In this document: piece by piece, positions 1-64,000 of the stretch
Numbering within the stretch: the stretch's first letter is position 1
Layout of the letters: each line of letters opens with the position of its first letter
Origin: Candidatus Micrarchaeota archaeon
GTDB lineage: Archaea > Micrarchaeota > Micrarchaeia > Norongarragalinales > Norongarragalinaceae
Assembly: GCA_037444485.1 (NCBI GenBank)
Contig: JBBIMI010000003.1
Span: 1,461 to 65,460 of the forward strand
DNA length: 64,000 nt
Direction: 5' to 3'
Made by a program: the position numbers and the translations under genes
Notes under the pieces: model-generated
Database searches by the model: none
What the model was told of the DNA's origin: nothing
The model's input: only the letters and a program-made list of their open reading frames with translations

Positions 1-1501
1 CAGTAAGCCCGCTGACTATTGGTGTTTTGACTGCGGGAGGCGCTTCCATTAAATGCTTTTCAGTCAACTTGTGGTAAAAATTAGTTGGAATCTCGACCGT
101 CCTGCCTTGCTCGCCAGCTACTTTCTCTACGAGTTCAGGAGTAACCCCGTGGCTTTCATACAATAAGGCCATCGCCTCGTCGCTTAAAACGCCTTTCGCC
201 AGTACTTCGCTTGCCTTGCGCCTCGCGTTCTCAAGCGACGTGAAATACTTTTTTTCCTCGACGTCAATGATTTCGTGGATTTCGTTCAGGTTCTCGCTGT
301 ACTCCGGCCAAATTTTCTTGAAGTCGCGCGCATGCATTTCAAAGAGTTTCAGCAAGTCTATAGAGAGCTCGAATTCGTCCACGAAAGAGAAAATTCGGCG
401 TGCTAGAACGCGCAAGTTATACCCGCCGCCGGTGTTCGACGGCAGCGCGCCGTCCGTAAGTGCGAACAACAGCGAACGCGAGTGGTCCGCAATCGCGTAA
501 ACAGCTTGCATGGGGGCAATAGTTTTGTTTAATTGTTGAATGCTTAAACCGAGTGCTTTCGCGATCTTTTTTTTCTCTTCATTAAACGAACGCACGTTTT
601 CAACGTCCAGCGAAGAACTCAAGCGAATGTAATCGTCGAAAACTTTTTTTTCTACGCGCAAACCAGTTTCTTGCTTGAGGAAGTTCACTTCGTCGGGGAA
701 ACTGGCTTCGTAAATCGTCGCGTCACCCCGCGCGTACCACAACAAGCGTTCGAATCCCCAGCCGACGTCAACCACTTTCAACGGTAATTCAAGCATCCGG
801 TCGCCGTCCAAGTAATACTGCATGAAAACGTTGTTGACGAGTTCGCTTCCTTTCGAGAAACTCTCTATGCAGGGGCCGAAAGCACTATAGTCAGGCATCG
901 ACCAAACGTCTTCAGCGTAAGTCACATCGGTTTTCTTCAACCTCAACATCTTCGTCAACAACTCGTAATTGTAGGCGATCGTCTCGTCACGCCAATAGCC
1001 TTCCTTCGGGTAATCAAACGCTTTTTGTCCATACATGACGAAGCCAGTCAAGTGTCTTCCAGTGACGCCGACGTTCGCGATGTCAACGAAACGCAGGCAA
1101 GGCTGCGGCACCACGCACGGGTTCGCGGGATACTCGAAAACCGTCTTGCCGTTCTCGATGCGTTGAAAATCAACTACGTCAGCGATTACGAAAAACAAGT
1201 CTTCCCGCCAGCGGGAGAGGATTGGATACCGTTGGAGGACTTCATGGTCGTGCTTCGCCCAAAAATCGTTTAACTCGAGCAAAAAATCCACGTACTTTAC
1301 GTCAGAAGGAGTTTGTTTAAAGAAAGAGTAAGGCTCGTGGCTACTGTCGCCGCAGTTCGCGCGTTCACGCGCGGCCCAATACGCTTTGCCGCACTCGCGG
1401 CATTCAAAACGCTGGAAGCCCTCACGTTCAAACAACTCGCAGTCGTAATACTTTCCGTGTTCTCGCGAGAAACGCTTGCGTAACTCTTCCTTTGAAACCA
1501 A
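1..1501 (-). CDS. alaS: alanyl-tRNA synthetase, N-terminal ~500 aa (3' end lies beyond window start); TTG start
   Basis: Hand translation of the minus strand gives an uninterrupted frame from 1501 to 1. It begins MVSKEELRKRFSREHGKYYDCELFEREGFQRFECRECGKAYW (archaeal AlaRS N-terminal Zn/FW motif). It contains VDIANVGVTGRHLTGF (DIxNVGxTxRHxTFF-like), WGFERLLW and GGGYNLRVLARR motifs. It is absent from the ORF track because it is truncated and starts with TTG. Confidence 0.6.
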   Translation of the reverse strand, partial: MVSKEELRKRFSREHGKYYDCELFEREGFQRFECRECGKAYWAARERANCGDSSHEPYSFFKQTPSDVKYVDFLLELNDFWAKHDHEVLQRYPILSRWREDLFFVIADVVDFQRIENGKTVFEYPANPCVVPQPCLRFVDIANVGVTGRHLTGFVMYGQKAFDYPKEGYWRDETIAYNYELLTKMLRLKKTDVTYAEDVWSMPDYSAFGPCIESFSKGSELVNNVFMQYYLDGDRMLELPLKVVDVGWGFERLLWYARGDATIYEASFPDEVNFLKQETGLRVEKKVFDDYIRLSSSLDVENVRSFNEEKKKIAKALGLSIQQLNKTIAPMQAVYAIADHSRSLLFALTDGALPSNTGGGYNLRVLARRIFSFVDEFELSIDLLKLFEMHARDFKKIWPEYSENLNEIHEIIDVEEKKYFTSLENARRKASEVLAKGVLSDEAMALLYESHGVTPELVEKVAGEQGRTVEIPTNFYHKLTEKHLMEAPPAVKTPIVSGLT

Positions 1502-1553
1502 ATTTCAAAACCCCGCATTGTTGAAGAAAGAAAAAACACGGTTGTTTAATTGC

Positions 1554-2066
1554 TTAACGCTTTACCGCTTGCGCTGAAATAGAAGGCGCTCCCGGCATCG
1601 CCTGCGTTACGATTTTCGCCTCGCGTTTTTTTCGAAGCGCGAACAAGCCGGGCTTGCTTGAATGCGGGTTGCGTAAAACTACTTCATAATACTGGTGTTC
1701 TCCGTCTTCACCAACCCAATAACTTCCAACCAGCTCGAGATTGCGGTGCTTGCGTAAAGCGCGTTGCTCGGCAAACCACTGCCATGATTTGCCTGGATTC
1801 TCGAACTTGCGCGTCTTGCCTGGCTTTCTCCCCAAGTCAGGCTTTCTGCGCCTACGCTTTCCCCGCGGCACTCGCACGCGCACTAACACGAATTCTTTCT
1901 TTGCTTTGAAACCAAGCTCGCGCGCTCGAGCCAAATTCGTGGGGCGAACGATGCGTTGCACGCTTTCCTGCTCGCGCCATTCCCGCAAACGTTTTTTGTA
2001 CAAGGAAGAGCGCGACGCGTAGCCTTGCTCGAAAGACTGCTTCAAGTACTTGTAGAATCCAGTCAC
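1554..2066 (-). CDS. rpl15e: 50S ribosomal protein L15e
   Basis: 170 aa, MTGFYKYLKQSFEQ... with basic RRRRK and WQWF motifs typical of L15e; GTG start in ORF track. Confidence 0.9.
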   Translation of the reverse strand: MTGFYKYLKQSFEQGYASRSSLYKKRLREWREQESVQRIVRPTNLARARELGFKAKKEFVLVRVRVPRGKRRRRKPDLGRKPGKTRKFENPGKSWQWFAEQRALRKHRNLELVGSYWVGEDGEHQYYEVVLRNPHSSKPGLFALRKKREAKIVTQAMPGAPSISAQAVKR

Positions 2067-2439
2067 TTGAAATCACCCTTATTCTCGGACGCGCTTTAAA
2101 AAAAAACGGGAAAGCGCGGCGCCGAACATCTAAAGCGAAAAAACAGAATTCGCTTGCAAGGTTTTTGTTTGGCAAAGTATTTAATTCTTTTTGAATAAAA
2201 AATTCGGCGTCTAACCTGCAAGTAGTTGATTAAATGAAAAACGGGCTGGCGAACAGAAATTAGATTGCGAAGAAACGAAAAAAGAAAAAAAGAATTCGCT
2301 ATTCAAGCAATCACTCTAAAGAAAATGCTTTAAACGAATTCAAGTTGTTCTAGACAAGCCTGTTCCGAGTACGTTTCAAGTACGTTATCGCGAGTGCACG
2401 GGTCTTAAAAACTCGCACTAGAAAGTGAAAGTTGCTTTA

Positions 2440-2521
2440 AAAAAACAGATAAAAAGAAGATGAATAAAAAAGGAAAAAAGAATAAAAAAGAAAAAATAAA
2501 AAAGAAAAAAAAGAAAAAAAA
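2440..2521 (+). repeat. ~80-nt polypurine (A-rich, AG) tract immediately upstream of SAMP-like gene
   Basis: aaaaagaagatgaataaaaaaggaaaaaagaataaaaaagaaaaaataaaaaag... seen directly; gives rise to spurious poly-Phe ORFs on minus strand. Confidence 0.8.
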
Positions 2522-2731
2522 TTGTTTAAGATGAAGATTAAGCTCACGATAGACGACAAACGAAAAAACTTTTCCGCGAGGCAGGGCGCTAGCGTGCGCG
2601 ACGTGATGCGCGAGACAGGCATCAACAACGAAGTCGTTGTTATTAAACTTAACAACAAGATTACGCATCCGGACGCGCTGCTGCATGAAGGCGACTCGCT
2701 TGAATTCGTACACGTTATTTACGGCGGGTAA
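2522..2731 (+). CDS. ubiquitin-like beta-grasp sulfur carrier / small archaeal modifier (ThiS/MoaD/SAMP family), C-terminal Gly-Gly
   Basis: 69 aa ending ...EFVHVIYGG; pattern IxLxx..G.SVRDV....GI...VVVIKLNNKI......L.EGDSLEF matches ThiS/MoaD fold; 1.8 kb upstream of an NcsA/TtuA-type thiolase on same strand. Confidence 0.75.
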   Translation: MFKMKIKLTIDDKRKNFSARQGASVRDVMRETGINNEVVVIKLNNKITHPDALLHEGDSLEFVHVIYGG

Positions 2732-3154
2732 AAAACCGGAAACAAAAATTCTTTTAACGAAAAACGGTTTTTTTAGCGCTCGCGCTCGCTCGCAGCCCGC
2801 GCGGGACTCGCATCCGCGCGTTGCGCGACCACGAGCGCGTGGTCGCTCATCACCGCGACTTCAAGCAACTCAATCCCGTGCCGTTCAAACTCTTGAGGCT
2901 TGCTTCGCAAGCCTTTAAAAATTCTTCCAGCTTCAACACCTCAAAAACAGTATTTCGCGCACTACTGCAAATGCGCCGTCCGCGCGTTCTGTCCCGGACA
3001 ATGCTCGCTCACGCTAGACATGACTTACGCCTCCGGCGGCGCAACATCCGCGCCGCTAAGAAGGCATTATAATCGCAAAGAATTTAGGGCTAATTCATCC
3101 CACGACTGAACTCGTGGGATTTCTCAGCCAAACGCATTAAAAAAAGGTGATCAA

Positions 3155-3766
3155 ATGAATCAAATTCCAGAAATAAAGAAAATCAAGGTTATTGGAATTA
3201 ATTATGGACGAAACTTTCCAGACCTGGAAAGATTGATGGAGCACGTAGAGCCAGGGATGCGCGTTGGTTTGGCATTAACAAAAGAAATGCTAGAATATGT
3301 GTTGAAATTAGAGGAAGGCGCAAAACCAAGAGCAGAATACCTTGCTTCTGATGAGTATCAATTCATCAAAAAATTGGTTGCAAAAATAACGGAAAAAAAA
3401 GCTGCTATAGTACCATTGTACGAAGAAAAATTCTTGAAAAAATTGCTGAAAGAGAATATTGGCATACTAAAAGAAGTGGAAAAAAAAGAATTTAGAATCA
3501 ATTATGATGTGCTTTTTGGTGGTGGAAGTTCAAAATCACCGTTTGAAATAAGGGAAGAAATAGTAAAAGAACTGGAAGCGCACCAAAAGAACCAAGCTTT
3601 GAGATTTAATAAGAAAATACTAGAAAAAATTATTAATGAAAAAGTTCACGTGGCAATCCTCGGACGCGAAGACCCAAGCGGAAACCCAAGTTCAACAATT
3701 GAAACAATTAAAAATGAGGGCACTAAATTAAAACCTTTAGAGTTTGAATTCCTTGAATTTGATTAA
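3155..3766 (+). CDS. hypothetical protein (compositionally AT-rich ORF, no recognisable family)
   Basis: 203-aa ORF with GGTGA Shine-Dalgarno 7 nt upstream of ATG; much lower GC than neighbours; K/E-rich; no motif I can assign. Confidence 0.5.
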   Translation: MNQIPEIKKIKVIGINYGRNFPDLERLMEHVEPGMRVGLALTKEMLEYVLKLEEGAKPRAEYLASDEYQFIKKLVAKITEKKAAIVPLYEEKFLKKLLKENIGILKEVEKKEFRINYDVLFGGGSSKSPFEIREEIVKELEAHQKNQALRFNKKILEKIINEKVHVAILGREDPSGNPSSTIETIKNEGTKLKPLEFEFLEFD

Positions 3767-3819
3767 CTTGAATTCTGCATGCTATTAGCAGTCTATCCGC
3801 ATACGATTTAGTCAAGCCT

Positions 3820-4428
3820 TCACTTAGGCTGCTTGCGTTTTTCCCTCGCTAAACGCGTTAACGCTGGAACTAGCGAGATTATGACAACTAAGATAATCGC
3901 GACGCTCACGTACTCTACTAAGTTAGGAATCAGGCTGCCTAAAAAAAATCCTGCGAGCGTTACCGACAAAACCCATGAAACCCCGCCTAAAACGTTGAAA
4001 AACAAGAAGCGTAAATAATTCATTTCCCCGGTGCCAGCAAAGGTTGGGGCGATCGTGCGCACGACAGGAATCCAGCGCGCGAAGAAAATAGTTTTGCCGC
4101 CGTGCTTTTCGAAAAACCGTTTAGTCTTCTCCAAGTTTTTCTTGTTCAAGTAATCGTCGAGAAAATGTCTTTCCTTCTCGAACACGCGTTTTCCGAAACG
4201 CTTGCCTAAGAAATAACCGAGAGAATCGCCGGCGATCGCCGCAACCACGCAGACTACAATGGTTTCACTCACGCCGATTACGCCCTTCGAAGCAAGCAAG
4301 CCTGCTGTGAACAAAAGCGTGTCGCCGGGCAGGAAAAACCCGGCGAGCAACCCAGTTTCTGCGAACACGATGAAAAACAAACTCGCGTAGCCGAAAGACA
4401 AAATCAATTGCTCGACGTTGAAAAACAT
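3820..4428 (-). CDS. DedA/SNARE-associated (VTT domain) family membrane protein
   Basis: 202 aa; ...FAETGLLAGFFLPGDTLLFTAGLLA... and GKTIFFARWIPVVRTIAP typical DedA signature; multiple TM segments. Confidence 0.8.
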   Translation of the reverse strand: MFFNVEQLILSFGYASLFFIVFAETGLLAGFFLPGDTLLFTAGLLASKGVIGVSETIVVCVVAAIAGDSLGYFLGKRFGKRVFEKERHFLDDYLNKKNLEKTKRFFEKHGGKTIFFARWIPVVRTIAPTFAGTGEMNYLRFLFFNVLGGVSWVLSVTLAGFFLGSLIPNLVEYVSVAIILVVIISLVPALTRLAREKRKQPK

Positions 4429-4527
4429 TTTTTCATCCCTAAAAAGAAAACGCTATAAACTTGAAGCGAACACTTTATTTAAAAGCAATTAAAAAGAAAT
4501 TCAAACGATTGCTTAAAGGTTTTAAAA

Positions 4528-5553
4528 ATGAAGCTACAGACACCAAAATACACGCCAAAACACACGCCAAAATGCAGTAAGTGCGGCAAACGCGAAGCAA
4601 TAATCGAAATACGTTACGAAATACGTTACGCTAGCGCAAACTTCTGCAAAAACTGTTTTCTAGAGTATTTCGAGAAACGCGTGAAGAAAGCGAATTACGA
4701 CTTTAAACTCGCGCGACGCGGCGACGTAATCGCTGTAGGTGTCTCGGGTGGAAAAGACAGCACTGCAATGCTTCACGCACTCTACAAACTCGCGCGCGAA
4801 ATCGGCGAAATCGTTCTCGTGCCAGTTCTCGTGAATGAAGGCATCCGCGGATACCGCGACGAGAGTGCCGAAAAAGCGCGCGAAGCCTGCGAGCGCTTCG
4901 ACTTAAAACTTCACGAGTATTCCTTCGAGAAAGAATACGGTTTGACTATGGACTCTGCGACTGCTTTCGAGAAGAGAAAGCATCCAGCTTGTTCTTACTG
5001 CGGCGTTTGGCGCAAGGCGTTGTTAAACAAAGCCGCGCTTGAAGTTGGAGCTAACAAGCTCGCAATCGGCCACAATGCCGACGACACGGTGCAAACTTTT
5101 TTAATGAATTTAATGCGTTGCGACATGCCGCGCTTGACGCGCTCTGGCGCATTGAGTGGGGTTGCGGAACGCGAAGGCTTCGTGCGCCGCATAAAGCCGT
5201 TGGTTTACGTTCTAGAACGCGAAACCGCGCTTTACTGCGAATTACTGGAATTGCCTTACTACCGCGGTTCGTGTTCCTACTCTACTGAAGCAATGAGGGG
5301 GGTAGTGAAATACTTTCTGAACGCCGCCGAAGAAAAACACCCGGGCACTAAACTCGCGTTATTGAATTCTTTCCTTGCGCTGAAGAACGAATTAAGCGGA
5401 AAAAGCGGATTGAATCCAGTGTACTCGAATGAATCGTTGAAAAAATGCGGCGAGTGCGGCGCGCCTTCGGCAAGCGCATTATGCCGCGCTTGCGTTTTCT
5501 TGAAAGAATTGAAGGCTGAAGGCTTTCAATTCACAACAGCCCGCCGCGAATGA
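4528..5553 (+). CDS. ncsA: tRNA 2-thiouridine synthetase, PP-loop ATPase of NcsA/Ncs6/TtuA family with N- and C-terminal CxxC zinc fingers
   Basis: SGGKDS PP-loop motif, CSKCGK...CKNC N-terminal and CGECG...CRAC C-terminal Zn fingers, GHNADD motif; N-terminus has short tandem peptide repeats (KYTPKHTPK, IRYEIRY). Confidence 0.8.
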   Translation: MKLQTPKYTPKHTPKCSKCGKREAIIEIRYEIRYASANFCKNCFLEYFEKRVKKANYDFKLARRGDVIAVGVSGGKDSTAMLHALYKLAREIGEIVLVPVLVNEGIRGYRDESAEKAREACERFDLKLHEYSFEKEYGLTMDSATAFEKRKHPACSYCGVWRKALLNKAALEVGANKLAIGHNADDTVQTFLMNLMRCDMPRLTRSGALSGVAEREGFVRRIKPLVYVLERETALYCELLELPYYRGSCSYSTEAMRGVVKYFLNAAEEKHPGTKLALLNSFLALKNELSGKSGLNPVYSNESLKKCGECGAPSASALCRACVFLKELKAEGFQFTTARRE

Positions 5554-6160
5554 ATTCGATTCCTATCCCCACCAGCAAGAGCCCCATTACCTTGCTGGAA
5601 ACGTCTATAATCTGGCTTCCCAACACGCGCTGCAGCAAGTTCGAGTAATGCAATATTATCCACGACAACACCAACGCAGTTAAAAGCGCGCTCAACGGAA
5701 TCCAGTAACCGAATTGGTTTGACAACAAAATCAAGCTACTCAACAAACCAGGTCCGGTAAGCAACGGGGTTGCTACAAGCACAACCACCGCATTCAAATC
5801 CTGTTTCTTCACGCCGTGATTTAATGAAAAACCAAGCACCGTCTCCAAACCCAGCAGCGAGAGCAGAATGCCGCCCGCGATTCTAAAACTGCCTAACGAG
5901 ATTCCCAACGCGTTCAACAACGCGGTGCCGGCAAACAAGAAAATCAATGCGAGAATCCCAGCAATCAACACTGCCTTGTTAGCGGCTTTCATGCGCTGCG
6001 AGTCGTTAAAGCCTTTTGTAAGCGCGATGAAAGCAGGCAAGCTCGCAAACGGGTCCATGATTACGAATAACGTGATGAACGACGTCATGAAACTAGCAAG
6101 CAAGTCCATGAAAAAGACAAACGAAGAAAAAGCATAAAAACATAGTGGAAGAAAAAACAT
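5531..6160 (-). CDS. MarC family (UPF0056) integral membrane protein
   Basis: 209 aa, polytopic; FVIMDPFASLPAFIALT motif characteristic of MarC/YhgN family; 23-bp convergent overlap with ncsA end. Confidence 0.7.
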   Translation of the reverse strand: MFFLPLCFYAFSSFVFFMDLLASFMTSFITLFVIMDPFASLPAFIALTKGFNDSQRMKAANKAVLIAGILALIFLFAGTALLNALGISLGSFRIAGGILLSLLGLETVLGFSLNHGVKKQDLNAVVVLVATPLLTGPGLLSSLILLSNQFGYWIPLSALLTALVLSWIILHYSNLLQRVLGSQIIDVSSKVMGLLLVGIGIEFIRGGLL

Positions 6161-6177
6161 AGTGGAAGAAAGCGGTT

Positions 6178-7332
6178 TTAAACGCGTAACACGAAGTCCA
6201 TGTCCCCAAACGCCTTCAAAAACAAAGGCAGGCCCGCCACGCGTCCAGCAGCCAACGCGAAGTCAAGGCAATCGTTTCCAAGCGAGTTCTTGAAGCCAGC
6301 GATAACGGCATGCAAACGCAGTTCCTTGCTGAACTCACGCCTCCACGCGCGCTCGTAACTTAAAGTTTCTCCATTTTTCAGAAAACTGGCAGCGCAACGC
6401 GCAGCGATTCGCGCGCAGTTACCGCCAAACACTACGCCGCCACCCGTGGTTGCCTTCACTTGTCCGGCAGCGTCGCCAACAAGCATGACGCGTCCTTCCT
6501 GCGTTTTCTTGCGAACAGCGACTGGAATCACCGCAGTGAATTCCCTAATTTTTTTAGCTTTGGAAAGGGTTTCTCGCACGAGGGGTTCTTTAAACAAGGC
6601 TTTTTTTCCAGCGTCGAGTTTCTTGAAGTTTTTCACGCCCAACCCGATTTTAACGCCCAGCCCGACGCGCGCGACACCTTCTTGAGCTGGAACAATCCAA
6701 GCGAAAAACCCTGGAAACGCGCGAGAATTCAAGAAAACTTGCACGAAATCTTTGCGTGGTGGTTCCGCGTTTGAAAACTCCGCTTCGTAACCTAAAACGA
6801 GTTCCTTGATTTTCGGGAAACCAAGCGCGTTCGCAGTGAACGACGCTGCCCCGTCGGCTGCAATGACGATTCGCGCGTCGAAAAACTTTTTTCCACTGAA
6901 AACACGCACGAAATCCTTTCCTTGTTTTGCCTTCCCTTGCTTTACTTTTCCTTGCTTTATGCCTGTCGCCTTGCAGTTAAACAAAAACTTTGCGCCTGCT
7001 TTTCGCGCTTGCTTAAAGCATTCTTCGTCGAAACGCTTGCGGTCAAGCACTAGCGCGACAGGCTCGCTGCGCGATGCTTCTAGCCGCGCGTTAGGCGAGT
7101 GAAACGAAACGCCACGCACTTGATTTAACACTGCAGGCGCGTAATTCGCTTCAAGCGATTCGAGGCCGCGTTTAGAGTAAAGCGCAGTGCATTTTCCTTG
7201 TTTTCCTGGTTCTGCGTGTTCTTCCAAAACAAGTGTTTTAAGGTTCAATTGCGCGCAATCTCTGGCTGCGATGCAGCCGACGGCGCTCGCGCCGATTACC
7301 GCAACGTCGAAAACGTTTTTCAAGTCCAACAA
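6178..7332 (-). CDS. geranylgeranyl reductase family FAD-dependent oxidoreductase (digeranylgeranylglycerophospholipid reductase-like)
   Basis: DVAVIGASAVGCIAA dinucleotide-binding N-terminus, LVGDAAGQV motif; contains internal KQGKVKQGKAKQGK peptide repeat. Confidence 0.8.
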   Translation of the reverse strand: MLDLKNVFDVAVIGASAVGCIAARDCAQLNLKTLVLEEHAEPGKQGKCTALYSKRGLESLEANYAPAVLNQVRGVSFHSPNARLEASRSEPVALVLDRKRFDEECFKQARKAGAKFLFNCKATGIKQGKVKQGKAKQGKDFVRVFSGKKFFDARIVIAADGAASFTANALGFPKIKELVLGYEAEFSNAEPPRKDFVQVFLNSRAFPGFFAWIVPAQEGVARVGLGVKIGLGVKNFKKLDAGKKALFKEPLVRETLSKAKKIREFTAVIPVAVRKKTQEGRVMLVGDAAGQVKATTGGGVVFGGNCARIAARCAASFLKNGETLSYERAWRREFSKELRLHAVIAGFKNSLGNDCLDFALAAGRVAGLPLFLKAFGDMDFVLRV

Positions 7333-7399
7333 ACCTTTCTTTTTTGACTTTTTGAAACGTTTTTTATTGTTGAAGCTTCAATTTATTTGTTGGGTTTTG

Positions 7400-7690
7400 C
7401 ACGTGGTCCAAGTAATTCAAGCAATTGTTGGCTTCGCGTTGTTTTTCGCTACAGGCTTTTTCGTAGCGCGCGCGTTTTTCTTCGACCGCGAGTGGAATGT
7501 TTTCGAGAAAAGTGCGGTCAGCCTAGCTGTTGCGCTCACGGTGCCTGCATTTGTGCTCGTGCTCTCGAATTTGCTTTTACGCATTCCCTTCGACGCTTAT
7601 TTGGTGTACGTGGTTTTCTTGCTGATGATTGCTGGGAGCTTGGCTTACGAGAAAAAGTTTGAGAAAAAACTGTTTGAGAAAAAAACTTAA
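7400..7690 (+). CDS. small hypothetical membrane protein (~96 aa, 3 predicted TM helices); start uncertain (GTG)
   Basis: Open frame after the end of the reductase gene, hydrophobic segments, ends EKKFEKKLFEKKT; no homolog recognised. Confidence 0.3.
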   Translation, partial: HVVQVIQAIVGFALFFATGFFVARAFFFDREWNVFEKSAVSLAVALTVPAFVLVLSNLLLRIPFDAYLVYVVFLLMIAGSLAYEKKFEKKLFEKKT

Positions 7691-8412
7691 CGCAATTCCA
7701 TGCGTAGTTTCAACAATCCCCAAACCATTTCCAACGCTGTTTTGAAAACCCCGAAAACGCCTGCTTCAAGCGGCCCGCCTGGAACGTGCTTCCAACGAAC
7801 AGGAATTTCTTTGATTAAAAAACCGTGTTTTTTGGCTCTGTAAAGCAATTCAACGTCGAACTCGAAGCCGGAGTGCGTCAATTCGCGCGCGAGAATCTTT
7901 CCGGGTTTTTTCTTGAAGGCCTTAAAACCGCACTGCGTGTCGCTGAAACGCAAGCCAAACAACAAGCGCACCAACGCGTTGAAAATGCGGCTTGACGCGC
8001 CGCGGTGCGGCGCGACTCCGCGCACTACCGCGCCTTGCGCGGCGCGAGAACCGATTACCACTTCGCTTGTCTTGAGTGCTTCAAGCGCTTTAGGGATTTC
8101 TGTTGGTGGAGTCGCCGCGTCAGCATCGTAAACCACGAGCGCTTTCCCCCTTGCCGCCTCCAAGCCTTTCTTCACGCCGCCGCCTTTACCTAATCGCTTT
8201 GGAAAATGCATTAACTTTAGTTTGAGCCAAGAGTTTTCTTCGCCGAACTCGCGCACGATTTTGCTGGTTGCATCGGTCCCGTCGTCGACGACCACGAGTT
8301 CGAAAACGATTTTCTTGACGCGGAGGAAACGCGTGAGCGCTTCTAGCGTGGGGCGAATGCGTTTCGCTTCGTTGTGCGTTGGGATTATTATTGAAAGCAA
8401 GCTCAGTTCCAC
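7687..8412 (-). CDS. GT2 family glycosyltransferase, dolichyl-phosphate mannose/glucose synthase-like
   Basis: LSIIIPTHNEA...VVVDDGTDAT...VYDADAATPP...SDTQCGFKAF motifs of DPM1/AglJ-type GT-A fold. Confidence 0.8.
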   Translation of the reverse strand: MELSLLSIIIPTHNEAKRIRPTLEALTRFLRVKKIVFELVVVDDGTDATSKIVREFGEENSWLKLKLMHFPKRLGKGGGVKKGLEAARGKALVVYDADAATPPTEIPKALEALKTSEVVIGSRAAQGAVVRGVAPHRGASSRIFNALVRLLFGLRFSDTQCGFKAFKKKPGKILARELTHSGFEFDVELLYRAKKHGFLIKEIPVRWKHVPGGPLEAGVFGVFKTALEMVWGLLKLRMELR

Positions 8413-8506
8413 CGTCAGCTTTCATTCTCTTCTTTTATTGAATCTTTTATTGAAAGATTTAAATGCGCGCTTGATTAAAAACAATTGTTTCGCTTTTTTT
8501 CTGTGA

Positions 8507-9247
8507 ATGCGAGGGGTGGTTGAAGGGTTGAAGGTAGTAATTTTGTGTGGGGGTAAAGGCACGCGGCTGCGGCCTTACACGCACTCTGTTCCAAAACCAA
8601 TGCTTTTGCTTGGACGCAAACCTATTCTAGAATACACGATTGATAAACTCAAGGCTGAAGGTTTTAAGGAAATAGTGCTCGCAGTAGGACACTTAAAGGA
8701 ACAAATAATGGATTACTTCGGCGACGGCAAAAACTTCGGCGTCAAAATCCGTTACTCTATAGAACACGATGGTTTGGGGGATGCAGGCGCTTTAAAAAAC
8801 GCTTGGAAATTCGTTGAAAAAAAAGAAAACTTTCTGCTTTTGATGGCCGACCAACTTACAAACCTCGACTACAGGAAGATAGTGAGGGAACACGAGAAAA
8901 GCAAGCTTATTGCTACAGTCGCGTTAAAGCGCGTCGGCATTCCACTCCAGTGGGGAATTTTCGAGACTGACTCGCGCGGCAGGATAGTGTCTCTAGCTGA
9001 AAAACCAATCATCGAAAAACTCGTGAACACTGCGATTTACGTCTTCAACAAGAAAGTCTTTGAATTCCTTCCAGACAAAGGAATCCTTTCGACTGACGTG
9101 ATTCCAAAACTTATTGCGGAGAAAGCCATTCAAGGATTCGTTTTCGACGATTACTGGGTTGACGTTGGAAGCATTCGCGAGTACGAGGAAATCAATCAAG
9201 CCGTCAGCCTAGCAGACTTGATTTCACACGTCAAAAACCGTGATTAA
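8507..9247 (+). CDS. sugar-phosphate nucleotidyltransferase (NTP_transferase domain)
   Basis: VVILCGGKGTRLRPYT... (GxGxRL signature), 246 aa; divergent from GT2 gene. Confidence 0.8.
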   Translation: MRGVVEGLKVVILCGGKGTRLRPYTHSVPKPMLLLGRKPILEYTIDKLKAEGFKEIVLAVGHLKEQIMDYFGDGKNFGVKIRYSIEHDGLGDAGALKNAWKFVEKKENFLLLMADQLTNLDYRKIVREHEKSKLIATVALKRVGIPLQWGIFETDSRGRIVSLAEKPIIEKLVNTAIYVFNKKVFEFLPDKGILSTDVIPKLIAEKAIQGFVFDDYWVDVGSIREYEEINQAVSLADLISHVKNRD

Positions 9248-9866
9248 GGCTTACAGCAATCAAGGCTTTTTCAAAAGGCTTTTTCAAAAAACAAAGAAAA
9301 CCCGTGTGTGTCAAACCCTTGGTTTCAGGCCTGCAGCCTTGCTCGCGCACTAGCCATTCGCGCGTCACGCATTCAAGAGAACGCTCGTGCTTGAACCCGA
9401 CCCGCAAGCCTTCGAAAACGAATTTCTTCAACTGTTCAACGTTAGGCGTGAAACCAACGCACCACCCGCCCTCGCGAAGCGCGCCGAACGCGTGCGCGAC
9501 AAGCTTTTCAGAATCAGCGCAGTCGAGAGTCACTAAGTCAACATTTTTTTCTTCTATTCCCTTGAACGCGTCCTTCTCAACGATTTCCACTACGCGCTCC
9601 AAGCCTGCTTTCGCGACGTTTTTCTTACTCAATTCTGCGAACTCTTGCCTGCGCTCGTAAGAATGCACGAAACCTTTTTCGCCCACAATGTTTCCCAAAA
9701 AAATTGCGAGAAAACCAGAGCCCGCACCAACGTCAACAACTTTCCCGCCGAACCCTAAGCCAGTAAAACCAGCGATTAGCGAGGCGTCCTTCAACAAAAC
9801 CACTTGGGGACCGCGCTCGAATTTCTTGAACAAGCTAACATCAATCAACTCTACACCACCAACCAA
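9231..9866 (-). CDS. trmI: tRNA (adenine-N1)-methyltransferase TrmI/Gcd14-like SAM-dependent methyltransferase
   Basis: VVDVGAGSGFLAIFL SAM motif I, 211 aa; 17-bp convergent overlap with upstream gene end. Confidence 0.7.
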   Translation of the reverse strand: MVGGVELIDVSLFKKFERGPQVVLLKDASLIAGFTGLGFGGKVVDVGAGSGFLAIFLGNIVGEKGFVHSYERRQEFAELSKKNVAKAGLERVVEIVEKDAFKGIEEKNVDLVTLDCADSEKLVAHAFGALREGGWCVGFTPNVEQLKKFVFEGLRVGFKHERSLECVTREWLVREQGCRPETKGLTHTGFLCFLKKPFEKALIAVSLNHGF

Positions 9867-10040
9867 AAACTATTCGCCAACAACAAAACAAAATAAACTC
9901 ATACTACCAACAAACAAAACAACAAACAACTACACAAACCAAACAACAAACTTATGCCAACAACAAGAAACCCGATAACAAACTCGACAACAGACCCGAG
10001 AGACTCGACAACAAACCCGAGAGACTCGACAACTGGTAAC
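9867..10040 (+). repeat. CA-rich low-complexity tract ending in tandem copies of acaaacccgagagactcgaca
   Basis: caacaaaacaaaataaac...cagacccgagagactcgacaacaaacccgagagactcgacaact; related motif cccgagagattcgacaa also at 31641. Confidence 0.7.
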
Positions 10041-10146
10041 ACTTATTTTTTAGAAACCGGTTTTATGAGAACGACTTAATAATAATTTTACCTTAATAAT
10101 TTAATAATAATTTTATCTTAATAATAACTTCACGCAATAACTTCAT

Positions 10147-10330
10147 GCCCCTGTAGCTTAGTGGTTAAAGCGCCTGTCTTGTACGAAGCTTTTCTTTCAA
10201 AAAAGAAGTTGAAAAAAGAAGAAAAGAAAAAAAGTTTTGAAAAAAGAAAACAAAAAAGAGAAAAGAAAAAAAAGAAGAAAAAGCGTTTCAGGAAAACAGG
10301 AGAACGAGAGTTCAAATCTCTCCAGGGGCT
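10147..10330 (+). tRNA. tRNA-Thr(UGU) with 111-nt canonical-position intron (10184..10294)
   Basis: Manual fold: acceptor GCCCCTG/CAGGGGC, D-arm GCTT-AGTGGTTA-AAGC, anticodon stem CCTGT/ACAGG, loop CTTGTA|intron|A, T-arm GAGAG-TTCAAAT-CTCTC, discriminator T; intron is purine-rich low complexity. Confidence 0.75.
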
Positions 10331-10505
10331 ATAGCATTCCAGTATGCGCGTGAGAGTGCGCGTGAGAAAAAAATTGATTTTGGTTTTAACGCTATTGCTT
10401 TTTCGTCTGCGTTCAGAATCTCCGGCAGCAGTCGACGACAGCTGCTTCAACGAAACCGACGCCTTCAAACTCCAAAAAAAACAAGCTAGAAACTAAACAA
10501 TAAGC

Positions 10506-13500
10506 TTAAACGCGTTTCGCGTACTTTAACCTAACCAACGCGATGCTTGCAGCAAGCGCGGCGAGCATTGCGAGAAACGCTAACAACTCGCGCGGCCAGC
10601 TTGGCAGCGCGAGCGGACTTACGCCCCCGCCTGCAGTCGTAGTCGGCGCTGGTGGAGCGAAAAAGTTGTCTTGCGGCACGCCGCGAACGTTGCCAGCTGC
10701 GTCGCCGCTGAAAGCGATTCCTTTTTGCGCGAATTCAGGCGACAACGGAATGTCTTGACCGTTGTAAACGTTTATCGCGCCAGTAGTTGGATTGAATGTT
10801 AGAATTCCGTTCTGTCCGCGCGCAGCAAGCAACGGCAAGAATTCGCTTAAGCCGTCTGGCCCCTTTGCTTCAACCCAAGGCCCGCCGTCTGGGCCCTGCT
10901 TGAAACCGAAAACAAAGTTGCCTTTATCTGTTGGCACTACGAGATTGCCGTTCGCATCACGGTACGGCTCGCCAGTAATTCTGTAGTCCGTCGCTTGACC
11001 TGTTTTCTTGTCAATCACGCGTAGAATCGGGTTTCCCTGCGCGTCTTTCGTGAAAGCGTAAATGTGGTCTTTCGTCTCGAAAGACTGTATTCCGCCAGCG
11101 CCTTGAATTTGTTGAAGTGCTTGCTGTAAGCCGGACTCCATCCCGGTTTTTTCAGTAATGCTTAACTTCGGCGTGGTAGAACCATCCGCATTCTTCGCAG
11201 TTCCAACAACCCCGAAATCCTTGATTGCTTGCACGCCAGAAGCAGACAATACGTAAACAAACAAGTACAAGCGTTTGTTAACAGTGTCGAACTCGATTTT
11301 GCCTTGACTGCCTATAATAGTCTTAAGAAACCCTATTTCTTGGCCGCTCACGCTGCTGCCAGTAGGCCCACTCAAAAACACGCGTCCATCGCTAGAAACC
11401 TGTAACGTGGAGCCCAGCAACTGCGTTTGCTGGAGGGTGTTCTTGTCATCAATGCTTGGCGCGTTGACTTCAGTTCCAATCTTTCCGCTTGTCGAGGAAA
11501 CGCGCGTGAAACTAATTTCGTTGCCTGAAATTGAAGTGACGCCTTTGTCTGTGACTACGGTTGAAACCCTTCCCAAGAATGGCGTCAAATCGTCGCTTAC
11601 AATCCGCTTCGTTAAAGCACTCAACTGTTGTTTCAAGCAATCAATCGCGTTACAACTAGTCGCGAAAGAAATCCTGCCGTCGTACAAGATGTTTAACAAC
11701 GTTCCAGCGCAGCCGGCAATGTTTGCTTCAAACAACTTGTTCGGTAGAATAACACGGCCGTTCTCTTGCGTCATCAAGCGCGCGAGCGCGCGCAACTTCC
11801 AATCGTCTGAATCGAATTTTTGCAGGGTGTTTCCGTTCTTGTCGTAAAACGCTATTCCGTCAGTTGCGCTCAAACGCACTGCTTTGTCGTTAGACAAGTA
11901 GTTTTCTGCAAACGGACAACCCTTACCTGCAAGCTGGTCGAATAGTCCGCCTTTCGCTGAAAAAACGCTTTTCTCGATTTGCAGGTAGTAAAGCGCTTCA
12001 GGCTGCACGAAGCCTTTTTGGTCTTTCAAACCAGCTTTGAAATTCAAGATTTCAGTCATTTTAGAAAGCGGGTTTTCCTTTTGTTGGAACGCTTGTTGAG
12101 CTGCAGTCCCGATTCCCAACTGGCTTAAAACGTCTGTAACTGGCTGGAGTTTTTCAGCAACGCCTGAAACTTTTTTCTTGACCGCTTCAGGCAGCTTTTG
12201 GTAAGTCAAAACCTTGTATTCCGGGTCGGCGCAGGAACTAACGTACTGCTGTGCTTTAGAACCGAAATACCATTGGAAAGCGAAAGGCGTTTGAATGTTG
12301 TTAATAAAATTCAGGGTCCCGATTGGGGCCTTAACCCAAGCTGACTGCGCCAACGCTATTTTCTTGAATAACGACAACGAAGGCAACACCATGAGAGCCC
12401 AACCTGCAATCGTGGAAGCGGCGTACCCTGTTTTAAAGTGGGCTAACGTCGCTTTATCGCATTCTTGTCCTTTATACATGTACGGGTCGAACGAAACGAT
12501 GTAATCGTTTACCAGCAGAAACGTCGTTATTCCGAGAATGCTGGGTGCACCTACTGTTTGAGCCACGCCCCTCGCGAAAATAAATTGCGGAATTAGAGTC
12601 AAGACGTAAGAATAAAGTATTGCCTGGTTTTTAGTGTTCACAACCACGTTCGGAAAAGTGTTGTAGAGCTTGAACTGCAGGCTCGTGTACTTATCGTTTT
12701 CCGAAAAGCTGGAAACGTCCTCGAAGTTGGTCGCGTAAGAATCGCCGCGCCAACTAGTCTTGATTTTAATGTTGTCTGCTGTGCTGATGCTGGTAAAAGA
12801 ATTGCTTGAATCGATGCCTTTAGGGTTATTAATCAAGAAAACTTTTCCGGCGGAAAACGCCTTCGACGGCGCTGAAAAACTGGTTCCGAAAGTGTTTGCA
12901 ACAGATTCCAAAAGCCGACCGGTGCCGAACAAATCGCTTGCCTTCCTAAACTTGCCAGCGATTTCCGGGTGATTCACGTAAAGCTTGGCGAACGAATCTT
13001 TCGCTGGAGTAGAACCCTTTAAACTAAAGAAAACGCGGTCATTAATGGAATACAAAATCCTCGCTGGCCCGAGCCAAGTCGCACCCAAAATCAAGCCCAA
13101 ATAAACGCGCCTGCCCGCGTATTTGGCGATGTCGGCGTAAGCGTCAGCGCGCTTTTTCAGCAATTTAGTCTCAGCTTCAAGTTTTTTAACCGGGTCTTCA
13201 ACGCTTTTATAAGCCTGCATGCTGCGCGCGACTTGGCCGACTTCCGTCTGGAATTCTGCAGGAATCGCTCTGCCAACGTTGCCAGTAACTCCAAAAAGCT
13301 CGTCCAACTCTTCTCCAGTCAAGTAAAGGTTTCCTACCGCGAGCTTATCCCTGACTTTCTTTGCAGACTCACTACCAAGCCTGTTCGTGACCTCTCTCGT
13401 AAATTGAATGTCCAACGGATTCACTCCAGTTGGGTTAGTTCTAAGCAAGTTTTCCAGATCCCTGTACGACTGACTCGTTTCACTGAAAAACTGTGCCGCC

Positions 13501-14609
13501 CTAGTTCCTTGAGCTTGGGAAGCCCTCAACTCGCTGAGTTCTGCTTTTGCCGCAGCCAATTCTTCAGAAGCAGCCCTCCCAAAGTGAAGCGAACCTACTG
13601 CGAGAATAGTGCTAACCAAGAGATCGTACTTGTTCCAAGTGCTTGAATACGAAACCCAATCCTCGTAGAAAGAAGGAATCAGCATGTTTGCTCCGTTCGC
13701 ACCCAAATTCATGAAGCCAGTGACTTCGCTTCCAACCAAGTGTTGTTCTGAATCAAGTTGGTCAACTTCTTCACCGGAAGCTGACGAAACGAATTTTCCT
13801 TCCTGGCATTGTTTTGAAGTGCTGCTGCAATAATTCAAGTCTTTGTCTAACAACACAGCGTAAGTTACTCGCCCTTGAATGTTTTCGTTGTCTAAAGCGC
13901 ATTGTTTGGGATTCATTTCTTGCGCTTTCAGCAAGTCGCACAAGCTTGCTTCGTTTCGCCCCGGGGTTCCGCCCGCCACAACGATTTTCAAGTCCCTGCA
14001 TTTTCCAGGCTTTTCTTCAGGCGCTATTCCTGTAACTCTGCCTGGAAGTAAACCCATTTTTTGTAGTTGTTCGACAACAAAGTTTTTCGGTTTGCCGACT
14101 TGTTGAGCGTATTTTTCAGCGACGCTTACTGGAATGCTCGCAGTAGTCTTCACGCGTCCTTTGTCGTCGAAGTACTTGTCCAAGCAAGGCTTTACTTCTT
14201 CAGCCTTCAAGCTTTGACAATACTCTCTCAAACGCAAGTCTTTAGCTGCTTGTTGTTCGCTCACGCCGAGGATTCCGGCGACTTGAATCAAACTAATTTC
14301 TTCACCGCCGATTACAGCGCCCTGCACCGAAGGCGGAAAACGGTGTTTTCCCGCGTCCTGCATGTTCTTCAACGCTTCAGCAAACGGCAAGAAATTTATT
14401 TCGTTAGGCGAAAAACCCAGCGTGTTCGCCCACAACGATTGCACTTCCTGCGGAGTCATTTCAGAAACTCTACAGAAAACGCTGGCTTGAAGCGAAACCG
14501 CTTGCTGCGCTGAAGCTGGTTGAACTGGTTGAGCGAAACCGTAAGGAGCGAAGAGTTCCAGGAAAAGCAAAACCCCTGTTGTAAAGGCGAAAAACTTGAG
14601 TTTCTGCAT
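10506..14609 (-). CDS. giant (1367 aa) secreted/membrane-anchored cell-surface protein, hypothetical
   Basis: N-terminal signal peptide MQKLKFFAFTTGVLLFLELFAPYGFAQP; several internal hydrophobic segments; C-terminal TM anchor LLAFLAMLAALAASIALV followed by basic tail RLKYAKRV; no enzymatic motif recognised. Confidence 0.7.
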   Translation of the reverse strand: MQKLKFFAFTTGVLLFLELFAPYGFAQPVQPASAQQAVSLQASVFCRVSEMTPQEVQSLWANTLGFSPNEINFLPFAEALKNMQDAGKHRFPPSVQGAVIGGEEISLIQVAGILGVSEQQAAKDLRLREYCQSLKAEEVKPCLDKYFDDKGRVKTTASIPVSVAEKYAQQVGKPKNFVVEQLQKMGLLPGRVTGIAPEEKPGKCRDLKIVVAGGTPGRNEASLCDLLKAQEMNPKQCALDNENIQGRVTYAVLLDKDLNYCSSTSKQCQEGKFVSSASGEEVDQLDSEQHLVGSEVTGFMNLGANGANMLIPSFYEDWVSYSSTWNKYDLLVSTILAVGSLHFGRAASEELAAAKAELSELRASQAQGTRAAQFFSETSQSYRDLENLLRTNPTGVNPLDIQFTREVTNRLGSESAKKVRDKLAVGNLYLTGEELDELFGVTGNVGRAIPAEFQTEVGQVARSMQAYKSVEDPVKKLEAETKLLKKRADAYADIAKYAGRRVYLGLILGATWLGPARILYSINDRVFFSLKGSTPAKDSFAKLYVNHPEIAGKFRKASDLFGTGRLLESVANTFGTSFSAPSKAFSAGKVFLINNPKGIDSSNSFTSISTADNIKIKTSWRGDSYATNFEDVSSFSENDKYTSLQFKLYNTFPNVVVNTKNQAILYSYVLTLIPQFIFARGVAQTVGAPSILGITTFLLVNDYIVSFDPYMYKGQECDKATLAHFKTGYAASTIAGWALMVLPSLSLFKKIALAQSAWVKAPIGTLNFINNIQTPFAFQWYFGSKAQQYVSSCADPEYKVLTYQKLPEAVKKKVSGVAEKLQPVTDVLSQLGIGTAAQQAFQQKENPLSKMTEILNFKAGLKDQKGFVQPEALYYLQIEKSVFSAKGGLFDQLAGKGCPFAENYLSNDKAVRLSATDGIAFYDKNGNTLQKFDSDDWKLRALARLMTQENGRVILPNKLFEANIAGCAGTLLNILYDGRISFATSCNAIDCLKQQLSALTKRIVSDDLTPFLGRVSTVVTDKGVTSISGNEISFTRVSSTSGKIGTEVNAPSIDDKNTLQQTQLLGSTLQVSSDGRVFLSGPTGSSVSGQEIGFLKTIIGSQGKIEFDTVNKRLYLFVYVLSASGVQAIKDFGVVGTAKNADGSTTPKLSITEKTGMESGLQQALQQIQGAGGIQSFETKDHIYAFTKDAQGNPILRVIDKKTGQATDYRITGEPYRDANGNLVVPTDKGNFVFGFKQGPDGGPWVEAKGPDGLSEFLPLLAARGQNGILTFNPTTGAINVYNGQDIPLSPEFAQKGIAFSGDAAGNVRGVPQDNFFAPPAPTTTAGGGVSPLALPSWPRELLAFLAMLAALAASIALVRLKYAKRV

Positions 14610-14657
14610 GAAAATAAAGAAGCCGCCAGAGTTTAAATAAACTATTGTTTAAATTTT

Positions 14658-14720
14658 TTAACTTCGGTTAAACTTCGGTTTAACTCTAGTTTAACTTCAG
14701 TCGATTTGGTTTAACTTTAG
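14658..14720 (+). promoter_or_regulatory. array of ~6 TTAACT(TCGG) direct repeats at ~11-bp spacing in promoter region of giant surface protein gene
   Basis: ttaacttcggttaaacttcggtttaactctagtttaacttcagtcgatttggtttaactttag read directly; lies between gene start (14609) and upstream gene end. Confidence 0.5.
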
Positions 14721-15067
14721 CCGAAAATGCTTCCGAAGCCTGCAGCCGCGCTTTCCGACTCGCTCTTGATTTGCGTTATTATCTTCGCTTTTTCGCCGCC
14801 CGTGAGTTCTTTCGCGTTTGGGAGCGCGGTTTCCAGTTTTTCTGCGAGTTTTTTTGCGAGTGCGGCGTCGGCGGACTCGAAGTAAAGCACGTATGCTCCG
14901 CCCTTCAACCCGAGGGCTGCGGATTCTTTGAGCGTGTACCCGTTTTTGGCGAACGAGTCGTCCGCGAAAGGATTTTCTTCAAGAACGCGCTTCAGCGCGG
15001 CGTAGTCTTTAGATTCTATCGAGAAAACGAACTCCATTTTTTGAGCACCATTTGTTTTATAAGACAA
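14717..15067 (-). CDS. hypothetical protein (116 aa; possibly starts at internal MEFVF)
   Basis: ORF only; acidic/Ala-rich, no family recognised. Confidence 0.45.
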   Translation of the reverse strand: MSYKTNGAQKMEFVFSIESKDYAALKRVLEENPFADDSFAKNGYTLKESAALGLKGGAYVLYFESADAALAKKLAEKLETALPNAKELTGGEKAKIITQIKSESESAAAGFGSIFG

Positions 15068-15393
15068 TGAAGTTTATTACAGTTTTTTGAAGGTTTTAGG
15101 GTTTTGATTTTTGTGTTTATTGTTTCGTGGTTTTCTTTCCAACGCGGTAGCGGAACAAGCGTAGTCTTAATTCTTGCGGGTTGAGCGCAAGTTTTTTCAG
15201 GTTATTGTTTTTAGTAATATTGTTTTTAGTAATACTGTTTTTGTTAAGCATTGTTTTTGAAGGTTTGTTGAGTGCTGACGGCATTCCGTTTTCGCTGCGT
15301 TGTTCGAAAAAGTTTAACGTTTTTTTGTTTATTTTTTTACTGGCATTAGACATTTTTTTCGTCACTCTCGCGCGTAAGCGCGTCAAGCGCACG

Positions 15394-16293
15394 TCAAGTT
15401 TTTCTTCCAAACAGCGCGCCCCAATATGCTTTAGAATAAGCAGCGCCGATTACCTTCAACAAGCCGACTGTTTGCGCGTAATTCTCGCGCGTTTGTCTTT
15501 TTTGTTTAATCAAGCCATTCAACTTCAGCCCTGCCTCGCGCAATCCAGTAATGCGTTTTTCAACGCGTTCCTCTAACTTTTTCTTCTTGTAGTCAGGGAG
15601 TTTCATAAAACGCAGTTGCAACAGCGAAAGCGTGTAAGGACTTATTGAATGAATAAAATAAATTTTTTTGACGCGAGCCGGGCCTATTGCTAGAGCAAAG
15701 CGGGTTTCATAGTAAGGTTTTAAAACGCTTGCCAAAACGCGTTGCTTGAACAAGTCTAAACGCGCTCTCCGCAATTCTCTCTTCATTTCTTTTATCGCGT
15801 CAGCCAAAAACTTTTTGCGTTCCTTGAAGTCAAGCGCCCCCAACTTTTGCAGTTCCTCTCTCTTGATTTCCTCGACTTTTTGAAGGTGTTTGCTAGTAGT
15901 CGGAATGCCTGCCAACGCGTTTGCTGCGGCTGCGATGGTTGCGTACTGTCTTCCAAGCGACTTTACCGTATTCTCGAAATCCTTCACTTCCTTACGCGTT
16001 TCTCTCTTAGAAGAATAGAATTCCAACAACTGTGTTACTGAATGAATTTCTCCGCTAACGATTTTAGAAACAAGCGTGCTTGTAGTAAAACCCTTTAGTT
16101 TGTTTTGGGCTTGCTTTAACTTGTTGTTGAATTCCGTAAGGGTTTCACGGACGGCTTCATGCAACGCTTGAACTCCGGCGTTGACGTGCATCGCGCGCTC
16201 AAGCGTTTCCTCTAAAGGCATCCGCACACCCAAAAAATTATTCGCACGGAAATTAAAAAACATTTGCGTTCGCGTAACGCGAGCATCAAGCAA
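15394..16293 (-). CDS. scpA: segregation and condensation protein A (kleisin ScpA)
   Basis: Immediately downstream of and 8-bp overlapping smc; ~299 aa with coiled-coil middle and C-terminal winged-helix-like region typical of ScpA; start uncertain. Confidence 0.7.
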   Translation of the reverse strand: MLDARVTRTQMFFNFRANNFLGVRMPLEETLERAMHVNAGVQALHEAVRETLTEFNNKLKQAQNKLKGFTTSTLVSKIVSGEIHSVTQLLEFYSSKRETRKEVKDFENTVKSLGRQYATIAAAANALAGIPTTSKHLQKVEEIKREELQKLGALDFKERKKFLADAIKEMKRELRRARLDLFKQRVLASVLKPYYETRFALAIGPARVKKIYFIHSISPYTLSLLQLRFMKLPDYKKKKLEERVEKRITGLREAGLKLNGLIKQKRQTRENYAQTVGLLKVIGAAYSKAYWGALFGRKT

Positions 16294-19200
16294 CTTGAAT
16301 TGCTTCAGCAGGCTCGGCTTCGCCGAGCTTGACTTCCACGAGCTTGCTGCCTTCCTTACTCATCGCGACGCCGATTAAGCACTCCGCGTTCTTGTAAACG
16401 TTTTCGTTGTGCGTTACTACTAGGAACTGAGTGCTTCGCGAAAGCTTTTTGAGGAGTTCAGAGAGCTTTCGCGAGTTCTCCGCGTCAAGCGCCGCATCCG
16501 CCTCGTCGAGAACGTAAATAGATGATGGGTTGACTGACTGTAACGCGAAGAGAAACAAGAGCGCAAGCAACGATTTCTCGCCTCCGCTTAAGAGCTCTAA
16601 GTACTTCGCTTCCTTGCCTTCGAGCTGCACGCGCATCGTCAAGCCACCTTCAAACGGGTTTTCCGGATTCTCGAGCGCGAGCTCTCCTTGGCCTGAGAAA
16701 ATCTGGTGGAACAAGCGCTTGAAGTTCTCGTTTACCGCGTCGAACGCCTGCGTGAAAGTCTTGATTTTCTTGCCCTCGATTTCAGTAATAATCGCGATTA
16801 CCGCCTGCTTTTCATTGCCGAGTTGTTCAACCCGCTCTTTCTGTTCGACGAGTTCCTTAGCGTGTTTGTCGAATTGCTCGATTGCACGCATGTTTATTTG
16901 CCCCAGCGCTTGTATTCGCTCTTCAAGATTCTTCAGTTCGACAAGCATTTGCGGCTTATCGCCAGCGTTCTTGCCTTGAATCAATTCAACGCCTTCGAAA
17001 GCAGCGTACTGCGCCTTCAAATCACTTAAACGCGTTTCAATAACTGCTTTGCGTACTTCAACCTCGTTGCTTTCTCGCGTCACCTTGTCTAAAGCGAATT
17101 GAAGCTTGCCTTTATCGTTGCCTAAGCGCATTACTTCCTTCTGCGCGTCCTCGCGGCATTCAATCAAGTCCTTTAACGCTGACGATAATCGCTTTTGTTC
17201 ACGCATTTTTTCCTCCAGCGCTGAACGCGCGGCCTTTATCTCTGAATCCGCGCGCTTCAAGTCCCTAAATGCGGCTTCTACCTCTTCGTTAAACTCGTTC
17301 TCTTGCTTGAGAATAGACTGCAGCTGGCGTTCAAAAACAGTTTTCTGCGCTTCAAGAGACTTTAATTGGTTTTCGAGGTTTGACGCGCTGACTTTGTAAT
17401 CGCTTACTTTCTTCTCGAGCTCGCGCACCGTGAAACCCAAACGTTGTTCTTTCTCTAAATCGATTTTTTGTTTCGCTTCAAGCGCGCGAATATTCAAGTC
17501 AGACAGCTTGCGCACGAGTTCGCTTCGCTTTTCGTTGCCTTGCGAAACCGCGAGGTCGCATTCCTTGATTTGCTTCTGGAGTTCTTTCACTGCTGCCGAC
17601 AAGTTCGCGTGCTGCTTGAACACCTTCTCTTCCTCCGCAGCCAAGTGTTCGAGTTCCAGCTGCGTAGTCCTCGCCTTGATTTCGAACTCGCTTTTTCGCC
17701 TGCGCAGTTCGCTGGCTTCCTGCCGCAATCGCGTCAAGCGCTCGACAATCTCGTCTTTCTCGCGCTTGCTTTGGTCGAGCTTCTCGCGCCACTCGCTCAA
17801 CTCGCGCGCTTCAACAAACGGGTTTACTTTCGCTTGCGTAAAGCCGCCGGTCACGAGGCCGCTTTGCTCTACGAGTTCCCCTTCCTGCGTAACCATGCGC
17901 GCAACACCCATCAGCTTCTCCGCATTCTTCAAGTCGTCGAAGAGAATAGTGTTGTTGCACGCGAACGCGAACGCTTTTTCGAAACGCTCGTCGTACTCTA
18001 GCAGGTCTTTAATGAAAGCCACCGCGCCTTTCTCTTTCAACAACGCTTTGTCTGGCTTTGGCGGCGCCTGAATTTTAGTCAACGGAATGAAGGTAACGCG
18101 TCCGGCACGCGTTTTCTTTAATTCTTCAATCGCTTTTCCAGCAGTGTCGACATCGTCGACAACCACGTAATTCAGCCTGCTTCCGAGCGCGACCGAAACC
18201 GGCAAAGCGTTTTTCGCCGAGTAAGAACACAATTGTTGGAGCGTGCCGTGAATTCCCCGCATTTTCTCTTGAAGCTGCAAGACGACTTCAAGAGCTTTGC
18301 TTGAGCCTTCGCCCGCGCTCCGCAACAACGCTTCTTTTTCAGCTATCTTCTCGCGTGAAGCGATAATCAAGTCTTCGAGAACCGCAATGCGTTGATTCGC
18401 TTTTTTCTCTTCCTCGAACAAAGCGTTGATTTTTTCTTCTAATTCCTTGACTGCGGCTTCCTCGCCCTTCAAACGCGTTTCGAGTGCGTTTTTCTTTTCG
18501 GAGAAATCCGCGATTCCTTCGCCGGTTCGCAGGCGCTGTAATTCATTCTCGCGCAAGCGCTTTAATTCCTCTTGCTTGCTTACTTCCGCCTGCAGCGCTG
18601 CGAGCTGTTCTTTCACTGCAAGCATTTCGTTGTTGGCTTGCTCGAAAACCATTCTCGCTTCGTGAAAGCCTGAGGAAAAGCGTTCTGATTCCTTCATCAA
18701 CGCATTCAGCTTCGCGCTTTCCTCGCCTAAAAGCTTGTTGACTGCGGAAAGCTCTTGCCCGAGTTCCTTCAAACGCGTTGCCGCTCCCTTCACCTCGTCT
18801 GCAGCGCGTTGTTTTTCGAGCGCAAGTTCCCGTTTGCGCCCTTCATTCTTCGAAATCGCGGCCTTGCGTTCCTCAACGAGTTTCAAATTCAGTGTTATCA
18901 TCGCGTTCAACGCGTCTATTTCTTTCTGTAATTCGGTTTCCTTGCCTTGACTGCGTTCAACGATTTCCTTGTTGATTACATCTATTTCTTGTTGTTTCAA
19001 AGCGATTTTTTCTTCGAACGCAGCTATTTCCTTGCGCAGTGCTTCACTCTTACTGTTTCCGTCCAAAAGCGTTTTCACGATGTCATCGAATTCTTTTTCC
19101 AGGTCCTTCAAGTCGACGAACAGCAAAGTCGCCTTCAAGCGCTTGACGCGCGCGTCGAGTTCAAGGAATTTCAACGCGTTCTCGCGGTCTTGCTTTAACT

Positions 19201-19774
19201 CTTGCAAGTAGCCTTCTCGTTCCGCGAGCAGCGAACGCGCTTCCCGCAATTTTTGTTCGACCGAATCCAGTTCAGCGAATGCTTCCTTCTTTTTTTCTTC
19301 GTACTCGGCAACGTTCGCGACGAAGTCGATGTAAGCGCGCCGGTCCTTCGCATTCATTTCCACGATTCGCTGCACATCACCTTGTTTTATCATGTTCTGC
19401 AGCGAAATGCGGTTTTGGGCGAGGAATTCCTCAATAACGTACTTCTTTACTCTCTTGCCGTCGAAAGCATACTTCGTCTTGCCGTCCTTCCGCACGAGCC
19501 GCTTTATTTCGTGTTCTGTCTTCTTTCCTGCTTCGCTTCCCTCCAGCACCACCGCGACTTCAGCGAAATTATGGTTTTTGAAGACTAAGTCACTCGTTTT
19601 CTTCACGCGCATGTTCTTCAGCGACGACTCGCCGAAAGCGAACAATAGAGAATCAATCAAATTGCTTTTCCCGCTGCCATTCGGGCCCACTATAGCGGCG
19701 AATCCGCCGTCGAACTGGACGTTCGCGGTAGGGAAAGACTTAAAGTTTTTCAGCGAAAGCTTTTTGACGCGCAT
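16286..19774 (-). CDS. smc: chromosome segregation protein SMC
   Basis: 1162 aa; N-terminal Walker A FAAIVGPNGSGKSNLIDSLLFAFGE, long coiled coils, hinge, C-terminal LSGGEKSLLALLFLFAL...VLDEADAALD signature/Walker B. Confidence 0.95.
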   Translation of the reverse strand: MRVKKLSLKNFKSFPTANVQFDGGFAAIVGPNGSGKSNLIDSLLFAFGESSLKNMRVKKTSDLVFKNHNFAEVAVVLEGSEAGKKTEHEIKRLVRKDGKTKYAFDGKRVKKYVIEEFLAQNRISLQNMIKQGDVQRIVEMNAKDRRAYIDFVANVAEYEEKKKEAFAELDSVEQKLREARSLLAEREGYLQELKQDRENALKFLELDARVKRLKATLLFVDLKDLEKEFDDIVKTLLDGNSKSEALRKEIAAFEEKIALKQQEIDVINKEIVERSQGKETELQKEIDALNAMITLNLKLVEERKAAISKNEGRKRELALEKQRAADEVKGAATRLKELGQELSAVNKLLGEESAKLNALMKESERFSSGFHEARMVFEQANNEMLAVKEQLAALQAEVSKQEELKRLRENELQRLRTGEGIADFSEKKNALETRLKGEEAAVKELEEKINALFEEEKKANQRIAVLEDLIIASREKIAEKEALLRSAGEGSSKALEVVLQLQEKMRGIHGTLQQLCSYSAKNALPVSVALGSRLNYVVVDDVDTAGKAIEELKKTRAGRVTFIPLTKIQAPPKPDKALLKEKGAVAFIKDLLEYDERFEKAFAFACNNTILFDDLKNAEKLMGVARMVTQEGELVEQSGLVTGGFTQAKVNPFVEARELSEWREKLDQSKREKDEIVERLTRLRQEASELRRRKSEFEIKARTTQLELEHLAAEEEKVFKQHANLSAAVKELQKQIKECDLAVSQGNEKRSELVRKLSDLNIRALEAKQKIDLEKEQRLGFTVRELEKKVSDYKVSASNLENQLKSLEAQKTVFERQLQSILKQENEFNEEVEAAFRDLKRADSEIKAARSALEEKMREQKRLSSALKDLIECREDAQKEVMRLGNDKGKLQFALDKVTRESNEVEVRKAVIETRLSDLKAQYAAFEGVELIQGKNAGDKPQMLVELKNLEERIQALGQINMRAIEQFDKHAKELVEQKERVEQLGNEKQAVIAIITEIEGKKIKTFTQAFDAVNENFKRLFHQIFSGQGELALENPENPFEGGLTMRVQLEGKEAKYLELLSGGEKSLLALLFLFALQSVNPSSIYVLDEADAALDAENSRKLSELLKKLSRSTQFLVVTHNENVYKNAECLIGVAMSKEGSKLVEVKLGEAEPAEAIQVA

Positions 19775-19918
19775 TCTTTTCCAACGCCTTAAAAAAATTT
19801 GAATATCAAGTGGGTTTCCTGCGAATAATTCCGCAAGTAGTTTTTAAGTGGAAAGTATTTTAAGGTTTTGCGGTTGAAAAAAGGCGTTTTAAGAGAATAA
19901 AAAAGTGAAACGCGCGGT

Positions 19919-20284
19919 TTACAACAGTATTCTCGCCATGCAGAGTTTGTCGAAAACCTCGTCAGAACTTATCACTGCGTCGTTGCCGCAGAAAGCCGCA
20001 TGAAAAGCGTAGAAAACATTAATCTTGTAATGCTTGATGAAATGCGCTGCAAGCAAGACCACATTAACATCAACACCTCGAATTTCAGCTGTCTTCGAAA
20101 GGTTTACAACCAATTCTTCAACATCCATTTCAAAACGCTTCGCTAAAAGCATTAACTCCACGACGGTAGCGACCGAAGTCCACAAGCTGCCCTCGTATTT
20201 GCCGTAAATTTTTCCTGCTTTCGACTCTAGCCGATCCGAGTCTTTAAGCAACGCGAGAAAAAAATCGGTGTCTGCGTAAGGCAC
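19919..20284 (-). CDS. vapC: PIN-domain ribonuclease toxin VapC
   Basis: 121 aa, N-terminal ADTDFFLAL (PIN acidic motif), downstream of AbrB-like small ORF. Confidence 0.75.
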   Translation of the reverse strand: MPYADTDFFLALLKDSDRLESKAGKIYGKYEGSLWTSVATVVELMLLAKRFEMDVEELVVNLSKTAEIRGVDVNVVLLAAHFIKHYKINVFYAFHAAFCGNDAVISSDEVFDKLCMARILL

Positions 20285-20342
20285 GCTACCAGCCTCCTAG
20301 TCTCGCGCAACTTCCTTCAATGCTTCATCTCGAATCACTTTC

Positions 20343-20546
20343 TCAAGTTTTTCGAGCGAAAACTTGTACAAGCCACGCCTTTCGGCCCAGAGCCCGCATT
20401 TCTTTCACAGGGTCTTTGGGAACTGGAAACAGTATGATTTCTTTCAGCCCCTTCACGATTATGAACAAGTCGCCGTACTCCTTGACCGCGCTTTGAGAAA
20501 TGCACACTCTCGCCTTCTCATCAACCTTCGCGATACGCGTTTCCAT
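20343..20546 (-). CDS. vapB: AbrB/MazE-type antitoxin VapB (start taken at METRIAK...)
   Basis: 67 aa from internal ATG; RIAKVDEKARVCISQSAVKEYGDLFIIV resembles swapped-hairpin SpoVT/AbrB domain; positioned upstream of vapC. Confidence 0.55.
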   Translation of the reverse strand: METRIAKVDEKARVCISQSAVKEYGDLFIIVKGLKEIILFPVPKDPVKEMRALGRKAWLVQVFARKT

Positions 20547-20637
20547 CCGCCATTCCTCTCTGTGCTCTTTCAACAAACCCACCCAATCCCTTTTAGGTGG
20601 GAAGTTTTAAAATATTGTGGGAAAATATAACTGGGGA

Positions 20638-20757
20638 TTCACGCGAGTTCGAGGAAAACGCTTTCGCCTTGCTTCGACAAAGCGAGAGCAGTCGCACCCG
20701 TCTGCGTCAAAGCCGCATTCAAATCACTTAAAGACAACCTGCTTACTTCAACAACCA
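20638..20757 (-). CDS. micro-ORF, 39 aa (MVVEVSRLSLSDLNAALTQTGATALALSKQGESVFLELA), hypothetical
   Basis: Hand-translated; below ORF-track size cutoff; preceded 15 nt upstream by another micro-ORF with GAGG motifs between. Confidence 0.25.
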
Positions 20758-20772
20758 TTTTCCTCAACCTCA

Positions 20773-20895
20773 ATTAAAGATTAAAGTCGTAGTGCAAGCC
20801 GACGTCGCAATTCAAGCAAAACCCTTCCGCAGTAACGCACCCGCGCGTGAAAACGCGCCCGCAATCCCTGCAAACCATTTCTCCAACTACTATCA
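20773..20895 (-). CDS. micro-ORF, 40 aa zinc-ribbon-like protein (MIVVGEMVCRDCGRVFTRGCVTAEGFCLNCDVGLHYDFNL)
   Basis: Hand-translated; CxxC...C...CxxC cysteine spacing; A/T-rich promoter-like sequence upstream. Confidence 0.3.
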
Positions 20896-20932
20896 TTCTT
20901 TTCGAATTTTTGGATTTTTGAAACCCTTGGGC

Positions 20933-20959
20933 CGGCAGCGCGCGTTAGGCGCGCGCTGC
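20933..20959. other. perfect GC-rich hairpin (GG)CAGCGCGCG-ttagg-CGCGCGCTG(CT)
   Basis: 9-11 bp stem read directly; lies 3' of Lrp gene and 5' of micro-ORF pair; same CAGCGCGCG..CGCGCGC palindrome core recurs in the duplicated 198-bp element. Confidence 0.6.
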
Positions 20960-21096
20960 TGAACTGGATTTCGCAAGACGGTTTATAAGCGGTTTTGCAA
21001 CACCAGCCTGCCGGTGAAATTTTCTTTAGAGGGAGAAAACGCCGTTCACCGGCAGAATACGGGAAGCGCGGTTGGTTTGCGGTTTTTGCGTGAAAG

Positions 21097-21495
21097 TCAG
21101 AGTTCTTCCTTGACTGTGGTGAAGCAGGCGAGAGTGAGCGTTCTCGCGACTCCGGGCAGCGCGCGCAGCTTGTCGATTACGAGTTCCCCGATTTCCTGCA
21201 TCGAAGCGCCGCGCACTTTCAACAGCAAGTCCCACTCACCAGTTATTATGTGCGTTTCGAAAACCCCGGGCAGCAACGAGATTTTGCAGGCGAGCTCGCG
21301 CTGGGAAACAGGGCCTTGGGCGTAAGCGACGAGGATAAAGGCGGTGGACGGTCGCCCAAGCTTTCCGTAGTCAGGCGCTACGGTGAAAAGCTTGATCACA
21401 CCACCTTTCTTCAGCTTGCGAATTCTCTCGTGGACTGTAACGCGGGGAATCCGCGTTTTCTTTGCTATTTCGGTGGTGGTAGCACGAGCAAGCAA
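21097..21495 (-). CDS. Lrp/AsnC family transcriptional regulator
   Basis: 132 aa; N-terminal HTH (TTEIAKKTRIPRVTVHERIRKL), C-terminal RAM domain (FILVAYAQG...THIITGEWDLLLKVR). Confidence 0.85.
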   Translation of the reverse strand: MLARATTTEIAKKTRIPRVTVHERIRKLKKGGVIKLFTVAPDYGKLGRPSTAFILVAYAQGPVSQRELACKISLLPGVFETHIITGEWDLLLKVRGASMQEIGELVIDKLRALPGVARTLTLACFTTVKEEL

Positions 21496-21514
21496 AGAAC
21501 ACGTTTTCAGCCTG

Positions 21515-22039
21515 ATGGAAGACTTTCTGGCGGGAGCGGTAAAGTACGTGAAAAAGGAGTGCCGAGAAGAGCTGAGTGCATTTGGCCGCGAGCTACGCGA
21601 TGTGAAGACGCCTTTCGCTAAGTTTACGACTCACGAGCTGGAAGAAAAGTACGGAAGCTGCTGGGAAGACGCCGCGTCGAGAGAAGTTGAACAGCCGTTT
21701 TGGGCTTTGTGTCACAAGCGCGAGTTTTACGACAAGGAAGACCCGCACGCGCCAGGGCATTACTTGAACTACGACTTGATCTACCCTGAAGGCTTTGGAG
21801 AAGGGCTTTCAGGCGCGGAACGCGAACACGATTACAAAACGATAATCAACAAAATACAAAAAACCGGCTTGAATGAAGCTCACTACGAGCCTTACTTGAA
21901 AACGGCGGAAAAAGGACTTGTCGCTTCCGCCGGAGGCGGCTTCGGAGTCGAACGCTTGGTGCGATTCCTCGCGGGTGCAAAGCACGTCGGCGACGTGCAG
22001 CTGTTCAGGCGGGTTCCGGGAGAAAAAATCGCGGTGTAA
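21515..22039 (+). pseudogene. class IIb aaRS-like fragment (AsnA / AspRS-AsnRS catalytic-core C-terminal ~175 aa only)
   Basis: Ends ...NYDLIYPEGFGEGLSGAEREH...GLVASAGGGFGVERLVRFLAGAKHVGDVQLFRRVP = class II motif 3 region; N-terminal two thirds of an AsnA/AspRS core absent (upstream DNA encodes Lrp on opposite strand). Confidence 0.45.
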
Positions 22040-22045
22040 AAAGCG

Positions 22046-23479
22046 CTAGAGAGACTGCAGGACGCGCTTGAGTTGTTGAACCGTTCCTTCGACGACGCGG
22101 GCGGAGAATTCTTTCTTGAAGCGCATTGCGCTCGCGCGCTCGTGCCCGCCGCCGCTTTCGATTGCGTGCGGCATTTCTTCCTGCAGGCGCAAAATAAAGT
22201 CGTTGGCTTTAAAGCCGAGCGCGTGCGCGCTTTCGCTCACGCGGAAGCTCGCTGAATCTTCGGTATACCCGAAAGTCACGAGAGGCTTTGCATAACGCGC
22301 TTCACCATCGTCGTGAAGCACGTTCACGCACTTGGCTTTCTGCGGAAAAACGCTTTTCTTCACGAAGCCCGAAAGCTTGATGACTTGAATCAGCGCCTTG
22401 CCCGCTTCGACGACGCGGGTCGCCTTGCGAGCGGCGTCGCGCATTTGCTTCAAACGCGCGGTTGCTTTCTTGAATGCGAACTCGCGTTTGTCCGCGTCGA
22501 AAAAGTCTTCATAAACTTTATTCAAATCGATTTTGCCCGAAGAAAAAAATTCGAGCGCGAGCGCCTCGTCAACGCCGCGCCCGCGCGGGGCGAAGCGCGA
22601 GTGGTCTGCGTGCATGGAAGCGAACGCGAGGAGTTCAAGCTGTTTTTCTTCCGAAGCCGGTGCGGCTCGGCGCGCGATTTCGCAGGAAAGCAGTCCAGAA
22701 TTGTAGTCCGAATTCCCAGCGTTAGCGCTTAACGCGAATGGGGAAACAAACAAGTCAACCGAATTTTTTAAATCTTTTGCAGGCGGGTGGTGGTCTACTA
22801 CGATTACGCGCATTGCACTGTGCGCCTGCGAAACGAGGGGAGCGCTTTCCTCGTTGCTCGCGTGGTCCGCAATTATGAGAAGCGGCTTTTTTTCGGGATA
22901 GCCTTGCGCCCATTCGAAGTCGGCAAGCAGGTCGCGTTCTTCATAAAAGTAGGAATCCGCGCTTGAACGAAAAAAATTTTTGTGGAAAGGAATGCCTTTC
23001 AGCGTTGCTAGCGAGAAAACCGCGCGGCGGAACGCCAACGCGGATGCTGTGCCATCCGCATCGTCGTGAAAGCGAATTGTAAGCGGCGTGAGCGTTAACA
23101 CGCTTTCAGCGATTTCGCGCGCTGCTCTCGCGAAGAGCGGTTCAAGTTTTCTGGAAACCGCGTCGTCGACGAAGGGTTTAACTTTGCGGGGCGTAGAGTT
23201 TTTCTCGAGCCACGCGCGCACGCTTTTCTCGACTTCTTTGCCAGCTGGTTGAATTGATTCAGCTTCTATAACGCGTTGCCCGCGTTCTTCAACAACACTT
23301 CCTTCAACTGCGATTGCCTTGCCGACCGCGTAATCCGTCTGCACCGCGAATTGCTTGACTAGAAAGTATTGAAAGTATTCGCCTTGTAGGGAAAGCAGTG
23401 AGTAAGACGGGTTTGAGCCAAGCGTTTTTGCGATTATGACGCCTTCAAGTTTCATGAAGTTCTTCATAAAGTGTTTCAC
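22046..23479 (-). CDS. DHH-superfamily phosphoesterase (RecJ-like/NrnA-like) with N-terminal OB-fold-like region
   Basis: IIADHASN and VVDHHPP (DHH motifs), SGGGHERASAMRF (DHHA1 GGGH motif), 477 aa. Confidence 0.75.
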   Translation of the reverse strand: MKHFMKNFMKLEGVIIAKTLGSNPSYSLLSLQGEYFQYFLVKQFAVQTDYAVGKAIAVEGSVVEERGQRVIEAESIQPAGKEVEKSVRAWLEKNSTPRKVKPFVDDAVSRKLEPLFARAAREIAESVLTLTPLTIRFHDDADGTASALAFRRAVFSLATLKGIPFHKNFFRSSADSYFYEERDLLADFEWAQGYPEKKPLLIIADHASNEESAPLVSQAHSAMRVIVVDHHPPAKDLKNSVDLFVSPFALSANAGNSDYNSGLLSCEIARRAAPASEEKQLELLAFASMHADHSRFAPRGRGVDEALALEFFSSGKIDLNKVYEDFFDADKREFAFKKATARLKQMRDAARKATRVVEAGKALIQVIKLSGFVKKSVFPQKAKCVNVLHDDGEARYAKPLVTFGYTEDSASFRVSESAHALGFKANDFILRLQEEMPHAIESGGGHERASAMRFKKEFSARVVEGTVQQLKRVLQSL

Positions 23480-23515
23480 GAAGTAATAGTTTGCGTAAAC
23501 CAGAATTTTAATTAA

Positions 23516-23569
23516 AGCGTTTCAACCCGTTTCAACCCATTTCAACCTGTTTCAACCCATTTCAACTGC
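23516..23569 (+). promoter_or_regulatory. five tandem 10-bp repeats (G/A)TTTCAACC(C/T) in divergent promoter region
   Basis: gcgtttcaacccgtttcaacccatttcaacctgtttcaacccatttcaactgcg between DHH gene (minus) and trm1 (plus). Confidence 0.6.
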
Positions 23570-23609
23570 GCAGCGTTAACCTTATTTTAATCACTTTCAT
23601 AATTTCTTC

Positions 23610-24773
23610 ATGCCGCTTAAAACAATTCTTGCAAGCGAAGGCAAAGCACGCCTGCTGATTCCAGCGCTAGCGGCAAAAAATCCTTTCCACCAGTCCGCCT
23701 TCTTCAACCCGCGCATGAGTTTTAACCGCTCCCTATCCGCCCTCGCATTCGCAGCTGCTTTTCACTCCGGATACCGCGTCGGGGATGCAGTAGTTTGCGA
23801 CGGGTTATGCGGAGTTGGCGCAAGAGGAATACGTTACGCGCTCGAAGGCGAGGGCGTAAAAAAAATTTTTTTCGTGGATGCGAATCCAACCGCAATCCAA
23901 CTCGCGAAAAAAAACGTTGCATTGAATGGCTTGAAGAAAAAAAGCAAGGTTGTTAAACAAGACCTCAACGCTTTCTTCCTCCAACACCAAAACGAGTTCG
24001 ACTTCATTGAAGTAGACGCGTTCGGCTCGCCCACGCCTTTCCTCGAAAACTCTTTCCGCGGCCTCAAACACTCAGCGATTCTCTCCGTGACAGCAACCGA
24101 CCTCGCTACGAGCGGCGGAAGCAAACCACTGCCGGCAAGAAGACGTTACGACGCGCATCCCTTGCGCTGCGAGTACTCGCATGAAATCGCTGCGCGCATT
24201 CTAGTCGGACGAATAACGCGCACTGCCGCGAGTTTAGACTTCGGAGTAAAACCCCTAGCGACGTTCTACAAAGAACACTTCGTGAAAACGCTTGTTTTCT
24301 GCGAGAAAAGCGCAGAGAAAGCGAATGCGAGCCTTTCATCCCTCGGCTTCGTGAGCCACTGCTTCTCGTGCTTGAACCGCGTCACCGCAAAGAACGCGCA
24401 AGAAAAGTGCGGAGAGTGCGGCGCGTTGTTCCAGCACGCAGGCCCGTTATGGATTTCGCGCGCGAGCGACGCGGTTTTTTTAGACGCGTTGCTTTCGCTA
24501 GCACGCAAAGCAGATTACTTGAAGGAAAAAGAACGAGGCGAACTCGTAAAATTCGTGGAACTACTCGTTGAAGAAAACGACTCGCCGCCAACATTCTTCG
24601 ACTTGCACGCGTTAAGCAAGAAACTGCGCATAGAGTGCCCGAAGAAAAGCGAGGTTGTTCGCGCGCTCGCAGCGCGCGGTTTCCACGTCACTGAAACACA
24701 TTACGCGGGCACGGCAATCAAGACGAACGCGAGCGCGAGAACGCTAAGCGAAGTCCTACTTTCACTGGTTTGA
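23610..24773 (+). CDS. trm1: tRNA (guanine26-N2)-dimethyltransferase Trm1
   Basis: 387 aa; FDFIEVDAFGSPTPFL (DPFGSP-type motif), Cys cluster CFSC...CGECG; overall Trm1 architecture. Confidence 0.85.
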   Translation: MPLKTILASEGKARLLIPALAAKNPFHQSAFFNPRMSFNRSLSALAFAAAFHSGYRVGDAVVCDGLCGVGARGIRYALEGEGVKKIFFVDANPTAIQLAKKNVALNGLKKKSKVVKQDLNAFFLQHQNEFDFIEVDAFGSPTPFLENSFRGLKHSAILSVTATDLATSGGSKPLPARRRYDAHPLRCEYSHEIAARILVGRITRTAASLDFGVKPLATFYKEHFVKTLVFCEKSAEKANASLSSLGFVSHCFSCLNRVTAKNAQEKCGECGALFQHAGPLWISRASDAVFLDALLSLARKADYLKEKERGELVKFVELLVEENDSPPTFFDLHALSKKLRIECPKKSEVVRALAARGFHVTETHYAGTAIKTNASARTLSEVLLSLV

Positions 24774-25091
24774 ATGCGTTGCTTCAATGAAAAAGTTAAG
24801 GAAAAAGTTTGGATTGCTTGCTCGCGCATCCCGCGCGGACGCGTGACGACTTACGCGGAAATAGCGCGCGCAATCGGCGCGCCGCGCGCAGCGCGGGCGG
24901 TCGGCAACGCTTTGAACAAAAGTCCCGGAATGCCTCGCGTGCCCTGCCACCGTGTTGTTCCCTCAAACGGCAAGCTGGGCGGTTTTGCTTTAGGAAGCGC
25001 AAGAAAAAAGAAGTTGCTTGAACGCGAAGGCGTGCGCGTTTCACGCGGCAAAATAATTGATTTCCGGAAAAAGTTTTACCGCTTGCATTAA
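24774..25091 (+). CDS. ogt: methylated-DNA--protein-cysteine methyltransferase (Ogt/MGMT C-terminal domain)
   Basis: PCHRVV active-site motif, TTYAEIARAIG helix; 105 aa. Confidence 0.8.
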   Translation: MRCFNEKVKEKVWIACSRIPRGRVTTYAEIARAIGAPRAARAVGNALNKSPGMPRVPCHRVVPSNGKLGGFALGSARKKKLLEREGVRVSRGKIIDFRKKFYRLH

Positions 25092-25472
25092 ACTAATTCG
25101 AAGTTCAGTTCCTTTCCGCGCGAGTCGAAAACGCGAGTGCTTTTCACTGAAAAAGGCGGGCACGAGATAAAGTGGTAACGCGCAGTGCGCGAAAAGAAAA
25201 GCAAGTCCGCGCGCGAAGGCAGTGCTGGCGGCACGGGATGGCTGTGAAAACTCGCTAGTTCCTTCAAGTTCGCTGGCAAGTGCCACTGCGAAAAACTCGA
25301 GTGAGTGGGTGCGTACTCGCTCAACGGCGGGATGATGACTTCATTCAGCGTAACTCCGCTCTCACTTTCTTCGCCGCGTAAAAGCGCGATAAACTCGTCG
25401 GGAAAAACGTTTTTCGCTCCCTCGAGAACGCTGAAAAAAGCGTTTTTCGTAATCTTTATTACTTTATTCAAT
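25088..25472 (-). CDS. JAB1/MPN/Mov34 (JAMM) metalloprotease, desampylase-like; TTG start inferred
   Basis: E...HSHPVPPALPSRAD = JAMM motif E-x(n)-HxH-x(7)-S-xx-D; N-terminal portion of ORF-track call is translation of an upstream repeat array so start trimmed. Confidence 0.7.
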
Positions 25473-25483
25473 CCAAACCACTT

Positions 25484-25557
25484 GAGTGAAACAATTAAGT
25501 AAAACAATTAAGTGAAATCAAGTAAATAAAAATTGAGTAAAACAATTAAGTGAAATA
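25484..25557 (+). promoter_or_regulatory. tandem direct repeats aacaattaagt(g/a)aaa (3-4 copies) in divergent promoter region
   Basis: gtgaaacaattaagtaaaacaattaagtgaaatcaagtaaataaaaattgagtaaaacaattaagtgaaataacg between JAMM gene and tyrS. Confidence 0.55.
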
Positions 25558-25576
25558 ACGCGGGTTGAAGTATTAA

Positions 25577-26650
25577 GTGGATTTAGAGGAAAAAATAGAG
25601 CTCGCCAAACGCCCGCCGACCGAGGAAATAGTTGTCGAAAACGAGTTGCGCGAGTTATTCGAAACGAATTCAAAGCCGAAACACTACATTGGTTTTGAAG
25701 TAAGCGGCTTGCTGCACGTCGGAACCCTCATTCAAAGCGGTTTCAAGATTCGCGACTTACAGAAGGCAGGCGTTCAATGCACGATTTTTCTCGCTGACTG
25801 GCACAGCGTCATCAACAACAAGCTAGGCGGCGATTGGAACGCCATAAAACAAGCAGCGAAATACTATGCTGAAGCATTCAAGTTTTTTTGTCAAGGCGCG
25901 GAAATCGTTCTCGGAAGCAGCTTGTACGAAAAAACGCTTGACTACTGGGCTGACGTAGTGCGTTTTTCTAAAAACGTTACGCTCGCACGCGACGTGCGTT
26001 GCTTGACGATAATGGGGCGCAGTGAAAGCGACAAGCTCGACTTGGCGCAGTACTTTTACCCTCCAATGCAGGCTGTCGACATTCACGCGCTTGACGTCGA
26101 CATCGCGCACGCGGGAATGGATCAACGCAAGGTGCACATGCTCGCACGCGAAGTCTTTCCGAAACTAGGGTGGAAGCCGTTTGTCGCGCTCCACCACAGC
26201 CTCCTGCCAGGCTTGGCTGAACAGCCTAAAACGCAAGCGCCTGAAAAACGAGGGCAAGTAGTCGCGATGAAAATGAGTAAAAGCAAGCCTTGGACCGCAG
26301 TTTTTGTTCACGACTCGAAGAAAGAAATTGAGGACAAGCTCGCGAAAGCGTACTGCCCCCAGCGCATTACCGAAAACAATCCTGTTCTCGAGTTCGCGCG
26401 GCAACTGGTTTTCCACGAGTTCAAAGAACTACGCGTCGAGCGTCCAACAAAATTCGGCGGCGACGTTGATTACGCTTCCTTCGCGGAATTGCAGAAAGAT
26501 TTTGTTGAAGGTAAACTGCACCCGATGGACTTGAAGAAAGCAGTTGCAGGCTCGCTCGACAAGATAATCGCGCCGGTTCGCGCGCACTTCGAAAAACCGG
26601 AATTCAAGAAGCTGCTTGAAGTATACAAGAACGTTGAAATAACGCGTTAA
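25577..26650 (+). CDS. tyrS: tyrosyl-tRNA synthetase (archaeal type)
   Basis: Close match in pattern to M. jannaschii TyrRS: HYIGFEVSG, QRKVHMLAREV, KMSKSKP, KAYCP, NPVLEFARQLVF, ERPTKFGGDVDY, KLHPMDLKKAVA. Confidence 0.9.
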   Translation: MDLEEKIELAKRPPTEEIVVENELRELFETNSKPKHYIGFEVSGLLHVGTLIQSGFKIRDLQKAGVQCTIFLADWHSVINNKLGGDWNAIKQAAKYYAEAFKFFCQGAEIVLGSSLYEKTLDYWADVVRFSKNVTLARDVRCLTIMGRSESDKLDLAQYFYPPMQAVDIHALDVDIAHAGMDQRKVHMLAREVFPKLGWKPFVALHHSLLPGLAEQPKTQAPEKRGQVVAMKMSKSKPWTAVFVHDSKKEIEDKLAKAYCPQRITENNPVLEFARQLVFHEFKELRVERPTKFGGDVDYASFAELQKDFVEGKLHPMDLKKAVAGSLDKIIAPVRAHFEKPEFKKLLEVYKNVEITR

Positions 26651-26750
26651 AAACGTTGAAGAATGCATTAAAAACTTTGAAATAACGCGTTAAAACACGT
26701 AATAAAAATAAACGCGTAAAGAAAGCTTGCCGTCAAACCCCAAAACATTT

Positions 26751-26790
26751 AATTCCCTCAAAAACGTTTAAATTCCCTCAAAAACGTTTA
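26751..26790 (+). repeat. 2 x 20-bp direct repeat aattccctcaaaaacgttta
   Basis: read directly in 680-bp non-coding interval downstream of tyrS. Confidence 0.7.
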
Positions 26791-27327
26791 ACCACCGAAA
26801 ACTATTTAGTTTAAACTATTTAATTTAGCATGATTCATAGTTTACAGCGCGGTTTGCGGTGATCGCTTGCATTAACTCGTCACGCAACACTCGTCTTGTT
26901 TGCGGTTAAAGTGCTTCTACAGTACTTCGCTGGCTTTCAACTATTTTCAACTGCGTTGGAAAGCAAGTAACTGAAATAATTGAAACTCCCGCAAACATTT
27001 TCAAGAGACTTTACGCAATTGCTTACGCGTGCAGACAATTCTTTGCTAGCGCAAGCGAAGCAAAACAAGTTTATTCAAAACACGCCATCCGACACGGAAT
27101 AGGATGCGGAACAAAAGCGCAGAACGTGGGCGTAAACGAATCGGTGAAATAAAGTTGTTTAAGCAGACACTCGAAGTAGAGACAATGAAAGACTGAATTA
27201 AGGCTCTCGAGGAGGCGAGGACGTAGGAGGAAGCGAGGACCTACGAGAAGGCTAAAACCTACTCGGTTTAGGAGACGGTAGAGAGGGAAACGGCATGGAA
27301 GGCTTTGAAGATGGGGGAGGGAACAAG

Positions 27328-27591
27328 TCACCCGGTTACGCACGTCGAGCCGTCAGCGCTGCACGTGGCGCCTGGAGGGCAAACGTCGTCAGGACAAGAA
27401 GAACAATTAAAGTAACCTGGCTCGAGGCACTTCGTCAAATTACTGATTTGCTGTGATTTGTTCGCGATTTCTTTTTCTTGTGGTGCGAAAATATTGCTTC
27501 GCAACAGCAAAATTATTAGGATTACTAAAAGAATTCCGGTGCTGATCAACACCAAGTACTCGAAAACCGCTTGACCTCTTCGCTCACGCAT
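27328..27591 (-). CDS. archaeal type IV pilin with class III signal peptide
   Basis: MRERRGQ|AVFEYLVLISTGILLVILIILLL: short basic leader, RG-Q cleavage motif, hydrophobic stretch; Cys-rich C-terminal domain. Confidence 0.6.
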   Translation of the reverse strand: MRERRGQAVFEYLVLISTGILLVILIILLLRSNIFAPQEKEIANKSQQISNLTKCLEPGYFNCSSCPDDVCPPGATCSADGSTCVTG

Positions 27592-27601
27592 CTCGCATTC
27601 C

Positions 27602-27742
27602 TCAACGCAGGATTTGTGTTTTAATAATGTAAGTAATCAAAGCAACGAATGCGACCATCGCTGCAATGAGAAGCAAGTACTCGACTGCCGTCTGCCCGCG
27701 TTTTGCTGTCTGCGCGTGTTCCCTTCCAAGTTTACTTTCCAT
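27602..27742 (-). CDS. minimal archaeal type IV pilin with class III signal peptide (start at M23 of ORF-track call; alternative start 27808)
   Basis: ...AKRGQ|TAVEYLLLIAAMVAFVALITYII; choosing 27742 start removes overlap with upstream tadC-like gene. Confidence 0.5.
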   Translation of the reverse strand: MESKLGREHAQTAKRGQTAVEYLLLIAAMVAFVALITYIIKTQILR

Positions 27743-27762
27743 TCTATTTTTTTCGTTTTTTT

Positions 27763-28665
27763 TCAGCATACCAGCATCTTGCCTCCAACAATCAAAAAAC
27801 TGAGCCACTTCCCGATTTCGTAAACGAGAAGCGTTCCTAAAACCATTAACGGGGCGTACAATATATATTTTATTGCTTTACCATCGCGAATGATTCCAAG
27901 CGCGACCGCTGTTACAATGCTTTGAAAGATTAGGAAAAGCACGAGCAAGAGGTTCAAGTCACACAAGTTGCGCGTTGGTGCTTGCGGAAGCGCACCAGCA
28001 ATGCCTTGATTAATGTAATTAACTATGCTTACAGTAAAACCAAAGATGAAGGGCGCGAGCAACAGCGAAGAAGTAATCAGGAAAATTACGTGCATTGTAG
28101 TGCGCGAGTAACGCTCGCGCTTGATGCGTGAAACGTCGCGCGCGTCTTCAGCTATTTCAGTCAACACGTCAGCGACTCCGGCGCCAGCGCGCCGCGCGTC
28201 GACGACGATGAGTGCAGCGCGTTGAAAAAGCACCGAGCCGGTGATTTTAGCTGTTTCAGCGAAAACGTCGTCAAACGCTTTTCCTTCACGTAGTTTCTTG
28301 AACGCGATTTTTAGTTCCTCGCTCAAAGGCCCGTAACCTGCTGCCGAAACTTCGGATACTGCAGCTTCGGTGGTGCCGCCGGCTTTAAGCACGAGCGCCA
28401 TGTGCTTCAACGCGTCAGGCAGGCTTTCCTCAATTTGAGTAATGCGCGTGTTCCTCGCATTCACCGGAATCGCGATTACTAAACTCATTACTGCGACGAA
28501 CGCCGCGATTGCTGTGACTAGGTTAAGTCGTAATAGCAACAAAACTGCGGTTAATACTAGAGCTATCACGAAAAACAAGGCGATGAACGCCTTGAATGAA
28601 AGACGGATGCCGGTCCCGGCATAGTATAATTCCAGGTTTTCCACGTATTCCCGTAATGAAACCAA
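27763..28665 (-). CDS. type II secretion system F-domain membrane protein (TadC/FlaJ-like pilus platform protein)
   Basis: 300 aa polytopic protein with cytoplasmic helical domain between TM blocks, adjacent to pilins and secretion ATPase. Confidence 0.65.
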   Translation of the reverse strand: MVSLREYVENLELYYAGTGIRLSFKAFIALFFVIALVLTAVLLLLRLNLVTAIAAFVAVMSLVIAIPVNARNTRITQIEESLPDALKHMALVLKAGGTTEAAVSEVSAAGYGPLSEELKIAFKKLREGKAFDDVFAETAKITGSVLFQRAALIVVDARRAGAGVADVLTEIAEDARDVSRIKRERYSRTTMHVIFLITSSLLLAPFIFGFTVSIVNYINQGIAGALPQAPTRNLCDLNLLLVLFLIFQSIVTAVALGIIRDGKAIKYILYAPLMVLGTLLVYEIGKWLSFLIVGGKMLVC

Positions 28666-28716
28666 AAAAATTATTCACCGTCTTGCCATATTCACTGCCT
28701 TACCATATTCACTGCC

Positions 28717-29826
28717 TTACCAAGCTGCTGGCTCCATCTGCTTCGTAATGTATAGTATTATCACCATTCCGAATGCGATTCCGCCGAACGCCAAATAAAT
28801 AAAGTACGCCGGCAAGCCGGCTGCGAATAACGGAATCTGGAGAATTGCTGAAATGATTGTTGCCGCTACTGGCGCGACCACCGCAACCATTATGAAGAGA
28901 ATGTTCACGAAATTCAGTTTTTCCGTAAAATCGCGGATTTTCATGCGTGTTTCGAAACTAACGTCTTGCGCGATGTCGTTAATAATGTCACTCAAACTCC
29001 CGCCAGTCTTAATGGAACGCACGATTTGCGTTACAGCTCGCTTCAAGCTCTTCGAACGCGTCCTGCGCGCCAAACGCGTTAACGCTTCCTCGGTGCTTAA
29101 ACCCCGTTCTAAATCGCTTAAAAGTTTCTCGAACTCGTAACTCAACACTCCGTAACCAGCGCCAGCAACTGAAACAATTGCCTTGTGGAACGTTACTCCA
29201 GCGCGCACTTGAGTAGAAATCTGTCGCAACGCGAACGGCAGCGCGCGGTCAATCTTTAACGCCCTCGAGTTCGCTTTCGCAACAAGCAAGAAAAACGACG
29301 AAAACGCGACGAAAAACAAGACGATGAATGCCGCGAGCGGCGCAAGCGCTGCAAAAAGCGAGTCGTTCAACGCGAGCGCTAGAGCGCCGAACGCGATGAA
29401 AACCATTATTCCCGCGAGGAACGCAGTCGCACTTGACGCGATGAGGAAAGCTTCAACACTCATGTTTACGCCCGCGCTTTCAAGCAAGTCCCTCAACTCG
29501 CGTGACGCCGGCATCTTCGACAAGAAAACAGCTAACGCATCAATGGGGGCGTGCAGCAACGCGTAAAAACCGCGCATGAACGCAGGCAGTCCAGTAAGCT
29601 GCTTGCTGGATTCGAATGCTTTTTCGCTTTCCGCAGCGCCAGCTTCACGTTTTCGAAAAACTAGTGTTTCAGTCTTTAACTGTGGTGCGACTGCAGGCGT
29701 CCTGCTTTTAAGTCTCGACACTATTTCAGAAACCTTTATTTGAGGCGCTTCTTCTTCAAAGCTTTTCTTTTTTTCAATGAATTCCTTGATTTTCTTTAAG
29801 CGGTCCAGTTTCTCTTTCTCAGGCAA
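28717..29826 (-). CDS. type II secretion system F-domain membrane protein (TadB/TadC/FlaJ-like), second copy
   Basis: 369 aa; ...SLKRAVTQIVRSIKTGGSLSDIINDIA... typical T2SSF cytoplasmic domain; TM blocks. Confidence 0.65.
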   Translation of the reverse strand: MPEKEKLDRLKKIKEFIEKKKSFEEEAPQIKVSEIVSRLKSRTPAVAPQLKTETLVFRKREAGAAESEKAFESSKQLTGLPAFMRGFYALLHAPIDALAVFLSKMPASRELRDLLESAGVNMSVEAFLIASSATAFLAGIMVFIAFGALALALNDSLFAALAPLAAFIVLFFVAFSSFFLLVAKANSRALKIDRALPFALRQISTQVRAGVTFHKAIVSVAGAGYGVLSYEFEKLLSDLERGLSTEEALTRLARRTRSKSLKRAVTQIVRSIKTGGSLSDIINDIAQDVSFETRMKIRDFTEKLNFVNILFIMVAVVAPVAATIISAILQIPLFAAGLPAYFIYLAFGGIAFGMVIILYITKQMEPAAW

Positions 29827-29891
29827 CCATCACACCTTCATCAAGCACTTACCTCAAAAACATTCAACCTTAAACACTTTCAACGCTTGCC

Positions 29892-31460
29892 TTAAATCAA
29901 ATCCATTCGTTTTTTTGTGATGTAGTATTGAGTCGTTTCGCATACTTCTGTTTGAGTGGTGACGCCCCGCGCATTCAAATCACGCAAGATTTTCTCGCGT
30001 TCGAGGCGTTCTTTCTCTAACTCGTTTTCATCCAATCCAGTATACTTTTTGAGGTTCTGCCAAAAAACGCTTTTCACGCCAGTCGCGAAAAACTCGTCTT
30101 TCACTGGGTCCCACGCGTATAGAACCTGCAAGTTCGGCTTTCCGTCCTCTAAGCCAGTGAGTTCAGCTAGTTCAGTAACCCTGCGGATTGTCCCAAAACG
30201 CCTGTCGTGAACGCGGTTTTGCATTAAAATAAAGTTGAGTGGCGCGAGCATCACGTTTGGAACGTTTATTGGCGGGTTACTCAAGCGGATGAGGGTCTCT
30301 TGCGCTGAGTTCGCGTGCACCGTGCCCATAGCGCCGCGGTGGCCAATATTCATCGCGCTGAACAACGTATAACCTTCAGCGCCCCTGATTTCGCCTACTA
30401 TCACGCGGTCTGGCCGCATCCTCAACGCGTTCTTGAGCAACATATTCAAATCGATTTCTCCTGTTCCCTCAGGCGAAGGCGGACGCGCTTCGCAGCGAAT
30501 CCAGTGTTCGAGTGGCAGGTTCAATTCCGCGGTTTCTTCAATTGTGAGAACGCGTTCGCTGTTAGGCACGAAAGAACACAAGACGTTCAAGCTCGACGTT
30601 TTTCCGCTTGCAGTGCCGCCCGCAATCAAGATGTTTGCAGGCAATGCGCCGAGTCCGTCGACAGCCATCCACAAGAAGGAAGCGATTTCGTAATTCAGTG
30701 TCTTAAAGTTAATTAAATCTATCACGCTTAAGGGCGCGCGGCGGAACTTACGCAGCGTGAGCGTCGGGCCGTCTATAGTCGCGGGCGGCAGCGTAGCGTT
30801 AACGCGAGTGCCGTCCTTGAGTCTCGCATCCATTAACGGGCTCTGCACGTCAATCCGCCTACCGATGCCTCTCGCGATTCTGTCAATCAAGTCAACGATG
30901 TCTTTTTCTTCGTAAAAAACGACGTTTGTCTTCATCATGTCGTACTTCCTGTGAAAAACGTAGACAGGCTTGTTTGGGCCTACAACCATTATTTCTTCTA
31001 AACTGTCGTCTTGCACGAGTGGGTCAACGATCCCGTACCCAACCATTTCACGCACTACCGCCTCAGCGTAAAACTGCTTCAAGTGAGTCGGCACATTCAA
31101 CTCCGGCGTCGAGTTAATTATTTCCAGAACGCGTTGCAAGTACTTCCGCCTCGCTTCCTCAGGCGTTAAACCAAGCATTGTTTCCGGCGGAATCACGCCA
31201 ATCGCGATGTCGATGAGCGCGGTGATAAGCTGTTTTTCGCCGCCCCTATAGTGCGGAGTCGGAATCTCGTAAAGCAACAACGGCTCGCCGAGTTTCTTGT
31301 AAATGCGTACTTCGCCGTAAGACTCAACTAGAATCTTTTTGCCTTCTTCACCGCGCGGTGGAGTAGGCGGCAAAGGCGTGATTGGACTCGGCGCAAGCGC
31401 TGTTGACGCCATTCTCTTTTTTTCTTTAGCTTCCTTCAACAACTCTTCCAAGTAAGACAT
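29892..31460 (-). CDS. type II/IV secretion system ATPase (FlaI/TadA/VirB11 family)
   Basis: Walker A AGGTASGKTS, Asp box/Walker B RPDRVIVGEIRGAEG, His box; 522 aa. Confidence 0.85.
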   Translation of the reverse strand: MSYLEELLKEAKEKKRMASTALAPSPITPLPPTPPRGEEGKKILVESYGEVRIYKKLGEPLLLYEIPTPHYRGGEKQLITALIDIAIGVIPPETMLGLTPEEARRKYLQRVLEIINSTPELNVPTHLKQFYAEAVVREMVGYGIVDPLVQDDSLEEIMVVGPNKPVYVFHRKYDMMKTNVVFYEEKDIVDLIDRIARGIGRRIDVQSPLMDARLKDGTRVNATLPPATIDGPTLTLRKFRRAPLSVIDLINFKTLNYEIASFLWMAVDGLGALPANILIAGGTASGKTSSLNVLCSFVPNSERVLTIEETAELNLPLEHWIRCEARPPSPEGTGEIDLNMLLKNALRMRPDRVIVGEIRGAEGYTLFSAMNIGHRGAMGTVHANSAQETLIRLSNPPINVPNVMLAPLNFILMQNRVHDRRFGTIRRVTELAELTGLEDGKPNLQVLYAWDPVKDEFFATGVKSVFWQNLKKYTGLDENELEKERLEREKILRDLNARGVTTQTEVCETTQYYITKKRMDLI

Positions 31461-31540
31461 AAAAAAAGCTACGCTGACGCGATTAATAAAAGTTTATTTA
31501 CGATTCGCAAAACAGATTCAACGCGCTCGACAACGAACCT

Positions 31541-31650
31541 ACGCCAACAACAAAACAAAACAAAAAAAACAAAACAAACAACGAAACAAAACAAAACAAA
31601 ACAAACAACGAAACAAAACAAACAACGAAAAAACAATGAACCCGAGAGAT
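31541..31650 (+). repeat. CA-rich low-complexity tract (caaaacaaaacaaacaacgaaa units) ending with cccgagagattcgacaa
   Basis: read directly upstream of secretion ATPase gene start; shares terminal motif with 9990-10040 tract. Confidence 0.7.
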
Positions 31651-31710
31651 TCGACAATTGAATTAAATAGACTCAATGGACTGAGTGAATTCAAGTGCTA
31701 GTTGATTCAC

Positions 31711-32763
31711 TTAACTTGAAACTGCGAGCGTGACGGGAATCCGAAACGTCTTGCAGGGCGTCACTATAGTCAACTGTCCGACGAGCGATTCGCTTACTGA
31801 CTCCGGCACATTGATTGACAACGCCAAAAAGTTTTTCTCGCCCGGCTTGATTGGCGACTCGTCCTCGAAACGCGCTTGCCCGATTGCAGCAATGTCTCCG
31901 GCGAGCGAAACGTCGGCATTAGAAATCGCGACTTCCCCCGCTTTTCCAGCGTTTTCGAAAGAAATAATTTCCTTGAACGACTCTCCGCGCTTAACGCTTG
32001 CGGAAATGCTTTCAGGCGAAACACGCAAGTCAGGCGGCGTGACTGCGCTTGCAGCTAGTGGAACGCTCTTGCGCGTGAACTTTATGCGCGCGCTCCCAGT
32101 TTTCTGACCGACTTCACCTTGCGGGAATAAGACTGTCGCCTCAACTGTTTCACGCGCGCTTGACTCTATAATCGTTTTCTTTGACGCGAGGGTTTTGAAA
32201 GCGCCTTCGCCGACGAGCTCGACTTCAACTGCGTTGACGCCGTTGTTGACTACGTCGAAAAAAAGTTTTTGCGGGCACGAGGCTGGAATCACTTGCGGCG
32301 CGCTTTTGACGCTCAAGTCGACGTCGAGGTTGCGCTCTAATTCCAGCGTCCTGCTCGCTTCCTCGCCCGACTCTAGGAAAACGGAATCTATTTTTTTCTT
32401 GAAGGCGTCTCCAGCGTCGACTTCAATGCTTAAGCTCGCTTTCGACGGCAAGCTTGAAAAAACCACTATGCCGGCCTCGTTAGAGTAATCAGTGTTGATT
32501 AAAGAACCGTCTGGCGCGAGCACCGAAACTTGCGCGCCTGCAACAGCGTTTCCGGAATCGAGTTCACGCAACGAGAGCGAGAGCGACGCAGGCCTTGGAA
32601 TAAGAAAAAAGAGCGCAAGAATGATTGCGATTACTGCTGTGGCCACGCCTATTTTCAGTAAACCAATTTTTTTTACTGCCGGCTTTACAGCTTCAATTAA
32701 CGCAGTAAAGCGGTCTCTAACATCGTTTAAAACCGACGGTTTTTCGAAGTATTCCTCTTCCAT
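31711..32763 (-). CDS. membrane-anchored hypothetical protein with large extracytoplasmic domain (pilus-locus associated)
   Basis: 350 aa; single N-proximal TM (IGVATAVIAIILALFFLI), Ser/Val-rich beta-rich remainder; heads the pilus gene cluster. Confidence 0.5.
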   Translation of the reverse strand: MEEEYFEKPSVLNDVRDRFTALIEAVKPAVKKIGLLKIGVATAVIAIILALFFLIPRPASLSLSLRELDSGNAVAGAQVSVLAPDGSLINTDYSNEAGIVVFSSLPSKASLSIEVDAGDAFKKKIDSVFLESGEEASRTLELERNLDVDLSVKSAPQVIPASCPQKLFFDVVNNGVNAVEVELVGEGAFKTLASKKTIIESSARETVEATVLFPQGEVGQKTGSARIKFTRKSVPLAASAVTPPDLRVSPESISASVKRGESFKEIISFENAGKAGEVAISNADVSLAGDIAAIGQARFEDESPIKPGEKNFLALSINVPESVSESLVGQLTIVTPCKTFRIPVTLAVSS

Positions 32764-32948
32764 CCCAAAAAACCTTTTGAAAACCTTTTGTTGCCGAAAA
32801 ATAAAGGTTGTTAAAAAAAAATAAGGTTGCGCGCGCTTAAAAAACCGTTCTTTTTCTTCAGCCTTTAATCCCCGTTTATCCCACTCGTCCCCGTTTTTCT
32901 TGTTCTCCTTATTTTTTCTTCAAGAATTTTTTTCAATTTTTTCTCCAA

Positions 32949-34823
32949 TCAAGTTTTTTCTTCAAGAATTTTTTTTAATTCTTCAGCATCCACCCGCAGC
33001 CTGTGCTCGCGCATTACTAGTTCGAACGCGTTCGGCTTGCCGCGAAAGCCGGCTGCCAAAGCCTCCAACGCTCGTCCTGAAACGCGCCGCAAGTTTTTCT
33101 CTGCAATCACTTTCTCCACGCTCTCGCTGGGCGCAAAGCAAAGCGCTTTCAATAGTTCAGGGACAGCCGCGCGCGTGATTTCGCCTGACGCGAAAGCGTC
33201 GAAAACGCTTTTCAAAACATTTTCGTCGAGCGCGCGCGTGCCGCAACCTCCGCGTTTGAGCGCGACGAGCGTTTCCAAGAGCGTGAATGCGATGAACCGC
33301 GCGTTTTTTTCTCCTGCGCGCGTGCCTGCAACGAGTTTTTCGAACAACTGTTTTTGCGGTGACGCCAGCATTCTATTGGCGAGTTCAAAATTTAATCCCA
33401 ACTTTAACAACCGCTTCCGCTCGTCCGCTAAGGAAACTGTTTTTATTTCAGAAAAAAGTTTTTTGTCAACGCGCGTCGGCACAACGTCGGTCTCAGGATA
33501 CATTCGCGCCGCGCCTGGCAGCGGACGCATGAAAACGCTTGCTTCACCTTCCGCGCGCCGAGTTTCCTCGGGAACACGTTCACGCAACAATCTCGCGCGC
33601 GACAACACAGCGTTCAACGCGGTTACAGCAACGCGTTTTTCGCCTGCGACGAGCGCCCACGCGTCGCCGGCAGTGCAGGCGGTGGCTTGCGAGACGAGCG
33701 CGTACTCGCGCGAGAGCGCGTACTTCGCTGGGTCTTCGTCGCTGTGAATCAAGCCGCGCGTTCCACTAGCTGCTCGCGCGTAGTCGGCGAGTTCGCTGCC
33801 AAGCGTTTTTCCAGGAAAAAGCTCTCGTTCAAGCAACCCGTGTAGTCCGTCTAAGCGAACCGCGAGGACGACGCCGCCTCGTGAAATTGTTTGTTTTAAA
33901 AACTTGTTTTCAGTCTTCGCGAAAACTCGAGTGACGTCAACAATTTTTTTTTCAGCGTTTTTTCCAGCGAACGCGGGCTTGCGTGACAACTGCTTGCACA
34001 ACTCTAATAGTGAAAGCTGGCGGCGCACTTCGTTCTCAATTATTTTCGGAATGTTTTTTAGTTCTTGAACACCTTTGATTTCGACGCGCGCGCCTTGAGC
34101 GATGGAAACATTCAAGTCTTGGCGTATAGAGCCAATGCCGCGCTGCATTCCACCCGTGTTGCGTAACACGAGGCCGATTGTTTCAGCTGTTTCGCGCGCG
34201 TGCTCACCATCTTGAAGAGAAGCGTCCGTAGCGATTTCCACGAGCGGGATTCCTTGGCGGTCGAGACGGTACACGACTTCACCTTCACGTTGTTCTACTA
34301 TTCCAGCGCTTTCTTCTTCAAGAGAAATCGTTTGCACGCCAACCTGGCCGCGCGTTGTTTCAATAAAACCGTTCACTCCGACGAGCGCTGTTCGCTGAAA
34401 ACCGCTGACTGCACTCCCGTCAACTATGGTTTTACGCATTACGTGAATCTCGTCTACTGGAGTCGCGTTAAGCGCTTTAGTCACGGTGAGCGCAACTGCA
34501 AGCGCTTGAGCGTTTAAAGAGTGCGGTGGTTCTTCGTCTAACTCGACCAGACAACTCGAGTCTCGGGGCGCTAGGTAGACGAACCTCGTTTTTTTCCCAG
34601 CTTCGAAAGCTGCGGCCGGGTCTACAGCGCCGAGTTCGCCGACGACCGGGCGCAGGAAACGCGTGACGCGAACGCACTCGCGCTCGTTTAACTCGTTCAT
34701 CCACTCTTCATGCTCGCCTGCAGTTTCGCTGGGATTCGCGTAACAGCCGCAGAAGAGTTTTTTCGAGTCGATGCGTTGATGGATTTCTATGCCTGCCTTG
34801 AAGCCGAAGCGAGAGTAGTCCAT
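32949..34823 (-). CDS. gatE: glutamyl-tRNA(Gln) amidotransferase subunit E
   Basis: 624 aa; MDYSRFGFKAGIEIHQRI...CGC N-terminus and overall GatE architecture. Confidence 0.9.
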   Translation of the reverse strand: MDYSRFGFKAGIEIHQRIDSKKLFCGCYANPSETAGEHEEWMNELNERECVRVTRFLRPVVGELGAVDPAAAFEAGKKTRFVYLAPRDSSCLVELDEEPPHSLNAQALAVALTVTKALNATPVDEIHVMRKTIVDGSAVSGFQRTALVGVNGFIETTRGQVGVQTISLEEESAGIVEQREGEVVYRLDRQGIPLVEIATDASLQDGEHARETAETIGLVLRNTGGMQRGIGSIRQDLNVSIAQGARVEIKGVQELKNIPKIIENEVRRQLSLLELCKQLSRKPAFAGKNAEKKIVDVTRVFAKTENKFLKQTISRGGVVLAVRLDGLHGLLERELFPGKTLGSELADYARAASGTRGLIHSDEDPAKYALSREYALVSQATACTAGDAWALVAGEKRVAVTALNAVLSRARLLRERVPEETRRAEGEASVFMRPLPGAARMYPETDVVPTRVDKKLFSEIKTVSLADERKRLLKLGLNFELANRMLASPQKQLFEKLVAGTRAGEKNARFIAFTLLETLVALKRGGCGTRALDENVLKSVFDAFASGEITRAAVPELLKALCFAPSESVEKVIAEKNLRRVSGRALEALAAGFRGKPNAFELVMREHRLRVDAEELKKILEEKT

Positions 34824-34878
34824 GAAAGAAAATACGTTAAACTAGTTAATAACTTGTCGATTTAACTAGTCGATTCGC

Positions 34879-34918
34879 AAGGATTCTCAGGATTCTCGGG
34901 GATTGGCAGGGATTCGCG
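34879..34918 (+). promoter_or_regulatory. four tandem 10-bp repeats GGATT(C/G)(T/G)C between ftsY end and gatE start
   Basis: aaggattctcaggattctcggggattggcagggattcgcgag. Confidence 0.5.
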
Positions 34919-34920
34919 AG

Positions 34921-36237
34921 TCAAGCTGCTAGAACGTTGTCCACAAGCCATTCCGCGTTAAAGTCACGTAAGTCGGAATACTCTTGGCCAACACCAACGA
35001 AGAGCACTGGAAGTTTTGATTCGAAGGCGATGCTGAAAACCCCGCCGCCTTTCGCGTCGCAATCGAGTTTCGTGAGCACTATCGCGTCCACACCGACTTT
35101 CTCTTTGAAAGTCTTGACTTGTTCGACGAGCGCGTGTCCTGCGAGCGCTTCACCCACGAAAACCCGCAAGTCAGGCTTAATAACCCGATTCATTTTCTCC
35201 ATTTCCTTCACGAGGTTAAAATTCGTTTCCTGCCGTCCGGCAGTGTCAACGAGAACGACGTTCACGCCGTTCGCGCGCGCATGCGCTACTGCATCGAAAG
35301 CGACGGCAGTCGGGTCAGCGCCGTAAGCGTGCTTGACGACTTTCACGCCCAGCTTTTCACCGTGGTGTACTGCTTGCTCGATTGCCGCAGCGCGAAAACT
35401 ATCGCTCGCTGAAATCACGCTTGAAAAACCTTTTTCGCGCAAAAAAGCAACGATTTTCGCGATCGTTGTCGTCTTGCCTGAACCATTCGGTCCTAGAAAT
35501 AAAATTACGTAGGGCTCTCGCGAAACGCGTTTTCGCTTTATTTCTTCAACTAAATCTATTTTTTTTCGCGGAAACAAGTCCAGCAATGCGTTGCGCACTT
35601 CAGTTCGCACTTCGCTTGCAAGCGCGTTTTTCGCGATTCTTTTGCCAACGAGCCGTTTTTGTAAATCGCCGAGCAAGAATTGCGTTGCTTCGAATGAGAC
35701 GTCGCTTTCAAGCAGCGCTACTTCTAGGTCTTTGAGGAATGGTTGCACGTCGTTTTTTGAAATGTTGACTTCACTTGAAACCAGTGATTTGACGCGTGAA
35801 AGCAAGCTGAGTTTGGGTTTGAGTTCTTTTTTTTCTTCCCTAACTTCAAAATAATGTTTTTCTTTCTCTTTTTCGCGTTCCCCTCCACCCTCAAATTTTT
35901 TTCCTGCTTCCGCTTCAACGCGTTCAGCCTCCACGCGTTCGCCTGCCACGCATTCGCCTGCCACGCGTTCAGCTTCAGCGGCAACGGCTCGCGTTTCCAC
36001 CGTCTTGTCGCGCGCTGGTTCGCGCGCTACTACTTCGTGCGCGGCTTCGCGTGCTGCTTCGCGGCGCGCTTCTTCAAGAATTTCTTCTTCAACGCTTTTT
36101 CGCGTTTCCGCACCGTGTTTTGCTTCAAGTGGAGCGGCGGGAGTGGCTGGCGCTGCCTGCGTCGCTTCTTGTTTCTTGGCGACTATTCCGTCAATAAAAT
36201 TTTTCAACTTGTTTTTCAAAAGACCAAACATTTCCAC
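34921..36237 (-). CDS. ftsY: signal recognition particle receptor FtsY
   Basis: Acidic repeat-containing N-terminal A domain (ERVEAERVEAEA, EKEKEKH), NG domain with LGPNGSGKTTTIAK, VLVDTAGRQ, TKLD motifs; ends after G domain (no M domain). Confidence 0.9.
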   Translation of the reverse strand: MEMFGLLKNKLKNFIDGIVAKKQEATQAAPATPAAPLEAKHGAETRKSVEEEILEEARREAAREAAHEVVAREPARDKTVETRAVAAEAERVAGECVAGERVEAERVEAEAGKKFEGGGEREKEKEKHYFEVREEKKELKPKLSLLSRVKSLVSSEVNISKNDVQPFLKDLEVALLESDVSFEATQFLLGDLQKRLVGKRIAKNALASEVRTEVRNALLDLFPRKKIDLVEEIKRKRVSREPYVILFLGPNGSGKTTTIAKIVAFLREKGFSSVISASDSFRAAAIEQAVHHGEKLGVKVVKHAYGADPTAVAFDAVAHARANGVNVVLVDTAGRQETNFNLVKEMEKMNRVIKPDLRVFVGEALAGHALVEQVKTFKEKVGVDAIVLTKLDCDAKGGGVFSIAFESKLPVLFVGVGQEYSDLRDFNAEWLVDNVLAA

Positions 36238-36289
36238 TGCCTTTCGATGCTTAATAAAAAAAATTAATTACTAAAAATGAATTTGCTTG

Positions 36290-36470
36290 AATAAAAGAGC
36301 TTTGCCGAGAAAAAAGAATTGGGGAAAGAAATTAGGGAAAGAAATTCGAGGAAAAATAGATGCTAAAGGAAGAAATTAAGGAAAAGATTAGAAAGAAAAT
36401 TAAGGAAAAGAAAATTTGGGAATTAAGAAAAAAAATTCTATGAAAGAATTAAGAAAAAAATTCTAGGAAT
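36290..36470 (+). repeat. polypurine low-complexity tract (gaaa/ggaaa units)
   Basis: gaattggggaaagaaattagggaaagaaattcgaggaaaaatagatgctaaaggaagaaattaaggaaaag... between ftsY and pfdA. Confidence 0.7.
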
Positions 36471-36905
36471 TCAAGTGCCTTCTGTTGCTTCCGCACTCAA
36501 TTCGCTTGCTTTTTCGTTCAACTCGTCCAACCGCGTTGCGACGGACTCGAGGGAAACGCTGAGTTCACCGAATAACTGTTCGAGCTTCTTCCTGCGTTCT
36601 GTTAAAAGCGCTTTCGCCTCGCTCGCGCTTTTCTCTGCGCTTACCCTCGCGCCCACGTCCGCGAGCACGCTGTCGGTTTTTGCGAGTGTCGCGCGGGCGA
36701 AAACGCCGGCGCCCAGCGGGAAAAGTGTTTCACTGCCTTTCGATTGCTGGAGCGCCTCAAGCGCCTTTACAGCTTCCGCGTTTTCGTCTAAAAGCGTTTG
36801 CACGGAGTATAATTGTTTTTGGAGTTCGCTTGCTTGCGCGCGCAAGTAATTTATTTCGTAAACTGTTTTCTGCAGCATTTTGTGTCTTTCCTGGTCGGAA
36901 ACCAT
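36471..36905 (-). CDS. pfdA: prefoldin alpha subunit
   Basis: 144 aa coiled coil - beta hairpins (LFPLGAGVFARATLAKTDSVLADVGARVSAEKS) - coiled coil. Confidence 0.7.
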   Translation of the reverse strand: MVSDQERHKMLQKTVYEINYLRAQASELQKQLYSVQTLLDENAEAVKALEALQQSKGSETLFPLGAGVFARATLAKTDSVLADVGARVSAEKSASEAKALLTERRKKLEQLFGELSVSLESVATRLDELNEKASELSAEATEGT

Positions 36906-37184
36906 TTTATTTTCGCCTCTCTTTTATTTTCGCCTCTCTTTTCGCCTTCTCTTTTGCAGCAATTCCCGCAAATTATCGTGTTCTATTTTTGTTTATCACC
37001 GTTATTCATTGTTTTTCGTTACTGGCCGCGTTATTGCGTGTTCTGTCATTTTTATATTGTTTTTATTTAACGTGTTTTGTTTCGTGTTTTATTGTTTTCG
37101 TTACCAGCATTGTTTTTTTGCTTCGCTAGTTTTTTTTCACCGCGTTCCACTTTTTCATTGTTTGCCATCGTTTACTGGCGTTTT

Positions 37185-37853
37185 TTACTCGCCGCTTAGC
37201 GCTTCATAAATTCTTTGCACTTCAAAGCCCGTCGTCAACTCGCCTGCGAGTGCGCCCCGCGAGTTTGCTACTACTCCAAGCGCGTTGAATTCTACCCCCA
37301 TGTTGCAAGAACCGTTCAACGCGGGTGCTCTGAAAACTTTTTTTAAAAATTTTAGTTCGACTTCGCTTGCTTGGTTGAACACTAAAACGCCTTTGTTCGT
37401 CGCCACGCTTGAAGAACCCACTGTGTTCACGCCAGCGAGCGCTTGCTGAAAAACTTCAGCGCCAAGACAATCGCTGATTTCTGCAACCTCTTTTTTCGAC
37501 AACAACGGGCTCGCTAGCACGCCTTTATCGTTCGCGAGAATCAAGTTGCCTGGCGCGAAGGGGCTTGATAGGACGCACGCGTTCAAGCCTTCCTTGCACA
37601 GCAAGCGTTTTTCTTCTTCTTCCGCGAACGAAGGCAACACAACGCCGTTATTGTTTAACGCCAGCATTACTCCAAGCAAAGGCGATTGGTTTACAAACAA
37701 TTCGACGACGCGCGTTCCCAAAACGCTTTCCAACTGCGCGGCGTTTTTTTGCGGCAATCGCTTGGGCGCGAGTGAAAGCGAGTCGTTCGTCTTCAAGAAC
37801 AAGCCAATGAATGGATTGCGTTGAATGCTTGACTTCACTATTTTGAAACTCAA
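37185..37853 (-). CDS. eif6: translation initiation factor 6 (aIF6)
   Basis: 222 aa with repeated G(V/L)xxN...GV(L/V) pentein-like subdomains (NNNGVVLP, NDKGVLASP, TNKGVLVFN, ANSRGALAG). Confidence 0.8.
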   Translation of the reverse strand: MSFKIVKSSIQRNPFIGLFLKTNDSLSLAPKRLPQKNAAQLESVLGTRVVELFVNQSPLLGVMLALNNNGVVLPSFAEEEEKRLLCKEGLNACVLSSPFAPGNLILANDKGVLASPLLSKKEVAEISDCLGAEVFQQALAGVNTVGSSSVATNKGVLVFNQASEVELKFLKKVFRAPALNGSCNMGVEFNALGVVANSRGALAGELTTGFEVQRIYEALSGE

Positions 37854-37918
37854 GAAAACAACCCTTTTTTTAACGACTTTTTTAAGGGAATTCTTGTTAC
37901 GGTTTTTTAAAGCTGTTT

Positions 37919-38437
37919 CTAAGCGTGGAGTTCAGCGAAAACTATTCCTTCCTTGTCTTTGCTCGCGTTCACGCTGATTTTCTTCGGCGGCTTGCGTGAG
38001 CCGCGCGCGTGAAGCGCGTTCGCGAGCTTGACGTCGATGCGTATCTTGTCCGCGTCTGTCTTAAAGTGCTTCGCTAGAAAAACGCGCAGCATCCTGCTAG
38101 CCGCGTTTCCGCGCAGCGAACGCGGTTTCGCGTAAGCGTCCGCTAACGGGATGGTGTAAACGCGTTGGAGGACTACTTCGCGCTTGGGCTTCGCTTCCTT
38201 TTCTTTTTTTTCCTTCGGCTTCGCGCCTGCAGGTGCGGGGGTTGGAACGCTTGGCTTCGGCGCGGGTTTCGCTTCGAGAGCAAGAGTTTTTTTAAGAACA
38301 GGTGTTTTCCCTTCCAGTTTTTCGATTTCTTGTTTTTTCTTTGCTTCCTCGACGCCGCCCGCAGGCTTTTCTTCTACGAGTTTTTCCTCGCGTTTTTTCT
38401 CTTCAGGCGATTTAAATATTTTTTCTTCGTCAGGCAC
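37919..38437 (-). CDS. rpl31e: 50S ribosomal protein L31e with ~90-aa Lys/Pro/Ala-rich N-terminal extension
   Basis: C-terminal REVVLQRVYTIPLADAYAKPRSLRGNAASRMLRVFLAKHFK...IRIDVKLANALHARG matches L31e; N-terminal KPAPKPSVPTPAPAGAKPKEKKEKEAKPK tail. Confidence 0.75.
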   Translation of the reverse strand: MPDEEKIFKSPEEKKREEKLVEEKPAGGVEEAKKKQEIEKLEGKTPVLKKTLALEAKPAPKPSVPTPAPAGAKPKEKKEKEAKPKREVVLQRVYTIPLADAYAKPRSLRGNAASRMLRVFLAKHFKTDADKIRIDVKLANALHARGSRKPPKKISVNASKDKEGIVFAELHA

Positions 38438-38493
38438 TTAAGACACCTTTCCTTTGCTTTCCCTTCTCCGCTTCCTTTTCCTTATAATTTGTT

Positions 38494-38658
38494 TTACTTT
38501 ATTTTGATTTTGAGTCTTCTAAAACGCCAGCTGCGCGCTTTAGGATTGCGTGTGACGCGCCTGCGCGTGCGCGCAATCACGAAAATTGGTATCCGCCTGT
38601 TTTGGCGCAGTTTTTTCGCCAAGATTTTTTTCTTCGTGAAACTCTTGTTTCGAGCCAT
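38494..38658 (-). CDS. rpl39e: 50S ribosomal protein L39e (54 aa; missed by ORF track size cutoff)
   Basis: Hand translation MARNKSFTKKKILAKKLRQNRRIPIFVIARTRRRVTRNPKARSWRFRRLKIKIK matches L39e pattern MARNKPLAKKLRLAKA..NRRVP.WV...T. Confidence 0.65.
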   Translation of the reverse strand: MARNKSFTKKKILAKKLRQNRRIPIFVIARTRRRVTRNPKARSWRFRRLKIKIK

Positions 38659-38699
38659 TCAGTAAAACGCCTTCCCCAAAAAATTTGTTTTTTTTGTTT

Positions 38700-39017
38700 C
38701 TATTTCTTTAAGCGGGTTATCGTCGTTTCCCTTCTTTGTTTTGAAAGTATTTTTGAAATCAGTTGCGTGAGTTGTTGTTCAGTCAACCTTCCAGTAATTT
38801 GTCCGTTTTGGTATAAGTACAACAACAATTGCGTTAATTGTGCGTAGAGTTCAAGGTTTGCAGAGCGAATGTTAGCCAAGCGTTCGTACGCTTCTGGTTC
38901 AAGCAGTTGTTTCAGCAACTGCCTGCGCTGCAGTTCAAGTATTCTTTGTTGTTGTAGTTCCGCGAGTTGCTTGCGTAACGCGGTTTGCCCGTTGTCTTCC
39001 TCGTTTTCTTCCTCCAT
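38700..39017 (-). CDS. PDCD5/TFAR19-like dsDNA-binding protein (MTH1615 family)
   Basis: 105 aa; LRKQLAELQQQRILELQRRQLL...EAYERLANI... Gln/Leu-rich helical protein in conserved rpl39e-rpl31e neighbourhood. Confidence 0.7.
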   Translation of the reverse strand: MEEENEEDNGQTALRKQLAELQQQRILELQRRQLLKQLLEPEAYERLANIRSANLELYAQLTQLLLYLYQNGQITGRLTEQQLTQLISKILSKQRRETTITRLKK

Positions 39018-39041
39018 TTTACTGTTCCTTCAAAGCTTTAT

Positions 39042-39473
39042 TCACGCGGCTGCCTTGTCGAGCAAAGATTTTCCCGCGTTCGTTATGATTCTTCCGCCAG
39101 TCTTTTCTTTTTTCACTAGGCCTGCTGCCTCGAGTTGTTGTAGCGCGACTCGAATTATTTTCCCGCCGCCGGCAACGTGGTGGGCGCGGGAAACAGTGTG
39201 CTCGCTCCTTCCACCGTACTTGTGGCGCAAGCGGCGCACTCCCTTTTTTCCATGCACGTAAAGAGAACGCAGTATTGAAGCGCAGCGTAAGAACCAGAAG
39301 TCTTCTTGTTCCGGCAAGCGTTCTCTTGAAACGCCGGTTTTGGCTGACAAAACCCAGTCAGGCGTCTTGATTGCCGGGTTTTTCTTTAATTCTTCAGCCA
39401 ACTTCTTGATTACGTGATTTGCTGAAACTTCCAAAGCTGAAGGCAAGACAAAACCACCCCCATGCAAAAACAA
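39042..39473 (-). CDS. rps19e: 30S ribosomal protein S19e
   Basis: PDWVLSAKTGVSRERLP...WFLRCASILRSLY...YGGRSEHT...GGGKIIRVALQQLEAAGLV matches S19e consensus. Confidence 0.85.
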   Translation of the reverse strand: MFLHGGGFVLPSALEVSANHVIKKLAEELKKNPAIKTPDWVLSAKTGVSRERLPEQEDFWFLRCASILRSLYVHGKKGVRRLRHKYGGRSEHTVSRAHHVAGGGKIIRVALQQLEAAGLVKKEKTGGRIITNAGKSLLDKAAA

Positions 39474-39538
39474 AACGAAAACAAAACAAAAAAGCAGAAC
39501 ACTCTTTTCTCAACAAATTATTTTTTGGTTAAAGAGAT

Positions 39539-39841
39539 TTAAAAAACCTGTGTCGCCTGCTTTTTATACTGGAAACGCCTGACGTAGCCGCACTCGACGC
39601 AAGAGTAAGTTACTACCTTCTTGCTGCTTGACTGCCGCACGCGCAGCGTGCGGCCAGGAATCCACACCGTTCCGCACTTTCTACAGAATTCCCGCGAACC
39701 TAAATGCAGCCTGTGGCGTTCGGCAACGCGGCGCGCGAGCGCCACGTAGTGCTTGGAAAGCGCGGGTTCGAAAGCGAAAACCTCGCGCGCTAGGCGCAAG
39801 AGTTTTTCGCAACGCTGCAAGGCAATCTCGTTCAAATCCAT
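39539..39841 (-). CDS. rnp4: ribonuclease P protein component Rpp21/Rpr2 (zinc ribbon)
   Basis: 100 aa; helical N-terminus then CRKCGTVWIPG...VVTYSCVECG zinc ribbon. Confidence 0.7.
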   Translation of the reverse strand: MDLNEIALQRCEKLLRLAREVFAFEPALSKHYVALARRVAERHRLHLGSREFCRKCGTVWIPGRTLRVRQSSSKKVVTYSCVECGYVRRFQYKKQATQVF

Positions 39842-39916
39842 TTTAGTTCGAAAGTATTTAAACTGCCGACGATTTAAAACCAGGGTTTTTCAAACCCTTT
39901 AAGTGGTTTTTAGAGG

Positions 39917-40354
39917 GTGGCTGGTTTCGTGAAGCCCGACTTGTTCAAGATAAGCGTGCGCGCTTTGATTCAAGACAGCGACAAAGTGCTTTTGGCGAAA
40001 AAGGCTTTTGGCGAAAGAGGATTACGAGGAGTTTGGGAAACGCCGGGCGGAAAGCTAAAGGAGGGGGAAAGCGTCTTCGACTGCTTGAAGCGCGAGGTTG
40101 AGGAAGAAACCGGTTACGAAGCTCACCCAGAAGAAATTCTTGATTTCGTAGTGGGGCGCAAGCCCGAGCACAACGTCAGCCGCTTGCACTTGATCTTCAA
40201 GTGCAGGCTTGACTACGGAAAAAAGGCGAAAATCAAGGAAGGCGTGAAAATCAAGTGTTTTACTCTCAAAGAACTCAAGAAAATGGTTGAAGAACGCCAG
40301 ACCGACTGGCACGACGAGAAAGTCTTCACACAAATCACGCAAATACCGAAGTGA
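39917..40354 (+). CDS. NUDIX hydrolase
   Basis: Nudix box GGKLKEGESVFDCLKREVEEETG. Confidence 0.8.
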   Translation: MAGFVKPDLFKISVRALIQDSDKVLLAKKAFGERGLRGVWETPGGKLKEGESVFDCLKREVEEETGYEAHPEEILDFVVGRKPEHNVSRLHLIFKCRLDYGKKAKIKEGVKIKCFTLKELKKMVEERQTDWHDEKVFTQITQIPK

Positions 40355-40431
40355 AACCTTGAAGTATCTTGAAGTAAAAACACCTCTAAGCAAAAATTAT
40401 TCTAAAAAATTAAAAGAAACAGGAAAGCGAG

Positions 40432-40545
40432 TGGGCCTGCGGGGATTTGAACCCCGGCCTTCCAGTTCGCCCAGCAGCGCGAGCCGCAAGGCGGCTCGTG
40501 CTTCGTATAAGACTGGCACTCTAGACCAGGCTGAGTTACAGGCCC
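40432..40545 (-). tRNA. tRNA-Ile(UAU) with 38-nt canonical-position intron (40468..40505)
   Basis: Manual fold on minus strand: acceptor GGGCCTG/CAGGCCC, D-arm ACTC-AGCCTGGTCTA-GAGT, anticodon stem CCAGT/ACTGG, loop CTTATA|intron|A (anticodon TAT), T-arm CGGGG-TTCAAAT-CCCCG, discriminator A; intron begins CGAAGC like the tRNA-Thr intron and contains hairpin GAGCCGCcttGCGGCTC. Confidence 0.7.
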
Positions 40546-40627
40546 GCTTGCGCCAGCTTTGTTTAAAGCGAGCTTTACTATAGCCTTACTGAAACTAAAG
40601 TAAAACTAAAATGTTATATTATTATGC

Positions 40628-41149
40628 GTGAATGAATTAAAACCGTTTATGCAAACTGGTTTTCAACGACTGCGTTACGCCGACTTTCTAACCCTAACGA
40701 ACGCGTTAACTGGATTGACTGCAGGAACGCTTGCCTTGCTTGACGCGTTTATTCCAGCAGTTTTATTCTTCACTGTTTCGCTTGCGCTTGATTTTGTTGA
40801 CGGCATCGCCGCCCGCATGAACGCCGCGACCGCGTTCGGGAGAGAACTAGATTCGTTGAGCGACATCATCGCGTTCGGCGTCGCACCAGTGTTCTTCGCT
40901 CTTTCATTAACGCATTTCAACGCAATTGTTTTCTTCACCGCATTATTCTATGTTTACTGTGGAGTGCTGCGCTTGGCGCGTTTCAACATTCAAAAGAAAA
41001 AACGCGTGTTTTTCGGGTTACCGATCCCAGTTGCAGGCGCGCTCGCCGTCGCAACCGCTTTCTTAACGCCTGCATTCACGCCAACAGCGTTCGTTGTTTT
41101 AGGAATCGCGATGACGTTGTCTTTCAAAATCAAGAAGCCTTTCGCGTAA
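40628..41149 (+). CDS. CDP-alcohol phosphatidyltransferase family protein (archaetidylserine/archaetidylinositol-phosphate synthase-like)
   Basis: DFVDGIAARMNAATAFGRELDSLSD = D-G-x2-A-R-x8-G-x3-D-x3-D motif; polytopic 173 aa. Confidence 0.8.
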   Translation: MNELKPFMQTGFQRLRYADFLTLTNALTGLTAGTLALLDAFIPAVLFFTVSLALDFVDGIAARMNAATAFGRELDSLSDIIAFGVAPVFFALSLTHFNAIVFFTALFYVYCGVLRLARFNIQKKKRVFFGLPIPVAGALAVATAFLTPAFTPTAFVVLGIAMTLSFKIKKPFA

Positions 41150-41689
41150 TCAACCGAGTTTTATTAATTCTATATTCTCGTATTTCGGCCCATTCGGCGT
41201 GAGCGTGCTTTTCTTGAAAGCGAGTTCTCGCACCAGCGTCCTGCCGAAGACGGTTTGCGAATGCTTTTCCTTCAGCGCTCGCAGCGCGTCAAGATTCTTT
41301 GGTTTTTTGACTCGCGCGAGCGAAACGTGTCCTTTGAAGCCGCGCTCGTCACGTGCGCCAAGCGCGTTCGCGAGTTTCTCTTGCAGTTCAAACAATTCTG
41401 GCGAAAGAGATTCAGCGTAAAAAACGCGGATGAACCGCTCGTTCGGAAGAAAACCGAGTCCCTTGACTTCTAGAGAAAAAGGTTTTGCATTCAAACAAAC
41501 TTTTTTTATTGCTGAGATTTTCTCGCGCGCTTGGTCTTCAGTCAAATCGCCGAAAAACAAGAGGGTAACGTGCAGTATTTGCGGGTCTACGAAAACAGCT
41601 TGCACTCCAGCGTTCTTCGCTTCCTCGATCACTCGCGCGAGCGCGTCACGCGTTTCTTCACTTAATTCGATCGCCAAAAAACAACGCAT
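41150..41689 (-). CDS. thpR: RNA 2',3'-cyclic phosphodiesterase (ThpR/LigT 2H phosphoesterase)
   Basis: Two H-x-T/S-x motifs: LHVTLLF and GHVSLAR; 179 aa. Confidence 0.8.
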   Translation of the reverse strand: MRCFLAIELSEETRDALARVIEEAKNAGVQAVFVDPQILHVTLLFFGDLTEDQAREKISAIKKVCLNAKPFSLEVKGLGFLPNERFIRVFYAESLSPELFELQEKLANALGARDERGFKGHVSLARVKKPKNLDALRALKEKHSQTVFGRTLVRELAFKKSTLTPNGPKYENIELIKLG

Positions 41690-42463
41690 TCAACGCAGCC
41701 TCTTTCTGTTGAAAAGCACGTAGAACAACAAAAAAACAGCTAGGAAGACTAGAATGGTTTTAATGGTTTCGTTATTGACGATTTTCTTGCCGCGGTCGAG
41801 CAATTCGCTTAAAGTGTTTTCTTTAATGTTTTCTTTAAGCAGTTCTGATGGCTGGAGGCTAGAAGTCGGTCGAGTCGGCGTGAGAGCGTCCTGTAAACCG
41901 ATTTCTTGCTTGACGAACGCGATTACTCGCTGCAAGTCGCTTGCAGATAATGAAAAGCATTGGTTCGGCGCGTTGCAGCACTGCGTGATTGAAAAATTGT
42001 TTGGGTTTTTCTTTACCGCGTCGCCGACTTTGTCTTCGAAAGGCTTGTGGCAGCCTTCATAATCCTCGTTAACGATCTCGTGCATCACGTCAACAGCGTC
42101 GCTTAAGTAGTGGCTCGCCACCGCTAAACTAAAGATTTTCGCGCAACCTTCCTCGCGACTCGCATTCACAACCAGCCTGCGGGCTTTCTCGACAGCAGGA
42201 CAGTCGAGTTTTTGCGGACAATAACTTGAATCGTTTACCGGGCAAACAGAATTATAACAATGGTGGTTTGCGAAGTCTCTAGAAACGTTGTCTGGAAAAA
42301 CGCTGCCTTCATCCGCAGCGCCAGCGCACACAGGCGACTCCAACAACAAGGGCGCGAGCGCTTGACGCGCGATGTAGCGGTGCGCATCCCAATCCCAAGC
42401 GTTTGCAAAACCCGTGCTCACGAAAAACAAAACGAAAACAATCGCCGCAAGCAAAAACTTCAT
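41690..42463 (-). CDS. secreted, C-terminally membrane-anchored zinc-dependent hydrolase of the phospholipase C / S1-P1 nuclease superfamily
   Basis: Signal peptide MKFLLAAIVFVLFFVSTGFANA|WDWDAHRYI (W..H start of mature domain), central HYLSDAVDVMH (cf. PLC HYLGDxxQPMH / P1 HFIGDxxQPLH), Cys-rich, C-terminal TM ILVFLAVFLLFYVLF + NRKRLR. Confidence 0.6.
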   Translation of the reverse strand: MKFLLAAIVFVLFFVSTGFANAWDWDAHRYIARQALAPLLLESPVCAGAADEGSVFPDNVSRDFANHHCYNSVCPVNDSSYCPQKLDCPAVEKARRLVVNASREEGCAKIFSLAVASHYLSDAVDVMHEIVNEDYEGCHKPFEDKVGDAVKKNPNNFSITQCCNAPNQCFSLSASDLQRVIAFVKQEIGLQDALTPTRPTSSLQPSELLKENIKENTLSELLDRGKKIVNNETIKTILVFLAVFLLFYVLFNRKRLR

Positions 42464-42489
42464 GAGTAAAGCTTTAAAGCAAAGGTTTT

Positions 42490-42790
42490 TTAATTAGTTA
42501 CAGAAATGCTTGAAATAACTTTAATGCGGAAAAAAAGAATTGAAAAAAGAATTGAAAAAATGAAAAAAAGCTGAAAAAAGTTGAAGAACTGAAAAATAGA
42601 ACTAAAGAAATTGGGAAAAGAGTTGAAAAAAAACTGAAAAAACAAAGGAAAACTGAAGAAAAAGGAAAACTGAAGAAAAAGAGGATCGAAGAAAAACTGA
42701 AAAATAAAGAAAAACAGGGTTAAAAAAAGGAATTAAAAAAAGGAATTAAAAAACTGGGGGGAAATTGGAGGAAAAGAGAGTTGGAAAAAA
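42490..42790 (+). repeat. ~300-bp polypurine degenerate tandem repeat tract (gaaaaaa / ctgaagaaaaag units)
   Basis: read directly in divergent intergenic region. Confidence 0.75.
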
Positions 42791-43659
42791 GTTGGTTTTT
42801 TGAAATGAAGCGCGTTAATCGAATCCAAAACACGTTGATTGTTTTCACGTTGTTTCTCTCGTTCTTTGCGCCCAGCGTTTCCGCCAGCAATCTTACAGTA
42901 ATCGAACCAGTCTCGCAAACCGCAGGCGCAGGCGACGTAGTAGACTTAGGCGTTGTTGGGCCCGGACAAAAACTCGAGGTTGCAGCGACTCGCGCGAGCG
43001 GCGAGAAAGCGAAAAACATCGCTTTCGAGAAGGAAGCTGGTTGGGACAGGCTTTTCGTGATTCCGAGCGAACTCCCGCCAGGCTGGAGTTTCGAGGACAG
43101 CAAGTGGTACGAAGAACGAATGCACGTTTTCGTGACTGTCTCGCGCGACGCTGAAGACGGAATTTATTTCTTTAAAACGCGGGCTTTCGACGAATACGAA
43201 GGCGTTCCAGCGCTTGAAACCACTTTCAAAGTCACGGTGTCCCGCGACTTGCTTGAAGCAGGGTTGCTCGAAAAAACAATTTCAGTTGGCGTCGAACAGC
43301 CGGCTTTGTTTTACTTGCGCTTGAAAAACAAAAGCAGCGCGAGCGACGTTTTCGAAATCAAAGTTAGCGGGCCTCCTTCCACCGGCGTTGGAGTCACGCG
43401 AAAAGCGTACTTGCGTCACAACAGCGAAGACTTTATTCCAATCGAGTTGTTTGAAGGCGAGCGAGGCGAGTACGCGGTGCGTTTCGACGTCAAGTCGCTT
43501 TCGAGCGACGCGATTAACGCGCGCGAGTCTGCAACGCTACTCGTGTTCACTTCGCTACTGCACGACATGCAAGCGGTTTCGCATGGAGTGCTCTTGTTTC
43601 CGACTGCTGAACAACCAGTTTACGCGCTCTTGGGCTTGATTGCGGAAATCTTTTCTTGA
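42781..43659 (+). CDS. secreted hypothetical protein (likely true start ~42805 at MKRVNRIQ...)
   Basis: Signal peptide NTLIVFTLFLSFFAPSVSA|SN; beta-rich; C-terminal hydrophobic segment; no family recognised. Confidence 0.5.
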   Translation: MEKSWFFEMKRVNRIQNTLIVFTLFLSFFAPSVSASNLTVIEPVSQTAGAGDVVDLGVVGPGQKLEVAATRASGEKAKNIAFEKEAGWDRLFVIPSELPPGWSFEDSKWYEERMHVFVTVSRDAEDGIYFFKTRAFDEYEGVPALETTFKVTVSRDLLEAGLLEKTISVGVEQPALFYLRLKNKSSASDVFEIKVSGPPSTGVGVTRKAYLRHNSEDFIPIELFEGERGEYAVRFDVKSLSSDAINARESATLLVFTSLLHDMQAVSHGVLLFPTAEQPVYALLGLIAEIFS

Positions 43660-43760
43660 CTCAACAAGACTTTTTTTCTTTTTAAATTCTTTATTTCTAA
43701 ATTCTTTACTAGCAAAAAAATTTTTTACTAGCCAAAAAAGTTATTCGGCGGATTTGGTTC

Positions 43761-45263
43761 ATGCGCAAAAAATTTACTAAAACCGAACTAGAAAAATTAA
43801 AGCGCGTTTTCGCGGGCGAACGCGGGTTGAAGAAAGTTCCGCGTAACTCTGATTTCTTGAGAGTAGTCAGCGTAACTCCCCGCGAACGCAAGGAACTGCG
43901 CACGCGGCCAGTGCGTTCGCTGAGCGGGGTCAGCGTGATTGCAATCATGACGAAGCCAATGCCGTGCCCGGGCGCTTGCGTTTACTGCGTGGACAGCCCG
44001 CTCGCGCCCAAGAGTTACACTGGCTTTGAACCAGCTGCGCTGCGCGCGCGCCAAAACAATTTCGACGCGTTTCAACAAGTCGAATCGCGCTTGCGGCAAT
44101 TGCGGGAAATCGGGCACGAGCCAAGCAAGTGCGAACTCGTCGTAATGGGCGGGACTTTCAACTCGCTGCCGCTCGCTTACCAAAAGAGTTTCTTGAAGAA
44201 GGCGTTCGACGCTTTCAACGAGGTTGAAAGCCCTTCGCTCGAGCAAGCGCTTAAGGAAAACGAGCGGGCGCGATACCGCGTTGTCGGCGTGACTTTCGAA
44301 ACGCGGCCAGACTGGTGTTCAAGAGAGCACGTCAAGCAAATGCTTTCTTACGGCGCTACGCGCATCGAACTAGGCGTGCAGTGTCTCGACGACTCTGTTT
44401 ACGAAAAAATGCTACGCGGCCACAGCGTAGAGGACGTCGCCAATGCGACGCGCGAGTGCAAAAACGCTTTCCTTAAAGTAGGTTTTCATTGCATGCCAGG
44501 TTTGGTTGAAAGCGAAGCGCGGGACGAACGCATTTTCGCGAAAATCTTCAGCGACGAACGCTTTCGGCCAGATATGCTTAAACTTTATCCAGTCCTAGTA
44601 ATGCCTGGAACAGAATTGTACGAGCAGTGGCAACGAGGCGAATTCAAGCCGTACGACGAAAAGCAAGCGGCACGCGTTATAGCACGCATGAAACGCTTGG
44701 TGCCGCGTTACTGTAGGATAATGAGGGTTGAGCGCGACATCCCCACTAACTTGATTGCTGCAGGAGTCAAGAAAAGCAACCTCAGAGAACTCGCAAACGC
44801 GGAAATGCGTGAACGCGGTTGGAAGTGTTCTTGCATTAGATGCCGCGAGGTTGGCTTAAAACAATTGAAAGAAGGAATCAAAATCGATTTCAGCAAGCTC
44901 GAACTCAACAGCTTAAATTATCAAGCGAGCGGTGGGACTGAAGTGTTCCTCAGTTTTGACGACGCGGAGACGGACGCGTTGGCCGCATTCCTGCGTCTTC
45001 GCGTTAACGCTGACGGAGTTGTTGGAGTGCGAGAACTACGCGTGTTCGGCGAGCAAGTCGCAGTCGGCGAAGAGCCGAAAGCAAACAGCATGGCAGTGCA
45101 ACACAAGAGCTTGGGCCGCAAGCTGCTTTCACGAGCAGAGGAAATCGCGAAAAACGAGTTCGACGCGCGAAAACTCTTTGTTTTAAGCGGCGTTGGAGCA
45201 AAACATTACTACAGGAAGCTCGGCTACCGCGACGACGGTTTCTACGTCTCCAAAAAACTGTGA
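43761..45263 (+). CDS. elp3: Elongator protein 3 homolog (radical SAM + GNAT tRNA U34 carboxymethyl-modification enzyme)
   Basis: 500 aa; N-terminal Cys cluster MPCPGACVYC (radical SAM), TIM-barrel core, C-terminal GNAT acetyl-CoA domain (...VLSGVGAKHYYRKLGYRDDGFYVSKKL). Confidence 0.9.
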   Translation: MRKKFTKTELEKLKRVFAGERGLKKVPRNSDFLRVVSVTPRERKELRTRPVRSLSGVSVIAIMTKPMPCPGACVYCVDSPLAPKSYTGFEPAALRARQNNFDAFQQVESRLRQLREIGHEPSKCELVVMGGTFNSLPLAYQKSFLKKAFDAFNEVESPSLEQALKENERARYRVVGVTFETRPDWCSREHVKQMLSYGATRIELGVQCLDDSVYEKMLRGHSVEDVANATRECKNAFLKVGFHCMPGLVESEARDERIFAKIFSDERFRPDMLKLYPVLVMPGTELYEQWQRGEFKPYDEKQAARVIARMKRLVPRYCRIMRVERDIPTNLIAAGVKKSNLRELANAEMRERGWKCSCIRCREVGLKQLKEGIKIDFSKLELNSLNYQASGGTEVFLSFDDAETDALAAFLRLRVNADGVVGVRELRVFGEQVAVGEEPKANSMAVQHKSLGRKLLSRAEEIAKNEFDARKLFVLSGVGAKHYYRKLGYRDDGFYVSKKL

Positions 45264-45289
45264 AACCTGTTGACGCATTAAAACCCATT

Positions 45290-45440
45290 AAAAAACACAA
45301 CGAAAAACACAGCACAAAACACGACGCAAAAACGACGAAAAACACAACACAAAACACGACACAAAAACACTTTAAAAAAACAATACGAAAAACACAACAC
45401 AAAACACGACGCAAAACACGACGCAAAAAAGAGTGAAAAA
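45290..45440 (+). repeat. CA-rich degenerate tandem repeats (acacaacacaaaacacgacgcaaaa units)
   Basis: read directly between elp3 and gatD. Confidence 0.75.
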
Positions 45441-45483
45441 GAATAAAAAATATTAGAGTAAATATTAGAGTGGAAAAAAAGTT

Positions 45484-46833
45484 ATGACGTACTCGAAGAA
45501 AACGCGCGAGTTGCTTGAAGAAAAAAACATTGTCGAAGGAGAACGGCTGCGCGTCGTAAAAGGAAGAAACGTTTTCGAAGGCGTTCTGTTACCGCATCCT
45601 GAAGCTAGTGATGCGAGTCCGGACGCGCTTATAATCAAGTTGGATTCCGGGTACAACGCGGGAATAAAACTCGAGGCCGGGGTTACAGTCGAAAAGCTCG
45701 CCTCAAGAAAACTCGCTGCCCCAGCAAAAGAAAAACCAGTAGTTGTTTCAACTGCGGAAAAACCGCGAAACGCGCGGCTGCCCAGCGTTTCACTAATTAC
45801 AACTGGCGGGACTGTTTCGAGCAAAGTTGATTACGAGACAGGCGGCGTGAGCATGCTCATGACGCCTGAAGAGATTCTTGCGAACGTTCCGGAACTCGCA
45901 CAAGTGGCGAACGTAACGCGCGTCCACTCGCCGTTCCGCATAATGAGTGAGGACGCGACGCACAAGGAATGGCAAAAGATTGTTGTTCTCGCAGCAAAAG
46001 AAGTCAATTCAAGCGACTCGCAAGGCGTAGTAATCATGCATGGCACTGACACTCTTCACTACACGAGCGCTGCTTTGTCTTTCATGCTCCGCGATTTAAG
46101 CAAGCCTGTCGCGCTCGTCGGCGCGCAGCGTTCACCGGACAGAGGAAGCTTCGATGGCGCGATGAACCTCGCTTGCGCTGCCATCTACGCTGCTTCGCAG
46201 ATTGCTGAAGTCGCAGTTGTTATGCACGAAAGCGAGAGCGACGATTACTGTGCAGCAATTCCTGGCACGAAAGCGCGAAAAATGCATTCTTCGCGTAGGG
46301 ATGCTTTCAAGGCGATTAACGCCGAGCCGCTCGCGCGCATTTCGCCTGATGGCGTGCTTTACGAATTAACTAGAGACTACAGGAAACGCGGTGAAGGAAA
46401 AACGGTTGCGGAAACTGGTTTCGAACCTAGAGTCGCCATCGTCAAGAGTTTCCCGAGTTCGACTCCGGAAATCATTGATTTTTACGTCAGCAAGAAATTC
46501 AAGGGACTGGTGGTTGAAGGGACTGGATTAGGCCACGTTCCCACCAGCACGCTTGACGAGAAAGACAGTTGGCTGCCAGCAATCAAACGCGCTATCGACG
46601 AAGGCGTCATTATTGCTATGACCACGCAATGCATTTACGGGCGCGTGCACCCGCTGGTTTACGCAAACGCGCGTTTGCTTCAAGAAGCAGGCGTCGTTTA
46701 CTGCAGCGACATGACGAGCGAAACTACTTTCGTGAAACTCGGTTGGCTGCTAGCAAAATTCAAGAAAACAGAGGAAGTAAAAAAAGAGTTGTTGAAGAAC
46801 TACGCGCGTGAGATAAGCGAAAGAATAACTTGA
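45484..46833 (+). CDS. gatD: glutamyl-tRNA(Gln) amidotransferase subunit D (asparaginase-like)
   Basis: 449 aa; N-terminal GatD-specific domain, asparaginase motifs ITTGGTVSS and IMHGTDTL. Confidence 0.9.
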   Translation: MTYSKKTRELLEEKNIVEGERLRVVKGRNVFEGVLLPHPEASDASPDALIIKLDSGYNAGIKLEAGVTVEKLASRKLAAPAKEKPVVVSTAEKPRNARLPSVSLITTGGTVSSKVDYETGGVSMLMTPEEILANVPELAQVANVTRVHSPFRIMSEDATHKEWQKIVVLAAKEVNSSDSQGVVIMHGTDTLHYTSAALSFMLRDLSKPVALVGAQRSPDRGSFDGAMNLACAAIYAASQIAEVAVVMHESESDDYCAAIPGTKARKMHSSRRDAFKAINAEPLARISPDGVLYELTRDYRKRGEGKTVAETGFEPRVAIVKSFPSSTPEIIDFYVSKKFKGLVVEGTGLGHVPTSTLDEKDSWLPAIKRAIDEGVIIAMTTQCIYGRVHPLVYANARLLQEAGVVYCSDMTSETTFVKLGWLLAKFKKTEEVKKELLKNYAREISERIT

Positions 46834-46912
46834 AGCGAATTCTAGCTTCAAACTAATTTCAACAAACTAGTTTTAATTCAACAAACTAGTTTTAAACTAA
46901 TTTAATCAACCT

Positions 46913-48022
46913 TTAAACTAATTTAATCAACCGCGTTCTCCCGCGGTCGCCCTTGCTGCTGTCTTTCTCTTCAGTAACAACTAACCGCTTTAACTCCAAG
47001 AGTTTCAAGCACTCGCGGAGAGTCCGTTCGCTCGCAACCCCTTCAAGCAACGAGTACAACTCGCCGCTCTCCAACGGCTTTCCAGCCTCGCGCAACACGC
47101 TTAATACGCTTTCCTCTAAACGCGTCAAGCCCACCAACCGCTTTTCTTTCGACGCATTCAACACTTCCTGCTCGAGAACAGCTTTCCTCGCGTCTGCAAG
47201 CTCAACGACGCACGCGCCCCGCTGTTCAGCATTGCGGCCAGCGTCGTAAAGCGCTTGCAACGCTACTCTCGCGTCCCCGCCTGCCTTCGCGCCGCACGCT
47301 GCACATAAAGCAAGCGCTTCCTTAGACAAAGCGTTTTCGAAAAACGCGGTTGCAGCGCGTTCTAGTAGAATTTGTTTGAGTTGAAGAGGTGAGTACTGCT
47401 TGAACTCGAGCGTCGCCGGTTGAAGCGAGCTTCTCGCGCGCGCGTCGAGTTTTGAAAGCAATTGCGCGTCGTTTGAAACCAGTATTTGCGTGAAGCTCGC
47501 GCCTGAAAGTTCTTTCGCGCGAGCTAAGTCGTACAACACGCGGTCGTTTCCAACGTGCAGCAAGCGGTCGACCTCATCTAGAACCACGACAGCGTTTCTC
47601 CTTGAAATCCGTACAGCTGCAGTAAAACGCTCGAACACTTCGTCTGCAGCTAGCCCGCGGCGCGGAAGCGGTTCTTCAGCAAGAAAAGCGAGTTGCGAGA
47701 AAACCGCGTGGCGGGTCGAATGCTGCCAACAGTTAACGTAGAAACACCACGCTTTGTCGCTGTAGTCACTTAAATCGCGTAGCGCGCGGCGAGTGCTCGC
47801 AGTTTTTCCGCTTCCGGGCGGTCCAAACACGAAGAGGTTGCGTCCTTTCGCGCCAACGCTTTCAGTAATCGGGCGCAGCGCGAGCGCGATTTGAGTTAAC
47901 TCGTTTTCGCGGCCTGGAAGCGTTTCAGGAATAAATTCGGGTTTGAGTGCGTCCTCGTTCGCGAAAACGCCTACGCGTTTTTCAGGCAGCGTAGAAAAAA
48001 CGTTTGGCGTGACGTTCGACAT
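46913..48022 (-). CDS. orc1: Orc1/Cdc6 replication initiator
   Basis: 369 aa; Walker A FGPPGSGKTAS, Walker B VVVLDEVD, sensor motifs, C-terminal winged helix. Confidence 0.85.
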   Translation of the reverse strand: MSNVTPNVFSTLPEKRVGVFANEDALKPEFIPETLPGRENELTQIALALRPITESVGAKGRNLFVFGPPGSGKTASTRRALRDLSDYSDKAWCFYVNCWQHSTRHAVFSQLAFLAEEPLPRRGLAADEVFERFTAAVRISRRNAVVVLDEVDRLLHVGNDRVLYDLARAKELSGASFTQILVSNDAQLLSKLDARARSSLQPATLEFKQYSPLQLKQILLERAATAFFENALSKEALALCAACGAKAGGDARVALQALYDAGRNAEQRGACVVELADARKAVLEQEVLNASKEKRLVGLTRLEESVLSVLREAGKPLESGELYSLLEGVASERTLRECLKLLELKRLVVTEEKDSSKGDRGRTRLIKLV

Positions 48023-48119
48023 GAAAATAGTTTAAAGTATTAAGAATTAAAATAAATTGCTTGAAGGTTAAGGTTAAAGGTTGAAACCCAAAAAATATTT
48101 TTAATTATTTATAAATTAT

Positions 48120-48317
48120 TTAAATAACTTATGCTTAAAGGCGCTGGATTCCGGCATGTTGCCGGGCTTGGCGGCTGGCGCCGCCATCAGCGCGCGTAAC
48201 GCGCGCGAAACGCTGCACCTACAAAAAACCGGCAAACAAGTAAAGCGAAACAATTTGATTCATCCGTAGTTGCGTTGCCTGAACTCGCGGAATTCTCAAC
48301 CAAACACGTTAAAATTA
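48120..48317. repeat. copy A of ~198-bp GC-palindrome-rich intergenic element (94% identical to 53892..54092)
   Basis: Direct comparison of the two loci: identical 117-nt core ggcggctggcgccgccatcagcgcgcgtaacgcgcgcgaaacgctgcacctacaaaaaaccggcaaacaagtaaagcgaaacaatttgattcatccgtagtt; contains hairpins GGCGGC-tggc-GCCGCC and CAGCGCGCG-taa-CGCGCGCG. Confidence 0.85.
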
Positions 48318-49013
48318 TTTAAGTTTACTTTCTTGTTCTGGCCGCGCGTACTCTTCCTCGAAAACCACTTTCTTTAACTCTGGCACGAACTCTAAAGCGA
48401 ACGCGATTGCGCGAAGCTTGCGCGCGACGAAATCAGCGTTTTTCACTGTTTTCGCATCCACGGTCACGCGCGCCACTCCCTCCTTGAAAGAAACATTTTC
48501 AGCCTTCACGCCGAACGCGCCGAGCGCGTCTTCAAACAACGCTGCGAGCTTCTCTTCCGGCTTCTTGAATACTTCCATTACAGTGAAATCGTAATGCAAG
48601 TCTATTCCCGCGAGCTCGTGGTTGAAGTCAACGCGCACGCGACCGCCGCTAACGCTTTGAACGCGCGCCAGCACGCCGTCGATGTCGAGCGTCATTCCAG
48701 CAACCGGAGTCACTCCCTGTTCTATAAACTTTTGCAACGGAATCAAACGCACGAGATTAGGATTACGTTCGCCGAACCCTGCATCGCGCGGCACGTCCAC
48801 GCTCTTCCTCACGCCTTTTTCCGCGCCCACCACCGCAGCGTCGAGTCCCTTCACTAACTGGTTTTTGCCTGCGACTACGAGAACTGGTTTGCCGCCGCGA
48901 GTAGAGTCGAATTCTCTTCCATCACTCGTCTTTCCAGAGTAATCGAGTTTTACGAAGTCTCCCGTGTTTACTATTGTTGGTGTTGTTGAAGCGATTTTCA
49001 TCACCTTTTTCAC
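48315..49013 (-). CDS. FKBP-type peptidyl-prolyl cis-trans isomerase (long archaeal FKBP with IF/chaperone insert)
   Basis: GDFVKLDYSGKTSDGREFDST...PVLVVAGKNQLVKGLDAAVVGAEKGVRKSVDVP FKBP signature; 232 aa. Confidence 0.85.
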   Translation of the reverse strand: MKKVMKIASTTPTIVNTGDFVKLDYSGKTSDGREFDSTRGGKPVLVVAGKNQLVKGLDAAVVGAEKGVRKSVDVPRDAGFGERNPNLVRLIPLQKFIEQGVTPVAGMTLDIDGVLARVQSVSGGRVRVDFNHELAGIDLHYDFTVMEVFKKPEEKLAALFEDALGAFGVKAENVSFKEGVARVTVDAKTVKNADFVARKLRAIAFALEFVPELKKVVFEEEYARPEQESKLK

Positions 49014-49723
49014 GCGCTTGAGTTTAAAGAATTTGAAGCGTTTGCAGAAGCGTTTTGCGTCGAATTCGCGGTAATCACTTCCATAGCAGGTTGCGTTACT
49101 GTGGGCGGCGAGGGAGTCGGAAAGTATACTTGTTCCACGCGGAGTTCTGAAACTTCTTGCAGCTTGTCGCCCAAGAAAACCATTTTGCCAACCAATAACA
49201 ACTTCAGCGTTTCATTAACTTGCGCGCTCGCGTCAATCGCGCCATTCAAGCCGCGTGAAAAAACGCTTGCTTCCACGTTCTTCGACGCGCCGAGCGAAGT
49301 CGAGCTCTTGAAGCTTAAAGTCTTGTCAGTCAAGCGAAGGGTTGCGCTGCGTAGAACGCGGTAGTCGCTGCATTTCGGCGCGAGTTCCTCGTTCAACCTC
49401 GTTATCGCCGAATCAGCTTGCGACTCGTTGAAAGCCAACAATGTAATCAAATCTGAAAGTTGTTTCGAATCAGTTATTCCAGGTATTTTGGAGTAGAAAT
49501 CTTGCGGCAGCGGGACCGACGCGTTACAGTAAGCAAGACCTTGGTTCGAGAAAGAAACTACTACGCCGTTCGCAATCGCGCTGCCTTCAAACAGTTCAGC
49601 TTGCGGTGTTGGCGAAACGCTTGCTTGCTGGGAAACAAACATTAAGGGCCAAAAGAATTCAATAACGAAAAACACTATCAATGCGATGGTGCCCCAGTAA
49701 ACCAAGTTTTTGTTTAAAGCCAT
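49010..49723 (-). CDS. hypothetical N-terminally membrane-anchored extracytoplasmic protein
   Basis: 237 aa; TM LVYWGTIALIVFFVIEFFWPLMFV then Ser/Thr/Asn-rich domain; no family recognised. Confidence 0.5.
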   Translation of the reverse strand: MALNKNLVYWGTIALIVFFVIEFFWPLMFVSQQASVSPTPQAELFEGSAIANGVVVSFSNQGLAYCNASVPLPQDFYSKIPGITDSKQLSDLITLLAFNESQADSAITRLNEELAPKCSDYRVLRSATLRLTDKTLSFKSSTSLGASKNVEASVFSRGLNGAIDASAQVNETLKLLLVGKMVFLGDKLQEVSELRVEQVYFPTPSPPTVTQPAMEVITANSTQNASANASNSLNSSA

Positions 49724-49906
49724 TTTTTCTTCACACTAACTTTTTCTTCACACTAACTCAATCCAACTTTTCTTCACACTAACACGGCAGACATGACTCA
49801 GCGCATAACTCAGTGCAACTCTTGTTTTACTTGTTTTAGTAACTCTTGTTTTACTTAACTTGGTCTTGACTCGTTTCGCTTGACTTGGTTTTATTAACCC
49901 TCGATT

Positions 49907-50401
49907 TTATTGGTTTAAGAGAGAGTCGAACGCTCCTGCCTCGAGTTCCTTCAACGCTTGTTTCGCTGGCTTGCCTTCAACTTGCGCGCCCATGCTAACG
50001 CAAGTTCCGAGAACCTCTTTCACCGCTTTCTTGAGGTTCCGCGCGAGGAATGCGTCACCCTTCATTCTCGCGATTTTAACGCATTGTTGCATCGAGAGGC
50101 TTCCGATAGGTTTTTTACCCTTCACTCCAGGCTCTTCTTTTACTGGAGCTGTTAATCCGAGTTCTTTTTTTATGAGCGCGCTTACTGGCGGCGTGCCTAC
50201 TTCAATTTCGAAACTCTTTTTTTCTCTGTCAACGATTACTTTCACTGGAACCTGTATTCCTGTAAACTCTTTAGTTTTTTCATTGATTTCCGCGATTACT
50301 TGCCCAACGTTCACGCCAGTCGGCCCCAAGCCCGGCCCCAGCGGCGAGCCCGCAGTCGCTTTTCCGCCTTCAACGAGCGCTTGAATAATCGTTTTAACCA
50401 A
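49907..50401 (-). CDS. rpl11: 50S ribosomal protein L11
   Basis: 164 aa; ...ALVEGGKATAGSPLGPGLGPTGVNVGQV... L11 N-terminal domain consensus. Confidence 0.9.
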   Translation of the reverse strand: MVKTIIQALVEGGKATAGSPLGPGLGPTGVNVGQVIAEINEKTKEFTGIQVPVKVIVDREKKSFEIEVGTPPVSALIKKELGLTAPVKEEPGVKGKKPIGSLSMQQCVKIARMKGDAFLARNLKKAVKEVLGTCVSMGAQVEGKPAKQALKELEAGAFDSLLNQ

Positions 50402-50463
50402 TTTTTCACCTCGAAAAACCCTGAAGAGTGTTTTGGGTGCGAAAGACAGCGGACAGCAATCGC

Positions 50464-50898
50464 TTACTGCGGCAAGACTTTAATAGTACTGAGTTTTATG
50501 GTTACAGGAATAGGCACCGCGACTTCAACGAGTTCAACTGTAACGTCTTCCTTTTCCTTGTTGATGCGCACCACCTTCGCTTTTTCGCCTTTGAAAGGAC
50601 CGCTTGTAATCTCAATCAAGTCTCCTTTATTTAGTTGGAGTTCCTGCGGCTTGCTTTCAAGCAGTTCCTTGATTTCGCTCGGCGCGATCGCGTGCGGGAG
50701 AATGCCCTTGACGTGCGGAACGCTGGTGACTAGCTTCTTGGCTTCCGCCTCGTTCGGCGATTCGACGATGAGATAGCCTTTCAGGCGCGGCGAGACGATG
50801 AGCGCGTTTACCGGCGAGTGCGACTTGCGCACTTTTTCCTGCAGCAAGTCTGCAACCATTCCTTCTTGCCCTGCGGTGACTCTGTAGGCGAACAACAT
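50464..50898 (-). CDS. spt5: transcription elongation factor Spt5 (NusG homolog; NGN + KOW)
   Basis: 144 aa; MLFAYRVTAGQEGMVADLL NGN start; KOW motif GDLIEITSGPFKGEKAKVVRI; canonical secE-spt5-rpl11 order. Confidence 0.85.
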   Translation of the reverse strand: MLFAYRVTAGQEGMVADLLQEKVRKSHSPVNALIVSPRLKGYLIVESPNEAEAKKLVTSVPHVKGILPHAIAPSEIKELLESKPQELQLNKGDLIEITSGPFKGEKAKVVRINKEKEDVTVELVEVAVPIPVTIKLSTIKVLPQ

Positions 50899-50936
50899 TT
50901 TCTGAAATCAACCTCGCGAAAAACGGTGTCAACGGT

Positions 50937-51140
50937 TTAACGGTTTTTGATGAGGAAAGCAATCATCGAGATTATGAAGCCGACGATTCCGATTACAGCC
51001 ATTCCGATTGCAGTGGTTAAAGCCATTTGCTTGTATTCGGGCCTCCGCGGCTTGTGCGTGATTGCAATCACGCGAAGGCTCTGCTCGTAGAACGAGCGCA
51101 GCCCGCTTTCGACGTTCTGAAAAAACGAGTTGAAATTCAT
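50937..51140 (-). CDS. secE: protein translocase subunit SecE/Sec61-gamma
   Basis: 67 aa, single C-terminal TM (MALTTAIGMAVIGIVGFIISMIAFLI), upstream of spt5. Confidence 0.75.
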   Translation of the reverse strand: MNFNSFFQNVESGLRSFYEQSLRVIAITHKPRRPEYKQMALTTAIGMAVIGIVGFIISMIAFLIKNR

Positions 51141-51179
51141 TTTTCCGCTTGAAACCCCGCTTCATCTCACTCGATGAAT

Positions 51180-52286
51180 TCACTCGATGAATTCGATATT
51201 CAATTCTTCAGCAGCGGCTTGTTCTCCGGCTGGGCGTTCCTTCAATCCCGAAAGTACTGCGAGAACGCGCACCGCATGGTTTTCAAGCTCGTCGTCAATA
51301 GCCGCCCCCCAAATCACGTGCGAGTCTTTCGAAATCTTCGAGCTTATCGCTTGCACCGCAGCTTCAGCCTCGCCGAGAGTCATGTCGCTGCCGCCAGTAA
51401 TGTTTATTAACGCCTTTCCCGCTTGCTTCAAGTCCAAGTCAAGCAACGGCGACGCTAACGCTTTCTCAGCCGCTTGAACAACGCGGTTGCGTTGGTCCGC
51501 GCTTCCCACTTCACCCAACCCGATCATCGCGCTCCCGCTTTTTTCAAGAATCGTGCGCACGTCCGCGAAGTCGAGGTTTACGAGTCCAGGCTTGGTGATG
51601 AGTTCAGTAATGCCTTTCACCGCGTTCGTCAACACGCTGTCAGACACTTTAAACGCAGCATTAAGCGGCAAGTCTGAAACAAACAACAAGAGCTTGTCGT
51701 TTGGAATCGCGATTGTAGTGTCGGCCTCTTTCTTGAGTTTCTCGAGTCCTTCAAGCGCGTTACGCATTCTCTTCGTGCCTTCTGAAGTGAACGGCAGGGT
51801 AACCACGCCGATTACGAGCGCGCCTGCTTCTTTCGCGACGCGCGCGATTACGTGCGCGCTGCCGGTGCCTGTCCCGCCCCCCATTCCACACGTTACGAAA
51901 ACCAAGTCCTTGCCTTGAAGCAAGTCGCGAATCTCTTGCTCTGCCTCGAGTGCAGCAGCCTCGCCGACTTCAGGATTGCTTCCGGCCCCAAGCCCGCGGG
52001 TTTTCTTCTTGCCGAGCAGCAGGCGCTTGTCCGCACTCGTGTTAAGCAAGTGTTGAGCGTCAGTGTTCATGGCGTAAAGCTTTGCGCCAGCGATGCCGAC
52101 TTCAGTCATTCGGTTTATCGTGTTGCTTCCGCTTCCGCCAGTGCCGACTACAACGACTTTCGGCACGCTTTGCTTCAAGAACTCGAGCAGTTCCTCGTCC
52201 TCCTTACTCGCAGGCTTTCCGCCTTCAATTATTGCCGAGTGCTTGTTTTGAAACATGTTGCCGGAGTCTTCCATTCGAATACGCAC
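51180..52286 (-). CDS. ftsZ: cell division GTPase FtsZ
   Basis: [15 protein letters not shown] tubulin signature (GGGTG[ST]G-like), [14 protein letters not shown]; 368 aa. Confidence 0.9.
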
Positions 52287-52350
52287 CTTCTTTTTTTGGT
52301 TTCTTCCCGCTCAAGAGTAAGGGATTTAATACCAAACGCTATTTTATTGA

Positions 52351-53370
52351 ATGAAGGTAGTTAAAAACCCTTGCGTTGCCAGAACGCGTTTCAAAGGCGA
52401 ATCAAAAATGCTGCACGAAGTGAAAAAAGTTTTCGAAAACATTCGCTCTCTCAAGATTCAGGGCGCTGAAAACGTGGCGAGCGCAAGCGTGGACGCGCTT
52501 GCGGCAAGCGCTGCAGCCTCGAAAGCGCGCGACAAGAAGACGTTCGTGAAAGAAGTGCGGCAAACTATTTCCTTCCTGAAAAGCGCGCGGCCAACCGAGC
52601 CAGCGTTACGCAACGCCCTGCGTTTCGTGTTGCTGCAAGTACTGAAAAGCGAAGCGCGAGACGTTGGCGAGCTCAAGTTGTTAGTGCAGCAGGAAGCACG
52701 CGATTACCACAAGCGCTCGCTCGAAACCAAACTCAAGATTGCCGAGTACGGCGCGCGCTTGATTCCAAAAAACGCGAACGTCTTGATTCACTGTCATTCT
52801 TCTACTGTAATGCGCGTTTTAAAGAAAGCGTTCGACGACCACAAGAACCCGACAGTCTACTGCCTCGAAAGCCGCCCGCTTTACCAAGGACGGGAGAGCG
52901 CTGCCGAGTTGAGCGCTTACGGCTTGAATACTGTACTCGCAGTCGACAACGCGAACTCCTGGATCCTCCGCTCCATGCGCGACACTGACTTGGTGCTTGT
53001 TGGCGCTGACGCTATTACCAGTGAAGGCGACTTAATCAACAAAATCGGCACCGCGCCACTAGCGATTGCTGCTAGAGAACACGACAAGAAGCTTTACGCG
53101 TGCAGTGGAACGCACAAGTTCGACCCCCTCACGTTGTGGGGCGAAGGAGAAAAAATCGAGGAACGTGCTGCAAAAGAAGTTTTAAGCAACACTGAAGCAA
53201 GAAAGTGGAAGATAAACAGACGCAAACTCAAAATCATTAATCCCGCGTTCGACTTGGTTGAAGCAAAGTACGTTACAGCGTTCGTCACAGAACTCGGCGT
53301 CATTCCACCACAGAGTTTTCTTTCCGTCGTGTGGAAGGAATTCGAACTCGACAAGAAAGGCACGTATTGA
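52351..53370 (+). CDS. IF-2B family protein (aIF-2B subunit / ribose-1,5-bisphosphate isomerase-like); true start possibly 52408
   Basis: 339 aa; ...VLIHCHSSTV..., ...VLVGADAITSEGDLINKIGT... motifs of eIF-2B alpha/beta/delta family. Confidence 0.8.
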   Translation: MKVVKNPCVARTRFKGESKMLHEVKKVFENIRSLKIQGAENVASASVDALAASAAASKARDKKTFVKEVRQTISFLKSARPTEPALRNALRFVLLQVLKSEARDVGELKLLVQQEARDYHKRSLETKLKIAEYGARLIPKNANVLIHCHSSTVMRVLKKAFDDHKNPTVYCLESRPLYQGRESAAELSAYGLNTVLAVDNANSWILRSMRDTDLVLVGADAITSEGDLINKIGTAPLAIAAREHDKKLYACSGTHKFDPLTLWGEGEKIEERAAKEVLSNTEARKWKINRRKLKIINPAFDLVEAKYVTAFVTELGVIPPQSFLSVVWKEFELDKKGTY

Positions 53371-53542
53371 ATCGCATTGAAATCGCATCAAATTACACTA
53401 AACACGAATTGCTTGAAAAAATTAGTAAAAGAAAGAAAACAACGAGAGTCAGAAAACCTGCAGAAAAATGAGAGAAAAGCGAGAACCTGTGAAAAAAGGC
53501 GAACAAAAACAAAAGCCGAACAAAAACATTTGTTTAACGGGT

Positions 53543-53860
53543 TTAATCACTCCATTTCTTGTCCGGGTGTTTTTTCTTAAGCGACTCTAACAGTGTTTTC
53601 AAGTTTTTTTTAGGCATGCGTTGACAAACGTGAATAAAGCCAGCATAGTCTCCGAACTCCTCGCTCGACAGAAGCTCGTATTTTCCCGCTTTCTTTGATT
53701 TAACGTATTTCTGTAGGCTCCAATCGTTCGGCAGCAACTTTCCGACATGCAGTCCAATAACAGAACGAGATTCATCTTCGTTGACTTTAATCACGTAGTT
53801 CTTGCCATCATGCCGCAGAATCTCGTAAAACCCCATAAAAACCAATCCTCCAGCATTCAA
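53543..53860 (-). CDS. hypothetical protein (105 aa, lower GC than surroundings)
   Basis: ORF only; flanked upstream by copy B of the duplicated element. Confidence 0.4.
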   Translation of the reverse strand: MNAGGLVFMGFYEILRHDGKNYVIKVNEDESRSVIGLHVGKLLPNDWSLQKYVKSKKAGKYELLSSEEFGDYAGFIHVCQRMPKKNLKTLLESLKKKHPDKKWSD

Positions 53861-53891
53861 CCACTCAAAAAATGATTATTTTTTACGCCCA

Positions 53892-54092
53892 TTAAATAAC
53901 TTACGCTTAAAGGCGGAAATTCCGGCACGCTGCCAGGCTTGGCGGCTGGCGCCGCCATCAGCGCGCGTAACGCGCGCGAAACGCTGCACCTACAAAAAAC
54001 CGGCAAACAAGTAAAGCGAAACAATTTGATTCATCCGTAGTTTATGCGTTGCCTGAACTCGCGAATTTCTCAGCCAAACACGTTAAAATAGT
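53892..54092. repeat. copy B of ~198-bp GC-palindrome-rich intergenic element
   Basis: See copy A; differences confined to 5' 40 nt (one 1-nt indel) and 3' 45 nt. Confidence 0.85.
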
Positions 54093-54117
54093 TAAAATAA
54101 ATTATTTCACAATTATT

Positions 54118-55029
54118 TCACGAGAAAACCAAGCTCGCGAAGGCGAGCAACCCCAAGCCAAGCGCATATAGAGAGTAATTCCGCACGCGTTTGAAGACCC
54201 GCGCGTCCTTCCCTAAAATCATTATTTTAGTAACCACCAACCAAAAAACGTCCGCCAGAATAACGAGAACGACGTAAGGAATGAAGAAAACCACTAACAA
54301 TGGCAGGAAACTCACCGCAACCGCAAAGTAAATCAACGTGCTCGCGAGAATTACAGTCTTACGCCTTCCTAAAAGCATGGGGAGCGTCAGCATTCCAGCC
54401 TTGCGGTCGCCCTTCACGTCCCGCAACGTTATCAATAATTCGCGTCCCAAGCCTGAAGCGAAAGCCATCAACGCGAACGCGAGCACGAAAAAATTCAAGT
54501 TAGAGAGCGAGTCTACAAGCGCAGCGTTGCCGTAAACGAATGCGATGCTCATGCTGCTTGCAATGAATGCGTTGCCTAAGAGCGGAATGCGTTTGAGGTG
54601 CGAGTCGTAGAAAATCGAGAGTACTGCGAATGCGAGACCGATTGCAAACGCAGTGTTGTTTACGAGAGTCAAGCTAGCCAAGCCAAGAACGTAGAAAAAC
54701 ATTGCAGAATAAAGCGCGTGCACGCGCTTTATTTTTCCGGAAACCAGTGGGCGGTCGAAACGCTTGTTGGCCTTATCGCTTTGAAAACCAAGGTAATCGT
54801 TAAGCGCAAAAGACGCGAGTACTATGAAGAAAGGCGCGATTGCTGGAATCAAGAATGCAGGCATAAAGCTTTTTGCAGCTATCGCTTCAGCCATTACGAC
54901 CGCAAAAGCTGTTAAAAAAGCGTGTTCGGCGCGAGTCAAACGCCACCAGTTTTTCAAAACGCTCACAAAAACCATGCTCGCAAGTTTTCTCACAAGTTTT
55001 TCCCGTAAACAAGTATCGTCTTGTCCCAC
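54118..55029 (-). CDS. UbiA-family prenyltransferase (digeranylgeranylglyceryl phosphate synthase-like)
   Basis: LNDYLGFQSD (NDxxDxxxD) motif, polytopic 303 aa. Confidence 0.8.
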   Translation of the reverse strand: MGQDDTCLREKLVRKLASMVFVSVLKNWWRLTRAEHAFLTAFAVVMAEAIAAKSFMPAFLIPAIAPFFIVLASFALNDYLGFQSDKANKRFDRPLVSGKIKRVHALYSAMFFYVLGLASLTLVNNTAFAIGLAFAVLSIFYDSHLKRIPLLGNAFIASSMSIAFVYGNAALVDSLSNLNFFVLAFALMAFASGLGRELLITLRDVKGDRKAGMLTLPMLLGRRKTVILASTLIYFAVAVSFLPLLVVFFIPYVVLVILADVFWLVVTKIMILGKDARVFKRVRNYSLYALGLGLLAFASLVFS

Positions 55030-55463
55030 AATCTCTTGTTGAAAACGCCTTCTTCGACGAATCCCTCGCGTTCGTAAAGCCTTCTCGCACGCGAGTTGTC
55101 CTCGCTGACCAAGAGCGTGACTCGCTTTAACCCTTTTTCTTTCACGCGCGCTATAGCGCGATGCAGCAAACGCGTTCCAATTCCTTTGCCTCGAAACTCT
55201 TCGAGAACCGCTAGCCCGAGAATGCGGGGCGAGTTGTTGCTAAAGTCTACGTCAACGAAGCCAATAGTGTGGCCGTCTAAAAGAGCGACGTAGTACTCGA
55301 TGTTCTTGTTTTTAAAGCGTTCGAGGACGGAATTCATGTTGAACTTCAAGTAAGGGAAAAACTTGCGCGTCAACACCGTGATCGAATACGCGTGCTTCAA
55401 GCTCGGGCGCGTGATGATTACTTCCTCCAAAATGTTTTGCTCCAAAACAAACCGACCCCACAC
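54990..55463 (-). CDS. GNAT family N-acetyltransferase (RimI-like)
   Basis: LAVLEEFRGKGIGTRLLHRAI (Q/RxxGxG/A acetyl-CoA motif), ...LYEREGF; 40-bp overlap with ubiA-family gene start. Confidence 0.75.
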   Translation of the reverse strand: MWGRFVLEQNILEEVIITRPSLKHAYSITVLTRKFFPYLKFNMNSVLERFKNKNIEYYVALLDGHTIGFVDVDFSNNSPRILGLAVLEEFRGKGIGTRLLHRAIARVKEKGLKRVTLLVSEDNSRARRLYEREGFVEEGVFNKRLWDKTILVYGKNL

Positions 55464-55503
55464 AATTTATTATAATCCGCTGTTATAAAAATTACTTGCA
55501 AAC

Positions 55504-55613
55504 AGCCCCGTCGTATAGTGGTCAAACAGCTTTCCAGCAAAAAAAAGAGAAAGCTGGACTTCGTATGCGGGCCTCTGGAGCCTGAGACGGCGGTTCGAAT
55601 CCGCCCGGGGCTA
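55504..55613 (+). tRNA. tRNA-Gln(CUG) with non-canonical 37-nt intron in D-loop (approx 55526..55562)
   Basis: Manual fold: acceptor AGCCCCG/CGGGGCT (A1-U72 as in archaeal tRNA-Gln), discriminator A, D-stem GTAT/GTAT with terminal G-U pairs (as in archaeal tRNA-Gln GUGU/GCAU), D-loop AGTGGTCAA then inserted ACAGCTTTCCAGCaaaaaaaagagaaaGCTGGACTTC hairpin, anticodon arm CGGGC-CTCTGGA-GCCTG, T-arm GGCGG-TTCGAAT-CCGCC. Confidence 0.65.
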
Positions 55614-55661
55614 CTCTCTTTTAAAAAAAACGCTTGCGTAACAATTCTCAGGTGCGGCGCA

Positions 55662-56432
55662 ATGGGCGTTATCCACGTCAAGAAAAAGAGTTTCCGCTTA
55701 AACAAGTACTGGGTTTTGCTTGTAATCGTAGTCATAGTGCAGGCAATCGCGGTAACAGACTTCGTACTACTCGAAAAAAGACCGTTTCCAGACGCTTTGT
55801 TTGAAAGCATGTGCACCGCGTTGTACGTCGACTGCGCGAGCGGCGCGCTGGTCACGAAAGTAGTGCACGTGTTGCTCGGGTTGACGACGATGGCCGTGCT
55901 TGCCGTAGTGATTACTGAAGGAGTTGATTACTTGATTAAAAACACTTTAGAGGGGAGGGGAATGAAAAAACAAATCAATGCGATGCGCAACCACATCATC
56001 GTATGCGGTTACGGAGAACTAGGCAAGACAGTTTGTCAGACTCTCGCCAACGAAAAAGAAGACTTCGTCGTTATAGACATTGACGCGAAGACAGCAAAAA
56101 AAGTTGCTGACGCTGGCTTTCCAGTAGTTGAAGGCGACGCTTTGGAAGCAAAAACGCTTCAGAAAGCCGGAATCGCGCGCGCCAGGCGCGTTGTAAGCGC
56201 CTTGAACTCTGATTCCTCCAACGTCTTCCTCACGCTCACTGTGAAAGAATTAAACCCGAGGGCAGCAGTCGCAACTCGCGCTTACAGCGAGGACGCCGTT
56301 GGCAAGCTCCACCGCGCAGGCGCCGACGTGATAGTAATGCCAGAGATAATCGGCGGTTTAGAGCTCGCGAAAGAAATACTGGATTTAGAGGACAGCTACG
56401 CAAGCAAACTCGTTTCAAGCAAAAAGAAATAA
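55662..56432 (+). CDS. TrkA-N (RCK, NAD-binding) domain membrane protein, putative K+ transport/channel component
   Basis: Two N-terminal TM helices then Rossmann IIVCGYGELGKTV...VVIDID; ORF-track start trimmed to ATG 55662 to avoid tRNA-Gln overlap. Confidence 0.65.
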   Translation: MGVIHVKKKSFRLNKYWVLLVIVVIVQAIAVTDFVLLEKRPFPDALFESMCTALYVDCASGALVTKVVHVLLGLTTMAVLAVVITEGVDYLIKNTLEGRGMKKQINAMRNHIIVCGYGELGKTVCQTLANEKEDFVVIDIDAKTAKKVADAGFPVVEGDALEAKTLQKAGIARARRVVSALNSDSSNVFLTLTVKELNPRAAVATRAYSEDAVGKLHRAGADVIVMPEIIGGLELAKEILDLEDSYASKLVSSKKK

Positions 56433-56526
56433 CAGAAAGCCCATTGCAAGCGCGAAAATCAGTATCTCCAAAACAAGGCTTTTCAACGCCGGGTCTGACT
56501 CCTCGCTCACAAAAAAAGCACCTTCT

Positions 56527-57180
56527 TCAAGCTGCCTTGCTTTCGGCTTCCTTTTTCTTTTCAAGACGTTGTTTCGTGAGCTTCAAGGCGAAAAACCTTT
56601 CGCTTTCCATGCGGTTCAAGTGGTCGCTTATTTCCTTGATTGCGTCCCGCAATTCCGGTTGGACGTTGAACTCTAACGCGTTCACGCGCCTGTTCGTCTT
56701 CTCGATTTCCTTCAACAACCTCTTGAGCGCGCTTTCAGTTTCAGCTAGCTTCACCGCCAAGTTAAGCGAGGTTTCAAACGCTTCAACGCACTCGTCAAAC
56801 TTCGCGCTTCCATCCCGCACGTCGTAACCCCTATCGAGAAGAGAGCGTGAAACTAGAGTGCTGCGAATAGTTGGAATACGCACTCCCATGACGTTCTTCA
56901 CGCTTACCTCTATTCCAGGCGCTTCTCGAGAGTAAAGCGAAGCTGTTTCTAGAAAAAGCTTGCCGTGAAAAGCTGTTGCAAGCGCGAGGGCTTTAAAAGA
57001 GTGCGCGACTTGCGCGTCCAACTGCGAACGCAAGTCTTTCGCTTGCTTTACTACTGCAAAGAATTCTAGAATTAAAGCGTCGCGTTTTTTCTTGAGGATT
57101 TCGTAGCCTTTTTCTGCGAGCTGCAGCTTTTGCTTTGTGTCCAAAAGCTCCATTCTCGTCGGCTTGAGTCCTTCCTTCAA
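56527..57180 (-). CDS. atpD: V-type ATP synthase subunit D
   Basis: 217 aa coiled-coil; MKEGLKPTRMELLDTKQKLQLAEKGYEILKKKRDAL matches V/A-ATPase D N-terminus; last gene of operon. Confidence 0.85.
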   Translation of the reverse strand: MKEGLKPTRMELLDTKQKLQLAEKGYEILKKKRDALILEFFAVVKQAKDLRSQLDAQVAHSFKALALATAFHGKLFLETASLYSREAPGIEVSVKNVMGVRIPTIRSTLVSRSLLDRGYDVRDGSAKFDECVEAFETSLNLAVKLAETESALKRLLKEIEKTNRRVNALEFNVQPELRDAIKEISDHLNRMESERFFALKLTKQRLEKKKEAESKAA

Positions 57181-57194
57181 CGTTGTTCAACCCT

Positions 57195-58577
57195 CTATTG
57201 TTTCCTGTACTTGCGCCCGTATTTTTCCAAGTGTTCAGGCTTCACGCGCTTCAACTCGCTCTCCGGAATAGATGCAAGCAACTCCCAACCGAGTTCGAGA
57301 CTCTCTTCAACATCGCGGTTTTCGTATTTTCCTTGACTCACGTACCGTTGTTCAAACGCGTTTGCGAATGCGAGAAACTTTTTATCCCGCTCGCTCAACG
57401 CTTCTTCGCCGACGACTGCAACCAAGTTACGCAAGTCGCGTCCTTCCGCGTAACAAGCGTACAACTGTGACGAAACCCCGGAGTGGTCTTCACGCGTGTG
57501 CTGCGGGCCGATTCCCAGCTGCATTAAACGCGATAGTGACGGCAGCACGTCAATGCAGGGATAAATGTTTTTTCTGTTCAAATCACGGCTCAACACTATT
57601 TGGCCTTCAGTAATATAGCCAGTCAAGTCTGGAATGGGGTGAGTGATGTCCTCTTCAGGCATCGTCAAAATAGGCAGTTGCGTGATGCTTCCTTTTTTGC
57701 CTTTAATCACGCCCGCGCGTTCATAAATGCTAGCCAAGTCCGTATACAAATAGCCGGGGTAACCGCGGCGGCCCGGCACTTCCTGCCTTGCGGCGGCAAT
57801 TTCGCGCAACGCGTCCGCGTAGTTCGTCATGTCGGTCAAGATGACGAGAACTTGCATGTCCCGCTCGAAAGCCAAGTATTCGGCAGTCGTCAACGCCAAG
57901 CGGGGCGTGATCAAGCGTTCGACGCTCGGGTCGTTCGCGAGATTCAAGAACAGCACGCTGCGTTCGAGAGCGCCTGTTTTTTCGAAGTCACGCATGAAGA
58001 AACTCGCTTCAGCGTAAGTAATGCCCATCGCAGCGAATACGACGACAAAATCCGTCTTTTCACCCTTAATCGTCGCTTGCCTGGCGATCTGCACTGCAAT
58101 GTCGTTGTGCGGCAAGCCTGCAGTCGAAAAGATTGGTAGCTTCTGCCCGCGAACTAGCGTGTTCATGACGTCTAACGTGGACAAGCCAGTTTGAATAAAA
58201 TCATGCGGCTCAGCGCGTGCGCTGGGATTGATTGCAACCCCGTTGACGTCCAGCTTTTCCTTTGAAATAATGGGCGGACCGCCGTCCACCGGCTCGCCGC
58301 TTCCATCGAAAACGCGTCCAAGCATCTCGTCACTTACCGGAATTCTCAGGGTTTCTTTCTGGAAGCGCACGCGAGTGAGTTTCGTGTCCAAGCCAGTGGT
58401 TTCTCCGAACACTTGCACTGCAGCCAAACCGCGCGAGGATTCGAGCACTTGACCGCGTTTCTTCTCGCCGTTCGGAAGAATGATTTCCACGGTTTCATTG
58501 TAAGCGGCGTCTTCAACGCCTTCAACGAAGACTATTGGACCGAAAATTTGTTTAACGCTCTGAAATTCCTTAATCAC
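57195..58577 (-). CDS. atpB: V-type ATP synthase subunit B
   Basis: 460 aa; regulatory-subunit signature ...[22 protein letters not shown]... and [31 protein letters not shown]. Confidence 0.95.
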
Positions 58578-58614
58578 GTGAAACCACCTTTTTGTTTAAG
58601 CATGTTTTTTTGTT

Positions 58615-60348
58615 TCAAGAGTGTTTAGCCGATAGTGAAGAGTCGATTGACTTCATCAAGTCGCTTACTTTCTTTTCGAATCCTTCGTCGCGAGTGCGCT
58701 TCAACTGCGCGATTTCCTGCCGTTCCTTGATTCCCAAAATCTTTTCGAAAGGTATTTCCATCGCCAACGCCGCAACCGCCTTTTCGTAGTAATGCATGAT
58801 TACCTTCAACAGCCAGTATTGTTTCTGCGGCGGCGAGTAAGCGTCGATTTCCTCGAAAGAGTGTTGCTGCAGGAAGTCTTCACGAATCATCTTCGTCGCT
58901 TCAAGAACAAGCCTCTCGCGTTCCGGCAGCGCGTCCGGACCGACGAGCTGCACTATAGCCTGCAATTCAGCTTCTTTTTGCAGCAACTCCATTGCTTTCG
59001 CGCGCAGAGGCATGAAGTCGGGCGCCACGTGCTTCGCGTAGTAATCCGAGAGTTCGTCGAGGTAAAGCGAGTACGACTTCAACCAATTGATTGCGGGATA
59101 GTGCCGGCGTCTTGCGAGGCTGGAATCAAGCGCCCAGAAGGCTTTCGTGATGCGAAGAGTTCCTTGTGAGACGGGTTCGCTGATGTCGCCGCCAGGCGGA
59201 GAAACAGCGCCGATTATCGAAACGCTTCCCACTCGCGCTGGAGAACCGAGGCAGTCGACGCGTCCGCTGCGTTCGTAGAACTCGGCGAGCTTACGCGACA
59301 AGTAAGCTGGGTAGCCTTCTTCTCCAGGCATTTCTTCCATGCGCCCGCTGATTTCACGCATTGCTTCTGCCCAGCGCGAAGTCGAGTCGGCCATGAGCGC
59401 GACGTCGAAACCCATGTCGCGATAATACTCGGCAATCGTAACGCCGGTGTAAATGCTTGCTTCGCGAGCTGCGACAGGCATGTTAGACGTGTTCGCTATG
59501 AGCACAGTTCGGTTCATCAACGGTTTTTTGGTTTTCGGGTCTAAGAGTTCGGGAAATTGAGTCAACACTTCAGTCATTTCATTCCCGCGTTCGCCGCAGC
59601 CGATGTAAACAATTATGTCCGCATCCGCGTACTTCGCCAAATCCTGCTGCGTCACGGTTTTTCCAGTTCCGAAGCCGCCTGGAATTGCTGCAGTTCCTCC
59701 TTTCGCGATTGGAAAAAACGTGTCGAGAATTCTTTTTCCGGAAACCAGTGGGACTTCGAAACGCTTTTTTTCTTTGTATGGCCGCGAGACGCGGACAGGC
59801 CATTTTTGCATTAAGGAAATTTTCTTGCCGCCGACTTTCGCTATCTCCTCTTCGACCGTGAAGGAACCTTCGCTTATGCTTTCGAGAGTTCCTTCAATTT
59901 TGGGCGGGACGAGAATCCTATGCTCCAAGTCGCCTTCCTTGACTGTTCCTAGAACGTCGCCTGGCGAGAGTTTAGCACCTTTCTTTGCAGTCGGCTTGAA
60001 AGCCCATTTTTTCTTTCTGTCGAGCGATGGGACGTAGACTCCTCGGGTGATGAAGTCGCCAGTGTCTTTACGAATCGCTTCGAGCGGGCGCTGGATTCCG
60101 TCGAAGACAGTAGTCAACAACCCAGGCCCTAGTTCGACTTGCAAGGGCGCGCCTGTCGCTTCAATGGGGTCGCCGGGTTTCAAACCGCTCGTGTCTTCGT
60201 AAACTTGAATGCTGGCTTCGTCGCCGTGCAAAGCAATGATTTCGCCCAAAAGCTTTTCCTTCCCGACTTTTACGACTTCATTGATAGTAGTTCCCTTCAT
60301 TCCTTTTCCTACGATGAGCGGTCCAGAGATTCTAGCTAATTCACCCAT
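58615..60348 (-). CDS. atpA: V-type ATP synthase catalytic subunit A
   Basis: 577 aa; Walker [11 protein letters not shown], ...[28 protein letters not shown]... Confidence 0.95.
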
Positions 60349-60375
60349 TCTAAAACAACCTCCTTTTTCAAAAAA

Positions 60376-60693
60376 TTATTTTGCTGTCAAGTCAACTCCA
60401 ATGGCTTTCTTTATCATCAAAGCAAGCGGATTAACTCCAGTCGGCCTTACAGTCTTTCCCGGAATCGTCAGCACCACGGGTTTGGCGAGCGTTTCAATCG
60501 CCTTCAGCGTTTTTTGTGAAAACAACTTTTGCGTGTCTTCAGACAAGATAATCAAACCCACTTTCTCGTCCGCAGTCAATTCGAGAAATTTTTCGTCTGC
60601 ATTCTGAGCGTTCGCTACAACCGCGCGTCGGACGCCTGCTAGTTTGAAGCCGACGACAGTCTCTTCATCCCCCAAAACAGCGATTTCTTCCAT
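60376..60693 (-). CDS. atpF: V-type ATP synthase subunit F
   Basis: 105 aa; MEEIAVLGDEETVVGFKLAGV... typical subunit F. Confidence 0.8.
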   Translation of the reverse strand: MEEIAVLGDEETVVGFKLAGVRRAVVANAQNADEKFLELTADEKVGLIILSEDTQKLFSQKTLKAIETLAKPVVLTIPGKTVRPTGVNPLALMIKKAIGVDLTAK

Positions 60694-60699
60694 AACTCA

Positions 60700-61725
60700 T
60701 CACAAGTTTACCGCGAATACAGCGTCCTTCAACTCGTCTTTGACGCCGAAGTTGGTGGCGTAAACGATTTTCTGGATGTTGCTCAACTCGATTAACTTGA
60801 GGTAGTAATAACCGAGGACCGCTCCGAAGCTCAAGACGCTCAAGCGGAAGTCACGCAAAGCGTTTTCCACGAACTTTCTTTCGAGAGCGACTTCAACGCG
60901 CGCGATTGACTCGCGCTCGTTCGCCGGAATGGTGACGTGAAACTCTTTCTCGGCGATTGAAACGCCGTCGGAATAGCTTTTGCTGGCGAGCACGTGGCGC
61001 ACCTTGCGCGACAAGGGCTGCGTCAAGCGGGGGGTTATTTCCTTCTCGCTTAAACCGGTCTTCTTCAAACGTAGAGAAAGCACCGCGTTGGTGTAATCGA
61101 GTCGGTCTTGCAATAGTTTTTTGACTAGAGCGTCTTTTTCGGCTTGCAGGGTTTTCGTCAAGAAAGCAGAGTAGTAATCGTTTAAAGCGCCTGCGAGGAT
61201 GCGGAAGTCTTTCGTCTTTTCGAACTGCTTTACCAGCGATTCTGGAAAGACCGAGCCGTACTCGCTCTTCCGCAGCGCGGCAAGCGCTTCAGTGTAATCG
61301 TGTGCTTTAAGCATTTTTTCTATCAGCGGGGCGTTTTGTTCGCTTGCGTTCACCAAATCGCCTTTCACAACCTCCAAACCAAGGACTTTCTTGGCGATTA
61401 TGGTCTTCAAATCGCGGATTTCGAGTTCCATCGACAGGATTCTGAATTTCTCGCGCGCTTTCTTCGGCAGGAAGAAATAAATTTTCTTGAGTGTTGCAGA
61501 CAAGTTTTCTTGAAGCGCTCGCGAAACGAGTTCGGTTCCAGAATACTCTGAAGACAACTTCACCAAGAACGGCTTGTAAACCGCGTCTTCTTCCAGGAGT
61601 TCCACTACTTCGTTTACGGAACCGACTTCAAGCATTTCCTTGACTACGGTTTCCTTCAACAAACGCGATTTCATTGCTTTGACGCGCGCGTTGACGTACG
61701 AGTAACTCAAGTCCATAAACTTCAC
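60700..61725 (-). CDS. atpC: V-type ATP synthase subunit C
   Basis: 341 aa helical protein in canonical position between E and F. Confidence 0.8.
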   Translation of the reverse strand: MKFMDLSYSYVNARVKAMKSRLLKETVVKEMLEVGSVNEVVELLEEDAVYKPFLVKLSSEYSGTELVSRALQENLSATLKKIYFFLPKKAREKFRILSMELEIRDLKTIIAKKVLGLEVVKGDLVNASEQNAPLIEKMLKAHDYTEALAALRKSEYGSVFPESLVKQFEKTKDFRILAGALNDYYSAFLTKTLQAEKDALVKKLLQDRLDYTNAVLSLRLKKTGLSEKEITPRLTQPLSRKVRHVLASKSYSDGVSIAEKEFHVTIPANERESIARVEVALERKFVENALRDFRLSVLSFGAVLGYYYLKLIELSNIQKIVYATNFGVKDELKDAVFAVNL

Positions 61726-62369
61726 TTACGCTTCTTTTTCTTCGGCTTTACAGCCTTCGCCTTTGCAGCCTGCTTCGGGCGCGGTTTGGGTTCAAGCGCT
61801 TTGGGTTTTGCTTTCCTCGCAAAGAATTGTTCGAAAGCCATTTGCTTCAATTCATTCGCGTGTTCTTCGAGTAAAGCCTCAAAAGAATTGTCTACGCGGA
61901 GCCTTCCGTCACGCGAAGTGACCACAACGCCTCCAATCACGTCAAGCGTTGGGTTGACGTTCCCGTATTTTTTCGCAAGCGCGGCGTCGCGTTTGTTTAC
62001 GTGAAACACGCAGTTTTCGCCTGCAACGCGTTTGCCTTCTTCAACGAGTTGGTCGAAGATTTTCGGGTACTCGCGCGTTTGCGTGAGTTTTTCAAGCTCG
62101 CGTTTGACTTCCTTGAGCGCTTCGTCTAGAACCGCGTTTCTGGCGTCCGCAATGATTTTTTTTGCTGTCAAGCGCGCTGCGTAAACGCCGACTTCCTTCT
62201 GCGCGACTTCAGCCTTCGTCTTTTCAGCTTCCTTCGCGAGGAGTGCTTTCGCTTGCTCCCGCGCTTCGCCGAGGATTTTTTCGGCTTCGGCTTGCGCTTC
62301 GCGCAGCAGTCTAGCGGCTTCGCTTGAAGCTTGCTTGCTTATTTCCTGACGTAATTCATTCAAACCCAT
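61722..62369 (-). CDS. atpE: V-type ATP synthase subunit E with Lys-rich C-terminal tail
   Basis: 215 aa; N-terminal long helix LRQEISKQASSEAARLLREAQAEAEKIL; C-terminal KAKPKALEPKPRPKQAAKAKAVKPKKKKRK. Confidence 0.8.
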   Translation of the reverse strand: MGLNELRQEISKQASSEAARLLREAQAEAEKILGEAREQAKALLAKEAEKTKAEVAQKEVGVYAARLTAKKIIADARNAVLDEALKEVKRELEKLTQTREYPKIFDQLVEEGKRVAGENCVFHVNKRDAALAKKYGNVNPTLDVIGGVVVTSRDGRLRVDNSFEALLEEHANELKQMAFEQFFARKAKPKALEPKPRPKQAAKAKAVKPKKKKRK

Positions 62370-62435
62370 GGTTTTTCACTTAGGGGGCTTTCACAAGTAA
62401 AGCCCTTTTTTTCGCTAACCGTCTTCAACGGTTTT

Positions 62436-62663
62436 TTATTTTATTGACGAAATGATTAGGTAAGCGACAACGAAGCCCAGGATGACCATGGTTTCGGGAA
62501 GCGCTAGGAAAAGCAAGACTTTGCCTTCCGCCCCCTCTTTCTCGGCCATCAAGCCCATTCCAGCCGAACCAATGGCGCTTTGCACCCAAGCGGTTCCAAG
62601 CGCGCCCAGCCCGACTGCAAGAGCCGCGCCCACGCCAACCAATCCACTTCCAAAGTCAACCAA
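62436..62663 (-). CDS. atpK: V-type ATP synthase proteolipid subunit K
   Basis: 75 aa two-TM hairpin, Gly/Ala-rich, conserved Glu in TM2 (LALPETMVILGF). Confidence 0.85.
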   Translation of the reverse strand: MVDFGSGLVGVGAALAVGLGALGTAWVQSAIGSAGMGLMAEKEGAEGKVLLFLALPETMVILGFVVAYLIISSIK

Positions 62664-62691
62664 TTTTTCAACACCTCTCTCTTGTTTTAAC

Positions 62692-64000
62692 TTAAATGTT
62701 TTTCTCCCGCAAGGGAAGAAACGGAATGCCTCCGCCGTGATAAAACTTGCTGAAAAACTCCACGTAATGCAAACGAAGCGACTGAATCGACGCTTCGAAA
62801 ATCCCTAACAACAGTGCAGTGAAGTGCCCGAAAACAAACAACAAGCCGAACAACGTGAAGGAAACAATCGTGACAGGGTTTGATAACGACACCGTCAACG
62901 GCAGTTGATTGATTATCAAAGCAAGAATAACGCCTGAAACGCCGAGAGCCATAATCCTTAGATACGAGAAAAGATTGCTGAACAGCGTGAAGACTTCAAA
63001 GAAAGCCATTGCGCCTTCGCAAACCATTATTCCCACTAACGCGATTACCGTAAGCGGAAGGGAAACGCTTGGCGTGAGAATCGCAGCCATGGGTTTGAAC
63101 AACTCGAAAAACGCGATGTTCGCTGAAGCGGTGAAGAAGGAGAGGATGCTGAATTCGAGCAAAAGCCAAAAGGCTTTCGCAGCCGCGTGCTTCCAGTGCC
63201 TCGCGCGCGCGTTCTCAAAAACACCGATTGCAAAGCCAGCTGCCAAGTGAATAAAGCCGACGAGAACAGTCAACGCAATCAAGAACTGTAAGCCTTGTTC
63301 TTCAACGCGGTGAATCAACGGATGCAGTTCGTACCCGAGAATGTTCTCGAAGCCGAAGAACTCGCCGTAAATAAAGCCGAAGAAAATCGTGAACAACGCA
63401 GAGAACATCATGATGCCGCTCGCATTGCGGAAAAATCCTTTCGAAAACTTCGAGCGAATCACGAGCGCGAGGGCAAGCGCGGCCAAGCCGTAGCCGACGT
63501 CGCCTAAAATCATGCCGAAAAACAACGGGAAAGTCAAGGAAATCAAGAGCGTGGGGTCGACGTCATGCACGCCCGGCAGCGAGAAGAACTTCACAAAAAA
63601 CTCGAAGGGCTTGAAAGTCTTGGGATTCTTCAAAAGCACGGGACTCGGCTCGTGCTCGCCGAGTTTCACGTCTTCCAACACAAAGCGTTTACCCAAGGTT
63701 TTCTCTAGGGAAGCGCGGAGTTTTTCGCGCAAAGGCGTTGGAATCCAGCCTTCAAGCATTAACGTCCGCTCGCTCTCTCCAAAACGAGCAGGCAAACTCG
63801 CCTCCTCCGCTTTTAATTCAAGCGCTTCGCGTAGCGAAACGATTTTGGTGAAAAAGAGCTTCTTGAACGCGTTCAACTCGCGCAACACTAACGCGCGTTG
63901 CTCCGCGTTTTCAGCGAGTTCTCCCTCGATTTTCGCGATCTCGTCTCTGAAAAACTCGCTTTCAACAACCGGAATCGCGAGTTCGTTAGCAACGAACGGC
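62692..64000 (-). CDS. atpI: V-type ATP synthase subunit I (a-subunit), C-terminal membrane domain and part of cytoplasmic domain; 5' end beyond window
   Basis: Polytopic domain; reading frame hand-checked open from 63888 to 64000 (…PFVANELAIPVVESEFFRDEIAKIEGELAENAEQRALV…), so ORF-track GTG start is internal. Confidence 0.85.
   Translation of the reverse strand, partial: PFVANELAIPVVESEFFRDEIAKIEGELAENAEQRALVLRELNAFKKLFFTKIVSLREALELKAEEASLPARFGESERTLMLEGWIPTPLREKLRASLEKTLGKRFVLEDVKLGEHEPSPVLLKNPKTFKPFEFFVKFFSLPGVHDVDPTLLISLTFPLFFGMILGDVGYGLAALALALVIRSKFSKGFFRNASGIMMFSALFTIFFGFIYGEFFGFENILGYELHPLIHRVEEQGLQFLIALTVLVGFIHLAAGFAIGVFENARARHWKHAAAKAFWLLLEFSILSFFTASANIAFFELFKPMAAILTPSVSLPLTVIALVGIMVCEGAMAFFEVFTLFSNLFSYLRIMALGVSGVILALIINQLPLTVSLSNPVTIVSFTLFGLLFVFGHFTALLLGIFEASIQSLRLHYVEFFSKFYHGGGIPFLPLREKNI

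Follow-up and report, generated by a model that had tools for sequence, protein, structure and literature searches.

The locus poses the question of what a short, hairpin-rich and almost identical sequence is doing twice in the gaps between housekeeping genes of a Candidatus Micrarchaeota archaeon. The original prediction had left two readings side by side, a pair of paralogous genes for a structured small RNA and a protein-binding or MITE-like DNA element. Comparing the window (the whole stretch of DNA that was analysed, 64 kb in length) with the corresponding loci of relatives, we conclude that the element is very probably a mobile or duplicative repeat. Mobilisation by an IS200/IS605-type mechanism, as a non-autonomous palindrome-associated transposable element (PATE; PATEs are protein-less IS200/IS605 derivatives, PMC3119063), is the best explanation that we can offer, at a chance that we put just short of even.

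Global alignment of 48120-48317 with 53892-54092 gave 93.9% identity over the aligned bases and thus confirmed the two roughly 94% identical copies, direct repeats that lie 5.8 kb apart in the same orientation and both occupy gaps between minus-strand genes. The 12 mismatches agree with the first count, but there are two indels rather than one (1 nt and 3 nt, according to an alignment with 5 gap columns), and the longest identical run extends over 106 nt (48165-48270), not over the central 117 nt that had been reported. A 46-nt word from the core occurs exactly twice, compared with zero occurrences expected from shuffles, and both copies are retrieved by nhmmer with E-values of about 1e-74. 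The features on which the following argument draws are these:

48120-48308, minus strand: copy A of the element, 189 bp, delimited by sequence alignment, nhmmer and junction comparison; on the minus (proposed top) strand its left end reads CGTGTTTGGTTGAG... at 48308 and its right end ...GCATAAGTTATTTAA at 48120
53892-54082, minus strand: copy B, 191 bp, oriented like copy A, delimited by alignment, nhmmer and junction comparison
48309-48313, minus strand: TTTAA (TTAAA on the plus strand), the proposed target, immediately preceding copy A on its left (5') side
54083-54087, minus strand: TTTAA immediately preceding copy B on its left (5') side
48120-48124, minus strand: TTTAA with which copy A terminates on the right, identical in sequence to the target pentamer
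48151-48215, no strand assigned: hairpin cluster of copy A, with a GC content of 72%
48223-48228, minus strand: T6 run of copy A (A6 on the plus strand), read from the sequence
3073-3136, minus strand: W3, a third, partial copy consisting of the left-end module only (nhmmer E 1.6e-4)
1-155 of the relative L008, downstream of TrkA: L008e, a diverged member (nhmmer E 4e-7)

The original description holds for the GC hairpins and for the A-rich stretch. In copy A the cluster consists of CCGGCA-TGT-TGCCGG (48151-48165), GGCGGC-TGGC-GCCGCC (48170-48185) and CAGCGCGCG-TAA-CGCGCGCG..CGCTG (48188-48215), and an identical cluster is found in copy B at 53922-53986; the GC content of this segment compares with 49% for the window. 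The T6 run, which recurs in copy B downstream of UbiA (53994-53999) and is preceded on the minus strand by a long imperfect hairpin, GGCAA...TTGCC, lies about 85-90 nt inside the element and therefore does not form the end of the minus strand, where the oligo-T run had been placed. Short open reading frames do span the shared core, contrary to the claim that neither strand carries a conserved frame (45 and 55 aa on the minus strand, 37 and 33 aa on the plus strand), yet the 55-aa frame has no homologue among 5.8 billion proteins in a protein database search. All frames within the element measure 22-55 aa, and 189-191 bp is too short for a transposase.

Both copies had been said to follow directly on the stop codon of the upstream gene. 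Copy A does abut the stop codon of a gene for an FKBP-type isomerase (48315-48317), from which its TTTAA is separated by 2 nt, but copy B lies 25 nt past the UbiA prenyltransferase stop (54118-54120). Some 100 bp downstream of copy A, as the genes are read, lies an Orc1/Cdc6 gene on the minus strand (46913-48022), and the AT-rich spacer beside this copy contains three AAGGTTA-like repeats. The roughly 50 annotated open reading frames of the window are all of the housekeeping type, including aminoacyl-tRNA synthetases, SMC, FtsZ, FtsY, the A-type ATPase operon and ribosomal proteins, and this annotation revealed no tnpA, tnpB, integrase or other transposase gene within the 64 kb. Long introns interrupt the tRNA genes, none of which is detected by ARAGORN in bacterial mode; those relatives of Cdc6 that bear names are mostly labelled Candidatus Micrarchaeota.

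The element is not confined to the two sites named in the original prediction. An nhmmer profile built from copies A and B and searched against the window and every retrieved locus of the relatives recovered the partial copy W3 and the diverged member L008e, so that the known family comprises three copies in the window, one of them partial, and one in a relative. W3 is identical to the left end of copy B at 39 of 51 positions and is abutted by TTTAA at 3137-3141. It contains the best-preserved left-end hairpin, CCCACG-AGTTCAGT-CGTGGG (3099-3118), which begins 18 nt inside the left boundary, just after GAGAAAT, and folds as single-stranded DNA with -11 kcal/mol (z -4.6). L008e shows 69% identity over the 86 nt adjoining one end, where a hairpin CCTACG-GCTTTAGG-CGTAGG (z -2.0) stops 8 nt short of the right boundary; in its interior, the GC hairpins of copies A and B are replaced by different ones. 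The possibility, raised in the original prediction, that additional copies or homologues would be lacking altogether thus did not hold. A weak nhmmer match inside the FtsY gene (35129-35193) was rejected as chance, as was a continuation of W3 into a degenerate right end at 3018-3045, given that 547 of 979 genomic controls scored equally well. Exact-word scans with three core or flank words returned no match in genome, metagenome and viral contig collections. Among viral contigs, a degenerate left-end pattern was likewise without match, and the two matches to the degenerate right-end pattern, both located in ordinary coding sequence, were dismissed as chance.

Each copy is a lineage-specific insertion into an AT-rich spacer whose counterpart in close relatives is short and unbroken. 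At the site of copy A, the spacer between the FKBP-type and Cdc6 genes measures 292 nt in the window, compared with 59 nt from FKBP stop to Cdc6 start in L004 (Cdc6 84% identical) and 82 nt in P0006, a 55% relative; both lack the element. It is absent from L002 (90% relative) as well, in which an unrelated purine-rich simple repeat is found instead. In the empty allele of the 84%-identical relative there is no TTTAA at the corresponding place, this allele having diverged too far to reveal the target. At the site of copy B, the closest relative found (L008, GCA_037446875.1, UbiA 95% identical) has a spacer of 89 nt as opposed to 257 nt in the window, and here the insertion point can be determined to the base. 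With a slash marking the junction, the minus strand of the empty allele reads ...AATTAATTTTAA/TGGGCGTAAAAAAT... without interruption, and the filled allele of the window reads ...ATTTTAA/CGTGTTTGGCTGAGAAAT...GCGTAAGTTATTTAA/TGGGCGTAAAAAAT..., in which the right junction may also be written as element...TTATTTAA/TGGGCGTAAAAAAT; the element has entered exactly 3' of TTTAA. This pentamer is single in the empty allele of L008. In the window, a second TTTAA occurs 9 nt further out (54092-54096), within a 9-bp tandem duplication, and these extra 9 bp beside the left end of copy B are not explained by the PATE model.

The reciprocal situation exists for the member carried by L008, for which the TrkA-AtpD spacer of the window, only 94 nt long, represents the empty allele. 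That L008 and the window carry members of the family at different loci is the signature of mobility. Given that the genes between the sites of copies A and B stand in their ancestral order, as in relatives without the element, the two copies go back to two separate insertions and not to a segmental duplication, and these insertions are recent. Two Logan contigs, obtained from another sample of the same species, both stop inside the element, one entering it from each side; assemblers typically stop at multi-copy repeats.

Copies A and B have no terminal inverted repeats when the left end is compared with the reverse-complemented right end: the best inverted match is 8-11 nt long and AT-rich, and was equalled by 25 of 300 shuffles for copy A and by 38 of 300 for copy B. 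What the ends do share is a pentamer. TTTAA (within TTTTAA) directly precedes the left end at all three junctions available (A, B and W3), and the right end of the element itself is TTTAA in all three cases (A, B, where it occupies 53892-53896, and L008e). Since TTTAA is both the target and the end of the element, an insertion without target duplication and one with a 5-bp duplication are indistinguishable. An 11-bp direct repeat, AAATTATTTAA, flanks copy A (48113-48123 and 48312-48322); it was set aside as a target duplication since nothing comparable surrounds copy B and all copies are accounted for by a junction at TTTAA.

The hairpins near the two ends are also related. The left-end hairpin of W3 and the right-end hairpin of L008e are identical at 21 of 28 positions in direct orientation, a likeness attained by two of 1000 shuffles and by nothing in the inverted control, and the match includes GAAAT 5' of each stem as well as an exchange of a T-A for a C-G pair. 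On the minus strand, these hairpins stand 18 nt from the 5' boundary (W3) and 8 nt from the 3' boundary (L008e), a geometry of the IS200/IS605 type that is assembled from two members, each showing one end only. The end signatures of the family can accordingly be written as TTTAA/YGYGTTTGGYTGAGAAAT-hairpin on the left and hairpin-TTRTTTAA/ on the right. The corresponding hairpins at the ends of copies A and B are weak (z about 0 as single-stranded DNA), and left and right ends of these copies are not significantly alike; either these ends work in a form that we do not recognise, or both copies are ageing. One chromosomal strand carries all four copies. The same strand carries 43 of the 58 genes and more G than C, and, given that GC skew mostly follows the coding strand (measured on the plus strand, the skew is +0.048 within plus-strand genes and -0.078 within minus-strand ones), the argument that the copies mark the lagging-strand template is weak.

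These features would fit a pathway in which a Y1 (HUH) transposase, TnpA, encoded elsewhere, recognises the hairpins near both ends on the minus strand, excises that single strand as a circle and pastes the circle 3' of TTTAA in single-stranded DNA at a replication fork. TTTAA is supported by experiment as insertion site and as TnpB TAM of IS605-type elements of Sulfolobus islandicus (PMC11043419; bioRxiv 10.1101/2023.03.06.531077), and the left end of IS608 always inserts 3' of TTAC, which is read by AAAG located just 5' of the foot of the left hairpin (PMC5027513). IS200/IS605 elements occur in more than 65% of Micrarchaeota genomes, where they constitute the commonest IS family (2026 survey, PMC13343696). 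In PATEs, the palindrome is more distant from the boundary at the 5' end than at the 3' end (PMC3119063). That copies A and B belong to a small, non-coding and non-autonomous mobile family and are ordinary passengers of the genome is very probable; that they are moved in the manner described we consider at best an even chance. Speaking against the PATE model, no full-length parent element was seen, and the 64-kb window is free of transposases.

The evidence from the ends might also be read differently. The repeat could have spread by other means, either through a transposase that generates a 5-bp TTTAA duplication or through copying between AT-rich spacers mediated by microhomology or recombination. 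TTTAA at both ends of every complete copy is readable as a target duplication, the end hairpins of copies A and B are too weak to resemble TnpA substrates, the 11-bp AAATTATTTAA repeat flanks copy A and AAATTATTT is found once in the empty spacer of L004, and small tandem duplications occur in the spacers beside copy B. However, target-duplicating transposases normally need terminal inverted repeats, of which the element has none, and this account does not predict related hairpins in direct orientation at opposite ends, their 18- and 8-nt asymmetry or the confinement to a single strand; we regard it as rather unlikely. An immobile and functionless one-off duplication of a local segment, to which the two full copies with their common orientation and short distance might point, is very improbable, as the intervening genes have kept their ancestral order, diverged members (W3 and L008e) exist at unlinked loci and in another genome, and both junctions fall at the same pentamer. 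The position of copy A between an AT-rich stretch with three AAGGTTA-like repeats and orc1/cdc6 is what a replication origin or an Orc1/Cdc6-binding element might look like, but the element is missing upstream of cdc6 in all relatives examined (L002-L007; Cdc6 84-90% identical), its other copies adjoin UbiA, an unknown gene and TrkA, the repeats are direct and 5.8 kb apart instead of forming inverted boxes around an unwinding element, and the curve of cumulative GC skew does not turn in a sustained way at 48 kb. We give this origin reading hardly any credence.

The small RNA proposed originally requires a longer answer. Paralogous structured RNAs could be transcribed from the plus strand, where a TATA-like TTTAAATA marks the 5' edge, or be contained in the upstream minus-strand mRNA. 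GC-rich hairpins within an AT-rich spacer are suggestive of such an RNA, and so are the onset of similarity between the copies at the TATA-like box, the perfect conservation of the core between A and B and two substitutions that keep pairing on the minus strand only (G-to-A at 48164, giving U.G, and A-to-G in TCAACC/TCAGCC, giving C-G in place of U.G). In addition, guide or overlapping RNAs are known to be made from IS200/IS605 ends and from PATEs (PMC10055086; see also PMC4615843). Against this, Rfam yields no family for the element at E<=10, the best permissive match being sucC with 17 bits and E 0.65 at a cut-off of 50, and searches of the window, copy A and the W3 region at gathering and permissive thresholds gave nothing credible. 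The element folds no better than shuffled sequences (z -0.49 for the plus and -1.32 for the minus strand), and inclusion of L008e results in an unfavourable RNAalifold covariation term of +1.06 with double changes in two of 23 pairs, a result of low power as it is based on four sequences; the hairpins of L008e shift instead of co-varying. The element is absent from syntenic spacers in close relatives and present at other loci, and its orientation to the neighbouring genes is inconsistent, with A and B co-directional and L008e and W3 antisense. Moreover, the best-conserved 5' hairpin would fall upstream of a plus-strand start set by the TATA-like box, and the T6 run interrupts a minus-strand transcript. 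We thus consider a family of small RNA genes improbable. Among the known classes, C/D-box, H/ACA, 5S, SRP and RNase P RNAs were rejected on the lack of boxes or conserved motifs by eye and on the negative Rfam result.

Regardless of how the element moves, the distribution of differences between its two copies calls for an explanation. The differences cluster at the ends, and an uninterrupted run of 106 nt has a probability of about 3e-4. The allele of copy A in the Logan contigs deviates from that of the window in 6 columns within a core stretch of about 25 nt and is identical to it over the remainder of the roughly 110-nt overlap, a patchy replacement from which it follows that the population contains one or more additional core variants. 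Judged from these patterns, an identical core between divergent ends would be best explained by gene conversion between the copies; selection on the core may contribute but is not needed to account for it.

Whatever its origin, an insertion directly behind a gene may affect how transcription of that gene ends. Archaeal RNA polymerase terminates at oligo-T tracts. As copies A and B follow stop codons and have T6 on the coding strand, transcription of the FKBP-type and UbiA genes probably now stops within them; a scan for terminators of the bacterial type made no call in the element. Given that L008e and W3 are antisense to their neighbours, such an effect would be a by-product of insertion and not a role of the family as a whole.

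Among cellular genomes, those of DPANN archaea rank with the smallest, and their non-coding DNA is little known. A recently active repeat without any protein of its own would imply that not even such streamlined genomes are free of selfish DNA moving about among their housekeeping genes. In the present case, the repeat adjoins the gene of a replication initiator and sits behind stop codons, where its T-run may end transcription, and it breaks metagenome assemblies at exactly these points. It also constitutes a trap for screens in which GC-rich, hairpin-rich islands are called as new RNA genes. Its conserved ends, on the other hand, offer a search handle for IS200/IS605 elements in Micrarchaeota, and guide RNAs of TnpB might be found in the same manner.

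Several known types of element invite comparison. Classical MITEs, such as the SM elements of Sulfolobus and the Correia elements of Neisseria, are defined by terminal inverted repeats matching those of an IS with a DDE transposase; they may contain terminators or promoters, and short-read assemblies break at them (see also PMC11602168). The element is likewise small, non-coding, intergenic and hairpin-forming, it is present in multiple copies (at least three here) and is polymorphic between strains, yet it lacks the terminal inverted repeats. The original designation as MITE-like therefore stands with respect to a recent polymorphic insertion from a small repeat family, and fails with respect to the ends, to which the PATE type is better suited.

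The IS605-type elements of Sulfolobus islandicus REY15A share the target pentamer TTTAA with the element, and IS608 of Helicobacter pylori has its left end 3' of the target, as is the case here. Both the element and IS608 have an A-rich word directly 5' of the hairpin foot (AAAT and AAAG, respectively), and the distances from end to hairpin, 18 nt and 8 nt in the element, compare with 19 nt and 10 nt in IS608. The Sulfolobus and IS608 elements differ in that they encode TnpA and/or TnpB together with an omega RNA, whereas the element is protein-less, and the transposon-ending motif of the Sulfolobus elements, TTCAC, is distinct from their target, whereas the ending of the element is TTTAA itself.

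The omega RNA (reRNA) of TnpB deserves separate mention, since some PATEs carry modules for it (PMC10055086). In the element, read on the proposed top strand, a GC-rich segment with several hairpins, about 110 nt long, is placed immediately inside the right end, where the scaffold of an omega RNA would be expected. This segment might be a stand-alone scaffold resembling an omega RNA, produced by read-out from the host gene upstream and employed in trans by a TnpB whose gene lies elsewhere in this very small genome, or, more broadly, a new mobile structured-RNA cassette. In contrast to such RNAs, the segment shows no similarity to Rfam RNAs, has no promoter and has T6 just upstream, and no TnpB is encoded within the 64-kb window. 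In TnpB systems, the transposon-ending motif differs from the target and the filled site thereby escapes cleavage (PMC11043419), whereas the identity of ending and target motif (TTTAA) would leave a filled site of this family without protection. A scaffold of this kind is quite improbable.

The closest counterparts are the PATEs of Haloquadratum walsbyi and other prokaryotes (PMC3119063). The element departs from them in that no parent bearing tnpA or tnpB with matching ends was seen, in the eroded palindromes of copies A and B and in number, as hundreds of copies in Haloquadratum compare with the few visible in a DPANN host with a tiny genome. In most other respects the two correspond. PATEs are equally short, non-coding and without terminal inverted repeats; their near-terminal palindromes resemble each other in direct orientation, as those of W3 and L008e do; a short target oligonucleotide of fixed sequence (4-6 nt) stands at the 5' end, and the distance to the palindrome is longer at the 5' than at the 3' end. 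Their interiors are heterogeneous and their ends conserved, fragments consisting of an end only occur, as W3 does here, and their insertions are specific to strains, with contiguous empty alleles like those described above.

The FKBP-Cdc6 spacer, in which copy A of the element is located, is a hot spot where different lineages carry different insertions. Between copy A and the conserved Cdc6 promoter region, three AAGGTTA-like units are arranged in tandem at 48064-48087 (GAAGGTTAAGGTTAAAGGTTGAAA); these are not present in the empty spacer of L004, a relative's locus with an 84% identical Cdc6. At L002, the corresponding locus of a relative with a 90% identical Cdc6, the spacer (2620-2745) carries a purine-rich tandem simple repeat (GAGAAAAAGAGAGGGGAAAAACGAG...) in place of the element. 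In JGI metagenome 3300010938, contig L010 of a relative stops at 10862, 1 nt past the UbiA stop codon, and a second contig from that organism has its start at Spt5 (L002 position 1). Both ends are assembly breaks at places where the repeat would sit, and no element sequence was recovered at either of them.

Beside copy B, two small tandem duplications (GTTAAAATA and AATTATTTCAC, each present twice) occupy 54081-54121. In L008, a relative's locus with a 95% identical UbiA, the empty allele has a single instance of each unit. The duplications may have arisen by slippage, or may be the footprints of an earlier insertion followed by excision.

Cumulative GC skew drops over the greater part of the window, reversing briefly at 40-46 kb, but shows no sustained turn at the orc1/cdc6 gene (46913-48022). 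The skew mostly tracks gene orientation, with 43 of the 58 genes on the minus strand.

The tRNA genes of the window include the following, and ARAGORN in bacterial mode detected none of the window's tRNAs:

55507-55613, plus strand, tRNA-Gln(CUG) gene
10147-10330, plus strand, tRNA gene with a very long intron (113 nt; low-complexity and purine-rich)
40432-40545, minus strand, tRNA gene with a very long intron (39 nt)

The first of these was returned as a 31-bit match to a "tRNA without a D-arm". It is a bona fide gene for tRNA-Gln(CUG). Its acceptor stem (AGCCCCG/CGGGGCT) is accompanied by a perfect T-arm, and the D-arm region holds a non-canonical intron of ~30 nt (CTTTCCAGCAAAAAAAAGAGAAAGCTGGA...). 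Given that the TrkA reading frame of the Logan assembly (contigs of the same species from another sample), extended to 304 aa from a GTG, overlaps this tRNA gene, the ATG at 55662 is the likelier start codon of TrkA.

A GC-rich stretch of ~300 bp without a credible ORF (2770-3060) is flanked by a ThiS/SAMP-like gene (2522-2731), whose product ends in GG, and by W3, a third, partial copy of the element. Rfam gave no match to this stretch (best E 0.025, far below the cut-off). Its minus-strand reading frames are broken, which suggests that it is a decayed gene.

Finally, two 40-nt stretches in the unrelated genes for UbiA (54729-54768) and the A-ATPase A subunit (59730-59769) are 88% identical. 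Both encode RF(D/E)xPLVSGK on the minus strand, as translated by hand, and chance looks an unlikely source of this similarity at the nucleotide level.
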